Of a stretch of DNA of 64,000 nt, positions 1 to 64,000 are shown one piece after another. Source of the DNA: Blepharisma stoltei ATCC 30299 (taxonomy: Eukaryota; Protista; Ciliophora); NCBI GenBank assembly GCA_965603825.1, contig CBFDEM010000015.1, positions 310,001 through 374,000 on the forward strand. The letters run 5' to 3'. The notes below the pieces were generated by a model, which saw only the letters and a list, made by a program, of their open reading frames with translations, was not told the origin of the DNA and searched no databases. The translations under genes and the position numbers were made by a program. The number at the start of each line of letters is the position of its first letter. Position 1 is the first letter of the stretch.

Positions 1-68
1 GCTGAGAAAGTTGAGCTTGTAATTATATATTTAACTGTGTATAATTGATAGATTCAGATAAATTGTTT

Positions 69-815
69 TTAAAATGGACTTATTAACTCCTCATCTCCAG
101 CTTCGTGCCATCTGCTATGATGTTGGGTATCATAAATATCCCATATATGTGAAGAAAACTCCTCTCCGTTGACTCTATCACTTAACAAAAATGACAGAAA
201 CTTCCCTACTATTTCTGGACTTATGGTAGCAAGGCTACCTAGCCCTGGAGCTTTTTCTGAAGCCATGCGGTACATATTTGTCCTTGCCAAGCCAGGCTCA
301 ACAAGTCCTACAGATGCTCCGTGGATTTCTTTTTTCATGATCTCAGCGATCATATTAAATGCAGCTTTGGAGATTGAGTAGAGAGGAGTTGGAATGGCAT
401 AAAATCTTCCACAGCCAGTAGTGATAAATAATATTTTCGCATTTTCTTCAAATTGGTGCTGAAGACCACGAGTTATAAAGAATGCCCCTCTTGCATTTAC
501 GTTCATGTTCCTATCAAAATCTTCTGGGGTGATATTTTCATCCCATTTAGGGCCAACATCAGCTGCACCATAGACGAGAAACTTAACTCTTTGAGTAACT
601 GCCTGAAGGATTGTATTTACACCTTCTGTTGTAGAAGAATCTGCATCTATGCATTGAATATTTGATGAAATCGAGCTGAATTCTGATTGCTGAGAAGAAA
701 TTGCGCGTGAGAAGGCAAAGACTTGATGCGATGGATAGGTTTTTGCAAGGAGGATGACTAAAGCTTTACCTATACCTTTGCTTGCACCAACAACTAGAAT
801 CGCACTTGATGCCAT
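69..815 (-). CDS. Short-chain dehydrogenase/reductase (classical SDR)
   Basis: GASKGIG Rossmann motif, NVN, catalytic YSISK (YxxxK), EPG; ATG to TAA intact. Confidence 0.9.
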   Translation of the reverse strand: MASSAILVVGASKGIGKALVILLAKTYPSHQVFAFSRAISSQQSEFSSISSNIQCIDADSSTTEGVNTILQAVTQRVKFLVYGAADVGPKWDENITPEDFDRNMNVNARGAFFITRGLQHQFEENAKILFITTGCGRFYAIPTPLYSISKAAFNMIAEIMKKEIHGASVGLVEPGLARTNMYRMASEKAPGLGSLATISPEIVGKFLSFLLSDRVNGEEFSSHIWDIYDTQHHSRWHEAGDEELISPF

Positions 816-1542
816 AGATGTATTAAATTAATAAAGTTATTACACAACTTCCTGAAGAATGCATAAGTATGAATGAAAAAAACTGGATATCTTTTGATCA
901 TTCGCATATATGATAATTAGGCCCAATTTAGATTCTTCATTATTGAGGCAAACTTGCAAATGGGAAAAATTTATACTCATGCTTATTATTTTTTAAAAAC
1001 TTAAGAATTAGATCTTTGTAGAGCCACTTGCCTATGAAAATTGATAATATTTTACTAGTAAAGTCCCGATCAAATGAGTCGAGCCGATGCATGAAGTCTA
1101 TCATAAAGTGTAGTTTACATTAAATAGAATTTGGATTTCTGAAGGACATGATATCTTTAAAACTTAATCTTTGCATCTTAAAAAACACTTCATCTTTCTT
1201 TTCCTTCCATATACGCCTAAAATATACACCTTATCGATATGATTACCTAAATATGAATATGCTCCCTTAATACATCTAAGCACTTCAAAGAGCAGGATAA
1301 CTATTAAGAAGGCTTTATAACTCAAAAATTATGCATCTTAATACCCTAGAGCTTTTATTATTATATACAATTTATCCATAATAAGTCCTATTTAGCTAAG
1401 AAACTACATTTTTAATTGTAGTTTTCTTTATTTTATAAATTACTTCTCTAATCTAAATTCTTTCTTCTCTGGCTTTTAGATGCTTTAAGCAATATTAATC
1501 GCCACATTACGCTTATTAAAACGTGTGGTAATAATAAATAAG

Positions 1543-4500
1543 ATGAAGAAAACAGAAATTGCGGTCTTTTTTCTCTTATTTGTTTGCTTTTCTTCAGCTT
1601 CTCCTATATTTTCCTTGCAAAAAAGCCATGACTTCCCACAGTTCCTACCTAAGAAATTGGCAGAAACAGCTGAATTCCAAGGAAAGTATAAGCCAATCCG
1701 CATCTACTCGGAAGTTAATTCAGGATCTCAAGATAATGATGCTTTGCTAGAGGACTTCGAGAGCTCAGCTAGTAGAGCATCTGAAATCTTATCACATTTC
1801 CTACTTGTTCATCCTTCTAGACAGCCGATCAAGCTTGGAGAAAATAATCATTGCAATTCCACCCATATCAGAAATCCCTCAAAATATAAAGGCATTGATG
1901 CAGATTTAGCCGTATTTTTTACAATGAACAACAACTTAGGCCAAAATTCATCAAGTTTTAGGATTTGCAAAGTGTCAGATGACAATAGGATGATAAGTAT
2001 AGATATTGAAATAGATGCGAAATTCTATAAAGGGCATGATAAACTTTCGAAGATAAATTTATTAAGTGTAGCAATTATTCAAGGGATTTTCCAAAATAGC
2101 TTTGAAGAAAAGGTCAAGATATTGGAAGAATTGGAAAAAGAGCTTGAAAAGCAGAGAGAAATCCTCGGAGCTTGTCCTGCATCTTGCAGTACTTGTGATA
2201 ACACTGGAACAGTCTGCACCGCATGCAATACTGGCTACTATTTAAGCGGAAGCGTCTGTTCAGCGTGCCAGGCTCCTTGTGCTAGTTGCCAAACCACTGC
2301 TACAACTTGTCTATCCTGTGATGACACTGGAGCTATGACATTATCTAATAATGCTTGCACCTGTAATGATCCAAACGCTTTATTTAATACTCAAAGTTTA
2401 CTTTGCCAATGCAAAACAGGGTATTATCAAGGTACTAATTCCTGCCAAGCTTGCCAAAATCCTTGTTCAGCCTGCAGCGGCAGCGCAACAACATGTACAG
2501 CATGCGTAGCAGGTTACTATCTCCATGTAAGTCTATGTCTTACCTGCCAAGCTCCATGCTTAACCTGCTCAACTAGCTCTACAGCCTGCACAAGTTGTGA
2601 TGATTCAAGTAATATGAACCTTAATACCAACACCAATACCTGCACTTGCAAAGATCCAAATGCATCATTCAATACAGTAACAACTAAATGTGCCTGCAAT
2701 TCAGGATATTGGGGCACTCCTGGCAGCTGCACAGCTTGTCAATCGCCATGCTCAAGCTGCACGACATCAGGAACTACATGCTCGTCATGTGTAGCAGGAT
2801 ATTGGCTAAATGGTATTAATTGCTTTCCTTGTGTGGGCCCATGTGCAACTTGCTCTACATCAGCTAGTGCTTGCGTGACATGCGATGACAGCGCTCATAT
2901 GACTCAAAATGGAGACGTCTGCACTTGCACTGATCAAAATGCATATTTTAATACTCAAACTCTACTATGTCAATGCAATGCAGGATATTTTGGATCTCCT
3001 AATGCTTGCACTGCTTGCTCTCCTCAGTGCTCAACTTGCACAAATACTGCTGGAAATTGCCAAGTATGTTCAGATCCAACTCATATGACAGCAGCTCCAG
3101 CTTGCAGCTGTCCAACAAATGGCGTTTTGTCTGGAACAAGCTGTGTCTGCAATAGTGGATATTATTTTAGCTCAAATACTGTTTGCGCGGCTTGTACTAC
3201 ACCTTGCGCTCAATGCAGTGGAAGTGCAACTACCTGTACAGGATGCGTTGATGGGTACTATTTGCATGGAAATGTATGCTTAACTTGCCAGCCTCCTTGC
3301 TTTGAGTGCTCTGGAACTTCTACGTTCTGTACTACTTGCGATGATTCCAATAATATGATAAACAATGCAGGGACATGCACTTGTAAAGATCCAAATGCTT
3401 CTTTTAGCACCCAATCGGCTACTTGTGCTTGTAATACAGGATACTGGAACAGTGCTGGAACTTGCACTGCTTGTACAGCCCCATGCACAGCATGCTCAAC
3501 ATCAGGGACTACTTGCACTGCTTGCCCTAACGGATATTATCTAAATGGATCTACCTGCTCCCTTTGCCAAGCTCCTTGCGCTACTTGTTCTAATAGCGCC
3601 ACTTTTTGCCTTACCTGTGACGATTCTCAGCATACCTCTCTAAATGGCGGAGTGTGCAGCTGCATAGATCAAAACGCTTCATTCAATACTCAAAGTTTAG
3701 TTTGCCAATGTAACCCAGGCTATTTTGGAGCTCCTAATTCTTGCACTGCCTGTGCAAGTAATTGTGCAACTTGTACTGGAACTTCCACAGCTTGTTCAAC
3801 TTGTGAAGATACCACTCACATGACAGCAGCTCCAGCTTGCGCCTGTCCATTAAACTCAGCACAAGTTGACTCTGCCTGCATTTGCAATAACGGATATTAT
3901 TTCAGCACGAATACAGTTTGCTCAAGCTGCGCTCCTCAATGCTCAACTTGCTCTGCGCTAACTCAATGCACTCAATGCAGCGATCTAATTCACATGGGGC
4001 CAGCTCCTACTTGCTCATGCCCAGCTAATGGGGCACTTCAAGGAAGTACTTGTGTTTGCAACGCTGGATATTTTTTTAGCACAAACACTGTTTGCTCTTC
4101 ATGCTCAAGCAATTGTGTCACGTGTACAAGTTCTGCTGGAAATTGCTTAACTTGTTCTGACGCCACTCATATGTCAGCTGCTCCAGCCTGCACCTGCCCA
4201 GCAAATTCAGTTCTAACTAATGGAGCTTGTGTGTGTCCAAATGGTTTCTTCTATTCAACAGCTACTTCTTGTGTTGCTTGTGCCGGTCAATGTGCTACAT
4301 GCTCAACAACAAATACCAATTGTCAGACCTGTTCAGATCCAACTCATATGACAGCAGCTCCAGCTTGCAGCTGTCCAACAAATGGCGTTTTGTCTGGAAC
4401 AAGCTGTGTCTGCAATAGTGGATATTATTTTAGCTCAAATACTGTTTGCGCGGCTTGTACTACACCTTGCGCTCAATGCAGTGGAAGTGCAACTACCTGT

Positions 4501-7500
4501 ACAGGATGCGTTGATGGGTACTATTTGCATGGAAATGTATGCTTAACTTGCCAGCCTCCTTGCTTTGAGTGCTCTGGAACTTCTACGTTTTGTACTACTT
4601 GCGATGATTCCAATAATATGATAAACAATGCAGGGACATGCACTTGTAAAGATCCAAATGCTTCTTTTAGCACCCAATCGGCTACTTGTGTTTGTAATAC
4701 AGGATACTGGAACAGTGCTGGAACTTGCACTGCTTGTACAGCCCCATGCACAGCATGCTCAACATCGGGGACTACTTGCACTGCCTGCCCTAACGGATAT
4801 TATCTAAATGGATCTACCTGCTCCCTTTGCCAAGCTCCTTGCGCTACTTGTTCTAATAGCGCAACAAACTGTCTAACTTGCGATGATCCTACAGATACGA
4901 CTCTTAACGGCGGAGTATGTAGCTGCACAGACCAACATGCCTCGTTTAATGCTCAAAATACAGCTTGCCAATGTAGCCCAGGTTACTTCGGGGCTGCTAA
5001 TTCTTGCACTGCCTGCACTATTAATTGTGCAACTTGTAGTAATTCTGCAGCAAATTGCCAGCTATGCCAAGACACGATCCATATGACATCTCCTCCAGCT
5101 TGTGCATGCCCTTCTAATTCTGCTCAAATTGGATCCAGCTGTGTTTGCAATAATGGATTCTTTTACAGCTCTAGCACAGTTTGCTCTGCCTGCGCCCCTC
5201 AATGCTCAACTTGCTCTGCTCTAACTCAGTGCACTCAATGCAGTGATACAGTTCATATGTCACCAATTCCAGCCTGTTCATGCCCAGCCAACGGGGCACT
5301 TCAAGGGTCTACATGCATATGCAATACTGGATATTTCTTTAGCTCGAGCACTGTTTGTTCTTCGTGCAACAGCAACTGTGCTACATGTAGCACGACCGCT
5401 GGGAATTGCTTGACTTGTTCTGACGCCACTCATATGTCAGCTGCCCCAGTGTGTACCTGCCCATCAAATTCAGTTCTAACTAATGGAGCTTGTGTGTGTC
5501 CAAATGGTTTCTTCTATTCAACAGCTACTTCTTGTGTTGCTTGTGCCGGTCAATGTGCTACATGCTCAACAACAAATACCAATTGTCAGACCTGTTCAGA
5601 TCCAACTCATATGACAGCAGCTCCAGCTTGCAGCTGTCCAACAAATGGCGTTTTGTCTGGAACAAGCTGTGTCTGCAATAGTGGATATTATTTTAGCTCA
5701 AATACTGTTTGCGCGGCTTGTACTACACCTTGCGCTCAATGCAGTGGAAGTGCAACTACCTGCACAGGATGCATTGATGGGTACTATTTGCATGGAAATG
5801 TATGCTTAACTTGCCAGCCTCCTTGCTTTGAGTGCTCTGGAACTTCTACGTTCTGTACTACTTGCGATGATTCCAATAATATGATAAACAATGCAGGGAC
5901 ATGCACTTGTAAAGATCCAAATGCATCATTTAACACCCAATCAGCGACTTGTGTTTGTAATACAGGATTCTGGAACAGCGTTGGAACTTGCACTGCTTGT
6001 ATAGCCCCATGCACAGCATGCTCAACATCAGGGACTACTTGCACTGCTTGCCCTAACGGATATTATCTAAATGGATCTACCTGTTCCCTTTGCCAAGCTC
6101 CATGTGTAAATTGCGTTACCAGTGCAACAAATTGTCTTACCTGCGAAGATCCTACCCATATGTCAGCAGCTCCTACATGCAGCTGTCCTTCATATTCTAC
6201 ACTTGTTGGGAATGCCTGCACTTGCAATTCTGGATATTTCTATAGTTCAACTACTCAATGCTCTCAATGTGACCCTCACTGTTCGACTTGCTCTACATCT
6301 GCAACTACTTGTGTCGCCTGCTCTGACTCCACTCACATGACACCAGCTCCAGCTTGTGTATGCCCAGCAAATTCGAGCCTCTTTGTGTCTAGCTGTGTCT
6401 GCAATCAAGGATATTATTATAGTTCTTCAACTGTCTGCTCAGCATGCTCTACCAATTGCTTAACTTGCAGCACCCAGCCAACTATCTGTGATACATGTGT
6501 TGACTCTGTTCATATGACAAGTCCTCCTGGATGCTATTGTCCTGCAAACTCGATTTTATCTGGAAACTCTTGTGTATGCAATAATGGCTTTTATTTCTCC
6601 TCAAACTCTCTATGCTCTGTTTGCTCATCTAACTGCGCAACTTGTAATACAGGAAACGCTTGCTTGACATGCGTAGATACAACCCACATGACTGCGGCTC
6701 CAAACTGCCAGTGTCCAGCAAATTCATCACTACAAGGAAACGCCTGTGTCTGCAATGCTGGGTATTACTTCTCAGATAATTTAACCTGTTCGCCATGCCA
6801 AGGAAACTGTAAAACTTGTTCAACCTCTGCCACTACTTGCACTTCATGCACAGATTCTGTTCATATGGGTGATGCCCCTATTTGTAACTGCCCTGGCGCA
6901 TCTACAGTGGTGCAAGGAGCATGTGTTTGCAATGCAGGTTATTATTTCAGCTCTAATACTGTTTGCTCTGAGTGCCAAGATCAATGTGCAACATGTAGTG
7001 GATCAGCTGATAATTGCTTAGCATGCGTTGATACTACTCATATGACTGGTGCGCCTGCTTGTGCTTGTCCAGCCAATTCAGCTATAGTCCAGAACGCTTG
7101 TGTCTGCAACACAGGATATTTTTATAGCTCAGTAACCCAATGTTCTGCATGTGCGAGCCAGTGCGCTACTTGCAGCAATACTAACACAAATTGCAATACT
7201 TGTATTGATACAACTCACATGACAGCTGCTCCTACTTGTGCATGTCCATCAAATTCAATACTAATCGGAGGAACCTGCACATGCAGCCAAGGGTACTTCT
7301 ATAGCACAGCTACAACCTGCACCCAGTGCCAGCCTCAATGCTTGACGTGCTCAAATTCAGCAACTAATTGCGATTCCTGCACAGATACAGTTCACATGAC
7401 TGCTGCTCCTGCTTGTGCCTGCCCGACAAACTCAGCTATTTCTAACGGAAAGTGTATATGTAATACTGGCTATTACTTTAGCTCAAACGGTGTTTGTTCA

Positions 7501-10500
7501 CCATGCGCTTCACAGTGTGCGACCTGCAGCATAAGCAACACTTCGTGTTCTACCTGTGTGGACCATGTCCATATGTCTAACCCTCCTACATGTTCATGCC
7601 CAAGCAACTCTGTCTTGACTGCTGGTAACTGTGTCTGTAATGCAGGCTACTTCTTTAGCACAGCCACTGTTTGCACTCAGTGTGCTACTCAGTGTTCAGC
7701 CTGTAGCGGATCTTCAACAACCTGCTCTGCTTGTGTGGATACTGTTCATGCAGCAGCTGCGCCTTCGTGTGCTTGCCCAGCGAACTCATCTTTAGTCGGG
7801 AATTCTTGTGTTTGTAATACAGGATATTATTATAGCAGCGCTACCACGTGCTCACCTTGCCAAGTAAATTGCGCTACATGTGATACCAACCCTAACACCT
7901 GTGACACTTGTATAGATCCCACTCATATGAATGGTGCTCCTAGCTGTAGCTGCCCTCAATACTCTACACTTACTACAGGTTCATGCATTTGCAATACAGG
8001 CTATTTCTATAGCTCCACTACACCTACTGTATGTTCTGCATGTGCTTCCAACTGCCAATCTTGCTCAATCTCATCCACAAATTGCAATGTCTGCATAGAT
8101 ACAGTTCATATGCCAAAAGCTCCCCAATGTCTTTGTCCAACTCTCAGCACTCTTGTTGGAAATAACTGTGTATGTAATACAGGATATTACTGGAGTACAA
8201 ACGCTTTATGCAGTGCATGCAGCATCAATTGTGTTTCATGCACAAATTCAGCCACAAATTGCGTTTCATGTGTAGATACAGTTCATATGTCAGCTGCTCC
8301 AGCATGTGCATGTCCTGCTAATTCAGCTTTAGTTGGAAATACTTGCCAATGCAACCCTGGGTACTATTATTCCAGCAACTCAGTTTGCTCTCCTTGTTCT
8401 ATAGAATGTGCTACATGTGCTACTAATCCTGCAGTTTGCGATACTTGTATTGACCCTACCCATATGAGCCAGGCCCCAGCTTGTCAATGTCCTGCCGAAT
8501 CTACCCTGGTAGCTGGCTCTTGTACTTGTGCAGCAGGCTATTATTTCAGCTCAGCCACAGATTGTTCTGCATGCTCATCACAATGCTCTACCTGCTCTCA
8601 ATCTTCAACCAATTGCAATACTTGTGTAGATACAGTTCATATGTCACCTACCCCAGCATGCAACTGCCCAACTTCATCCACTCTTGTTGGCACTACCTGT
8701 GTGTGTAATAATGGCTATTTTTACAGCTCAAGTACAGTATGTTCCCCGTGCTCTCCAAATTGCTCAACCTGCGTGAATACTCAAGGTAATTGCCAAGCCT
8801 GCTCTGATCCAACTCATATGACAGCTGCTCCTAACTGTGCTTGCCCACCCAATTCGTCTTTGGTTAACGGAAACTGCGTATGCAATAATGGTTACTATTA
8901 TTCAAGCAATACTGTCTGCTCTCCATGCAACTCACTATGTCAGACTTGCAATACTTCTCCAACTGCTTGCACAGCCTGTACAGATTCAACTCACTCAAAT
9001 GGCCCTCCAACATGTGCTTGCCCTGCAAACTCAGTTTTTACCAATAATGCTTGCGTTTGCAATACTGGCTATTTCTATAGTACTAATACTGAATGTAGCC
9101 AGTGCGCTAATAACTGCCAATCTTGTGTGAACTCTGCTTTAAATTGTCAAGCATGTGTAGACTCAGTCCATATGTCAGCTGCTCCCCAATGTATTTGTCC
9201 AGCACAAAGCACTTTAGTCAACAATTTATGCGTCTGTAATACAGGTTTCTATTACAGCTCAAACACTCAGTGTTCGCCTTGCTCTTCACAATGTAGCACT
9301 TGCCAAACATCGACTACCAATTGCTTAACCTGTATTGACAATGTTCATATGTCAGCTGCTCCTCAATGCAACTGTCCAGCTAACTCACTTCTAACAGCTG
9401 GAAACTGCGTATGCAATTCTGGATACTATTTTTCAAGCAATACAATTTGTTCTGCCTGTTCTTCACAATGTTCAACCTGCGTCACTTCACAATCAAATTG
9501 CTTAACTTGTGTAGACACCACACATATGTCAGCAGCTCCTTCATGCTCGTGCCCAACAAACAGTGCTTTAACTGGAGGCAGTTGTGTGTGCAATACTGGA
9601 TATTATTATAGCAGCAACACCGTTTGTTCCGCTTGCAATACTCAGTGCTCCACATGTGTAACAAGTGCAGCTAACTGTCTTACCTGCGTTGACAATGTTC
9701 ATATGACAGCTGCTCCTCAGTGTGCTTGTCCTCAATACTCGACGTTAACTCAAGCAAGCTGTGTCTGTAACCAAGGCTACTATTATAGCTCAAATTCTGT
9801 CTGTTCAGCCTGCAGTGCTCCATGCTCACAATGTGTTAATCAATCTACTTTCTGCACAGCTTGCTTTGATTCAACTCACATGACACTTTCGAACGGGCAA
9901 TGTACATGCACAGACCCTAATGCTACTTTTAGCACGAATTCTAATACTTGTGTGTGCAATAATGGGTTCTATAATAATGGAGCAGGGAAATGCTTGCTAT
10001 GCTCTGTTGGCTGCGCAATCTGTTCAGCTGCTAATAAATGCTCTCAATGTTATGATGCAAATAATATGGTTAACCTCCAGACTGGAACTTGCTCATGTAT
10101 CGATAATAAAGCTCAATTCAACCCAACTGCTAACGTTTGCCAATGTCAGCCTGGATACTATAAAACCTCTTCTGGTTGTCAATCTTGCTCATTAGGATGC
10201 CAAACCTGTACAAGTCCCACGAATTGCCAAACTTGCTTTGATCAAATCCACACCACTATTTGGTCTGATGGTTCCTGCCATTGCGATGATTCTGATGCTA
10301 ACTTTGACGCAAGCCAACAAAAATGTGTTTGTGATGATGGATTCTGGAATAGTGGAGGAGCATGTATTAGCTGTCCTTTAGTCTGCAAAACCTGCAGCAG
10401 CCAATTTGCATGTACGACCTGCTTTGATCCTTCACATACTGTAATAAGTGCTGGTGTTTGTGTATGCAGTGATCCGAATGCTCAATTTAATACTGCCAAT

Positions 10501-11148
10501 GAAATCTGTGGCTGTAAGTCAGGCTACTATTTGAATGGAAACTCTTGCTCTTCTTGCGGAAATGGCTGCAGCTCCTGTGGAGATTCAACTTCATGCACTA
10601 GCTGCTATGACACCCAGAATGCAGCTGTAGTCAATGGAATCTGCAAATGCAATGATAAAAACGCTTCAATTTACCCTGGAAGTACTATGTGTTCCTGTAA
10701 TCCAGGATATTATAACAGCCAGACTAATGTCTGTACTGCATGCGATGCCGGCTGCTCTTCTTGCACCGACACCAATTCATGCAAAATTTGTTTTGATCAA
10801 GAAAATTCAGCCTTGAACAATGGCGTATGCACATGTATAGATCCAGATAAAATTTTCAGTACTGAAGAAGAGATGTGTGTATGCAAGAACGGCTACTACT
10901 TAGAGGCACAGTCAAATACCTGCAAGGCTTGTGACGCAACCTGTGCTATTTGTTCTGCAGCTAATGTATGCATTACTTGTCAGGATAGTGGAGCTATGAC
11001 TAATAATAACGATGGAACTTGCTCTTGTACTTCAAAGAATGACAAGTTCAGCTTGGAGACTGATCAGTGTGAAAGCAAGTCTGGGTCAGTGAGCTTGAGC
11101 TTCAGTTGGCTTGCACTTATAGGCTTGATTATGATGAATTGGGATTAA
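1543..11148 (+). CDS. Giant Cys-rich (furin-like/EGF-like repeat) surface protein with signal peptide, degenerate leishmanolysin-like N-terminal region and probable GPI-anchor signal
   Basis: First ATG at 1543 (MKKTEIAVFFLLFVCFSSA signal peptide); dozens of CxxCxxxCxxC...CxC...CxCxxGY repeats; C-terminal small residues then a hydrophobic tail with no cytosolic segment (KSGSVSLSFSWLALIGLIMMNWD). Confidence 0.85.
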   Translation: MKKTEIAVFFLLFVCFSSASPIFSLQKSHDFPQFLPKKLAETAEFQGKYKPIRIYSEVNSGSQDNDALLEDFESSASRASEILSHFLLVHPSRQPIKLGENNHCNSTHIRNPSKYKGIDADLAVFFTMNNNLGQNSSSFRICKVSDDNRMISIDIEIDAKFYKGHDKLSKINLLSVAIIQGIFQNSFEEKVKILEELEKELEKQREILGACPASCSTCDNTGTVCTACNTGYYLSGSVCSACQAPCASCQTTATTCLSCDDTGAMTLSNNACTCNDPNALFNTQSLLCQCKTGYYQGTNSCQACQNPCSACSGSATTCTACVAGYYLHVSLCLTCQAPCLTCSTSSTACTSCDDSSNMNLNTNTNTCTCKDPNASFNTVTTKCACNSGYWGTPGSCTACQSPCSSCTTSGTTCSSCVAGYWLNGINCFPCVGPCATCSTSASACVTCDDSAHMTQNGDVCTCTDQNAYFNTQTLLCQCNAGYFGSPNACTACSPQCSTCTNTAGNCQVCSDPTHMTAAPACSCPTNGVLSGTSCVCNSGYYFSSNTVCAACTTPCAQCSGSATTCTGCVDGYYLHGNVCLTCQPPCFECSGTSTFCTTCDDSNNMINNAGTCTCKDPNASFSTQSATCACNTGYWNSAGTCTACTAPCTACSTSGTTCTACPNGYYLNGSTCSLCQAPCATCSNSATFCLTCDDSQHTSLNGGVCSCIDQNASFNTQSLVCQCNPGYFGAPNSCTACASNCATCTGTSTACSTCEDTTHMTAAPACACPLNSAQVDSACICNNGYYFSTNTVCSSCAPQCSTCSALTQCTQCSDLIHMGPAPTCSCPANGALQGSTCVCNAGYFFSTNTVCSSCSSNCVTCTSSAGNCLTCSDATHMSAAPACTCPANSVLTNGACVCPNGFFYSTATSCVACAGQCATCSTTNTNCQTCSDPTHMTAAPACSCPTNGVLSGTSCVCNSGYYFSSNTVCAACTTPCAQCSGSATTCTGCVDGYYLHGNVCLTCQPPCFECSGTSTFCTTCDDSNNMINNAGTCTCKDPNASFSTQSATCVCNTGYWNSAGTCTACTAPCTACSTSGTTCTACPNGYYLNGSTCSLCQAPCATCSNSATNCLTCDDPTDTTLNGGVCSCTDQHASFNAQNTACQCSPGYFGAANSCTACTINCATCSNSAANCQLCQDTIHMTSPPACACPSNSAQIGSSCVCNNGFFYSSSTVCSACAPQCSTCSALTQCTQCSDTVHMSPIPACSCPANGALQGSTCICNTGYFFSSSTVCSSCNSNCATCSTTAGNCLTCSDATHMSAAPVCTCPSNSVLTNGACVCPNGFFYSTATSCVACAGQCATCSTTNTNCQTCSDPTHMTAAPACSCPTNGVLSGTSCVCNSGYYFSSNTVCAACTTPCAQCSGSATTCTGCIDGYYLHGNVCLTCQPPCFECSGTSTFCTTCDDSNNMINNAGTCTCKDPNASFNTQSATCVCNTGFWNSVGTCTACIAPCTACSTSGTTCTACPNGYYLNGSTCSLCQAPCVNCVTSATNCLTCEDPTHMSAAPTCSCPSYSTLVGNACTCNSGYFYSSTTQCSQCDPHCSTCSTSATTCVACSDSTHMTPAPACVCPANSSLFVSSCVCNQGYYYSSSTVCSACSTNCLTCSTQPTICDTCVDSVHMTSPPGCYCPANSILSGNSCVCNNGFYFSSNSLCSVCSSNCATCNTGNACLTCVDTTHMTAAPNCQCPANSSLQGNACVCNAGYYFSDNLTCSPCQGNCKTCSTSATTCTSCTDSVHMGDAPICNCPGASTVVQGACVCNAGYYFSSNTVCSECQDQCATCSGSADNCLACVDTTHMTGAPACACPANSAIVQNACVCNTGYFYSSVTQCSACASQCATCSNTNTNCNTCIDTTHMTAAPTCACPSNSILIGGTCTCSQGYFYSTATTCTQCQPQCLTCSNSATNCDSCTDTVHMTAAPACACPTNSAISNGKCICNTGYYFSSNGVCSPCASQCATCSISNTSCSTCVDHVHMSNPPTCSCPSNSVLTAGNCVCNAGYFFSTATVCTQCATQCSACSGSSTTCSACVDTVHAAAAPSCACPANSSLVGNSCVCNTGYYYSSATTCSPCQVNCATCDTNPNTCDTCIDPTHMNGAPSCSCPQYSTLTTGSCICNTGYFYSSTTPTVCSACASNCQSCSISSTNCNVCIDTVHMPKAPQCLCPTLSTLVGNNCVCNTGYYWSTNALCSACSINCVSCTNSATNCVSCVDTVHMSAAPACACPANSALVGNTCQCNPGYYYSSNSVCSPCSIECATCATNPAVCDTCIDPTHMSQAPACQCPAESTLVAGSCTCAAGYYFSSATDCSACSSQCSTCSQSSTNCNTCVDTVHMSPTPACNCPTSSTLVGTTCVCNNGYFYSSSTVCSPCSPNCSTCVNTQGNCQACSDPTHMTAAPNCACPPNSSLVNGNCVCNNGYYYSSNTVCSPCNSLCQTCNTSPTACTACTDSTHSNGPPTCACPANSVFTNNACVCNTGYFYSTNTECSQCANNCQSCVNSALNCQACVDSVHMSAAPQCICPAQSTLVNNLCVCNTGFYYSSNTQCSPCSSQCSTCQTSTTNCLTCIDNVHMSAAPQCNCPANSLLTAGNCVCNSGYYFSSNTICSACSSQCSTCVTSQSNCLTCVDTTHMSAAPSCSCPTNSALTGGSCVCNTGYYYSSNTVCSACNTQCSTCVTSAANCLTCVDNVHMTAAPQCACPQYSTLTQASCVCNQGYYYSSNSVCSACSAPCSQCVNQSTFCTACFDSTHMTLSNGQCTCTDPNATFSTNSNTCVCNNGFYNNGAGKCLLCSVGCAICSAANKCSQCYDANNMVNLQTGTCSCIDNKAQFNPTANVCQCQPGYYKTSSGCQSCSLGCQTCTSPTNCQTCFDQIHTTIWSDGSCHCDDSDANFDASQQKCVCDDGFWNSGGACISCPLVCKTCSSQFACTTCFDPSHTVISAGVCVCSDPNAQFNTANEICGCKSGYYLNGNSCSSCGNGCSSCGDSTSCTSCYDTQNAAVVNGICKCNDKNASIYPGSTMCSCNPGYYNSQTNVCTACDAGCSSCTDTNSCKICFDQENSALNNGVCTCIDPDKIFSTEEEMCVCKNGYYLEAQSNTCKACDATCAICSAANVCITCQDSGAMTNNNDGTCSCTSKNDKFSLETDQCESKSGSVSLSFSWLALIGLIMMNWD
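3067..6100 (+). repeat. Intragenic higher-order tandem repeat, period 1263 bp (421 aa), about 2.4 copies
   Basis: tgttcagatccaactcatatgacagcagctccagcttgcagctgtccaacaaatggcg starts at 3067, 4330 and 5593; shadow ORFs recur at the same offset (3258/4521/5784; 4227/5490). Confidence 0.95.
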
Positions 11149-11374
11149 TTATCTCCAATTACTTAAATCTAAATCTTTTATTAAATTAGCTCTTTCCTCA
11201 TTCATATAAAATTAAATTTTTATTATTTCTTGTGTCATTACAGTCTGCTTAGTTAGCTTGCCTTTCAAGAAAAGTGATGAATTTAATAAAATGAAAGTTT
11301 TGTGAAATAATCTTTTACCAAATTGCATTTGGGAAAATCAATATAGGATTATTAATAATTTCACCTAGATATTA

Positions 11375-12337
11375 ATGGCTCTGAAAGCAGTTTTAAGAAA
11401 ATTTTCTAGTGCAAGAGTAATTTTCACTGGAGCTGCAGGCCAAATTGGCAGTAAGCTTTTGACAAGGGCTCAACAGACCTATGGAATCGAAAATGTTCTA
11501 GCAACTGATTTAAAACAGCCTCCGTCAGGGTGGGAAAAGAACACTCGGTTCGAGCAGCTTGATGTCTTAAACAACTCTCGTATTGAAGAGCTATTTTCAT
11601 CGTATAGGCCTACAATCATTTATCATTTAGCTTCAACTCTAAGTGCACCAAGTGAATTAAATCCTCAGCTTGCACTTAAAGTTAATATCCAAGGTCTCCA
11701 CAATATCTTAGAACAAGCCCGCATCCACAATTCACAAATTTTTGTGGCCTCATCATTAGCTGCTTTTGGGTCATCAACTCCCAAAATCCCTGGAAATCTT
11801 GAAATTCAGAGACCATCCACAATCTATGGGATCACGAAAGTGCATCTGGAACTTATTGGGGAATACTACAATATGAAACATGGAGTCGATTTTCGTAGTC
11901 TTAGGATCCCTGTCATTACTTCTGAAGGAGCGCCAGGTGGAGGGTCTGCTGCATTTACAGTAACAATGTTCTATGATCTTTTAAGCACTGGAAAAACTAT
12001 AATTCCAGTGTCTCCTGATACAAAAATGCCTTTAATGTATCTAGATGACTTAATAGATGGAGTTAGCCAGTTTATGCAAGCTCCAAATGAAAGACTTACT
12101 GCAAGGACTTACACGATGGCCTCTTGTGGAGTTAGTGCAAGTGATTATTGCAACGAAGTGTTAAGATGGACTAATGGGGAAGTTGAGTATAAGCCTGATT
12201 ATAGAGATCCGATTGTAAAAAGCTGGCCTGATGGAACTGATTGGAGTGCTGCTGAAAGAGACTGGGGACATAGGCTGAAATTTGATATGAAAAAGATGGT
12301 AAAAACGATGTACGAGAAACTTACCAATAAAAAATAA
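11375..12337 (+). CDS. TDH: L-threonine 3-dehydrogenase (SDR type), probably mitochondrial
   Basis: TGAAGQIG, HLASTLSA..E.NPQLA..VN, RPSTIYGITKV..EL.GEYY..K.GVDFRSLR, PGGG, SWP; basic N-terminal presequence. Confidence 0.85.
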   Translation: MALKAVLRKFSSARVIFTGAAGQIGSKLLTRAQQTYGIENVLATDLKQPPSGWEKNTRFEQLDVLNNSRIEELFSSYRPTIIYHLASTLSAPSELNPQLALKVNIQGLHNILEQARIHNSQIFVASSLAAFGSSTPKIPGNLEIQRPSTIYGITKVHLELIGEYYNMKHGVDFRSLRIPVITSEGAPGGGSAAFTVTMFYDLLSTGKTIIPVSPDTKMPLMYLDDLIDGVSQFMQAPNERLTARTYTMASCGVSASDYCNEVLRWTNGEVEYKPDYRDPIVKSWPDGTDWSAAERDWGHRLKFDMKKMVKTMYEKLTNKK

Positions 12338-12531
12338 ACATAATCTTTATGTTTAATAAATCTTAACCTGTATATATTCGAGTTTGCAAAAACCTAATAA
12401 TAATTTTTATTTAGGCTTGTGCTGAAATTTTTGATAATTAGACTGAGCTTCAAGAACAATATATTTACGTATATATTCATCCAATAGCATTATAACCTAA
12501 TAATAAAGAAGGAATTTTATAAATTTGCATT

Positions 12532-13188
12532 ATGGAAATGCCAATTGACCTAAATTCTCTCCATTCCAAGCCGCCTTTATTACCTTATCAAATTTACTCA
12601 GCCATAAAAGGTGAAAAACTCCCAAGTCACCCTTTATTAAAGCCAGTCCAAATTGAAAAGGAGCGTGATGCTGGCATATTAAATGAATTTTGTGATAATG
12701 TTGGAGAACTCGAAACAACAATGAGAATGACTCAAAGACATGGTTCATTTCTTGAAGTTAAAAGAAAACGGTTTATGAATCGAAGAAACACTGATAGAGA
12801 AATCATATATAAAAGTGACTTTATTCCTGAAAAAGATGCAAATAAAATTTACAAGCCAGCACCCTTTATATCAGAGAAGCTAAAACTCTTAGCAAATGAA
12901 TGCTTAAAGCCAGAAAGATCCAGAAGTTTATCTCCTATAAATCCAAGGCTACTAGCGAACGTTGATCATCATAAACATGAAATGACAAAAACACAGCCTA
13001 TCGTAATAGCAAGCTTTCATCAAAGCACGCCAATTTTATTTAAGCAAACTAGAGTGCTACATTTGTCTTCAAGTTTATCAAGACCAGCAAAGCTGAAGCA
13101 ATTATCACCAAAAAGAGATATTATAAGGCTCAAAGAAAGCATAAAATCCAAAGTTGATTTGCTCAGACGGTCATATCAAGCTAATTAA
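12532..13188 (+). CDS. Hypothetical basic protein
   Basis: 218-aa ATG-TAA ORF between AT-rich flanks; no motif recognised. Confidence 0.65.
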   Translation: MEMPIDLNSLHSKPPLLPYQIYSAIKGEKLPSHPLLKPVQIEKERDAGILNEFCDNVGELETTMRMTQRHGSFLEVKRKRFMNRRNTDREIIYKSDFIPEKDANKIYKPAPFISEKLKLLANECLKPERSRSLSPINPRLLANVDHHKHEMTKTQPIVIASFHQSTPILFKQTRVLHLSSSLSRPAKLKQLSPKRDIIRLKESIKSKVDLLRRSYQAN

Positions 13189-13283
13189 CTGATTAATAAC
13201 TTTTTCCATACCTACACCTTTTATGGCAAATTTAAACTAATTAAGCTATTTAGGCTATAATAGTTAAAAACTACTTTGCTTAA

Positions 13284-13967
13284 TTAAGCTTGTTGAGTTA
13301 CCGTAAATTTTACGTTAGTTGTTGCAAGAGTTACACTAATAGGAGAGGCAGATCCACAAGTGCCTGTGCAAACAGCTACTTGCCCAGTGTAATTTCCAGC
13401 AGGATATCCTCCATCTGTGACCACTTGGAACTTAGCTGAGTATGCCCCAATTGGGAATCCTTCATTAAGATAGCTCTGGGTGAGGACGCTTTTATCAGGA
13501 GTTTTCAATGTTAAGGCGACTTCACCTGTTCCTGTTTCTTTGGTCACTTGAAAAAGCACTTGGATGTTGAAGGTTGAGAACTGAGCAGCTGTTGATGGGG
13601 TCACATAAGTATTAGTGATATTGGCTGCTCCTCCTTTGACTGCAGGACACTGCTTAAGATCTTCACAAAAATAGATTGGATCTGGAGCGTCTTTTTTAAT
13701 ATCTTCTGTAAAAACTTTGACTCCTACACTGAGACATAAAAATCCACAGATTTCAACTGGCAGCTTGGCTTTTAGAATACCACAGATATCATCGCAGGAG
13801 TTTGGAATTGCGTGGTTGTTTACATAGTTGTAAAGAGTTAGAAGCTCATCTTTGCCAAATTGGACACAAGGAGGACACATGTCGACTCCACCCAAAGATG
13901 AGAGATTGGACTCTGAAAAAGAAAGTGCTAAAATACTAAGAAATAAAACAGTTTTAAGTCCAGACAT
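13284..13967 (-). CDS. Countin-like secreted saposin-domain protein
   Basis: ATG at 13967, signal peptide, CPPCVQF...CDDIC...ICGFLC..VG...F......PDPIYFCEDLKQCP saposin-like Cys pattern followed by a beta-rich domain with CxGxCGS. Confidence 0.75.
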   Translation of the reverse strand: MSGLKTVLFLSILALSFSESNLSSLGGVDMCPPCVQFGKDELLTLYNYVNNHAIPNSCDDICGILKAKLPVEICGFLCLSVGVKVFTEDIKKDAPDPIYFCEDLKQCPAVKGGAANITNTYVTPSTAAQFSTFNIQVLFQVTKETGTGEVALTLKTPDKSVLTQSYLNEGFPIGAYSAKFQVVTDGGYPAGNYTGQVAVCTGTCGSASPISVTLATTNVKFTVTQQA

Positions 13968-14413
13968 ATTATTTGCTACTAAAAGCAAGAGCAAAGTATT
14001 TCGTTTATCCTCTCAATTATTAATTTGAGTTGCAAGCATATTAAAATAATCAACAAAAGTTATTAAAAGTGCTTAAAATTAAGTGCATACCCTATTGTAG
14101 ATACTGAAATTTGGCCTAAATCCTTATCTATTTATCATGCTTAAGAACTTCATATACCTTAGATTTAACTATTAATAAATTATGCTCTTTAGCATATATT
14201 ATAAATATTTGAGTGTTTGAGCATCCTAAGTGAATTTATAAACCTAAGTTAATTTTTCACTTTTAGAAATTAATAACTTTCAAATCTAAAAAACGAATAA
14301 TCTTATATATATCCATGCTTCCATGACTGTCAAAATATATGATTACCTTTATGCATCTTTAAGACATTAAGTTCTTGACTATTTAAATAGCAGCTAAATA
14401 TTTATATTATAAA

Positions 14414-16870
14414 ATGTTTGATGATGCAAGCTATAGTGACATTCTCAAGCGCAAAAGGATTGAGCTCGCCAACCTAAACAAGAAAAAAGATCGAATTATT
14501 GATGAAAACGAGATCTTAGCTGAGCAGCTGGAAAACTACGAACAAAAGATAGAAGATAAGAAAAAAGAGCTTGCCTATAAGCAAGGAAAAGAAGACGAAA
14601 CAATTGAAATAAAATCAAGCTTCACTGGTGGAGATGCAGAAAGACGCGAGAAAGAGCTTGAAGAATGGGTCAAATATAAGCTGATTGATTTAATAAAAAC
14701 TGATGATGAAAGTGAAGGTAAAGATAAAAGAACCCGCCTTCAAGAGTACGAAAGCGAAGTTCCACTAATAATTACCTCAGTCTATATTCGCTTTGTCCCT
14801 GGCTTGCGCGATGGTGACTTTGAAAAATTCGAGAAAATGGACCCACATGAAGCTTTATTCAAAATAAATAAAACCACGACTTTTCATGACTTGAAAGCGA
14901 CTGCATGCGAATTCTGAGTATTTTTTATATAGCAAATCAAAGATCCCGATTCTGTAGGTTTCCGAGCTAACAATTTTGCACTTCTTGGCTTATTTATGGA
15001 TGAAAACGTCCAGGAATGTATCATAAACGAAAGAATTCCTCCTGAATTTTGGCTGTTTTCGATTGACAATCAAGCAAAAAGCAGCTTTACCACTTTGAAT
15101 GATTGCTTTTTAGACCCTTCTATTATAAGTCAGTTTAAAGTTGGCTCAGTAAAAAGGAGATTTGCAGGAAGAGCAAGAGGACTTTCGGATAGGCAGCATA
15201 TGAATAACTTCAAAAAACTATCTGAAATGTACAAGGGGCTAGAATCTTTTAAACGGGTCGATATTGACTTAAATGATGACGCTATTCTTAAGGAGAAAAC
15301 CCAAGGGTCTTATGCAAGTTTCAACACAATGATTATCATTCTAGTTTGTCTTGCAATTTCTGCAGCTTTGAATATCGTGAGAAGAAACGTAAATTCAGAC
15401 TATTGGCTCCAGAAAGGCATAAACCAAGGCTTATTAGTAGATTTTTCTGACCAAAAAAATTACTGGGCAATAAGTACGTTTGATGATGTCGATAAATTTG
15501 TAATAAACGTATTAGCGCCAAATGTATTTAACAGTCAATATCTCTATCAAAATAATTTTATAAGAAGATATTACTTGGTTGGCCCAGTTAGAATTCGACA
15601 AGTTAGAACTAAAGAAATGGATTGTCCTGAAGCTTCAAACTGGGATATATCTTCAAATTTTACCTGCTATCATCAAGCCTATACATCAAGCACAAAATAT
15701 ACAGAGAATATCGAAGGCAAAACCGATTCCTGAAATGTCTATCAAAGCGCCTCAGAAACTGGGATCGATTGGAATTTTGATGGTGAATTTTCTAGCTACG
15801 ATGGCTCTGGCTATATTTATGATTCATGGCCTTCTAACACGACTAAAGAACAGTTCATTAATAGTTATATGGCATTGAAAGCGGCGAACTGAATCTGGCT
15901 TGAAACCCGGGGCTTATTTTTAAGTTTTAATTTATATGCTCCTACTTATGAAAAATTTATTTCTGTATGTATGGTTATGGAGATAAGCACAACTGGCCTT
16001 GTATTTCCTACTTATTTTCATTCTTCTGTATTCAAGCTTTTTCATGAAGGGACTTCTAAAGATGATTCAATGCTGATTCTCGAAATAGTCCGATTTATTC
16101 TTGGGTTTTATCTTCTATATATCACAGTAAGAATGGTTATGAGGAAAACTGATGACTCTAGAAACTACCAGTATTTGTTTACTACAAGAGGAGTTGGGGA
16201 TTTAATTATTTTTTGTCTGATTGTATCTGCTTTTGCTTTTAATTTTAAACACGATATAAAGAAAAGCCATATTTTGAGGGAAAAGTACACAGATTTGCAA
16301 CAGTCGGCTGAAGATTATAATACTTATATTACTCTGAATGCGTGGCTTATTCTTTTATTTATGCTGAGAATGCTCTCATTTTTGAATATCACTAAAAAAG
16401 TTGGAACATATTTGCTAACCATGCAAATGGCTGCAAGAAATGTGATTTGTTTGATTTTCATTTTAGGGCCAATCTTGTTGGGTCTTCTAATGGTGACTTA
16501 TAACATATATGGAGCAAATAATTATTACTGAAGAACTTTCAGCTGGAATATACTCTCTGATATCATGTTCTTGCTTGGGCTAGGATCTATTGATGATTTA
16601 ATAAAGCTTGCTCCCACTTGGACAGTTGGTTTCTTATATGTTTATTTCTTTGCAATAGTATTTTTCCTTTTCTCTGCATTTTTAGCATTATTAATTGATA
16701 CTTATAGAAGAGTTTTTCTTAGAAATAAGAGTCTTTCAATTGCCAAGAAAGAACAACAGGACAAGGTTAAGTCTATTTATAAAGAGTGGCTTTATTCTTC
16801 AGCGCCCTGCTTCAAGCCTAAGCCAGAAGAAGAGAAGCATGAAGATTCTGAAGAAGATAATTATGCTTAA
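14414..16870 (+). CDS. Polycystin-2 (PKD2/TRPP)-like cation channel; 1 intron, several TGA-Trp
   Basis: Four track ORFs join through intron 14918-14932 and TGA=W; polycystin motifs LVGPVRIRQVR..C, YDGSGY, NWIWLETRGLFLSFNLY; about six TM segments; N-terminal coiled coil. Confidence 0.85.
14918..14932 (+). other. 15-nt spliceosomal intron
   Basis: gtattttttatatag; removal deletes an in-frame TAG and joins ...CEFW|QIKDP... Confidence 0.85.
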
Positions 16871-16977
16871 TAAAAATGAGATGCCATAAAATGGAGTACA
16901 TAATTTTTAATTATATTTTACATAAACCTCTAATCAAATAATAAATAAACTACATTAAGATAATCTAGACTTGGCAA

Positions 16978-17727
16978 CTAGGCCAGTTTAATTTTTAGCA
17001 ATGAATTTGTAATTTCATCATGAATATTTTTATGATGCAAAAAATAAAAATTAGCACGCTGATTGCTTTTGTTTATTTTTTCTGCGAATTCTTCGCATTT
17101 TATAAGTCCTTTGTATAGCTGCTTTGTTTTTTTCAACACAACGCTTTTACAACGTTTATTTTGCTTAAGTAGGTTACTACAGATTTTTGTGACATTCTCG
17201 CAAACTTTCAAAGGAGGGTTTTTAATCGAATTTTTCTGAAAAAGGTCTATAGATGACTTTGATAATTTTTTCGGCTTTGAATTAAATGAATTTAATTTTC
17301 TTAGCTTTTCTTCAGTAATTTCATTTCTTTTCTTAGACTTCTCTATAAAAGAAAGGTTTAAGGGAAATGGAATTGGCTTTGATTTTTCATAAACTTTTTG
17401 GGTCAGATTTCTAATAACCGGAATAGGCGTTGCTAAAAATTTTGAGGGCATTATTTTCTGGTCATATAAGTCTTTAAAACTTATGCTTAAATCTGCTGAG
17501 GAAAACTCTGTGATTGCTTGAAATAGGTTTCTTTTACGATGTTGAGGTGTGCAGTCTAATACTGGCTCTCCAACTAAAAATTCTTTTCTTATAAACTGCT
17601 TTTTTTGGAGTACTTCAATAACCTTTATATTTTCGCTTGTGTTATTACTGCTTATAGGTCTGCTTTGAATGAGGCTATTTTGGCTTGCTTTCTGGAAGTT
17701 TGGATTTTTTAAGTCTTTTTCACCCAT
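16978..17727 (-). CDS. Hypothetical Lys-rich protein
   Basis: 249-aa ATG-TAG ORF; no motif recognised. Confidence 0.6.
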   Translation of the reverse strand: MGEKDLKNPNFQKASQNSLIQSRPISSNNTSENIKVIEVLQKKQFIRKEFLVGEPVLDCTPQHRKRNLFQAITEFSSADLSISFKDLYDQKIMPSKFLATPIPVIRNLTQKVYEKSKPIPFPLNLSFIEKSKKRNEITEEKLRKLNSFNSKPKKLSKSSIDLFQKNSIKNPPLKVCENVTKICSNLLKQNKRCKSVVLKKTKQLYKGLIKCEEFAEKINKSNQRANFYFLHHKNIHDEITNSLLKIKLA

Positions 17728-17880
17728 TTTCGTTTAATTACTTTATGAATTTGCGGTATAATGCCCTTAAAATTGTCTGTGTAGTCTATGTTTTAGCTTA
17801 TTATAAATATTTATTGATTGCTTAAATATTTTCATTCAATATAAATTAATTATTTTATGAGGATTAAAAACCATTGGGAA

Positions 17881-19182
17881 TTATTTAATATTACTTTGTA
17901 CAATTTTGTAATACGCTAGCGTTAATTGATTTTCGATCCAAGTGTGTCATTTATTAAACGGAACGTCTTCAGCAACTGCTTTCTTATATAATTCATTTGC
18001 AGGAAACCTACAGATTTCATGCATAAACGGCAAGTTCATTTTTATAGCTTGTGTTGCTAGAATAAAATACTCTTCTCCGGGGTCTTTTCTTATTGGATTT
18101 GCTAAATATCGAGGCTTTTTACAGCTTGTTCAGGAAAAATTATCATTAGAATACCTAAGGGAATAGCTTCTTCTTGTTTTCGATATAATTGGAGAGCATA
18201 AAAGAAATGAGTTTGTAGAATCTCTTAAGGCATTTTTGGAGAGGCTTGGAGAATGGTTGTTTTCTTCGTCGGAAACATCAGTTCAAAGGTTTTCTTGTTC
18301 ATCTAAATATTGTATCTCATTAAATAGACTAGTTTCTTTATTTCAATCCTGCTTAGTAACTGGGCAAGTATTTTTATTGACTTCAAGCTCTTCTTGCAAT
18401 TTTTCATTTTTTACTTTGAGTAACTCTACACTTTTTATTAATTCATTGTTGACTTTTGAGTATTTTTTATAATTATTTTTTGTATCCTCTAATTCTTTTT
18501 CAAGAAAATTAATTTGCTCTATTGATTTTAGATATTTTTGCTCAATGCTCTTTGCTATTGTTTGTTGTGTTTTCAGCATATGCATTTGCTCCTCCATATC
18601 TCTTATCTTTTTCTTATAAGTTTTCTCTTTTTCAAGCTTGGATTCTTCTATTGAGCTTATTTGTTTGATTAAAATTTCCTTTTGCGTTTCGATCCGATTT
18701 TCATAGTCAACTATTAATTTTCTTAGAAAATCAGGCAATTTTTTAAGTTTTTCACTTTCAACTAAAACTTGTGAATTCTCAGCAGTAAGAACTAGCAATT
18801 CTTCTTCACAACTCTGAAGTGCGTTGTTGGCTTGGGTATATTTTTCTTCATAACTGTGAATTTCAGACTTATACCGTTCGATCTCTATATAAAGTTGGCT
18901 GTTAAGACACTTATATTTTCGTTTTTTCTCGACTATTTGATTTATTTGTGCTTTAAGATTTTCATTGCTTTTGATAAGTTCTTTGGCAATACCTATGCAG
19001 GCTAAAAACTCTTTTTCACGATCTATAAGCTCTTGGATTGTATATTTTAGTTCTTCAGCTATGTCTACCTGGCTGAGATCTATTAGATTTCTTCTGCTTA
19101 GATATGGAGAAGATAATCGATGTGATATGGAGTCTAAGGCTATAATAAGCTGTGTAGTGTCAAGTTCTAACGGAAAAGACAT
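17881..19182 (-). CDS. Coiled-coil protein with compact C-terminal domain (EEYFILATQAIKMN...VPFNKWHTWI)
   Basis: Track ORF 18343..19182 continues through four TGA codons to TAA at 17881-17883. Confidence 0.75.
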
Positions 19183-19463
19183 TTTAGTTAAAATTTGTAT
19201 TTAGCAGAATTGTTATAGGAGTAAATGGCTTTAGAAAGCAATAATTTTATACTAAATATCAGCAAAGGAGATTGAATAAACGATTGTTGGCTGAACTTTA
19301 AAGCTTGTTATAAATATTTATGCATATATCTAAAAATCTAGTCAAAATGATTCACGCGAAATAATGATAAAACTTTACTATATATTAAAATTCATTTTCA
19401 TATCATTGATAATTTTCTAAGATTTTATTGCAAAATTAATTTTCCACAAAAATTTAAACAAAA

Positions 19464-20147
19464 ATGGGTTGTGTAGAGACTAGAGAGCACAAAGTTGTCG
19501 AATCAAAATCCGCCCAAACTGAAGAAGAGTCTACTAACCTCCCTACTTTTTATTCGTTTGCATCTACCCTAGAAACTACTAAAGATGCTCGATTTACTTC
19601 AGATACTCAGACTTCCACAAATCTTCTCGAAGAAGAATTGACTGCATTGAAGCTTGAGAAAAAATCCCTTGAACACACCATTTTAGCTCTCTCAGATCAA
19701 GCCAAACTTTATGAAGCAAAATCTGAAGCTCTTCAACAGTCCATTCTATCCCTTTCTCAAGAAGTTGAAAAATTAAAAAATTCCCAACTTTTATGTGAAA
19801 ATGAAAACAAAACCCAAAAAGAAAAGATTCTTGAGCTCAATGATACTATGAAAAAACGTAGTGAAGAATATAATCAATTATTGGCAAATGCGTATGATAA
19901 CTCGAAAAATGACAAAATAGCTATAGAAGATCTGAAGAGAAAAAATTTTGAGTTAGAAAAAACGAATAAAGTATCAAATTTTACAATGATTAAGAGTTTA
20001 CAGCATGAAATAGAACAGTCTAATAAGGAAGAAAAGCTCAGATTTATTAAAGGAATTAAGGCAGGAAGTTTTTCTTTTGGGAGTAAAGAGGAATTAAGAA
20101 GGAATTGAAGAAGTGGAATCTTAATAGAGGAAGAAGATACAATCTAA
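19464..20147 (+). CDS. Coiled-coil protein with MGC N-terminus (candidate myristoylation/palmitoylation)
   Basis: ORF extended past TGA 20106-20108 to TAA 20145-20147; heptad-rich. Confidence 0.7.
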
Positions 20148-20651
20148 AACAAAGCTTAGGCAATAAGTAAAAATATAGGAATGTGCTATTATTTTAATAA
20201 TCATGCTATATTTTAAGTTGAATATCTATATTTTGTTGCTTTTTAGCAACACCTCATCCTTATTTCGAAAAATAAACATAATTTTTGTGCTTTAAGGATT
20301 TCAATGTAAATACATCTCATTGAAATTTTTAATCAAAATTAAGATGAGTTGGCGAAATTAAATAATTATGACGCTCAATAGTCTTCGTAAGAGATGAGTT
20401 ATTTAGTTACAGTCACGCCCATGAAAATATCCTTATCATTATTAAAGAGCTTTCATAGCCGCTAAGTATTCCTAATTGGCAATGTATAATCAATTATTCA
20501 ATTTTTATAGCTAGGAAACACCCATTTTTATGAAAATGCTCAAAAAGGAGTTTCCTAACAGAAAAATTTTATAGTAATTTGTAAAGTCTGTTTTCCTCAG
20601 ATTTTATTTGAAATTGGTTGCTTTGTAGCATTTAATAAAAATCAATCCATA

Positions 20652-21110
20652 TATGATTCACTGGAGTATATTTTGTCAAATTTAACTTAGATAAATAAGA
20701 GCAAAAATCATCAGAATTTTATCAATAAATTCTTATGGCCAATTTACAGAAATTACCCATGAAAATTTCAGTTTAGGCGAAAACTTAACCATTCTTTGTA
20801 TTTAGCTGAGTAAAATCCATTAATCCTTATATCTATAAAAAATTATATTGTCGAAATTCTGCGGAATCCCTCCTTTGGCGCCTGAAAGAGAAGGATAAAC
20901 TATAGGAGATTTAGATGGCTTTTTAGACCAATTGATCTCTTTTTTTACCAGCGGAATTTATATTGCAAGAGCGAGAAATCCCACAATAGAAGATATTATG
21001 CTGTATTACTATTTGAGTGAAATGGAGATGGGAAACTTTGATTAGCAGCTATGCCAATTCTTTGAGTGGAGAGAAGAGCTTGGAAAAATTGAAGCTGTTA
21101 GAGATGAGAC
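20652..21110 (+). pseudogene. Degraded glutathione S-transferase paralog
   Basis: Fragments SINSYGQFTEITHENFSLGE..YLAE and DLDGFLDQLISFFTSGIYIARARNPTIEDIMLYYYLSEMEMGNFD* align to the adjacent GST; in-frame TAA/TAG, frameshifts and internal deletions; boundaries approximate. Confidence 0.85.
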
Positions 21111-21343
21111 AAGCTATTGCTCTGTGGAACTAAGAGGTTTAAAAATTATTAAAGAAAGAAAAATCAACTTGCTATATAGAGTCATTTTATTAACCAACTC
21201 GTGAGACTGGCTGGAAATTTTCTTTAAATCAATCTTACAATAATATTTGTAATTACTCATTCAGTTTTATTTCAAGTAAATATGAGTTTCAAAATTTGAG
21301 CGATATTCTGTTTTAAAATAGCCTATAAATTTATCAATAAAAC

Positions 21344-22012
21344 ATGACAGATCATCCTATTAGGATTCATGGGCTTAATCTTTCGCCTCCTTGCAGAATA
21401 GTAATGATATTTTGCAAGCTCCACAATATCCCTTATGAGCTTGTCGTTGTTGACCTAACAAAAGGAGAGCATAAGTCTCCAGAATTTTTAGCTATAAATC
21501 CTTATGGTCAAGTTCCAGCAATAACTCATGGTAGCTTCAGTCTAGGAGAATGCGGCGCAATTATTTATTATTTAGCTGAAGCTTTTCATACTGACTCTCA
21601 ATGGTTTCCTTCAAATCCTCAGCTTCGAGCAATTATTAATTCTTCACTCCACTGGCATCATACAAATACTATGAAAGCTCTAACACCTTATCTTTTCGAG
21701 AAAATAGTAGGGCCAAGATTCTTTGGAAGACCTCAAATAACAGTTGAAAAGGAGGCTGAAGTTACTGCAAATTTAGATGCCTTCTTAAGAAGGATCGATA
21801 CAATCTTTGAAAGTGGAGTGTATATCGCAAGAACAAGCAGCCCGACAATTGCTGATATCTTGCTATTTAGCTATTTGTCTCAGCTAGAAATGGAAAATTT
21901 CGATTTCGGTCCTTACAAATCTGTCAGAAAATGGTATGGAGAAATTGATAGCATTCCTGCTGTCAGAGAAGTGCATGAGCCTTTGAGGCAATTTATTCAA
22001 AATGTGAGTTAA
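21344..22012 (+). CDS. Glutathione S-transferase, theta-like
   Basis: SPPCR, GEHKSPEFLAINPYGQVPAI, LGECGAI..YL, PTIADI motifs. Confidence 0.92.
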   Translation: MTDHPIRIHGLNLSPPCRIVMIFCKLHNIPYELVVVDLTKGEHKSPEFLAINPYGQVPAITHGSFSLGECGAIIYYLAEAFHTDSQWFPSNPQLRAIINSSLHWHHTNTMKALTPYLFEKIVGPRFFGRPQITVEKEAEVTANLDAFLRRIDTIFESGVYIARTSSPTIADILLFSYLSQLEMENFDFGPYKSVRKWYGEIDSIPAVREVHEPLRQFIQNVS

Positions 22013-22144
22013 TTTCTCAGAATTAATTATTATATTTAAAATTCAATTATTATCGCTACTGGATTTCCAGTTATCTTATTTAGCCAGGTTTTAAAACTGA
22101 CTGGAAATTTAGCCTTTTATAAATTTTTTTAATAGCCAAATAAA

Positions 22145-24814
22145 ATGTCTGAGGAAAAGATTAAAGACCGTCCCAATTATTATAATTTCACAGAAGAAAT
22201 CAATCCAGAGCAAGATTCTGAATCCTCCTCAAATAAAAATATGCCATCAATGTATAAGCTTCAGCTAAAACTTTTATTGTGGAAGCAGTATCTTGTCTTC
22301 AAGAGAAATTTAAAATCAACTCTATTCCAAATTTTAACTCCTCTTGCAGTCTGTTTATACTTGCTGTTAATACAATTCACAGCAAATTATGTATTTGATA
22401 ATATGGTAACTAAAAATCCAGATACAATTGATTTGTGAAAAATCCCAAAATGCTACGGAAATGACTGCATTACCCTTGGCATTGGATTAACAAATGGAGA
22501 AAATGAGTTCTCAGACTATATCATTAAATATATTTCAGAAAAACATCATTTGAAGATTGGAAAAGATATTAAAATTTTAGCCAAAAATGATCCCATGCAA
22601 TTGTTTGATTATATAGATAAGCATGACAATCAAACTCAGACAGCTGTAATTTTATGCACTGGCCCATTTGTCTTGCCTCCAAACAGATTTTATAACGGAA
22701 CTTTTGACTGCTTAGGAAGCAGTGAAAATTATACAGTAAGAATGTACAATATAGTTTTCAACTCCTCTTCACTAGTAAGCATGCTGATATCAGAAATGAA
22801 CTCTCCTATGCCAGTAAATTACCCAGCAATCGCAGTGAAGTCAGCCTTAGATGAAGCATTGATTTCTTATCAATCGAAAGATCAAAAAATCGATATTAAA
22901 GTCAGCACTCAAGGCTACCCAGAACCCAAAAACAGGCATTCAAACCATGTAAGCATCATCAAAAACTCTGGGCCTTTTTATTTTTTTATCCCGCCAATTG
23001 TAACTTTTGTTGTTGTCTTGATCGAACTTGTGAGAGAAAAAGAGTTTCATTTGAGGAGTGGGCTTAGCATGATGGGGATGAGCCACAGTCCTTATTGGCA
23101 CTCATGGTTTATAACAGCTTTTATATTTACTATATTTACAAGCAATAGTGTAATTATCAGTGGCAAGCTATGCAACTTTGACATCTTTTTGAACACCCCT
23201 TATTTGATACTTTTAATGATGTTTGGATTTTTTTCGATATCAATGACATGTCTAGCCTTCTTGTTGTCAACTTTCTTAAGGACCACCAAAAGTGCATACG
23301 CAGCTTCTTATGTTTTCATTTTAGTAGGTCTTGTGTTTCAGCTGCTTTTGTCAGATATAAATATTATTTACGCATTATGGTCAGAAGAAGCACCTGACTG
23401 GGTAGCAATAGTCAGAGCCATCTTTACACTTTATCCTCCGTTTAATTTTTCTAAATGCTTCGGGGATATTGCACGAAAAGCGTCAGTCCATTATTCTCAC
23501 TGGGAGCATAAGCATGTTCCTGGCGAATATTACTCTTGGAATAGGTTTGCTTCAAGAAACAGAAGGATTATTCCATCAGCTTTAGAATCTCTTTTGTATT
23601 TGCTTGCAGATTCTCTACTTTTGTGCATTCTTGCCTGGTATTTTGATCATGTTTTACCTAGCAATCGTGGAAACTCTGATCCAGTTTATTTTTTCTTGAC
23701 TCCCAAATATTGGGGCTTCAATAAAAAAATTCAAAAAATCCAATCAACTGTAGAAGATACCAATGAAGAAGTAGCAGATTCAGTCTCTTTTGAAAAACGC
23801 AAAGTTATTGACCTAGAAGACTCTTCAAGCAGCATCAGAATACTTGGGATTCATAAGATTTTCCAGAAAAATCTTTATAAGACTTCAGAAGACATTCATG
23901 CTGTTAATAATATCTATTTGCATGCTAAAAGAGGAGAACTTTTAGCTTTGTTGGGCCACAATGGGGCTGGAAAGTCTACATTAATTAATATGCTGACTGG
24001 CCTTTGTAAACCTACATCAGGCTCAGCAAAAATCTGCGGATTTGATATTAGAGAAAACATGAGCGAAATTAGAAAAGTGTTAGGAGTCTGCCCACAGCAT
24101 GATATTCTATGGGACGAGCTTACAGCTAAAGAACATTTAATTCTATTTGGAAGACTTAAAGGAGAAAGCTATGATAAAGTATATGAAGAAGTCAATGAGA
24201 GGCTAAAAGAAGTCAATTTAAGTGACGAAGCAGATTTATTGGCTGGAACTTTCAGCGGGGGCATGAAAAGGAGGCTTTCATTGGCTATATCTGGAATTGG
24301 GGATCCTAAGGTGATTATTTTAGATGAGCCTACTACAGGGATGGACCCAATTAACAGAAGGCAGGCATGAAAGTTTATTAAAAAGCTCAAGGAAAAAAGA
24401 ATAATGATTTTAACCACTCATTCAATGGAAGAAGCAGATGTCCTTAGCGATAGAGTTTGTGTCGTTGTGGATGGAAGATTGAAATGCATAGGAACTTCTC
24501 TTTACTTGAAAAACCAGTTTGGAGATGGGTATAGAGTTAATATTATATCAAAAGAAGTAGAAAGAGTAGTGCCTATTGTTCGCATAGTGATGCCCAATGC
24601 AAAAATTATTGATTCTAGTGGGGGGAGCTTAGTCTTAGGAATTTCAGTCAAAGATGTAAAAGAGATTGGAGAATTCGTAAGAATCATGGAAGGAGAAGAG
24701 ATAGGGGAGCTCAGCGTTTTGAAGGATTTGATTGAGGATTGGGGCTTATCTCATACCACTCTTGAGGAAGTTTTCATGATAGTAACTGGAAAGAAAACAA
24801 ATGGGATTAAATAA
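22145..24814 (+). CDS. Half-size ABC transporter, subfamily A (one TMD + one NBD)
   Basis: Joined via TGA=W at 22436-38 and 24368-70; LLWKQYLVFKRN, VREKE, Walker A GHNGAGKS, CPQHDILW, FSGGMKRRLS, LDEPTTGMDP, LTTHSMEEAD, TTLEEVF. Confidence 0.93.
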
Positions 24815-24948
24815 TTATTGACATAGATTTAATTGTTTAAAAATGGAATTAACCAAACTCAGGATTCAAGAAAATAATTCGGATTTATTTTTAATTAAGT
24901 GCAAAATTTCTCATTCAGTCTTTGTGTGGTCACGAATTTACTTAATTC

Positions 24949-25014
24949 ATTGCAATCAGTAAAATAAATTAAGGCATAATGATTGCAATCAGTAAAATAA
25001 ATTAAGGCATAATG
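24949..25014. repeat. Perfect 2 x 33-bp tandem duplication between convergent genes
   Basis: attgcaatcagtaaaataaattaaggcataatg at 24949-24981 and 24982-25014. Confidence 0.95.
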
Positions 25015-25037
25015 AATTCTAGTAAAAATTAAATAAT

Positions 25038-26669
25038 TTAATTTGTTTCATTAAGCTTTACCAAACTCGTTCCTTCTCTCTCAAAAGAAAAGCAGCAAAG
25101 TTTATTTTCTTCTTTTACATCTTTATAATTTGGAGTTCTTCTATCAAGATCAGGCATTAGCAGAGATTCAGCAGCTGCATCACTCAAGGTCATAGTGTAT
25201 CTTGGGTCTTCTGTTTGAATTTCTGACAGCCTTGCTGCAGTTTTGAACCCAAATCTTTCTCTTGTGGTTCTTCCTTGTATGATATTTAAGCTTTGTATAT
25301 ATAGTACAGGAGTTGACAAAACAAGCCCTATCAAGCTAAACACTCAGTTCACAATGCAGGCATCACGCATATTTGCATAATCGTCAAGGTCCAAAATGTT
25401 TGCCTCACCATTTTCATTTAATGCAAAAATTGCCAAACAGACTGAGAATTGATATAAAAAATCAATAGTACAAAAGACAATAAATGTATAAAATAGCACA
25501 AAATTCTTTTTCCCTACACAATTCCTAATCCATGGACAGTGATGATCATACTTCTTTACACATTTCCCACAATGCTGACAATGCCTTGCTGACTGCGATT
25601 TTTTAACCTTGCAAAATGGGCAAACATATTCTGGGTGATAATTTTCATAGAGTTTCTATATATCACTTACAATTAGATCTTGTCCAGGCTTAGGCTTAAT
25701 ATAACCCGGGTCAAAATAATGGACCATAGAAAAGAGAATAAATGTAAAGATAAAAATAACCCCTGAAACTATATCAAATGACACTGAAATGTCTCTCATA
25801 TAAATAAATCATAAAATATAGCGTACAAATAATGCAGCAATATACAGAATAAATGCTTTGTAGTTGTATCTTGATGGCTCTAAAGATGTTCCGAAGGGAT
25901 TCAATTTTTTCAAAGGGAATGGCTTCTTCAGGATTTTATAAAGCTCAACTGCATTATAGTGATTAGCAATGTCCAAAGCTGTATGGCCAGTTTTATTTGT
26001 AATATTCCTATCTGCGTAATTCATAATGAGGACTCTTGAAACTGTATAGCTTTGAGAAGTTGCAGCTAAATGTAGTGCTGTGTTCCCTTTATTATCTTTT
26101 ACATTAACATTTTGCCCTAGTGAAAGCAATAAAGCTACAACAAACTCGTGACTATTTTCGGCTGCCAAATGCATTGGGGTTCTTCCATAAATATCTGGTT
26201 CATTAAACCTCATTTTAAAATTCACCACTGCATTCATTATAAACTGAATCATCCCGGATTGAGCTGCCAAGTGCACAACTCCATGCCCCTGCGCATTTTT
26301 CATGAAAATATCAGCTCGTAACTGTAAAAACCTGGCACAGAGCTTGCTTCTTTTCTTTCTGATGGCGAAATGCAAAGGTGTGTTTTTCTCTTTAAAATCT
26401 TGTGCATTCAACATTTTTTCGACTTCTTTATCAAAGTTTTCATCGCCGAAATTTTCTTTGACGCAGTTTTCTATTTCTAATTGGAAATCCATAACTTTGC
26501 TTTCGGGGATGTTGGAATTTGCAAGATCGTGAAATATATTATATCCTTCTGAATCAATAAACATAGTTATATCTGTCCCAATATCTGATAAAGTAGATGA
26601 AAAGGTAGAGAGATCTAGAATTTGCATTGCGATGAGCAAATTTGCTTTTGTGTCGTATGTAGAGTTCAT
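25038..26669 (-). CDS. Ankyrin-repeat DHHC protein S-palmitoyltransferase (Akr1/ZDHHC17-like)
   Basis: Ankyrin repeats (TPLHFA, GRTPMHLAA, GNTALHLAA); after TGA=W and intron 25656-25670: DPGYI, CPFCK...ARHCQHCGKCVKKYDHHCPWIRNCVGKKN, TTRE. Confidence 0.92.
25656..25670 (-). other. 15-nt spliceosomal intron
   Basis: gtaagtgatatatag on the minus strand; contains an in-frame TAG upstream of the DHHC domain. Confidence 0.88.
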
Positions 26670-26864
26670 TATATTTAATTCATATTTCTTTGCATATATA
26701 ATTATTCAATTAGAGAAAATATTTTCCGAGCTTTCTTGACTAATATGAAAGATGCTAATTGAATATTCATTTAAAATTAGATAAAAAATCTAGTTTTAAA
26801 ATATACTGTAAGTCATAGCTTCAAAACATAATTTTCCTTAACATATTTTATATTTAAGGGATTT

Positions 26865-28988
26865 ATGGATTATTTAAAAACTCGGCCTAAACTCCCACAC
26901 CTAGCGGATGAATTTGGGCTGAAATCCGAGAAAAAGGCACAAAATACCGAATTAAGTAATTCGTTTTTTGCTTCAATTAGCGGCTTATCGAAGATCCAAG
27001 AAGTTGAAGAAGTTGGATCAATGAGCAATGACTCAGAAGCTTATTTAGATTATACAATAAACCTTTCCAAAAAATCAAATCTGACTAAAAAATTGCCTTT
27101 TATGAAAAAGCATTTCCGAAAATATACCGAACTCCCTCCCCTTAGCAATAATGAAAAAATTGCATTCTTTCAACGATTTTTAAGCAAGCTCAAAGAAAAC
27201 CCTCAAATTTATGATCACTTCCTTAACGAAGCTAAAAAAAAGCTTATATTATCAATTCCGATTTACAGTAGCACCGAGTATTATTATAAATTCATCCACA
27301 TTCAAAATAGTAAAAAATACCGATCACTATCACAAACTCCTGTCCCAACAGTTTCTAGAAAAACTCCAGATTTAGAAGTAAAGCGGGTAGTAAACTCCTC
27401 TCCTCTTGGGTTTAGCATAAATGAAAGAAATTTACTCAAAGATTTGATAAAATTCCCAGATAGTGGCCGATATCCCACTTTATCAAGAACAACATTTTCT
27501 AGGGCAGAGAGCAGGAGAAGTAGTCGGCCTACAAGCAAAATGAGACGATTGGGCAAAAGGAAATTTCTTGATAGAAATAAGCCAAGCCTTATCCGTCTAT
27601 ATCAAGAAATATGCGGAACTCCAAAACTTTCTTTAAGACTGTGTAGACTTTCAATTCAAGGCTTCACCCAGCATTTAAATAAACGATACCCTACTGAAAT
27701 ATCTGAATCAATGGCTAAACATTTTGACTTCAAAAATGGTACATTAGAAGAATTTTGCACAGAAATGGACAAGTTTATTGGAAGCTCTGACGAAAAGCAT
27801 TTAGCATTTTGCTTTGATATTTTTGATTTCAATAAAGATAAATATATTTGCTATCAAGATGCGTACCTTGCTATGAAACTAAGAGAGCAAGATTATTATG
27901 ATAATGATATAATAAAGATAAACAAAATGTTTGATCTAAAAAAACAAAGAAAAATTCCTACTAAAAAAGAATCGCGCAGAAGTAAAAGAAGAAAAAGCGT
28001 TTTTAGTAGTGCTACGAGTGAAAATACAGACGAGGAAGATGAGGAAGAAAATAAAAAAAAATCAAAAATCCCGCATTATAACCTTGAAAAGCCTGAAGCC
28101 TTGACTTTTGAAGATTTCTGTAAAATTGATTTCCAAGGGAAGCCACAAATTTTTATTGATTTTTTGAGGCACAGCTGTGAATTTAATTACACTATTTTGC
28201 CTGTGTTTCCGACAACGCCTCCAAATATGACTAGGAAAAACAGCGAGGATTTGATTGTTGATATCTCACAAAATCCTGGTCTCTTAGAAAGTGTTCGGCA
28301 AGATCCTAATTTTTCCTACTTAGCGGAGCTTGAAGAAGCCATGAGCTTGTTTTCTGGAACCCAACTTTACGATTTATTAGAAAAATTTGAAATTCTAAGA
28401 TGTAAAGATATGAAAAGTTTGAAAACAATTTCAAAAACATCTATGAAAGAAAAATGACCGGAGCTATTTGGTGCTAAATGCGATTATGTCGCTGAAAGAA
28501 TTTATCATTTTTTAGCTGGACCAAAGTATGAGGATGTGACAAAATCGAGGTTTTTAAATGCTGTTCATTTATTACTGAATATAAATAATGATTATTTTTT
28601 GAGGGGTTTTAGCTTTCATATATATGACGCAAGAGGAGATGGAGTAATTACGGCTGATGAAGCTTACAATATGCTAGAAGCACTTCCTGTAGGGTCACCT
28701 ATATATTATGAGTGTTTGCGGTAAAAGATATTTAGTATAGTCAATGAGCTTCTTGCAAGTATTTTTGGAAGGAGAATAACTCCAATCACAACGATTGATT
28801 TTTATAAATTCATTGAATTTATACCGGATTCTCTATTTATTAAAGAAGTTTTAGAAGTTTTTCAGATTCCGTTAGTTAAACTCAAGGAAAGAGCGAATTC
28901 TTCGTTTATTCCTATTGAAGTGAAGAATGAAGAAGATAAAAAAGTTATTGAAACTTTAAGGCTAGCAACCCAAGAAATTTTTATATAA
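26865..28988 (+). CDS. Large EF-hand protein (calcineurin B/NCS-like lobes)
   Basis: FDIFDFNKDKYICYQD and FHIYDARGDGVITADE EF-hand loops; joined by TGA=W (28455-57) and intron 28721-28735; TAA at 28986-88. Confidence 0.75.
28721..28735 (+). other. 15-nt spliceosomal intron
   Basis: gtaaaagatatttag; removal deletes an in-frame TAA and opens more than 80 further codons. Confidence 0.85.
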
Positions 28989-29413
28989 ACTTGTAACTCT
29001 GATTTGCTTTAAAATTTGATATTTTATTTTCGTATTATTTTTCAGTTAGTTTTACTATAATTTATTTAATATTGCATTTCATAGAATTTCTGAGCATTTG
29101 TCTTGAGTCTATAAGAGATATATGATGCTTATTATTAAATTCATTTATTAATAAATTATGAATAAGCTACTATTTTTATTATAAAGTTCAAAATTTTTTT
29201 AAAGTTAATTGCTTGGGATATGCACTCCCCCTCCAAGAGTGAAAACTCTGGGGAAAATCTCTAAGAGAATTATTCTGCTGATTTTTTAATTTTGAGAATT
29301 TAATAATAAGCGTGATAAATAAATCAAATATGTAAATGGATTTTAATTTTCGTTTGCAAGCATTTTTGCTGTAGTTTTAAATGCCATTGATTTATGTAAC
29401 AGATATTTAATAA

Positions 29414-30109
29414 ATGGGTGTGATATTTCAAATTTCACTTTCAATTATCTTAGCAAATGCAAGAAGAACGGGTCACAGCTCAGGATCCAGTTCAAGCAGC
29501 AGTAGTGGCTTATCTACATCGGCCTCAATTATTTTAGCGGTGCTATTATTTGTCTTTTTTATGATAGTTATAATAGCTTCTGTTTTGTACAAAAGATATC
29601 GTTTAAGGAAACTAAGACGACAAATAGAAGCGAACCTAGCAACGCTTCCTCAAATTCCTCCTCAACAAAATTTTCAGCTAGGATATCAAAATCCAAATGG
29701 AGTTGTGCAAGTGGGATTTGGTCAAATTCCTCCTCAACAAAATTTTCAGCCAGTATTTCAAAATCCAAATGAGGCTGCAAAGGCTGGATTTGGAGCTCCT
29801 GTTGCTCCTATGTACCCAATTAATCAGCAATTCGTACAACCAGGAAATTATCCTCCTGGCTATACTTATCCTCAACCTAACTCATACCCTGGAAATTCTG
29901 GAGCAGCTCAAGTAGGGATAAATAATTCATCGGCTTACTCATATCCAGTTCTAAGCCAACCTTTACAAGGATACAATAATCCTGGAGCTTATCCTCCTCA
30001 ACAATTGTATGGTGTAACTCAAGGGTATAATGAACCCAATGCCAATCCAAATTTTCAAGTAAACGCAACTGATATTATGGAAGAAAATTTGCCGAAGCAA
30101 CCATCATAA
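29414..30109 (+). CDS. Single-pass membrane protein with tiny Ser-rich ectodomain and Pro/Gln/Tyr-rich tail containing a PPxY motif
   Basis: Signal peptide, TM IILAVLLFVFFMIVIIASVLY, basic stop-transfer segment, YPPGY. Confidence 0.85.
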   Translation: MGVIFQISLSIILANARRTGHSSGSSSSSSSGLSTSASIILAVLLFVFFMIVIIASVLYKRYRLRKLRRQIEANLATLPQIPPQQNFQLGYQNPNGVVQVGFGQIPPQQNFQPVFQNPNEAAKAGFGAPVAPMYPINQQFVQPGNYPPGYTYPQPNSYPGNSGAAQVGINNSSAYSYPVLSQPLQGYNNPGAYPPQQLYGVTQGYNEPNANPNFQVNATDIMEENLPKQPS

Positions 30110-30258
30110 AATAGCGAATGCATTTTTAAAATAATAAATTAATAGCACTATATATGGAAAATTCTTAACACTGAAAATAAGTACCAGATGAATTATTAAT
30201 TAATTATAGTGATAATCAAGCAAGTTTGTGATTTTAAAACAATAGCAGAAGAAAATTG

Positions 30259-31071
30259 CTTAGCAAATGCAAGTAAAACGGGCCACAGTTCAGGATCCAG
30301 CTCAAACAGCAAGAGCAGCTTATCTACAGCAGGCTCAATTATTATAGCGGTGCTATTATTTGTCTTTTTTATGATAGTTATAATAGCTGCTATTTATACA
30401 AAAGATATCGTTTAAGGAAATTAAGAAGACAAGTTGAAGCGAACCTAGCAATGCTTCCTCAAATTCCTCCTCAACAAAATTTTCAGCTAGGATATCAAAA
30501 TCAAATGAAGTTGTGCAAGTGGGATTTGGTCAAATTCCTCCTCAACAAAATTTTCAGCCAGTATTTCAAAATCCAAATGAGGCTGCAAAGGCTGGATTTG
30601 GAGCTCCTGTTGCTCCTATGTACCCAATTAATCAGCAATTCGTACAACCAGGAAATTATCCTCCTGGTTATATTTATCCTCAGCCTAACTCATACCCTGG
30701 AAATTCTGGAGCAGCTCAAACAGAGATAAATAATTCATCGGCTTACTCATATCCAGTTCCAAGTCCACCTCCACAAGGATATAATAATCCAGGAGCTTAT
30801 CCTCCCCAAAATTTGTATGGAGTAGCTCAAGGGTATAATGAACCCAATGCCAATCCAAATTTTCAAGCAAACGTAACTGAAATTAAGGAAGAAAATTTGC
30901 TGAAGCAGCCATTATAAAAATAGCGAATGCATTTTTAAAATAATAAATTAATTAGCACTATATATGGAAAATTCTTAACATTGAAATGAGTACCAGATGA
31001 ATAATTAATTAATTATAGTGGTAATCAAACAAGTTTGTGATTTTAAAACCATATCAGAAGAAAATTGCTTA
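30259..31071 (+). pseudogene. 5'-truncated, frameshifted tandem copy of 29449-30262
   Basis: About 810-bp direct repeat including 3' flank; lacks the ATG and most of the signal peptide; 1-nt deletions near 30392 and 30502. Confidence 0.85.
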
Positions 31072-31776
31072 CAATAGAATCGAATTCAACTTTTTCATAT
31101 AAAATTTAACAGCAGAAATATAAATTAATCTCCAGAAAAGTATTAATGGGAAGCAACTAATATATCCTTAAGCTTTAATAAGCCTTTTCGTTCTGAATAG
31201 AGGAATTTCATTTAGTTTTGCGTCATCAGTAGAATAAAGACAAGAAGATAAGGATGAACATTTTGAGATCATTGTGTTTGAAGTAAAAAAAATCTGATCA
31301 TTATATAAATCTAAGAGCTATTAAATTATTTTATTTTAAAATATATTTAATTTGCTCAAAGGAAACTATTTGTTATTTTTTTACACTAAAATATCTTCGA
31401 ATTGATAAAAAAAATTTCCATTTCAAAATAAGCATCAGATGATATGAGACTTTAAATTTTAAAAGTTGTCGCTCATGAGATAAAACTAACAATTTATACT
31501 CTTTGAAGTTGCATTTGAATTTATTTTAGATTAAACATTTATTTTCAAGCATTTGCCATTAAAATATTATCATTTTCGATATTAATTATTTAGCCATTCA
31601 GAATAAAAAAATAAATATGTCATGTCAGTCAATTAAAATTGAATTTATTAAATTTTATATATGATGAATATTTAAAAATATAATGGGAAAATATTCTTGG
31701 AATTAATTCATATTTAAAACATATTCATTCGAAATTATACTCAAACACCGAGATTTTAACATTAGCTACCATTATT

Positions 31777-32439
31777 TTAGCTTAAATTCTCTGACACTTT
31801 CGCTTTCTTAATGGCAAGCTGGTCCTCTATAATTTCACTGAATCTTTTAAGCATGGATAGTCTGTCTTGCTGAAAATCAATATTTTTGTCACTTTCACAG
31901 GTGCTCATGCTAATTTCTTCTCGTTTTCCATGTATTTTTTTGCTTATCTTACAATCCAAATAATCAGCAAAAAAGCTGTCTACAATTGCCTCTTCATCCA
32001 TTTTTTCTTCACAGTTTACTGCTTGCTTGTTGGGCAATAAAAGAAACCGCTTTTCTCTATTATGTTTAAGTTCTTGACTGATTTTAATTTGCTCGTTTAC
32101 CGGCATTCTTTTTTTTAAATAGTAAAAATGATTTTTCACTGAAAATTCGCTTCTGTCGTTGAAAAATCCAGAGATGGTGCTTCATCTCGCTCCATAAACT
32201 TTATAAAGCCTCACTAGGACAAAGTTTTCCTCATTCGTTCATCTTGCTTTGGATTCTTCTCCTAAGTCTAAGGCTCTTAGTTGGCCGTTTAAGTTTTTAT
32301 TTGAAGTAGCTGTTTTTTGTTTGTTGCTTTGTTGAATAAAATTGCTAGAGCTTTCTAATTCTTCTCTAGCTGTATTATTTTCAAGGTTGATGTTTTGAGC
32401 CGCTTGATCATCATTACGACCTTCCATTTTATTATCCAT
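31777..32439 (-). CDS. Single-repeat Myb/SANT domain protein
   Basis: With TGA=W: KARWTNEENFVLVRLYKVYGARWSTISGFFNDRSEFSVKNHFY; both conserved Trp are TGA. Confidence 0.88.
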
Positions 32440-33650
32440 TTTCAATATATAAAACTTAAATTAACTTAATATTAAGAGAATTCGAAATAGCTTATTTGAA
32501 TTAATTTCGAGCAAGCCTATAAGTTTTAAATTTAAATAAAAAATGGTTATCATTTAATTTCGCAAGATCGCGTTGGTATATTTTTTCCCAAAAATCTTAA
32601 AATGAAGATTATAAAAATTAAGTAGGCGAAAGGAGTTTTGAGAGTTTTTTTATTGAGCTAGCATCACTATTTTAAAAAATATTCTGACTGTATCTATTTT
32701 GAGTTCAAATTTTAAAGAGGGTGCTTTCCCTATTAATGCTGAGGAACATATCAAAATAAATAAAAATAGCAGTTTCCTGCTATCTTGATCCTAAAAGTTT
32801 TTATTACTGACTAGGATACAAATATTGTTACAATTACATCCTATAATTAATTGTTTTTACATAAAAGAGATTTAAATACTTATGATTTATTCAAAAAATT
32901 ATTTATTATTATTTAAGACTATTTTTGATAAATCCACCTTTATTAGTAATGATGATTAAGTAACATCGTCAAATCATCGAAGTAATTAGGTTTATAAAAC
33001 TCCAAGCAATTAGGAGGCTGATAATTAAAACTTTAAAAATGTTTATGCGATTATGATTTTTTAGCATGCCAATCTGTGACTAGAAAGGATATATTAAAAA
33101 TTAGATCTATAATAGATTATAGCTCTATGGATAATTCCCGATAATGCGGTACTAAATATATAAATTAAGATTAATTGAAGATCAAGTCAATATTAATTAT
33201 TAACTTCAATAATTTTTTGCATTAATTAAATATCCCAACAAACGTGTAATTGAATGAAATATTATTCTTTTATTGCACTGATATAAAGCAACAGTTATTC
33301 TTTAATTAATAAGCAACTTTTTTTAATTAAAAAATAAATTTAAATTAATATGGACTAAAATTATATTTTATAAGGTATTATTGATTTGATAATTTTATCT
33401 AAAAATTTCCTTATAAAAAAAATTAAATTAATTCTTTAGAAATACCAAAATAGAATAAAAATCTTATAGATAATCAGATTAGACTTTCTAACCTTATAAT
33501 CTTAAATAAAAATAAAATTATTATTTTTGTTTTATAATCAATTTTATTTTTTGATTATTTTAAACAAATGAATAAATTAGATAAATGATTTAATCGCGAA
33601 TAATTTTTATTATCATAAAATTTATTATATAGTGAGTAAAATTTTTTAAA

Positions 33651-36317
33651 TTATCCAAAATTTTTTATTGTGCTTAAATTTTCTCTACTTAAAACTGCTC
33701 CTTCAAAATCGCAGTCTTTTATAAAAAGTTCATTTTTCAATACACATCACTCCCTGCATAAATTTAAATTTTTCCTTTTTCTACTTTTACTCTTTAAGGC
33801 AATATTTTGAAAATTTCATACTTTACCTCCAGATTCTCCAATTGAAATAACTTTTATTAAATAAGGATGCCATAATGCCAAAGCTATTTTCTCTTTCTGC
33901 CTTGGACATTTAAAAATCAATTTTTGCAAGCTTGAATCATAGACAAGGAATGATCAGCTTTTATTTTTAAGAATTGAAATATAAAGTCCGCAAGGAGAAA
34001 ACTTGATCAATGCTTCAGAGCTCGTTAAAAAAATAGAGTTTTCTAGGAAGACATTTTCTTCTTTGAAACTTCATACTGCTATATTGTTTTTTAATGATGA
34101 TGCTAGTAAATTTTTTGTCGGTGAGAATTCAAGTAATTTAATGTTATTGCATTCCAAATTAAGAGTTTTTAATATTCTCAATGTTTCTAAAGAAATAATA
34201 TCAATTTGCCCATTGTCTTTTGAGTAAGCGAATCGGTTTTTATCAATGAAAAACGAACTGATGATGCAGCTGCTGTCTAAAGATGGATTTATGATGCACT
34301 TCGTTTTAAAATTGCTTACTTTGATTATTTGAAACTCCTGATTATGGCCTAATGAAAAATAATTTCCACATGAAGAGAAAGCAAAAAACTTGAAATTCTC
34401 ATTTCAATATTTTATATTTGTATTTTCTTCATAATCTCATAAAAAGAATCCATTTTGACTCTTTGCTCAAAGAATGTGACCAGAGAACAGTAATATTTCC
34501 TTAATTTCGTGTAAAGAAGCTGGCAATATTTTTACAGCATAATAGCTTGCTGTTTCTCATCTCATTACTTTTCCTGTATCGTATACTATTGCAATATATT
34601 TTCCACATGTCGAGTAGCATGCTGAAAGAGCATTTAAATTGATATGGTCTTCAAGCCGCTCAGTGTGTTTTAAAATATCATGGAAAAAAAATTTGGTGTG
34701 TTTTTGAGTCACTGAATATTGATTATATATTACGTGACCTTTAAACCCAAAAAATCCAGTGCTTTTTTGATTCAAAATGTTTAGAATTATAGCTTCACGA
34801 TGTGTATGACAAATAATATGATTTGAAGATTTCAAAAATTCGCATTTCATGAGATAAATAAATGAAGGGATTTGATATATAGATTCAAAAGTTTCTGCAT
34901 TTCATAGCATGCAAGAGTTTGAAAGGCTAATCAATAATAATTTTTCAACAGTTTTAGAAAATTCTAGAGATTCAATATGATCATTTTTTATTTCTATGTC
35001 GTAGGAAAGGCCATCACTCAGGACATCAATTGATATAATTGAATTTTTTGGGTAGAAATTACAACTATAAGAAACTAAATATCTGCTATTTCATGAAAAA
35101 ACGTGGCCATCTATATGCTCTTTCGTTTTTATGAATGATTTTGATGTTAAGTCTCATAGCTCAACAGTTTCGCCTCTGTGCAATAGGGAAAATTTGCTGC
35201 ATGGGGATCATAGAATAATTTTCTGATCGATTCCAGCTGATTTTAAGAAGAGATCCCTTGTTTTTTCTTTTAGGCTAAAAATTCAAATATCATTTTCTGA
35301 GCTGTATGCTATATATTTCTCATCTTTTGAAAATGTGAATTCATTTGAATCTAAAATTTCTATTATTTCGCTTGTATTTAGATTTTGTATTATTAGCCCA
35401 TCTTTTGAGGTAGTATAACCAAAATAATTATCAAAAGGTGAAAATATAGCTCAGCCACCAAAAGATAAATTAATAATTCTTTGCTGCTTTTCTACATGCC
35501 AAATTTCTAAACGCCTCTGGTCACAATATCTAGATCTGCACATTAAGAAATTTTTGCTGGGGGAAAACATCCAAGGTTCAAGAAGAGTCTTAACCATGAA
35601 TTTTAAGCCAAACTCACAATTTTTTAAATTGCAGTTTTTAAAGTTACTGTGCTCTATAACTGAAAAATCAAAATCCACTCCAGTTAAATTGCTTCCCTCA
35701 AAGTTTGTATTGTATAAATAAGATCTTGATAAATTTGCTCCTGGAATTTTTATCCCATGAAGGTCTTTATTATGAAAGTTATGGCCTGATAGATTTAGAA
35801 TAGATATGGCATTTGAAGCAGCTATTTCAATGTCGTCTAATTTTCGAGATAGAAGGGCAATTTGATATAGCATTTCCTTGTCTTCATTTGTTAATATTTG
35901 CTTTAAATTTGAACAAAAAGTATCATTTTGTAAAAGTTTCACTTTGTTTAGAAAGCTCATTTTTAGCAAGTCATAATCTTGAATCCATAGAGAGAGTTTT
36001 GTCCTGAAAAAATTAGCTACATCTAGGTCTAGCTTAGCTTGACTTACAATTGACGAGTTTTTATTCTTGTAAAAGTTTAAGATTAATTTTTTGCTTGCGC
36101 ATGATTGATTTTGGCTAAATAAGCATATGCCATTTTGATTGCGTTCGATGAGTTGGTTTGCAAATTCTATTGTGCTATTTAGTTTAACAAGGATTTGGAT
36201 TGAAAAATCGATTGAATTTATATGATTTATAAGGTCTTCGTATTTTTCTTTGATCAAAGCTGTATGATTTGGAAAAAATGAAGAATTGGCCGTATAGTCA
36301 TTTTTCTTAATGCTCAT
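33651..36317 (-). CDS. Pentapeptide-repeat plus divergent WD40 beta-propeller protein (888 aa)
   Basis: Open frame through more than ten TGA codons; AASNAISILN...IKIPGANLS....TNFEGSNLTGVDF pentapeptide block; repeated FSxxxxY...xW units; terminal CDFEGA motif; TAA 33651-53. Confidence 0.8.
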
Positions 36318-37193
36318 TTATTTCTATTATAGTAGCTATAATTAATTCAACATACTTTAAATTACGTGAGTATTTTAAAGCTATTGAAAACAAATTTCTC
36401 TAATCTCCCTATTTCTTTTATTAATTTTGATACTTTGATAGATTTATGCTATTAGAACATAAACACTTAGTTTAAAACTGCATAATTAAAAATTAAATGG
36501 TCCCTGGTATGCTCTAGCAAAATAAAGAAATTTATTTAATTAACTAATTGAGCCTTAAAAGTTAAAAATTTCAAAAATAATATTATTTTTGATAATATTT
36601 AATAAACCTTTTTTTGAGTTTAGCACAAAGCTAAAATAGTGAGAAAGGTAATTAATAATCTAGTCATGCCACTTATTAGAAAATTGAAAACACCTTGTCT
36701 TTTAAACTTTAAAATATACACAATTATAGAGTCTGAAACACCCCTTTTATGAAGAATGCTTACCAAAAGGTGTGTTGCCTGGCTATAAAAAATTTATATT
36801 TGTTACTCTAGAACACATAGAAACAAGCAAAAATATTAAAAATATAATTTTATAGAGAAAAAGTATATATTTAATAATAAAATCTCTAAAGAAGTAAAAT
36901 TTTTTGCAATTAGCATAGCATTTATAATAAAACTTAATAATTAGGAATTTCTTACTTCAAAATTAAATAACTTTTCATAATTATTTTCTATTCAAGTTTT
37001 TAAAGTAAATGGAATTTAAACTATAAAAATCTACTGTTCAGACGAACTAACATGACAAATTAATAGATTAAATATAATCGAAAAAATCATAAAATTTTTA
37101 AGTTGTTCATAGCCATTGATAGTTTATTAAACTGATAGATTCATTAGATCAAATTACAATTTATGGCGAATTTTCTATTTTTATTTTATATGG

Positions 37194-37778
37194 TTACTGG
37201 CTTTCTTGGATTGAATTTTGCAGTGGGCTAGGATAGTTATGTTCTGACTGTAAGCAATTTGTAATTTGGTGAGGTTGGACAGGTGGGTTATTCATTTCTA
37301 CTTGATTTGATTCCAATACTACAGAGGAAGAATTAGGTTGAGGATAGATTAAACCAGGAGGATACTTTTCTGGTTGCGTATAAACTGAACCTGGAGGATA
37401 GTTTCCTGGCTGAGTATAAACCAAGCCTGGAGGATAGTTCCCTGACTGGGGAAATTGTGGGTTCATAGGATAACCTGGAACATAATTTACTGCCCCAATC
37501 TGCACAACTACATTTGGATCTAAAATACCTTGCTGAAAATCTTGTTGGGGAGTAATTTGAGGTATAGCTGATAAATTTGTTTGCCTTTTTATTTTTCTTG
37601 CGCGATATCATCTTCACACTCCAACTATGATGCCTACGATTGTGCAAACTCCCACAATAACACCAAAAATGAGTCAGTCCCTTGTTGATCATTTGGTACT
37701 ATCTGAGTGATGACTTCTGACCCTTGCGTTTGCCAAAGTAATTAAAAACGAAACTTGAAAAATTAACCTGAAACTCAT
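37194..37778 (-). CDS. Diverged paralog of the 29414 single-pass Pro-rich protein
   Basis: With TGA=W: MSFRLIFQVSFLITLANAR, TM, IPQITPQQDFQ, three 10-aa YPPGxxYxQP repeats. Confidence 0.82.
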
Positions 37779-38323
37779 TTTTATAACCTTAATAAAAAAA
37801 GATGAATTGGGCTCAAAATACTTAAAAAATTTTTATTATTAATTATATATTTTAATCTATTTCTTTTAATTGAAATATAGGAAGATCTATTTAAATTAAT
37901 AAATATTTATTTATAAGAGGCTGAATTTTGACGATATACTTTATACTTTTATTTTATAATAAAATTGGTCTTTCACAATTTTTATTTGCTGCTATTAAGG
38001 CTCTTCTAATAAGCTCAAGTAACTTAGCATTGCTTTTCTGTGATTTTTATTCGATTCTTTAATAAAAATAACTGAATGCAAAAAGATATTTATTAAAAAT
38101 AAAAATTGAGCAAATAAAAAGCCATTCTGTTTTTAACTGGTGCTCGATAAAAATAATTTATAAATTAGTTTATAATATTTTAATTATCAAAAACGATCTA
38201 ACAAACAACTAATAGTATATATATTTGATTATTTCTATGGTAATATCTTATTATTAGTTATCTTTCTTCATTTATCTCATATCCACATTATTCAGTAATG
38301 CCATTATAAACCAAAAATTCAAA

Positions 38324-40048
38324 ATGGGATGCTGTGACTCTAGAGAAGAGCAGTCAAAAATAGATAGCAGAAAGAAATCAATGCTACGGGAGCCGCAGTT
38401 TATCAAGAGAAGAACAAGAAAGCATAAAACACTGTCTGGAGACCAACTTACAAATAGACCCTTGAATGGAAGATATATAGACACCCAATGCTCTACTCTA
38501 GATATAGACCCAATTGCCATAAGGGCAGCTACTCCATCAGTAAATAAACACATCAGCTATGAGCCCAATCGAGCACAAACTCCATCTCTTCATATAAGAA
38601 GAAATAACAGAAGACGGACAACAGTTGCCAGTCGTGGCTCTTTTGTGATTAGCGTCCCACAAGCAATCCGTGTTAATTATGAAACTGTGAAAACTCTTTT
38701 TCATGGCGAATTAGGCGAAATCATTTTGGCAAAAGACAAAAGGACAGGCTTACTAAGAGTCACTAAAGAAATCAAGAAGAAGTTTCTAAAAGACACTTCA
38801 GTGAGCCAATTCCTAAAAGAAGTCGAAAGCCTCAAAGAGCTTGTAAAATCCATTTAGGATCACCCAAATACAATAAAGATGTATGAAATCATTGACTCAG
38901 AAGATAGCTACTACTTTGTGCTAGAGTATCTTATGGGTGGGAATCTTGCAAGCAAGTTCTCATTTGGGTACATTACTGAACAAGAAGCAGGTTATTATAT
39001 AAGAAGTATTGTAGAAGCTGTAATTTATTGCCACAACTCTGGAATTATTCATAAGAATATAAGACCAGAGAATATCCTTTTTGAATCAAAAACAGATGAT
39101 GAAGTATTGAAGCTGACTGGATTTGAGTTCGACTGGAAGATCCCCAGAGGCTATTTGAAAGGGGAGCTCGTAAAGAATATTTAGGTAGAATATTTGGCTC
39201 CTGAAATCATAAATGGATCTGGAGCAACTAGGGCAAGCGATATATGAAGCATTGGGGTACTTCTATATCGAATGATATTCGGAAAAGTGCCATTCTCTGG
39301 AGTAGATTCAGATGACGTATATAAGAGTATGGAATATGGCTTGATTCTTAACCAAGATATCTTAACGCTATATTCAGAACACATACGAGATTTGTTGAAA
39401 AAAATACTTATTTTTGATCCAAATAAAAGAATTTCTGCAATCGAAATTCTTAATCATCCTTGAATTAAGGAGTTTGGATATCAAAAAGAGTCCTCATTTA
39501 AATATAACTATCAGCAAATAGCAAGAATCCCTCAGTTTTATGTGAGAATTATATAGAATCGTAATGAAATCGAAAAAGCTGTCTTAATTTTCACAAATTC
39601 TCAAATCCCTAATGCTAATGAAGAAAGAGACTATATCAAACTCTTTAAAAGGCTTAACAAAGACCACAGCGGCTTTATACACAAAAACGATCTTATGGAT
39701 TTTATAAGACGCACTAAACCTAAGCACTATAAAGAAATTGACTATGATCTTCAACAAATGGATCTTCTAGATGAAACTCAAATTAAATTCTCAGAGCTGG
39801 AAACTGCAATGACAGACTGAAATTTACAGGTACACAAGGATAGGGTAACTACTGCTCTAAAAATTTGCCTAAAAAATGACAAAAACTACTTGAGCTTATA
39901 TAACGTGATCCAAAGAATGCCAAGCGTGGATTCAGAAAAATGGGCAAGATTGTTCAAAAACGTCGACAAAAATGGAGACGGCAAATTGTCAATTGAAGAA
40001 TTCATTAGCTGTTTAGCAAGAGTGAAGAGCACTCATAGGAAAAATTAA
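38324..40048 (+). CDS. Calcium-dependent protein kinase (CDPK)-like protein, probable pseudokinase; 3 introns
   Basis: MGCC N-terminus; LDHPN, YLAPE, DIWS, HPW restored by splicing and TGA=W; C-terminal EF-hands (DKNGDGKLSIEE); HRD and DFG degenerate. Confidence 0.88.
38843..38857 (+). other. 15-nt spliceosomal intron
   Basis: gtaaaatccatttag; splicing restores LKEL|DHPNTIKMYE. Confidence 0.95.
39170..39184 (+). other. 15-nt spliceosomal intron
   Basis: gtaaagaatatttag; splicing restores GEL|VEYLAPE. Confidence 0.92.
39542..39556 (+). other. 15-nt spliceosomal intron (GTG donor)
   Basis: gtgagaattatatag; removal deletes an in-frame TAG and attaches the EF-hand domain. Confidence 0.85.
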
Positions 40049-40102
40049 TTAGTTTAATAAGAATTTATTTACTTTTAAAGATATGAGAATGAGGAGCTCT
40101 GC

Positions 40103-42121
40103 TTAAAGCAATTTTTCATTAATAAACTGAGTGACTAAATTCATTAACCTTGTATCGCCAGAATTGTGCACCTGTGCTAGCAGCAAACAACTATCAAACT
40201 CTTTGCTTGGATGAGATTCCAGCACTTTAAGTGCTTCATAAATCATTCCATTGTTCACCAGTGCTTCTGCAAGTGCATTAAACGCTTCTAATCTGTAAAG
40301 CATGTCAATTCCTATTTGCAAGCCAGGTGGATAGCATAGCGAATTTGTTGAGGCTGACAAAGCGATCATCAATGTGGCAAACTCTAAGCTGTCGTTAAAT
40401 ACGTTGAAATGCACAAATTGGTGGAGCATTGAGAAGTTTCTGCTTCTAATCAGAACTCTTGCTAGTAATATTTGCAGCTGCTGATGGACCTGAATGTCCT
40501 CTTCGATTAAAGACTTATGGTATAGCAAGATCACGTCTGTGAGGTATTTGGAATTTATATGCTCTTTGAACAAGGATGAAAAGACTGACCCATACATATC
40601 AGATTGTAGAATTACGCTTATACCTGAGTCCAATTTTAGTTCTGGCTCTATTATTTTCCCTCTCTTTTTGATAGGTGTTTGGATTAAGCTTTTCCTCATT
40701 TCGTCTTTATTCGGGTTTTTCTTCCTTTCAAGTGCTGCGATCTTATAAACTTTGTTAAAAGTTGTGAATAAAGAAGAGATTTTATATAGCTCGATTCTTT
40801 TTCTTAAACAGTCTTTCAAGTATTCAAAGGAATAAGCTTTAAAGCCATTTCTGCGCAGTAAAAATAAAATTGCTTCGACTTGATCGTGGTGGTCTTTCAC
40901 TAGAGTTTCTGGGTGAATTATGAGCTGAACTAGCTTTTTGGAGCTTAAATCAAAGCCGATATCATGATCAATGTATTTCAGCTCTTTTTCTAGAAGCATT
41001 AAGCTGTCGATGTATTGAGATTCATTGTCTAGCACTTCAAATGAAGATGGTCTTTCGCTGGGAATGATAATTCCATCATATAAAAACATAGTGTTAAAAT
41101 TTCCGTTCTCATCAAGATTGTCCAAATTCATAAATATTGAGATTTCACCTACTCTTGGAGGCATTCCATGCCAGACAGTAGCAAAAGGATGAATGAAATA
41201 AGTCTCACTCTTAATATCGAAGATATAGCTTTCCTGTAAATTGTAGTTTTGCAGGATTAGGATATTGTCAGAAGAACGGATTCCGTACTTTCCAGGCTGA
41301 ATTACAATTTCAAACGACTGCTGAGGAGTCTTCTCATACTCCAGCCTATAAAATGCCAGCCTTCCTTTTGCACAATCCATATGCAGAAAATAAATTGAGT
41401 CATACAGCTTAAGCAAGCTCACTTGATGAGGAGACTCTTGGCTTGCCGAGTTGTAATAATGCCTCAAATTTGATGAATTAGCTGGGATATTAATTCAGAG
41501 GCTGTCATTTATTTTCCCAACATCAATATAAAACTTATACCCTTGGAATTTAGTGCTTTTGGTCTGATTCAAGAAATAAGTGTAAAACTTCCCTTGGTTC
41601 GGCACAGAGGCAGCAGCAATGACCACAAATTCGCTAGGTTCGACCCAATAATGAGAAACTTCATGCTGATAGCTTCTTATGCTGACAAGTTTAAACTGTT
41701 TATCAGAAAGCTTATAAAACTCTATGCTGTTGGTAGCGATCATAAAGAAATCACATAGCGGAGTGATTCCTTTGGTCCAATGAAAGCCTAATATTGTGTT
41801 CTTTTTGGAACAGGTTATTGAAAAATCTTGCTGGAGTTCTAAGTTGATAAACTCCTATATGAAATTTACCAGCCTGTCAGGGGCTTCTTGATAGGCTACA
41901 AGCTTTTGGTCAGAAGATAAATTCATACTTATGAGTTTCTTATTACTAGATAATCAGTACCTTAGCTGTTCAATAATTATAAGGGAATCATCTTTTTCTG
42001 AGTAAATGGATCTGATTCTTAAGATGTCTTTGTTTTTGAATACAAAGCTGTTTTGGCAAGAGTTGTAGAAAATTTCTGTGTCTGGGTCATCATTCAAGTT
42101 TTCAATTGTGTCGAGTTCCAT
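40103..42121 (-). CDS. RMC1: Regulator of MON1-CCZ1 complex (Mic1/C18orf8)-like protein
   Basis: C-terminal Mic1-type segment (Y.KSL....I.V...L...LHQF....VFNDS..A......YPP..Q..IDML.RL); N-terminal beta-propeller-like part joined by introns and TGA=W. Confidence 0.78.
41855..41869 (-). other. 15-nt spliceosomal intron
   Basis: gtaaatttcatatag; in-frame TAG; joins PDRL|EFINL. Confidence 0.85.
41946..41960 (-). other. Candidate 15-nt intron without a true stop codon
   Basis: AG|gtactgattatctag fits the consensus (GTA, A10, TAG), but the unspliced frame stays open because TGA=W. Confidence 0.6.
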
Positions 42122-42275
42122 ATTCCTGAAATTTCTATTAATAGGATGCGAGCAAGATCATGAATATTAATAGAGAAGCTATCGTAAAAAACTCTATCTA
42201 GAAGCTTTGATAAAAATTTTAATAATCCTTCTCAATTTTGATATAACTAATTATAATATCTTTAATTGCACCAGA

Positions 42276-43007
42276 CTAATCTAGCCTTTCCCACCCTTCT
42301 TTTGCAAGCGTAATTAAGTTTTTCACGCGATTTCCACACTTTGAAGCCCACTTTGCAACAGCATTTTCGCTTTTTTCAGTCAAATCTGTAACAAACTCCC
42401 TTAAGCTTGTCCTTGTGTAATCAACAATCTCTTCGGCCTTCCTTCCATATTCCACCCCTTTCGTCTTCATGACCCTTGCCAACTTTCTCAATTTTTTCTT
42501 CAGCTTAATCTGCATGACCTTTGCTTTGGAGACCCCAATTTCATGTGGATCATATCCTTCATTCAATAGCTTCCCTACTAGAGTGTCATAATTTCGAATT
42601 GCCCTAATGATAATTTCATCTGTGTCTATATCAAGCTCTTTAGGGAACTCAAGGACCTTTTCTGGTATATCAACCGAGATCTCAGATGCGGTTGCAGTTG
42701 CAACGTAATCTACCTTCAGCGCTTTTAAGGTTTCAGCCGTTACCTCTCCTTTAAGTGTTCTGATTTCGTCGATTCCTTTGAAGTGCTTTAGGGTTTCTAC
42801 TTTTTCAGTCAGAGAAAGAAGCGAGGTATTTGTGTCTTCAACAATCAAGCCAAGGACCAGATGCACTTTTTTGAATTTATTTTGGATTTCGGTGATAAGT
42901 TTAGCGTGACCTCCGTGGATGTAGTCAAATCTGGCAGGCAAAAGAACTCTGACTTCTTTGCCGCGTAAATTTATATTGAGAGTGCTGGTATCGCGAGATT
43001 CTTCCAT
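42276..43007 (-). CDS. Choline-phosphate cytidylyltransferase (CCT)-like protein, degenerate
   Basis: FDYIHGGH (HxGH), DTDEIIIRAIRNYD...L.EGY...EIGVS typical of the CCT C-terminal catalytic region; amphipathic tail. Confidence 0.72.
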   Translation of the reverse strand: MEESRDTSTLNINLRGKEVRVLLPARFDYIHGGHAKLITEIQNKFKKVHLVLGLIVEDTNTSLLSLTEKVETLKHFKGIDEIRTLKGEVTAETLKALKVDYVATATASEISVDIPEKVLEFPKELDIDTDEIIIRAIRNYDTLVGKLLNEGYDPHEIGVSKAKVMQIKLKKKLRKLARVMKTKGVEYGRKAEEIVDYTRTSLREFVTDLTEKSENAVAKWASKCGNRVKNLITLAKEGWERLD

Positions 43008-43027
43008 TTATAATTTAATTTATATTC

Positions 43028-45016
43028 ATGTCATTTGATGCATATCATTGGGCTAAAAGGCAGCAAGAACTCCAAGAGCACTCAAAGCAGCTGGCCTTAC
43101 AAAAAATTAATTTTTCTTCAAAAAATTCACAAGAAAAATCAAGGTATGGCTCGATAAAAATTTCTCAAAAAGATGCACCTGTAGAAGAATTGCGCATGAT
43201 GCTGCATCTTGGTCAAGAAGAAATACAAGATATTACGTCAGCTTTAAGTCTGGAAAGGAAAAAAAACTATGAAATTGAAAGTCAGCTGCAGGTTTATAAA
43301 GACCGCTGTGAAGACTTGGAGAGGACAAATCGATCTTTGACGACTTTATTGGTGGAAAAAGACAATTTAGTGAGTAAATATGTCGCTGAGCTGGCACTTT
43401 TTAAGAATTTTAAGCCTTCACAAGGAAAAATTAGCATGATTTCTGATTTGGCGGATAGTATAAATTTAGATGAAGAAGATGTCAGCGAAGAATGAACAGC
43501 CCAAATCATTCATCAGCCAGTTGGGAAAAAAATAATTGATTTTTCTAGTGTAAAGCAGCCGAATTTGCTTGATCGAGAAATTATTATACAAGATGAAATT
43601 GAATTTAAAAAATTAAAAAGGGCTCTTCAAGAAACACAGGAGCTTTATAGGGCGACTTCTGAGCAGCTAAAAGAAAAATCAGATAAATGCGACAGGCAAG
43701 AAGAAGAACTTGCTGCTCTTAGAGCCAAACTTCAAGAAACAAGAAATGATTTTAATTCGCTTTCATCACAAATTCTCAGACAGTCAAGTGATAGAGATTA
43801 TCAATCAAAAAGCATATTAGTGGAATTGGATGAATTAAGAGCTAAAAAGTCTGACTATGAAAATGAGCTGAAGAAGCTAGAAAATCGATACAAAGCAAGC
43901 ATTGAACAATTTGAGTCAGATCTCGCAAATTCCCGAGAAAGATTTCTCAGTCTTTTGGACAGCAAAACTAAAATTGAGAGTGAAATTTTGGAATCAAAAA
44001 TCGAAAAAAGAGAACTGCAAAATCAGCTGCAGGTAAAAGATACCGCCATAAGTGAAATGAGTGCAACGATACAAAGCTATGAAAAAGAGATCTCCTTCCT
44101 AAAAAAAAGTTTGAGCTTGAATGGGAAAGATATTTCTAAAATAGACCAATCAACAGAAGAATTACTGTCACTTGAAAAACTTAATCATTCACTTAAAGAA
44201 ACAATAAAAAATTTGGAAAATAAAGAAAAACATCATTTGGAAGAAATTGAAAACCTTAAAGAAAAAATCGAAATATATGAGACTGAACAGAACCATGAAG
44301 CCAAAGTAGACGAAAATGTTTCTCAGCAGACCTTGCAGCAGCTTTCCTATATAATTTTATCAAAAGATAAGGCATCATCGCTAGATTCCTCTTCAAGCAC
44401 TATAATTAAGCAGGTTTTCGGAGACAATTGTATGAAGCTTATAGAGAATTATGAAGAAATGCTACAAAACCTGCAGGCAGATAAACAAACGCTAAGGGAT
44501 AGGCTAAATTATGAAGTTGAGCAGCGAGCGCATACACTTGAAGAGGTAAAAGGGCTGCTTGAAGTTATGTTCCGTTTAGATAGCAACAACAGAGAAGTGG
44601 AATATAAAATCAAAGAGGTCTCTGATGAGCTTTTCAGCGTAAGAAACCAGCTTTCTGACGATGTTTTAGTATCGCCTAAGCATGTCCATAATGTTTTCTC
44701 CTTTAGAGACTCTGAAGAAAAACTTAAGCGAAGACTGGACCAGCAATTAAACGAGACAAAAGAGTTGGAAAGATTAAAGACAAGTCTTGAGCAACAAAAA
44801 TCCGAGAAGCATCGGGCGTTGGCCGAAAAAGAACAATATAGAGAAGATCTTGCTCAAAGCATCCTTATTATAGCAGAGCTTAAAGAGAAAATTTCGATGA
44901 TAGAAGGCACTGCTCAGAATTGCGACTTAATTGGATTCTTACAATGTGAGGCAGCTGCGTTTGAAGATATATTTGGTGAGAACCAACTAGCCGAAGAAAG
45001 CTTTTCTGAGCTTTAA
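43028..45016 (+). CDS. Long coiled-coil protein
   Basis: ORFs 43028..43495 and 43565..45016 share a frame and join through TGA=W. Confidence 0.8.
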
Positions 45017-45025
45017 TGCTATTAA

Positions 45026-45625
45026 TTACCATAATTTTTCTAATGCTTTAGTCGTATCTACACTTCCTAATTCTGCCAACTCCAATAAAGACTCAGTTGG
45101 CAGTGCTGCATCAAGTACTTTACAGTTATTTATCTTCCCCATCAACATATCATAATTATCACTAACTTTCTTCTGCAAATCCAAGTACTCATATCTCTCT
45201 TCTCCAAAGTTTCCTCTTAATTGAGCTTCTCTTGGGTCAAGCTTTAAGTAGAGCACAATATCAGGCTTTAGAAGTCCTATATCTGAAGCCATGCATCATT
45301 CCAAATCTAGCCCTTTGGCGGCAGAATAAACAACTCCAGAATAAGCGTATCTGTCAAGGATAACGTTTTTTCCAGCATTTAATGTCTGTTCAATGAGGCC
45401 TTTGCACTCCCATCTGTTTGCAGAAAACAACAAGTGGATTGCTTCATCACTCATGTGTATTGAATTAGTTAAATAGCTATTTATCATAGAACCAATTTGA
45501 GTTTGCCTGTTAGGAAATGACATTATTTCAGAATTACCCAGTCTCGCAGCTAGAGCACGCACAAAAGTAGATTTTCCTGATCGATCGATGCCCTCAACGA
45601 CAATAAAAAGCCCTCTTACAGCCAT
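45026..45625 (-). CDS. DTYMK: Thymidylate kinase (dTMP kinase)
   Basis: EGIDRSGKST P-loop, FPNR, HLLFSANRWE, DRYAYSGVVYS, GLDLEW(TGA)C, PD, GEERYE. Confidence 0.95.
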
Positions 45626-45633
45626 TTTAATTA

Positions 45634-47958
45634 TTAAGATAATAGTTCAGGATATCTATATATAATCATCTTCATCAAGGTTTGGTTTTCTAAGAACTGG
45701 ATGTGGGCAGCTCTACCTATAAACGAGTCCAAAGATTTCTCGGCGATTTTGAAATTTATGTCAAGGCGGTAAAGAGTATCAACACTCATAAGAGAAAGGA
45801 GGTTGCTTGCCATTTCCATGTAGATTTCGCCTTTATCTGGGTCATTTGCAGCACGCTGAGAAACTTCCATTCTTGCTGAGTCATATGGGACATATTGGTC
45901 TTGGAAGCTACTGACTAATGCGACTTGTTTGAACCAGCCTAGACCCTTTTTGGTGGATAGCTCATACATGAAAGTTTGTCTCATGTTTCTGTTGTCGCCC
46001 ATAGTAAGCTGCTGTAGACACCTTGATTTCCTTCACTTTTTAAGAAGCCACATGCCAGCATCAATGATCCTTGATGAATTGTACATGTAGCCTAGGTGGG
46101 GACTTGAAAAAGACATATACAGGTGCATTCGTGATGAGTATTGCTCTAAGTATGGCAGTGCTGACCTAATTATAAGTCCTCCTAAAGAATGGCCTATAAA
46201 AGAAAGTCTGCCCAGAGATTTATTAGGACACCACTCAGATATAAAATTCATGACCTCCTGAGCTAGCCTAACTCCCATTTCTCCTATATCCCCTTCAGTT
46301 GAGTCTTCATTAGAATTGGAGCACAAAAATAAAGCTTCTGGGTGAACAGTGGCAATATTATTTTTCATTAATCGCATATCAAAATGGTTTCCTTGAAACC
46401 CATGGACTAATACAATTAAGTGTACTCCTCTATATAGCGTATTTTGCTTAAAAGAAATTTCGCTATCGAAGTTTTCAAAACTGTCGCCAGTACTTTGTGA
46501 TAATGGATGCATTGAATTAATGGCGCTATTAATTTCTCTTATACAGATATCTTCAAATAAGATTGGGTGGATTTCTGGGCTTGGAAGCATGCCTTCTTCT
46601 TCTATTGGCATAGGCTCTGGAGTTCGATAGACTCTATCTTGTCTACGCTGCTGAGCAACTATGTCATGTGTGACCCCTATATTTTCATCTGAGGATAAAT
46701 TAAAATCTTTAGTCTTTATAACATTTCTAATAATGCTTTCACTTCATCTTTCTTTAAATTTTTCGCTGAAATTTTCTTGAAGGAGAGTCGAAAGTGGTCT
46801 TGGAGCTAGTTTTACTAAATCAAGAAGTCTGTGCCATAGCTGAAGAAGTTGCCCTGCCATAAGATTGATATCAGTCAGCAGCATCCCTGCAATTTTTGTT
46901 GGATCATGTGATGCTACTCTTTCACTAAACCTTGAGCCTGATCCCTGCCTTTCTTCTTCAAGGCCTGAAATACTACTTAAAGAAATTTCTGGTCTGTCTT
47001 CTTTGTTTTCATCAATATAATCTAGCGCTGCGGATGACTCATTCATGGAGTCTATAAAGTTTTTACGATTCAGGGGATATGAGACTTGCACTTGACTGCC
47101 TGGAAGTGTTAAATGAGGTGGCAAGCAGATCGGTCCAAGTGACTCTTTTTCCCTTTGATTCAAGCATTTTCCTGTAAATAATAAAAAGCAGTTTCTTAAT
47201 TTTTCATAGGAATTCGCCATCATTTCAATATATTTGTGATAAATCTTGTCAGTTTCCTCAGCACCTACATAGGATTTTGGCTTTCCCTTGCTATCCTTAA
47301 ATAGATACTCTGCAAAACTAGTGTATCCAAGTTTTTGCTTTGAATTTTTCGGTGACGATATTTGTGGTAGCACGCGGTACCTAAAATCAAGCAAGGAAGT
47401 ATGCACCATAAGGTTGGCTATCGAAAAATAATTTTCACTGAACACAAGTGGATAGAATTCGTGCATTCCTGATGCTCCCGCGCTTAAGGTCAATTTCGAT
47501 TTTGCGACACTTTTGAATTCCAGCTGATGCTCCTCAACCATTTCATAAGCTTTCTCAGGAGTGACTTCTCCTCCAAGGTCGCTGAACATTAGTTCAACAT
47601 CAATAAAGATTTCTTTTTTCAAAATATTTAGTTCTTCGTCAATTTCAGTTCTAAAATAGCCAATGTCGTTCAGTTCGACTTCTTCTTCACAATATCTGAT
47701 CAAAAAGGCTCTGGTATAGTAGATTTTGGTAGACTCATCTTTACCAGCTGGCATTACATGGTGAGGGTCGTGCTTCTGTGTCCTTTTGCTCCTTACAACA
47801 TAAGTGCTAATCACATTATAAGGATGAGCTGGGGTAACGCTAGCTGGAGTTGCTGTATAGACTGAGAACTTGAGGAAATAAAGCCCTTGATGGAATAAAT
47901 CTATGTTCCGGAAACTTTCCACATGAATTGCCACTTCAACGATTCCTTTTAAAGACAT
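45634..47958 (-). CDS. FAM135: FAM135-like protein (DUF676 alpha/beta-hydrolase, putative lipase)
   Basis: FRNIDLFHQGLY N-terminus; HLIVLVHGFQG, SFIGHSLGGLIIR, SPHLG, QDQYVPYDSAR, IGRAAHI; three ORFs joined by TGA=W. Confidence 0.9.
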
Positions 47959-47972
47959 TTAAAATAATTAAA

Positions 47973-49565
47973 TTAGTTTTTGAGAGTATTAATTATATGC
48001 TGATCCATCACCTCTGAGAGATTGGAGTATTCTTTGAAGCCTGGGAATACGTTTAGATCCACAATAATATAATCATTTGTATGGGATTGGACCAGGATAT
48101 CATAGCCAAAAATAGTGATCTTAAGGGAATTTGTAATTATTTGAGCTCCCAATCTGACGATTTCCATACTTAGATCTCTGATTATTTGCTTGTCTTCTGA
48201 TTTAAGACTTTGTGGCCACGGCTGATCGCTTCTAAAAGAAACTACTCCTTGTCCCGAAACTAAATTACTGCAAGAAGGTCGAGAAAAGTATCGAATATCT
48301 TCTCCTAATGCATATACCTTGTAAACTGTTTTGTCATGATTAATATATTCTTGCAGAATTAATTTTTCTTGGAAATTTGTGAATGCTGTAATAAGGCCTT
48401 CAAAATCAAAAACCACGCACATGAAATGTGACAAATCTGAGACTGATGATTGGTCTGTTTTCACTAAAAGTGGGAAGTTTATGCTATGACTTTCCATTTC
48501 ATTTCTCACAAAAGGTATTGAATCGGGGCTCGGCTGTAAAATATCTATTTGCCAAGGAAGCCTTAGTCTCATTTCATTTATGAAAATACCAGAACCGATT
48601 GTTTCTTGTAGCTTTTTATACATATCTCCTCTTTTCAGTAAATATTCTATGCATTCTAAGCTATCTATGATTTTGATATCTGGGTGCTGATCTATAAAGA
48701 GCCTAAGGCTGCTTAAAGCATGTGCTTTCTAGCTAGATTTTACCTTCATCGACAAGAGATCAACAGCCTTGTGAACAATGACATCATAAGATCCAATTTG
48801 AGAAAAATCCGCATAAGGGTCAATAAAGTTATATCAAACTTTGTTGCTGCTTGCAAAACACCCTTTCATCCCAATGATTTCTCTTTTTTTCGCTGTTGGG
48901 ATAATATATCCAGCCTTTATTCCAAGAGGCTCATAAAATTCAATAGCGCTTTCCAGTAGACTTAAAGAAGATATTGTTCTTGGGTATTTGATTCTCCCAG
49001 AGTTAATAGCTTCAATGTTTCTTTCCTAAATAAGTTTTACCTGGTCTGAAGCCGAAATGTCTAATCAAATTGACTTGATTCCAGCATTAATTCCACAAGC
49101 AATATCCTTATCAAGCATATCACCAATTATATAAGTTTTATCAAGCACAGCAGATGCGTTTTCACCTAAAATAGATATAATCGTGTGAATAAAATTGGGA
49201 TCAGGCTTCTTTATACCAAGCTCCCCAGATATAAAAACTCTGTGAAAAATATCCCTTAGCTTTTGAGTTTCATCTCCTAATTCATCTATTATTTTGTTCG
49301 TTTTTGGAATATTAGAAGAATTTATTGCTAGAATCATGCAATATCCTTTATTCTTTAGCAATTTTAGCACTTTCATGGTATCTTTTCAAAGTCTGTAGCC
49401 TGATATATCGATTAAGGTTGATTCTTTTTTGTCTTCTTTCAGCGAATCAGAATCAGATTTTGCATAAGTAGAAGCATTTAATTGGTTTAATTTTTTTCTT
49501 GCTTCACAAGAGGGAGCTTTCACCAAGGTGTTCACTAAATCGAAAATAAGAATGCCATTCTCCAT
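47973..49565 (-). CDS. Fusion of N-terminal HAD-like hydrolase and C-terminal inositol-tetrakisphosphate 1-kinase (ITPK1-type ATP-grasp); 2 introns
   Basis: HAD: IFDLVNTL, ISGELGIKKPDP, IGDMLDKDIACGINAGI; ITPK: DVIVHK, HPDIKIID, FPLLVK, SHFM, LQEYINH...YKVY, RPS, FGYD, DLNVFPG; one frame after removing 49026-49040 and 48729-48743. Confidence 0.85.
48729..48743 (-). other. 15-nt spliceosomal intron
   Basis: gtaaaatctagctag; in-frame TAG within the ITPK N-terminal domain. Confidence 0.88.
49026..49040 (-). other. 15-nt spliceosomal intron
   Basis: CAG|gtaaaacttatttag|GAA; in-frame TAG at the end of the HAD core. Confidence 0.85.
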
Positions 49566-49983
49566 TTTAATTGTGAAACAAATACTTTATAGAATCAGTA
49601 TTTTTTAATAATGATTGATTATTACCCCTGAAACATATCAAATTTTTATTCCATAAGAGTCTCAAGCTCGTGTTTTATAAATTTTCTGTATTTTCTATTT
49701 TTAAAAGAGCCTAATTTTTATTATTTTTTATTGCTTTTATCTATTCGAAAGTAAATTAATAATAATAATAATACAAAAAAATATAGTAATTTTATTATTT
49801 AATAGTCTATCTTATAAATAAAAATGCCATTGGTTTAATGATCTTAGCAATTAAGAGCAACTACCACCGGCTTTTATATTAATAAATACAATCTAGAATA
49901 AATTCTGTGATAATAAATAAACTTTTTTTCGAGTTAGCGAGTGAATAAAATGCTACTGTGTTAATGTTTAAAATATTATTAAA

Positions 49984-52560
49984 TTACATGCTATTTGATC
50001 CTAATTCAAGCTTTTTTAGCTTGATCTGCAATTCATTAAAAATTTTTCCTGGATATTCATTTGGTTCTGATTTTTCAATAATGAGCTTGCATTTTAGGTA
50101 GAAATGTATGGCTTTATCTCTTATCTTCATATTAAAATAAGTATTTCCAATATTTCAGTATACAGCTAATAAATTCTTGCTATAAGGATCTAACAACTTT
50201 TCATAAATATTTATAGCATTTAAACAGTGAGATTCGGCAGAGCTTCAGTCCTTAAGATTATAATATAAAGCCCCTAAATTGAGACTTACGTCACCCATAT
50301 TAACTGTGTGGCCCATCCCACATCTTTGCAAAGTTTCCTGGCATTTTTGATAATAAGCCTTGGCTTCATCCACTTTGTGATTTTGATTCTTTAAATTTCC
50401 TATGTTCATAAAAAGTGTCGCAAGGTCTGGAAGATGATAAGGGTCTTTCCCTTGAAAAATTGTTAAAGCATCCATTAAATATTTTTCTGCTTCCTCAACC
50501 CTATTTAATTTTGAGCATAAGGTGCCATATTCCATATATGCCCTTGCTAACTCTACATGATAGGGAGGATAAATTCTTTTGGCTATATTTAAATTATTAA
50601 CTGAAAGATTTTCAGCTAAATTCATATGCCCAAGCCCTCTGTAGAAAACTGACATTATAAGATATAGAGTGCTTAAATCTTCTTCATCTTTTAAAATATT
50701 TTCTCTCAACTCTTTGCATTTCATAAACCTGTTATGAGCTTCATTATTATTTCCTAAATCAGCACACAGGCAAGCAACCTCGAAATTAAAATCAGCTTCA
50801 TCCTTCTTTTCTCCAGTTAAAAATTTGGAAGCATAAGAAATATTTTCTTCAGCTTTATGATAATTTCTTATTGTTCTGTAAAATCTGGCTCTAAAAAGAT
50901 AAAATTGAAATAATTTTTCATTTTGCCCAAGCTTCTCAAAAACCGGATAAGCTTTCGTTAGATATTCTTCAGATTCAGGGTATTCTTGTTTATCGTAGTA
51001 TGCACCTGCTAAAATTAAATAAGCATCTGCGAGCTTTCCCAAATTATTATATATTTTACAAATATCAGCTGATTGCTTTAGTAGAGCAATTCCTCTTCGA
51101 ATATCTCCTATATCCAATTCTGTGTTAGCAATATTTAGATAGACATCTCCAATAGCTGGATGCTTTTGTGGCAAATATTTTTCGTAGATATTTCTTGCTT
51201 TTCTAAAGGCTTTGTGCGCTTTTTTGTAATTTTTAACTTTTCTATAAGCAATTCCTATATTCATATAGATTCCAGCAAGACTCCCTTCATCAACAATTTT
51301 ATTTTTAAAAATTTGTTTTACCAGTTTGAGTAAAACCAAACCATCTGATATCTGGTTTTTCCTTAAATACATGGTGCTATAGCTAAAAAGAAAAATTGCA
51401 TAATCTTCACCATTACTATTTGCTGCCTCAAGCATTCTTTTAGCTATGCAAAAGTATGTCTCTGCTTTTTTAAAATTTGAGCTTATTAAATACAGCAGTG
51501 CAATGAGATTATAAGCTTTAAAAATATCTTTATGCTGAATATTTTTCCCAAATTTTAATCCCATTTTATAGAACTTCATTGCTTCTTCCCTTTTCCCTAC
51601 ATCTTTCAAGAGAATTCCAAGTCTTAAAAACAGCCAAAATTTCTGAGGATTTGATTTGTCTATCTTTTTAATAGCTCTTTTATAGCATTTTATTGCTTTT
51701 CTTTGGAGCGAAATCGCAGTATATAGTTGGGCAAGTTCAAAATATAATGCTGCTCTATCTTTTTCCTTAAAAAATGCTTTGGCTTTCCTAACTGCTTTTG
51801 CAAAATGTGTATAGTCTTTGGCTTTGAGAAATGGAAAAATTGATGAATATAGTTCCTGCCTAATAATATCAAGTTTATCATCAGTCTTTTCTAAATCATA
51901 AATATATTTGCATCTTGAAAAAGTCATTTCTGCCATTTCATATTCTCTATTGCATAGAAATTCAAATCCCATTCGATAAAAAGCATCGGATAAATTCTTT
52001 TCATTTTTGATGTTAGTATTGGTGATGCCAAATGTATAATGCTCGCTAAAACTAAAAAAATTAAAGTTTACTAATTTTTTTTTAATTGCATTCGTTTCAT
52101 CCAATAAGGTGCTATTTTCTAGATCTATTTTCAGAACTTTAATATATTTTGAAGTAACTTCAGGAGTTTGAATTAAATAAAAATCAGCAACACTTGGGCA
52201 TGGCTGTTTCTGAATTTTTTCAGTTTTCAAAATGTATAAATAGATACTATTTATCAATTGAATTGTTTCTGAAGAACTTTTAATTAGAATTTGCATTTCA
52301 CTTAGAGATCAAGAATTACTTTTTTGAGCAATAAAAGTTCTCTCTTTAGCAAGAAATGTTTGAATTTCTATTTTAAGAGAATCTAGCTTATTGAGTATTA
52401 AGGATTTTGATTCAATATTAATTTCATCAAAAAATTCTTCTTTCATATGGCTTCCGGCTTCACTCTCTATATGCTCATTATAGTGTTTTATGCAAAGATT
52501 TATATCCTTACATCTGCACTTGCAGGTCGCCTCAAATAAACATTTTTGGCGTATGCTCAT
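49984..52560 (-). CDS. Tetratricopeptide-repeat protein with N-terminal Cys/His cluster (858 aa)
   Basis: Many TPRs (YMNIGIAY, HPAIGDVYLNIA, FMNIGNL); extended at both ends via TGA=W; TAA 49984-86. Confidence 0.85.
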
Positions 52561-53097
52561 ATTTCTATTTGTAGTTAATTTTATAATATTCCCAAATAAT
52601 TATTGAAGCAGCTGTAAAAATAGCATTAAAGTGTTTATTAAAGCCTGGCCGGATTATTGTAATGTTTTACCTAATAGTATCCTAAAAAAATTATAATTAT
52701 GGAATATAAAACTAATTATGCTTATTTCATTTTATTAGATTTTCCATGCATACAATTTTAATTTTTTCCTATTTAATATGAATCAGTTTTCACTTAAACA
52801 CCTTCAACTCAAAGCAAAATAAATTTGAGTATTTGTTTCGAAAATTTATATTAAATTATCATGCTCCGAAATGCTAATAAGCGAATATAAGCAGACCAGT
52901 CCTAATTCTTTAAAAATCAGTAGAGAAATATAAGTCATTATTTTTTGAATTATGAGAATAAAAAATAATTTCAAAATTATTGAAGCAAATACCAAGAATA
53001 AATACGATTAAATTTCAAATATCTAAGGAATTGTGCTTAATTAATTATTTGTTCTAAATGCTTACTTCCCCCATATTTAAAAAAAGTTAACGATAAC

Positions 53098-54378
53098 ATG
53101 CATAAGAGAAAATACGAACACACTCCAAGCTACAGCACTCCAAGCCAATCTGTAGCCCGTAGCAGCCGTAGTTCATCCACACACAACAGCAACAAAGTAA
53201 CTGTTATTTAGACTGATCGATATCTCAATTCTCGCAAGATCGACTATGTTCCAGGATTTAACATCAGCACATCTGCATATGCTGATAACGAGTCTTCAAG
53301 TCTTTACAGCCACTTGTGCTATTCAGATTCCACACTTACTTCCAACGACGCCCCGCTATTTCGAAGCACTTCTACAACCTGCATCCCTTCTGCCTCCTAT
53401 CGAGCTTTGCCAACCCAGGCATCCCGAATTTTGGATGCTCCAGATATCCTTGACGACTACTACTTGAATGTTTTGGCCTGGTCAGATTCTAATCTATTAG
53501 CTGTGGCCTTGCGAAACAGGCTTTACCTCTGAAATGCTGCTAACGGAAGCGTCAGCCAATTGCTGGAATATCCTGCAGATATTATCACATCAGTCTCATG
53601 GATGAAGGGCGGCTCTTGTTTGGCTGTTGGCGACTCAGGACACACAATAAAGCTGTTCGATATTGACAAATCGTCAGAAATCCGAAGCATTTCAGCACAT
53701 GCAGATCGTGTTTCTTCTTTAGCATGAAACGGTTATGTTTTAAGCTCAGGAAGTAGGGATGCGTCTATAATCCAGCATGATTTAAGGATCCAAAATTACT
53801 TTGTGAAAAATCAAGCACATACCCAAGAAGTGTGTGGGCTGAAATGAAATCCTGAAGGCACACAATTGGCTTCTGGCGGAAATGATAATAAGCTTTGTCT
53901 GTGAGAATTAAGTTCGACTACTCCTCAGTTCACAGCTAATGAGCACACTGCAGCTGTAAAAGCTTTGGCATGATGCCCATGGAAGGCTAATTTATTAGCA
54001 ACTGGCGGGGGAACAGCTGATAAACAAATTAAGTTGTGAAACTCTGTGACGGGAAGCTGCATCAAATCTATTGACTCAGAAAGCCAAGTTTGCGGGTTAG
54101 AGTGGAACCAGCATGATAAAGAACTGCTGAGCGCTCATGGATACTCAAGAAACCAATTAACGCTATGAAGATACCCGGACATGAAGAAAATTAATGATTT
54201 TATGGGACACTCTGCAAGAATCCTCTGCCTCGCGCAAAACCCGGAAGGCTCGATGGTTGTTTCAGCTGGAGCAGACGAAACTTTGAGGTTTTGGTCGATT
54301 TTTGAAAGTTCTATTGTGAAAACCTCGAAGCCTACAGTAGAATCTCCAAGCAGAGGAATGGGATATGGGCAGAGATAA
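53098..54378 (+). CDS. CDC20: CDC20/Fizzy-family APC/C co-activator (WD40); 1 intron, 7 TGA-Trp
   Basis: C-box-like DRYLNSR, RILDAPDILDDYYLNVLAWS, HTQEVCGLKW, LASGGNDN, AAVKALAWCPW, ATGGGTAD, SQVC, GADETLRFW; CDC20 versus CDH1 not resolved. Confidence 0.9.
53197..53211 (+). other. 15-nt spliceosomal intron
   Basis: gtaactgttatttag; in-frame TAG just before the C-box. Confidence 0.88.
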
Positions 54379-54595
54379 ACTTTAATTTGTATAGACAATG
54401 ATATGCACAGTGTATATACACACAGTGATCTAGGTAATAATTTAAGCAATTAAATTTAACATTATGCTGATGCACAACAAATATTTTTTTCCAAAATTTT
54501 TAGTGAGAATACTTTGAAAAATTTAATAAATCTTTTGTGTTTTCTATTATTTTTTCATTTTCCAATCCTTATTTTATTTATAAAATCACAGGCAA

Positions 54596-56086
54596 ATGGC
54601 ATTGCGATTTTTAGGGAAATCAACTCTTGTCGGTACATCAATACTTGCAGCTTATTACGGGATAGCTGACAATCAACACAAGCAAGACCTGAAAGGTCTT
54701 TTTAAAAGCTCAATCAACGCTTGTCGAGCAAGTAAAATACTAGCCTTATCAGTATGAGATTACTACTATAATCTAAGAGGTCTTGAATATGTAAGTCCAG
54801 AATATCACGAGGCGAGATCCAAAATTCACTATCGAGTAGCCAACAGAATTCTCTCTCTAAGTGTAAGTAGTCGTGGTATTTACTTTAAAGCAGGCCAATA
54901 TCTTGGAAGCTTAGAAAGAATCATGCCTAGAGAGTTTACCGAAGTCTTGCATGTGCTCCAAGATAGCGCTCCACCTCTCAGCTATGATGAAATTAAAATA
55001 GTAATGGAAACAGATCTCCCCAGGTATCAAGATGGGTTTTTAAGTTTTGAGGAAAACGCAATCGCCGCAGCTTCATTAGCACAAGTACATGTAGCCCACT
55101 TAAAGACTGGAGAAAAAGTTGCTGTGAAATTACAGTATCCTTTTCTTCAGTCACAGACAAAGTCTGATTTTAGAGTGCTGAGAAATATAACTGCTGTGTG
55201 CAATTGGCTTTTGAAATATTATGATTATGAAGGAATGGATTTATTGAAGTTGTGGAAAACCTTCCATGATATGTGTACTAAGGAGATTGATTTTAATTAC
55301 GAAAGAGAAAACGCTGAAAAGACCAAAAAGATATTTGAAAATGATAAAAGGGTGTATGTGCCTAAAATTTATAGAGAACTGAGCGGGAAAAGGATACTTA
55401 CAATGGAATTTGTGTCAGGTGTAAAAATCAATGATACAAATGGGATGACTGCTGCTGGGTTTAATTTAAATAAAGTATCTGATATCCTCATGAACACCTT
55501 TGCTAGGATGATTTTCATTGAAGGCCATGTGCACTGTGACCCTCATCCTGGGAATCTTCTCATCAGAGCAGCTCAAGATGGGGATCCTCAGCTTATCCTT
55601 CTAGACCATGGCTTTTACAGGTCGATGGACAAAAACTTTAGAGTTGATTTTTGCAAGATCTGAAAAGCCATGCTTTACTTTGACTATACTGAAGTCAAAA
55701 GAATTTGTGACAAAATAGGCATCGGAGAATACTACAAATATTTGCCTTTGATTTTAACCTATAGGACTATAGATAGCAGAAAGCAGATTGGAGAAATCAT
55801 TAGCCAGGAAGACAAACAGAAGCTGCACAAATCCAATGATATTACGTTTGAAAAGATAACGAGGCTTATGCAGGTTCTTCCTCCTGATTTATTGTTCATA
55901 ATCAGAACTAGCAACTTAGTGGCTCTCCACAACTTAAAGCTAGGCGGAACTACAAGAAAGAGGCTGCTTCTCTATACTGACTATTCTCTGAAAGGTCTCC
56001 ACAAATACAGAATCAGCTACTATTGGGAAAAGCTTAAATTCTGGATTTGGAGGAACATTTTTGAATATTTTTTTATTACTCATTAA
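54596..56086 (+). CDS. ADCK1: ABC1/UbiB-family atypical kinase, ADCK1-like
   Basis: GIYFKAGQ (KxGQ), LQD.AP, AAASLAQVH, VAVKLQYP, EIDF..E, HCDPHPGN, LLDHG; two TGA=W. Confidence 0.88.
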
Positions 56087-56146
56087 TATTACATACTATT
56101 AATGCTAATATAACCATATTAATTTCCACCAAATTTACAAAAATAA

Positions 56147-59100
56147 TTAAATTACCTTTCTCTTGCAATTGATAGTTCTTAGTTTTCTGCTCAAGATTGG
56201 CACAATATATCTTTCAAATATAAAAATGATAGCAAAGCCTCCTAAAAGTATAGCTTCTAGCTGAAGCTTATAGTCGAGCTCAAGATAGACCATTTGGAAA
56301 ATTTCTCTTGTTACTTCATCTGCTACTAATGTCATATAAACCTGCATGAAGGAAAAGAAAATAGCAAAGCCAGTGAACCAATAGTTACTTCTAAATGGCA
56401 TGCGGAAGGGAGGACCATCGTTTAGAGCGATGCATGTAAATAAAACTTCAGCTGCTCCAGTAAGAAAAAGGACTGTATTGTCAGGGACCTCGCTTGCCCA
56501 CACTACGGAGGTATCTTTGGGAACACTATATCAGCTCTGATACTGCAAACTGTAATAAGCAGCCCATTGGATTCCCATCAAAATGCAAGCTTGCATAAAG
56601 ATGGGAACTGTAATTTCAAGGGAAAACAAGACTCCTGGGGGCAACTCAGTCGCTAATTTATCATATGCACGAGTATATGACATAGTGATCGCTAAAATGA
56701 GTATCAAAACTAAATCAATGTACATAAACTGTCTGTCTAGCATATTGTTTTGGTGAATAAAAAGAACGTTTTCTAAGACAAATTCAATCATGCTGTAGAA
56801 GGCTATAAACTTAAAGGCTTGAAAAGAAGTAACCAAGGAAGCCCTTCCTTCTTTTAGCACTTCTATAATGCTGTTTAGCTTCTTCCCAGTAAAAGGGGCA
56901 GCAATTGATGCTTCAGCTTCACTCAAGCTTAGTCCTACGTCTGCTGCTTTTAAGGCTCCACAGTCATTGGCACCATCTCCCACCATGGCAACAAGTAGAT
57001 CAGAATATTGAAGCTGCTCTATAACCAAAATTTTCTGCTGTGGTGACATTCTTCCAAAAATGACAGCTTGATCCTTGAAGATTGATACTATAGGATCCAT
57101 GTAAGAAATATAGTGCTGCAATAAATTGCCTGTAAGCGCTAATGATGTTCCTTTTTCATTTGTCAGCTCGCAGGTATTTCCTTCATCATCTTCCCAGTGA
57201 GGCTTTTCATTAATCAGGTCTCCAATAAGAACTTTGTTTCCTTCAGGCACAAGCCCGCATTCCTTCGCCACTGATAGCCCAGTCAGCAGTGCATCTCCAG
57301 TTGATATAACGCATTTTACTTCAGCTTTTAGCAGAGTTTGTATAGTTTCTTTTGATTCAGGCTTCAAATGATTCTGCAAGATTAGCAGCCCTAGAAAAGT
57401 CAGCCCATTTTCAATTTCACTAAGACTTTGATGGCTATCAAAGGTCTGAAGAGTTTTTGTAGCACAAGCTAATACCCTTAATCCTTGCTTGGTATAATGG
57501 AAAATTTGTTTGCTTAAATTATCAGGAACATTAATGCACAGTGGAATTATGACTTCAGGAGCACCTTTCATATGCAGCTTTAGGTGGCAATTGTGCTCAA
57601 TGATTACGCCCATTCGCTTTAAAAGTGAAGTAAAGTGATACAAATGCTTAACCTTTGCTTCATGTTGCCCATTGGTAACTACAAATCTGTATTCTTCGCT
57701 TTCAGTTCATTTTCAGTTCAACCTGTTGAAAATCGCGACTTCTTGTGGATCACCCACGAGATGATCATCAAGAATTATCAAAGAATGGCATGAAGCCATG
57801 CTTTCTTGCAGCTCATAAGGGCAGGTGGTCAAGTCTTCATGGATTTCTTGATTTGATGGCTCCCAAACTCCTTTAAGTGTCATTGAATCTTCAGTAAGAG
57901 TTCCAGTTTTATCAAAACAAATAATAGAAACTCTTCCAGCTGCGTTAACAGATGGTGGAGAAATACACATTATCTTCTTTTCCTTCAATCTCACCACAGC
58001 AAAGGCCATTCCCACACTCATAGCTAATGGTAACGCTGGAGGAACTATAGTTGTCACTAAGTCAAAACAGCTCATCAGCGTATCTACCAAGCTTTCTCCA
58101 TCTTGTATGTAGTTTCCTAAATATCATAAAAACCCAAATAGACCGAATAATGACATAAGTCCAATAAACTTGAAAGAATCAGTATAAAACTTGAAACGAT
58201 TCGGCTTTGGGAATAAAATAGACTTCACAAGCTCTCCTTTTGCTGTTGAAAAACCAGTCGCAATTACAATTCCTTCTGGGTCACCTCTAAGTGTTAAAGG
58301 AACAGTTCCTGAACTCAAAGTATACCTTTTATCATTTATATAAATAAGCTGATTTGAAACTGGGAGAGCGTCTTTTAGCTCTGGTTGGGACTCTCCAGTA
58401 AGCATACATTCATCAACTAAGCATATTCCTTTTGTTAGCACAATATCGCAAGGCAGCTGGATATTTAATGGAATTTTCACCAAGTCTCCAGGTACTACAC
58501 TGTGGCTTTTCTGCTCGCTTCAGCACCCATTTCTAAAAACTGTCATTGAGCACTCATACATTGCCAATTCTCTCACAGCCTTGATACTGCTTCTAGTCTC
58601 TATTAAGCTTGCACAGAGAGCTGCAATTGAACATACAAAAATGGCAACAGAATAATAATAGTACTCTTCCCATAGTCATAGGCCAATACTAAAAATCTGA
58701 AAAATAAAGAAAGGGTGCATTACATCTGTTACTAAGAGCTTAAGTACACCAGGCATCGGAACATCTATCATGCAATGGCCAAATAAAGAGAGTCTTCCTC
58801 GATATTGAGAGTCTGAAGTCAAGCCTTTTCCAAATTTTTCATGGAGTTGAGAATAAGTTTGAGTGTAAGGAAATTGCAAAGCAACGAAGCAGCGCATCTC
58901 TTTGGAGTAATAATATCGACTATGCCTGAAATCGAATATCTATTTATACTTTACTTCAAGATTTACTATGTGTTCAGAGCTGGAGATCCCTAGGGACGAA
59001 AGAGGGATTGCAATTGATCGGATCTGGATGATTTCTTTGATGCCATCTTTGGTGCATACAAGGACGTGGGTTGCATTTTCCGCTTCAATAGCGTTGTATT

Positions 59101-59278
59101 GCAGCATTTGAAGACTGATAAATCAGTGATTTAGAAGATAGAAAATTCCCATGGAAAGGAAGTAGAGGAGATAGGACAAAGCTTGCTTAGGTTTATTGAC
59201 TCTGAGGAAAAGCAGCTTATTCCCACCACAGCAAGCAGCTTCAGTCTTCTTGGGCTGAGCTTCGTCAAACTTATTCAT
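56147..59278 (-). CDS. P5B-type ATPase (ATP13A2/3-like, putative polyamine transporter); 1 intron
   Basis: HPFFIFQ, VPGD, LTGES, PPALP (P5B signature), CFDKTGTLT, KGAPE, TGD, GDGANDCGALK, EGRASLVTSF; joined by TGA=W. Confidence 0.93.
58940..58954 (-). other. 15-nt spliceosomal intron
   Basis: gtaaagtataaatag; in-frame TAG; joins VNLE|IFDFRH. Confidence 0.85.
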
Positions 59279-60114
59279 TATATTCACCAATAAATGTAAA
59301 CCCTTCTTCTGGACACTGAGAAATTAGTAAAATGCGGTTGGAACAGTTTTCTTAAGATATCAAAGCACATTTAGACATATCAGACTCTTATATGGTGTTT
59401 CAGGGTGAAAATTCTCAGATCTTTCGTTTTGGGTCGTTGTCCCATGACTCATGCTAGAAAAGATGAAGAAAGACCAATCAGGTAGATATAAAAATCTAAC
59501 TTTAATTATTAACTCCGACTTATTTTCTAATGAGAGCTTAAGGATTTTACAAATCGTTGAGAATGAAACTGATTTTGCTTCTTGCTATTATTTAAAAACT
59601 TTCTTGATTTGCTGCATGCCTAAAATAGTAGTTATATTTGTAGTTATTTTCTGCTATTATGTAGCCATTGAAACCTAATTTTAATGATTTTCATAAAAAT
59701 GTATTCGTAAATTATTTCCTGCATGGATTATTCATTTTTATTTGTTATGAAAGGTGGATATAAATTGATCAATAGCCGCTTATCGACTTTATCACTATTG
59801 CTTCACATCGCTTTTTTTTTCAATTTTTATGTTTAGCCATTATCTGTCTATATCCTTAAATTTGCATATAGATTATTAAAAACCATTGATCAAACATCAA
59901 TATCGAGCTGATAATTAATAGAGATATACAAAATCTCTCTCTATATATATACCTGAGCTAAGGCTGGATTAGCTAAACAGCATCTGCAGCATTTAAAAAA
60001 TAAATGAATGAATATGCTGATTTAAGAAAATGAGAAAGTAGAGACATTTATGAATTATTTTTCTTTAGAATTATTTTTGTTAAAGAATCTTAGTAATTTA
60101 CAATGATATTTAAA

Positions 60115-61629
60115 TTATTCATCCAGAATTTTGTTGTTTACTGACTTTACATCGAAACTTCATGAAATACGCTTTCTGTACTCTCTTTGTATAAATATTG
60201 CGGCGTTTCTAATTTTCTTATAAATTTTCCTGCACTGCCACATTTTAGCTGATTTTTGAATTGCTAAGCATGCTTTTTTTATTTTTCAATATCGAACCCT
60301 ACATAAAAGCATTCTAAAAAACGCTTGGATTTTTACTATTTGCTCTTCAAAGGTTTTTACATCATTTTTCCTTGGAATTAGCTTAATTTTAATATTTTTT
60401 TGCTTAATCTTTTTTGCAGATCTCTGATTAATAATGTCTTTCAAAATTTCTGCATCTTTTAAAAATCTTTTTTTAGCACTCAAAACTCTTTTCTGTTTAA
60501 AGCGCATGCGTTCTATGCATCCTTTTCACCAAGCCTGAATGATTGTAGCAGCAAGGTTTTCTCTAGCTCTAAATTCCTCTATATCAATTCTTTTTCTTCT
60601 AATAGGAATGGGAGTTGGAATTGACTTTCTTGACCCCTTTAGCTTAAGAGCTCTTTTACGGTTGGATTTTCAGCTTAGATTCATAAATGGGCTAGCCTCT
60701 CTTAGTTTGACATTATTAATCGGTGGAGATTTTGTTCTGAGAATTTTTGCTGCTGAAGATGATCTTCTCACATTTGCACTTGAAGGCTTACTGACGTAGC
60801 CTAACCTTTGTAAACTGTTATGATTTGGGTGAGAACTTTTTTCAATTTTTAGTCTGAGATGGGATTTATTTCTGTAAGGCTTATTTCCTGATATATTATC
60901 AGGAAGTTTTATAGCCTTTCTGCTGGCCTCTCTGCTTTTTCCTCTTTTTCAAAAGGAATTGTCAACTTTGGTAAGTTCAATTTTATGCTTCAATAACGGC
61001 ACTGAAGGGATTTCAGGGCCTTTTATTTCTCTTTCGCACATCGCATAATGATTTTTTAGCTTTTTAGTTATCTCATGATTTTCTCCTATATTTTCTCTAC
61101 ATAAGTCATATCCTTTCTTATAGCAGTCTAACGCATCGGTCATTTGATTTAAAAATTCATACTCAACCCCTACATTATGATAAGCAATTCCCAAATGACT
61201 AGCTAAGCCTGGATTTTCATTGAAATTATTCCTCAATAAATAAAGAGACTTCAAAGAGTGCCTTAGTGCTCTTTCATGCTCTTGCTTTTCCGACAAAATT
61301 GCACATATATTTAAATGTGATTGTGCAAGTATGCTTACCTCTTCGCCTTTGGATTTTCCAATTTCTGCAGCTTTAAAAAAGCACTCAAGCGCTTTTTCAT
61401 TGTTTTTAAGTTTCTTATAATAAGTTCCATAGTGGTTCATAGCAATTGAACAGAGCTTGTTTCTAACTTCCATTTGTTTAATATTCGATGATTGATCTAA
61501 AGCGCTATTTAAAAGATAAAGCGAGTGATTGTAATCATCCTTCCGAAGAAACTCTGCTGCTTGCTTTATTTGGTACTGAATAGCATTTTCGATGTCTTTT
61601 AAATTCGCATTTGGAGTTCATTCAGACAT
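60115..61629 (-). CDS. TPR plus IQ-motif protein
   Basis: TPRs (HLNICAILS...HERAL, IAYHNVGVEYEFL); IQAWWKG, IQAFFRM, IQKSAKM, IQREYR; one frame with TGA=W. Confidence 0.82.
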
Positions 61630-61650
61630 TTATTAAAGTTAATCTACTAA

Positions 61651-63705
61651 TTATTCTTGTTTATTTTTTCGAAAGTTTTGGGCTGTGAAATGCAGAAGAT
61701 CCAAAAATTGGTCAAGAAGAATTTTTTTCATCCTCGAGCCATTTCCAGACTGATGCCTTTCTGGGGAATCAATTAATTTTGATAAATCTTCAACGATTTC
61801 ATCTCTATTTCGGTTTTGTTCTATCATCAATTCTAACAACTCAACATCGCATATAAATGGAAGGAGGAATTTTTGGAGAGGAACGGTCTGCAAAATAGGT
61901 TTAACTTTTGAAGCAGAAAAGTCTGGGTCTGTTAATTGATATAAAATAATCCCTTCTAGAAGAGCACCCACTTTCATAACTGAATATGCGAGTCTTTTAT
62001 AGAACTTCGGATACTCAATCACTCTGGCAGCTTTTAAATAATCTTTCACAGCCAAATGGAACTTTTCTTCTAATAAAAACATATTCCCTGAAAAATAATC
62101 ATTGTATCCTCCGGGGCTTAATTTCTTTGTTTTACCAATTGCGACCTTTGTTAGCCTTGTCAGTTTTGAGAAGTCGTGAACTCCTGTTTTTCTATATAAT
62201 TCTTACATCTTATAATCAATATCAGTAGGGACATCAATCATAAAGTCATTTTCAAAGCTAATAAGCTCAAAATATGAATAAAGCTGGTCTGCTTCAGTCT
62301 GCCGCTCTTTATGGATAAATTTAAGAACTCTAACAGCAGTAAACAGCCATCTTGAAATTTGTTTAACAACAAGCGGAATTTGAATGCTTTCTACAAAAAT
62401 TATCAGGATTTTTATATCAATTTTTTCTATGACATCTAAAAAATTCAAATAAACGTCTGATAAAAAGTCACTCGAGCAAGGCTCGGGTTGGGCTATCAAG
62501 ACTTGAACTTTTTCAACGAAATTAAGCACATTCAGTAACTCTTCAGAGAGCAATGATTTAACTCTTGTAGAGAAACTTCCAAGGTAAGGAGATTGCAATA
62601 TCAGTGCTAAAATATATGTCCATTGCTTCAAATTTGGTGGGCCGAATTTTTCAATAATTTCTTTTAATGTGTCGAAGTATTTTTCTGGAGGGGACTCTTC
62701 TAATGGAGTTATGACTGCACAATAATACACACAATCTGTTCACAAGTAAAGCTCAGACTCTGTAATTCTGCTTAAAACATCTTCAAATATTTTCCTTGAC
62801 AAAGAGCTGTATCCTTTATTTTCAAATAGAGCATATTTTAAGTACTTTCTGGCTACAGCAAACTGTTCTGTTAGATTATCGACTTCAATTTTTGATTTTA
62901 TGATGTCTATGTTTTGGGCCATCTGTTCTAAATCTACTTGAATATTTCTATGTTACTTTTACTCTTGTTGGTCTCTTTGTACTCTTCTTTTGCCTTCTAG
63001 CTCTCTACTGTAATGAAATAGCTCTCTTGCATAAGACTCGTCTTTTTCTATTTCCATCGTTTCAGGGATGATTCCAAGATACCCTTTTAGCTTGTCAACA
63101 GTTAGAGTGGTGATTTTATTGGGATTCGCTGTTGGCACATAATCTGCAGGAAGGCTCTTATATAGTTCAGTAAAATGGTATGCTGCTTCTGCATAATTTT
63201 CTTCTAAAGCTTTTCACAAGCCCAACTCATATAAAATTTGTGGGTTTGTAGTGCGGACTTTCGAAAGGTGGTGGATTGCTTCTAACTCTTCATCTCTATC
63301 TAAATGCAGCACTTCTCTAGCAAACTTGTAATCAGTGATCAAAGTCCTAATCACAAATCGATAATAAAGGATATTGTCCCCTTTATCCCTTGCTTTTTTC
63401 ATCAAATTGATTTTGTATTCCAAAGGAAGCTCTTGGGATTCGAATTCTTCTAATAAGTCTGTAGAGCTGTGGACCAAAAGGTCAGTAATAATTTCTTCTA
63501 ACACTTTAAGCTTTTTTGTGTTGGGATTGATTGCTCCGTTGGGATGGGTGTGATATAAGGCACTTGCAAATAGCTCTTTTGGGCAGTCATTTATCTATGT
63601 TAACCATACATGCTCGCGGCGATAAGGCTCGGATAAAAACTTCACCCAGAGAAAATAGGTATTTTCTGGAGGCTTTAGCACTGCAAGTTCATATCTATCT
63701 TCCAT
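61651..63705 (-). CDS. INTS8: Integrator complex subunit 8-like helical protein; 3 introns
   Basis: Recalled similarity to INTS8: N-terminal WVKFL, QILYELG...KLKGY, C-terminal YLKA...KRL......IILYQ...FICDVELLELM; frame restored by three 15-nt introns and TGA=W. Confidence 0.6.
62192..62206 (-). other. 15-nt spliceosomal intron
   Basis: gtaagaattatatag; removes an in-frame TAA. Confidence 0.85.
62948..62962 (-). other. 15-nt spliceosomal intron
   Basis: gtaaaagtaacatag; removes an in-frame TAA. Confidence 0.82.
63595..63609 (-). other. 15-nt spliceosomal intron
   Basis: gtatggttaacatag; in-frame TAG; links the ATG at 63705 to the downstream frame. Confidence 0.8.
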
Positions 63706-64000
63706 TTTTATTAAATTTTATATATAAGGAGTGTTAATTAAAGACTTTTCCACTTGTAGAAATATATATTTGAAGTTTTTGAAGCCTTGTTCTCTAAGCA
63801 TGCCAAAAATTTTTCTATTTTTTCTTTGATCAGCCGATACTTGTAGATAGAGATATTTGATAAGTTGACAGGAGGCTTTTGGATCTTATTAAAAAGAGAC
63901 AAAAAAGATGAAAAGCCAGTCCGAAGCCTTGATTTGTAAATAAACTCAAGAGGCTTATAGAAATTATCAACTGCTTCGCTATCAATATGTGATGTACTCA

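What the first reader, a model, noticed from the sequence alone, without database searches (positions are those of the whole stretch)
47973..49565. Hidden HAD-hydrolase / inositol phosphate kinase (ITPK) fusion in a ciliate
Seen: two apparently unrelated track ORFs become one 520-aa protein after removing two 15-nt introns and reading three TGA as Trp. The N-terminal HAD-like domain keeps the motif I Asp (FDLVNT, second Asp replaced), motif III Lys (KKPDP) and motif IV (GDMLDKD). The C-terminal part has the usual ITPK1 ATP-grasp motifs. Known: animal ITPK1 has no such domain, while plant ITPK4 carries an N-terminal HAD-like domain. Inference: this is either an independent fusion or an ancient architecture, and may be a bifunctional inositol (pyro)phosphate kinase/phosphatase, conceptually like PPIP5K/Vip1 but built from different parts. 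Retention of the intron at 49026-49040 would give a stand-alone HAD protein, a possible switch.
Basis: partly seen in the sequence, partly recalled or inferred. Interest (0 to 1): 0.8.

Follow-up and report, generated by a model that had tools for sequence, protein, structure and literature searches.

The report
Ciliate HAD-hydrolase/inositol kinase fusion gene
This is a real, transcribed and spliced ciliate gene that joins a HAD-type hydrolase domain to an inositol-phosphate kinase, an architecture described so far only for the enigmatic plant enzyme ITPK4, and here the hydrolase domain keeps most of its active-site residues.

Summary
On the minus strand, 49565-47973 is one 520-codon reading frame once two 15-nt GT..AG introns are removed and three TGA codons are read as Trp. 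Spliced RNA contigs from four runs lack both introns and tile the gene from about 49559 to 47973. No contig retains an intron.

The N-terminal part matches Pfam HAD families and the C-terminal part matches the ITPK ATP-grasp domain, both above the curated cut-offs. The fusion is not unique. Orthologues occur in Stentor, Fabrea and many environmental assemblies.

Across this family the HAD nucleophile Asp, the motif III Lys and the acidic motif IV are conserved. The general acid/base Asp (+2) is replaced in nearly every member.

A confident model of the Stentor orthologue, and a weaker one of a Paramecium ITPK, superpose on Arabidopsis ITPK4 over both domains. The kinase tree places ciliate and plant forms on the same side of one supported branch. 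A shared old architecture is therefore likelier than an independent fusion, but it is unproven.

Phosphatase activity is untested. The proposed intron-retention switch has no support. I rate this a new variant of a known kind, of moderate interest.

The parts
47973..49565 (-). Whole coding region of the HAD-ITPK gene (520 codons after splicing, TGA=Trp)
   Evidence: One continuous frame. RNA contigs tile 49559-47973, and there is no coverage at 49604-50300.
49041..49565 (-). Exon 1: HAD-type hydrolase domain with a short cap insert
   Evidence: PF00702, PF13419 and PF13242 above cut-off on 49385-49068. HAD-IA type NCBIfam matches. 37-40% identical to the HAD part of orthologue L003.
49527..49544 (-). 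HAD motif I, FDLVNT: nucleophile Asp kept, Asp+2 replaced by Val
   Evidence: The family consensus is FDxGQTL. L003 has FDLVGT.
49386..49388 (-). In-frame TGA read as Trp (first)
   Evidence: Falls at the W of ELWPDT in the Stentor-type fusions. L003 has Arg at this position.
49314..49337 (-). HAD strand 2 / motif II region, MILAINSS
   Evidence: Aligns with LASN(S/T) of the family. Coordinates checked.
49197..49211 (-). HAD motif III, KKPDP (Lys)
   Evidence: This Lys is nearly invariant in the 29-sequence family alignment.
49104..49124 (-). HAD motif IV, GDMLDKD (acidic, Mg2+-binding type)
   Evidence: The G is invariant and both D are nearly invariant in the family.
49065..49067 (-). In-frame TGA read as Trp (second)
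   Evidence: Falls at the nearly invariant W after motif IV. The paralog has a TGA at the same place, L002 2505-2503.
49026..49040 (-). Intron 1, 15 nt, GT..AG, ends in an in-frame TAG
   Evidence: Left out of RNA contigs in X1 and X2. The spliced junction appears as a loose end in X2, X3 and X4. With the intron removed, the W-to-N spacing equals that of Stentor.
48744..49025 (-). Exon 2: C-terminal helix of the HAD fold plus the ITPK pre-ATP-grasp subdomain (AGY..KK, DVIVHK)
   Evidence: Aligns with the family. No Pfam hit on the two short pieces, but the close relative P0002 matches PF17927 over the equivalent region.
48834..48836 (-). In-frame TGA read as Trp (third)
   Evidence: W in P0002 and in L003 at this position.
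48729..48743 (-). Intron 2, 15 nt, GT..AG, ends in an in-frame TAG
   Evidence: Left out of RNA contigs in X1 and X2. A 15-nt intron sits at the same position in orthologue L003.
47976..48728 (-). Exon 3: ITPK ATP-grasp kinase domain (Pfam match 48566-47991)
   Evidence: PF05770, 2.5e-22. Human ITPK1 structures at about 1e-22 and AtITPK4 at 8e-18. The family-invariant R, K, H, K, G, D, D/N positions are all present.
47973..47975 (-). TAA stop; the RNA contig ends here
   Evidence: X1 record 2 starts exactly at 47973.
49256..49354 (-). 99-nt in-frame stretch skipped in a minority RNA form; it would delete HAD strand 2 and motif II
   Evidence: 55-nt contigs in X1 and X3. 5-nt GCTAA microhomology, no GT..AG. 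Nature unresolved.

Best explanation
Shown: 49565-47973 (minus strand) is one expressed gene of a heterotrich ciliate, almost certainly Blepharisma stoltei. After removal of two 15-nt introns, and with UGA read as Trp, its mRNA encodes a 520-residue two-domain protein. The N-terminal domain is a HAD-IA-type hydrolase fold. It is followed directly by a complete ITPK-type ATP-grasp inositol phosphate kinase. The protein belongs to a conserved HAD-ITPK family: a second paralog in the same genome, plus Stentor, Fabrea and many environmental relatives. That family is the ciliate counterpart of plant ITPK4.

Inferred, kinase: the kinase half is an active inositol tris/tetrakisphosphate kinase/phosphotransferase, because all family-invariant catalytic positions are present.

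Inferred, HAD half: it is under the same purifying selection as the kinase. It keeps the Asp nucleophile, the motif II Ser, the motif III Lys and the Mg2+-binding acidic motif IV, but lacks the Asp+2 general acid/base. My best guess (about 40%) is a working phosphoryl-binding site. It would form a phospho-aspartate from a substrate with a good leaving group (a phosphoanhydride such as a PP-InsP or a nucleotide) and turn over slowly or atypically, coupling hydrolysis or phosphotransfer to the kinase reaction. The alternative is a purely regulatory ligand-binding domain.
For: Gene model: continuous frame and intron coordinates. Spliced RNA contigs cover the gene: X1 record 2 spans 47973-49260 with both introns removed, X2 record 11 spans 49007-49538 with intron 1 removed, and X1 record 5 reaches 49559. 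There is no coverage at 49604-50300.

Domains: Pfam and NCBIfam; PDB sequence matches.

Family: the paralog L002 is an intronless 576-codon frame with one TGA at the conserved W. Stentor OMJ94830.1, Fabrea A0A7S3MQ00 and about 30 further cluster representatives carry HAD plus PF17927 plus PF05770. The window-type orthologue L003 has the same motif I and the same intron 2 position.

Constraint: HAD identity is about equal to kinase identity in every pair. Window vs L002 is 30% and 25%. Window vs L003/P0001 is 40% and 44%. L002 vs Stentor is 56% and 56%. Motifs III and IV are near-invariant.

Link to ITPK4: the Stentor model (pLDDT 92.6, pTM 0.87) aligns to 7PUP over both domains. Foldseek gives the top hit with 487 columns. 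VIA gives Z 27.2, 408 residues, model 1-567. The ESM Atlas model has the plant ITPK4 cluster as best structural neighbour, TM 0.65/0.75 over 437 residues. Profile comparison of the plant N-domain against the ciliate HAD gives probability 78%, E 1.8e-5, 126 collinear columns. In the kinase tree all HAD-bearing forms lie on one side of a branch with SH-aLRT 93.
Against: The window protein itself was never modelled or searched as a joined sequence; the structural evidence comes from orthologues. The RNA evidence is from assembled contigs. Contigs cannot show transcript ends, strand or rare isoforms, and the runs are only guessed to be RNA. The spliced-out introns and the empty intergenic stretch argue that they are RNA.

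Asp+2 of motif I is Val here, and Gly, Glu or Lys in the other aligned relatives (none keeps Asp). AtITPK4, the only tested relative, showed no phosphatase or dehalogenase activity. The window copy has a much shorter cap (about 45 residues) than the Stentor type (about 115), which could mean loss of substrate specificity elements. One family member (P0008) has lost the nucleophile Asp. The superposition on 7PUP has rmsd 7.2 A, so the domain orientation is similar but not identical.
Confidence: 0.72

Rival explanations
1. The HAD domain is a catalytically dead pseudo-enzyme. It would serve as a structural, regulatory or ligand-sensing module for the kinase, as suspected for AtITPK4.
For: Asp+2 is missing in nearly the whole family. 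AtITPK4 showed no phosphatase or dehalogenase activity. Relatives show progressive decay: P0008 lacks the nucleophile, P0002 is capless, and the Paramecium N-domain has no detectable HAD motifs but a Rossmannoid model.
Against: The nucleophile Asp, the Lys and both acidic residues of motif IV stay conserved at 25-30% overall identity, and the HAD half evolves no faster than the kinase. Active HAD enzymes without Asp+2 exist: L-2-haloacid dehalogenases and phosphonoacetaldehyde hydrolase. Both are among the structural neighbours of the model.
Confidence: 0.42
2. The ciliate fusion arose independently of plant ITPK4. This would be a convergent joining of a HAD-IA hydrolase to an ITPK.
For: The ciliate HAD is C1-capped with canonical motifs III/IV, whereas the plant domain is capless with DES and ASSRKEE. 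Sequence searches with the HAD part hit ordinary HAD-IA proteins, not 7PUP. The plant ITPK4 clade and the ciliate clade are separate. They meet the ITPK1-like group in an unrooted three-way star. ESM Atlas feature hits list bacterial HAD plus ATP-grasp clusters, so such fusions may be recurrent (lead only).
Against: Domain order and placement are the same, and whole-length structural matches to 7PUP are top-ranked. Cap loss happens inside the ciliate family itself (P0002; Paramecium type), so a capless plant form can derive from a capped one. On the three-way star one gain or one loss explains everything, whereas independence needs two gains. The profile-profile match is collinear.
Confidence: 0.35
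3. Two products from one locus: retention of intron 1 (49040-49026), or internal initiation, yields a stand-alone HAD protein and/or a stand-alone kinase as a regulated switch.
For: Both introns end in an in-frame TAG, so retention would truncate the protein. Contigs in X3 and X4 break around intron 2 (no contig at 48675-48750), which could reflect a branch in the assembly graph.
Against: No contig retains either intron in four runs, and all four show the spliced intron 1 junction. The paralog has no introns at all. The nearest orthologue L003 lacks intron 1. In-frame stops are a generic consequence of 15-nt introns ending in TAG.
Confidence: 0.05
4. Pseudogene or assembly artefact: two decayed ORFs that only look continuous.
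For: Five in-frame stops under the standard code.
Against: All three TGA fall at positions that are W in relatives. Both TAG lie inside spliced-out introns. The gene is transcribed, and all family-invariant residues are intact.
Confidence: 0.02

Closest known systems
Plant ITPK4 (Arabidopsis AtITPK4, PDB 7PUP; rice/wheat ITPK6)
   Same: An N-terminal HAD-fold domain directly precedes a complete ITPK ATP-grasp kinase. Asp+2 of motif I is absent in both. Whole-length structural match of the Stentor orthologue and of a Paramecium ITPK model to 7PUP. Both lie on the same side of a 93% branch in the kinase tree.
   Different: The plant domain is capless (C0) and about 150 residues. Motifs II-IV are degenerate (DES; ASSRKEE), it matches no Pfam HAD model, and it has no detected hydrolase activity. 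The ciliate domain passes the Pfam HAD cut-offs, keeps Lys and the GDxLDxD motif, and carries a C1-type cap insert: about 45 residues here and about 115 in the paralog. The literature calls the plant domain plant-specific.
Animal/amoebal ITPK1 (human 2ODT/2QB5, Entamoeba 1Z2N)
   Same: The kinase half is a full ITPK. Human ITPK1 gives the best PDB sequence matches at about 1e-22, and the Stentor model scores Z 28-29 at rmsd 2.3-2.7 over about 280 residues. The catalytic Lys/His/Lys/Asp/Asp-Asn positions are kept.
   Different: ITPK1 has no N-terminal HAD domain.
HAD-IA hydrolases (NANP/HDHD4, PH1655, YjjG/PynA-type nucleotidases, L-2-haloacid dehalogenase, phosphonatase)
   Same: Rossmannoid core plus C1 cap, and motifs I (Asp), II, III and IV. 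These are the best NCBIfam and structural neighbours.
   Different: Typical phosphatases of this group have DxD in motif I. This family has DxG or DxV, like the non-phosphatase members (dehalogenase Tyr, phosphonatase Ala), yet it keeps the phosphatase-type Mg2+ motif IV. It is also fused to a kinase.
PPIP5K/Vip1
   Same: Conceptually an ATP-grasp inositol (pyro)phosphate kinase joined to a phosphatase-fold domain in one chain.
   Different: The domain order is reversed and the phosphatase is of the histidine-acid type, not HAD. There is no homology between the phosphatase parts. The resemblance is by analogy only.

Membership tests
ITPK (Ins134_P3_kin, PF05770/PF17927) | ATP-grasp domain matching the family model above the curated cut-off | tested here: met
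   Exon 3 scores 79.9 bits against a cut-off of 23, covering profile positions 7-200 of 201.
ITPK (Ins134_P3_kin, PF05770/PF17927) | Pre-ATP-grasp N-subdomain | tested here: inconclusive
   The two short pieces (63 and 30 aa, split by a TGA) give no Pfam hit. They do align with the family (GY..KK, D.I.HK), and phmmer links them to P0002 and P0004, which carry or adjoin PF17927.
ITPK (Ins134_P3_kin, PF05770/PF17927) | Nucleotide- and Mg2+-binding residues (Lys, His, Lys, Asp, Asp-x-Asn) | tested here: met
   LVKT, SH, YKVY, GYD and VDLN are present at the family-invariant columns.
ITPK (Ins134_P3_kin, PF05770/PF17927) | Inositol phosphate kinase activity | not testable with these tools
   Needs recombinant enzyme.
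HAD superfamily, subfamily IA | Match to HAD family models above cut-off | tested here: met
   PF00702 36.8 bits (cut-off 26.4), PF13419 33.4 (23.8), PF13242 32.3 (22), TIGR01549 26.7 (23.3).
HAD superfamily, subfamily IA | Motif I nucleophile Asp after strand 1 | tested here: met
   ILIFD at residues 5-9.
HAD superfamily, subfamily IA | Motif I second Asp (general acid/base at +2), required by HAD phosphatases | tested here: not met
   Val here, and Gly, Glu or Lys in the other aligned relatives; none keeps Asp.
HAD superfamily, subfamily IA | Motif II Ser/Thr, motif III Lys, motif IV acidic pair | tested here: met
   AINSS, KKPDP and GDMLDKD. K, D and D are nearly invariant and the motif IV G is invariant.
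HAD superfamily, subfamily IA | C1 cap between motifs I and II | tested here: inconclusive
   The insert is about 45 residues, against about 115 in the paralog and in Stentor, where it is modelled as a helical cap. The window's own cap was not modelled.
ITPK4-type HAD-ITPK architecture | HAD-fold domain N-terminal to, and contiguous with, the ITPK kinase in one polypeptide | tested here: met
   Continuous spliced frame plus RNA contigs bridging both halves.
ITPK4-type HAD-ITPK architecture | Same relative placement of the two domains as in 7PUP | tested here: inconclusive
   Met for the Stentor orthologue of the paralog (408-487 positions aligned, rmsd 7.2-8.5 A; Atlas TM 0.75) and for a low-confidence Paramecium model. 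Not tested on the window protein, because the joined model was not built.
ITPK4-type HAD-ITPK architecture | Kinase domain in one clade with plant ITPK4 | tested here: inconclusive
   The split of ITPK1-like plus clade X against ciliate forms plus plant ITPK4 has SH-aLRT 93. The three groups form an unrooted star, and only quick trees were run.
PPIP5K/Vip1-type bifunctional enzymes | N-terminal ATP-grasp kinase plus C-terminal histidine-acid-phosphatase domain | tested here: not met
   Opposite domain order, and a HAD fold rather than a His_Phos_2 fold.

The most novel reading that the evidence does not exclude
The HAD-ITPK architecture is ancestral to a wide span of eukaryotes (at least ciliates and green plants). 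The heterotrich version preserves its original working state. In that state a Mg2+-dependent HAD site without a general acid accepts a phosphoryl group from a phosphoanhydride (a PP-InsP or a nucleotide) and acts with the adjoining reversible ITPK as a built-in kinase/phosphatase or phosphotransfer relay. Plant ITPK4 would then be a decayed remnant of a bifunctional enzyme.
Probability: 0.18. Interest if true: 0.8.

Novelty: new variant of a known kind. Interest (0 to 1): 0.55.

Why it matters
ITPK4 strongly affects InsP6, InsP7 and InsP8 levels in plants, yet the role of its N-terminal HAD-like domain is unknown. The only structural study found it degenerate, inactive in standard assays, insoluble on its own, and reported it as plant-only.

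A ciliate family with the same architecture, but with a HAD domain that still passes family thresholds and keeps the nucleophile, Lys and Mg2+ motifs, gives a tractable system for asking what the domain does. It could be tested for catalysis, phosphoryl acceptance or ligand sensing. It also extends the architecture beyond plants, which changes how ITPK family evolution should be drawn.

Separately, this is a clean worked example of how UGA=Trp and in-frame 15-nt introns hide multi-domain genes from standard ORF tracks.

Tried and rejected
1. Pfam and NCBIfam on the short pieces (59, 63 and 30 aa) gave nothing useful. I relied on alignments instead.

2. I took the conserved 'linker helix' (L.QLP..L) shared with plant ITPK4 as possible evidence for a shared fusion event. 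I rejected this. A profile comparison with an unrelated tandem-HAD protein (P0216) shows it is the ordinary C-terminal helix of HAD-IA domains.

3. The 1187-aa open frame with a His_Phos_2 match on contig 64 looked like a possible Vip1/PPIP5K. It is two adjacent genes, Spb1 plus a 454-aa histidine phosphatase.

4. PF06090 (IPK1) and PF18086 (PPIP5K N-domain) gave no six-frame match in the genome. The tool warns this does not show absence, so I draw no conclusion.

5. The organisms behind the EukProt entries GILJ01/GILK01 (P0010, P0055) could not be identified from the paper library.

7. The ESM Atlas listed bacterial HAD-IA plus ATP-grasp clusters. A word search with the HAD half did not reach them, so whether they are related or share the DxG motif is untested.

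8. Paramecium-type N-extensions show no profile similarity to the HAD domain. Only a low-confidence structure model links them.

9. Every search used exon or inter-stop pieces by reference, and the structures are of database orthologues.
Full report
**Observation.** The minus strand from 49565 to 47973 reads in a single frame with five in-frame stops.
- Three are TGA, at 49388-49386, 49067-49065 and 48836-48834.
- Two are TAG that close 15-nt stretches beginning with GT, at 49040-49026 and 48743-48729.
- Removing the two stretches leaves 520 codons.
- The standard-code ORF list shows only fragments of 59, 103 and 216 residues, which is why the gene looks like unrelated ORFs.

**Which genome.** The window is contig 15, 310001-374000, of a 41,464,486-base, 64-contig assembly. 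The published somatic genome of Blepharisma stoltei ATCC 30299 is 41 Mbp in 64 telomere-to-telomere contigs. It uses UGA as Trp and has mostly 15-16 bp introns (PMC9942806). The species identification is my inference from these numbers.

**The code reassignment is visible in the gene itself.**
- The second TGA falls at a Trp that is nearly invariant in 29 relatives.
- The first falls at the W of ELWPDT in the Stentor-type relatives.
- The third falls at a W in the two closest relatives.

**Domains.** All searches used the pieces between stops, by reference.
- Piece 49385-49068 passes the curated cut-offs of PF00702, PF13419 and PF13242. Its best NCBIfam neighbours are HAD-IA types: CTE7/NANP-like, and PynA and YjjG nucleotidases.
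- Exon 3 matches PF05770 at 2.5e-22. It also matches human ITPK1 structures at about 1e-22 and AtITPK4 at 8e-18.
- Every position that is invariant in the family's kinase half (R, K, H, K, G, D, D-x-N) is present in the window gene.

**Transcription and splicing.** Four runs of one study hold 66-76% of the sampled words of the region.
- The contigs omit exactly 15 letters at 48729 and at 49025/26.
- X1 record 2 spans 47973-49260 with both introns gone.
- X2 record 11 spans 49007-49538 with intron 1 gone.
- X2, X3 and X4 contigs ending at 49027 carry the exon 1 sequence as a loose end, which is the spliced junction.
- X1 record 5 reaches 49559, six bases short of the ATG.
- There is no coverage at 49604-50300, and none bridging 47941-47972 to the next gene.

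The runs are labelled only 'RNA?'. Spliced-out introns and an empty intergenic stretch show that they are RNA. Molecules therefore run from the HAD part into the kinase part with a continuous frame.

Caveat: contigs cannot show transcript ends, strand, or rare isoforms.

**The fusion is not unique.**
- A second PF05770 match lies on contig 1. It is an intronless frame of 576 codons with one TGA at the same conserved Trp. It encodes a 232-residue HAD domain, then the kinase. It is only 30% (HAD) and 25% (kinase) identical to the window gene, so the duplication is old.
- An exhaustive HMMER search with exon 3 found 943 relatives. Local phmmer/hmmsearch plus Pfam scans identified HAD plus PF17927 plus PF05770 in Stentor coeruleus OMJ94830.1, Fabrea salina A0A7S3MQ00, two EukProt transcriptome proteins of unidentified organisms, and many environmental proteins. 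Word searches added about 20 more.
- The closest relative with genomic context (L003, a metagenome contig) is a window-type orthologue. It has motif I FDLVGT and a short cap. It has a 15-nt intron at the same position as intron 2, no intron 1 and no TGA.

**State of the HAD site across the family.**
- The family motif I is FDxGQTL. The nucleophile Asp is kept in most members.
- None of the aligned relatives keeps Asp at +2. It is Gly in most (Glu or Lys in a few) and Val in the window type.
- Motif II (LASN S/T), the motif III Lys and motif IV (GD..D) are invariant or nearly so.
- HAD identity tracks kinase identity in every comparison: 30% and 25%, 40% and 44%, 56% and 56%. The domain is therefore under comparable constraint.
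- The window type has a reduced cap of about 45 residues, against about 115. Its relative P0002 has essentially none.

**Relation to plant ITPK4.** Whitfield et al. 2023 describe the AtITPK4 N-domain as a capless HAD-like fold with DES in place of DxD and a degenerate motif IV. They found no phosphatase or dehalogenase activity, and report that searches found the domain only in plant ITPK4. I found no paper on a ciliate HAD-ITPK. Four lines bear on common origin.
1. Stentor model. An AlphaFold model of the Stentor orthologue is confident (pLDDT 92.6, pTM 0.87). Its top Foldseek hit is 7PUP over 487 columns. VIA aligns 408 residues, model 1-567, Z 27.2, rmsd 7.2 A. The ESM Atlas's own model has the plant ITPK4 cluster as best structural neighbour (TM 0.65/0.75, 437 residues).
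2. Paramecium model. A Paramecium ITPK with a 126-residue N-extension and no HAD motifs gives a low-confidence Rossmannoid N-domain. Its best whole-length match is again 7PUP (Z 28.7, 424 residues). Plant sequences were in its alignment, which may bias the model.
3. Profile comparison. The plant N-domain against the ciliate HAD gives probability 78%, E 1.8e-5, over 126 collinear columns.
4. Trees. In quick maximum-likelihood trees of the kinase domain, the HAD-bearing ciliate forms and the degenerate ciliate forms group together (SH-aLRT 86-87). Plant ITPK4 is a separate clade (100). The ITPK1-like sequences, together with an environmental clade, are split from both by a branch with SH-aLRT 93. 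This is an unrooted three-way star. One gain or one loss of the N-domain explains it, while independent fusion needs two gains. The root is unknown, and I ran no careful search or AU test.

**What it most likely does.**
- The kinase half should be an active ITPK.
- The HAD half keeps everything needed to bind Mg2+ and a phosphoryl group and to form a phospho-aspartate.
- It lacks the residue that HAD phosphatases use to protonate the leaving group and to activate water.
- Active HADs without that Asp are known, namely dehalogenases and phosphonatase, and they are among the structural neighbours.
- I therefore favour, at about 40%, an atypical catalytic or phosphoryl-accepting site acting on a substrate with a good leaving group.
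- About equally likely, at roughly 42%, is a non-catalytic regulatory domain.
No retained form appears in four runs, the paralog is intronless, and intron 1 is absent from the nearest orthologue.

**Limits.** The structural statements concern orthologues.

**Verdict.** This is a new variant of a known kind: an ITPK4-type HAD-ITPK outside plants, with a largely intact HAD active site. The proteins already sit unnamed or auto-named in public databases, and function remains untested, so I score interest at 0.55.

Noticed in passing
window 49256-49354: RNA contigs of runs X1 (depth 3.5) and X3 (depth 10.4, about equal to the unskipped path) join 49255 to 49355. This is an in-frame 99-nt deletion with 5-nt GCTAA microhomology and no GT..AG, and it would remove HAD strand 2 and motif II. 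It is absent from X2 and X4. It could be a template-switch artefact, a strain allele, a somatic DNA variant or a non-canonical splice.
   Followed up: partly
window 47941-47972: The stop of this gene lies 14 nt from the ATG (47958) of the next co-oriented gene (46744-47958). An earlier first-reader note called this an operon-like string. In all four runs no RNA contig bridges the gap, and contigs end at 47934/47940 and start at 47973 or later. This argues for separate transcripts, within the limits of contig data.
   Followed up: partly
window 46876-46948 and 48516-48571: Alternative contigs with clustered single-base differences appear in X2 and X4 (four at 46876-46948, both runs) and in X4 only (four at 48516-48571). 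This is consistent with a second allele or strain in those samples.
   Followed up: no
G000 whole genome (contigs 3, 9, 36 and others): Six-frame searches found at least 10 IPK-family (PF03770) matches, including close tandem pairs on contigs 3, 9 and 36. There was no match to IPK1/IPPK (PF06090) or to the PPIP5K N-domain (PF18086). If the absences are real, the organism may not make InsP6 or InsP8 by the usual route. The tool warns that no match does not show absence. Earlier scan notes read the tandem pairs as double-kinase genes with a CDGSH tail.
   Followed up: partly
L002 (G000 contig 1, 616720-620232), minus strand 3201-1471: A paralogous HAD-ITPK gene: intronless, 576 codons, with a single TGA at the conserved Trp. 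It has a full-size cap and motif I FDVGQT, and is 56% identical to the Stentor protein.
   Followed up: yes
L003 2098-3705 (ENA metagenome contig): A window-type orthologue called as two genes by the source, because a 15-nt intron with an in-frame TAG splits it. The same hidden fusion therefore recurs in public annotations.
   Followed up: yes
proteins P0020, P0048, P0052, P0056, P0060, P0100, P0103, P0110, P0116, P0136, P0137: An environmental clade of ITPKs carries N-terminal extensions of about 120-490 residues. These extensions have no Pfam match and no profile similarity to HAD. Organism and fold are unknown.
   Followed up: partly
ESM Atlas neighbours of P0165: Bacterial clusters of 465-560-residue proteins combine HAD-IA domains with ATP-grasp domains (ATPgrasp_Ter, ATP-grasp_3, PylC-like_N). 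They score 0.89-0.96 by language-model features. This is a possible recurrent HAD plus ATP-grasp pairing, and I did not verify it.
   Followed up: partly
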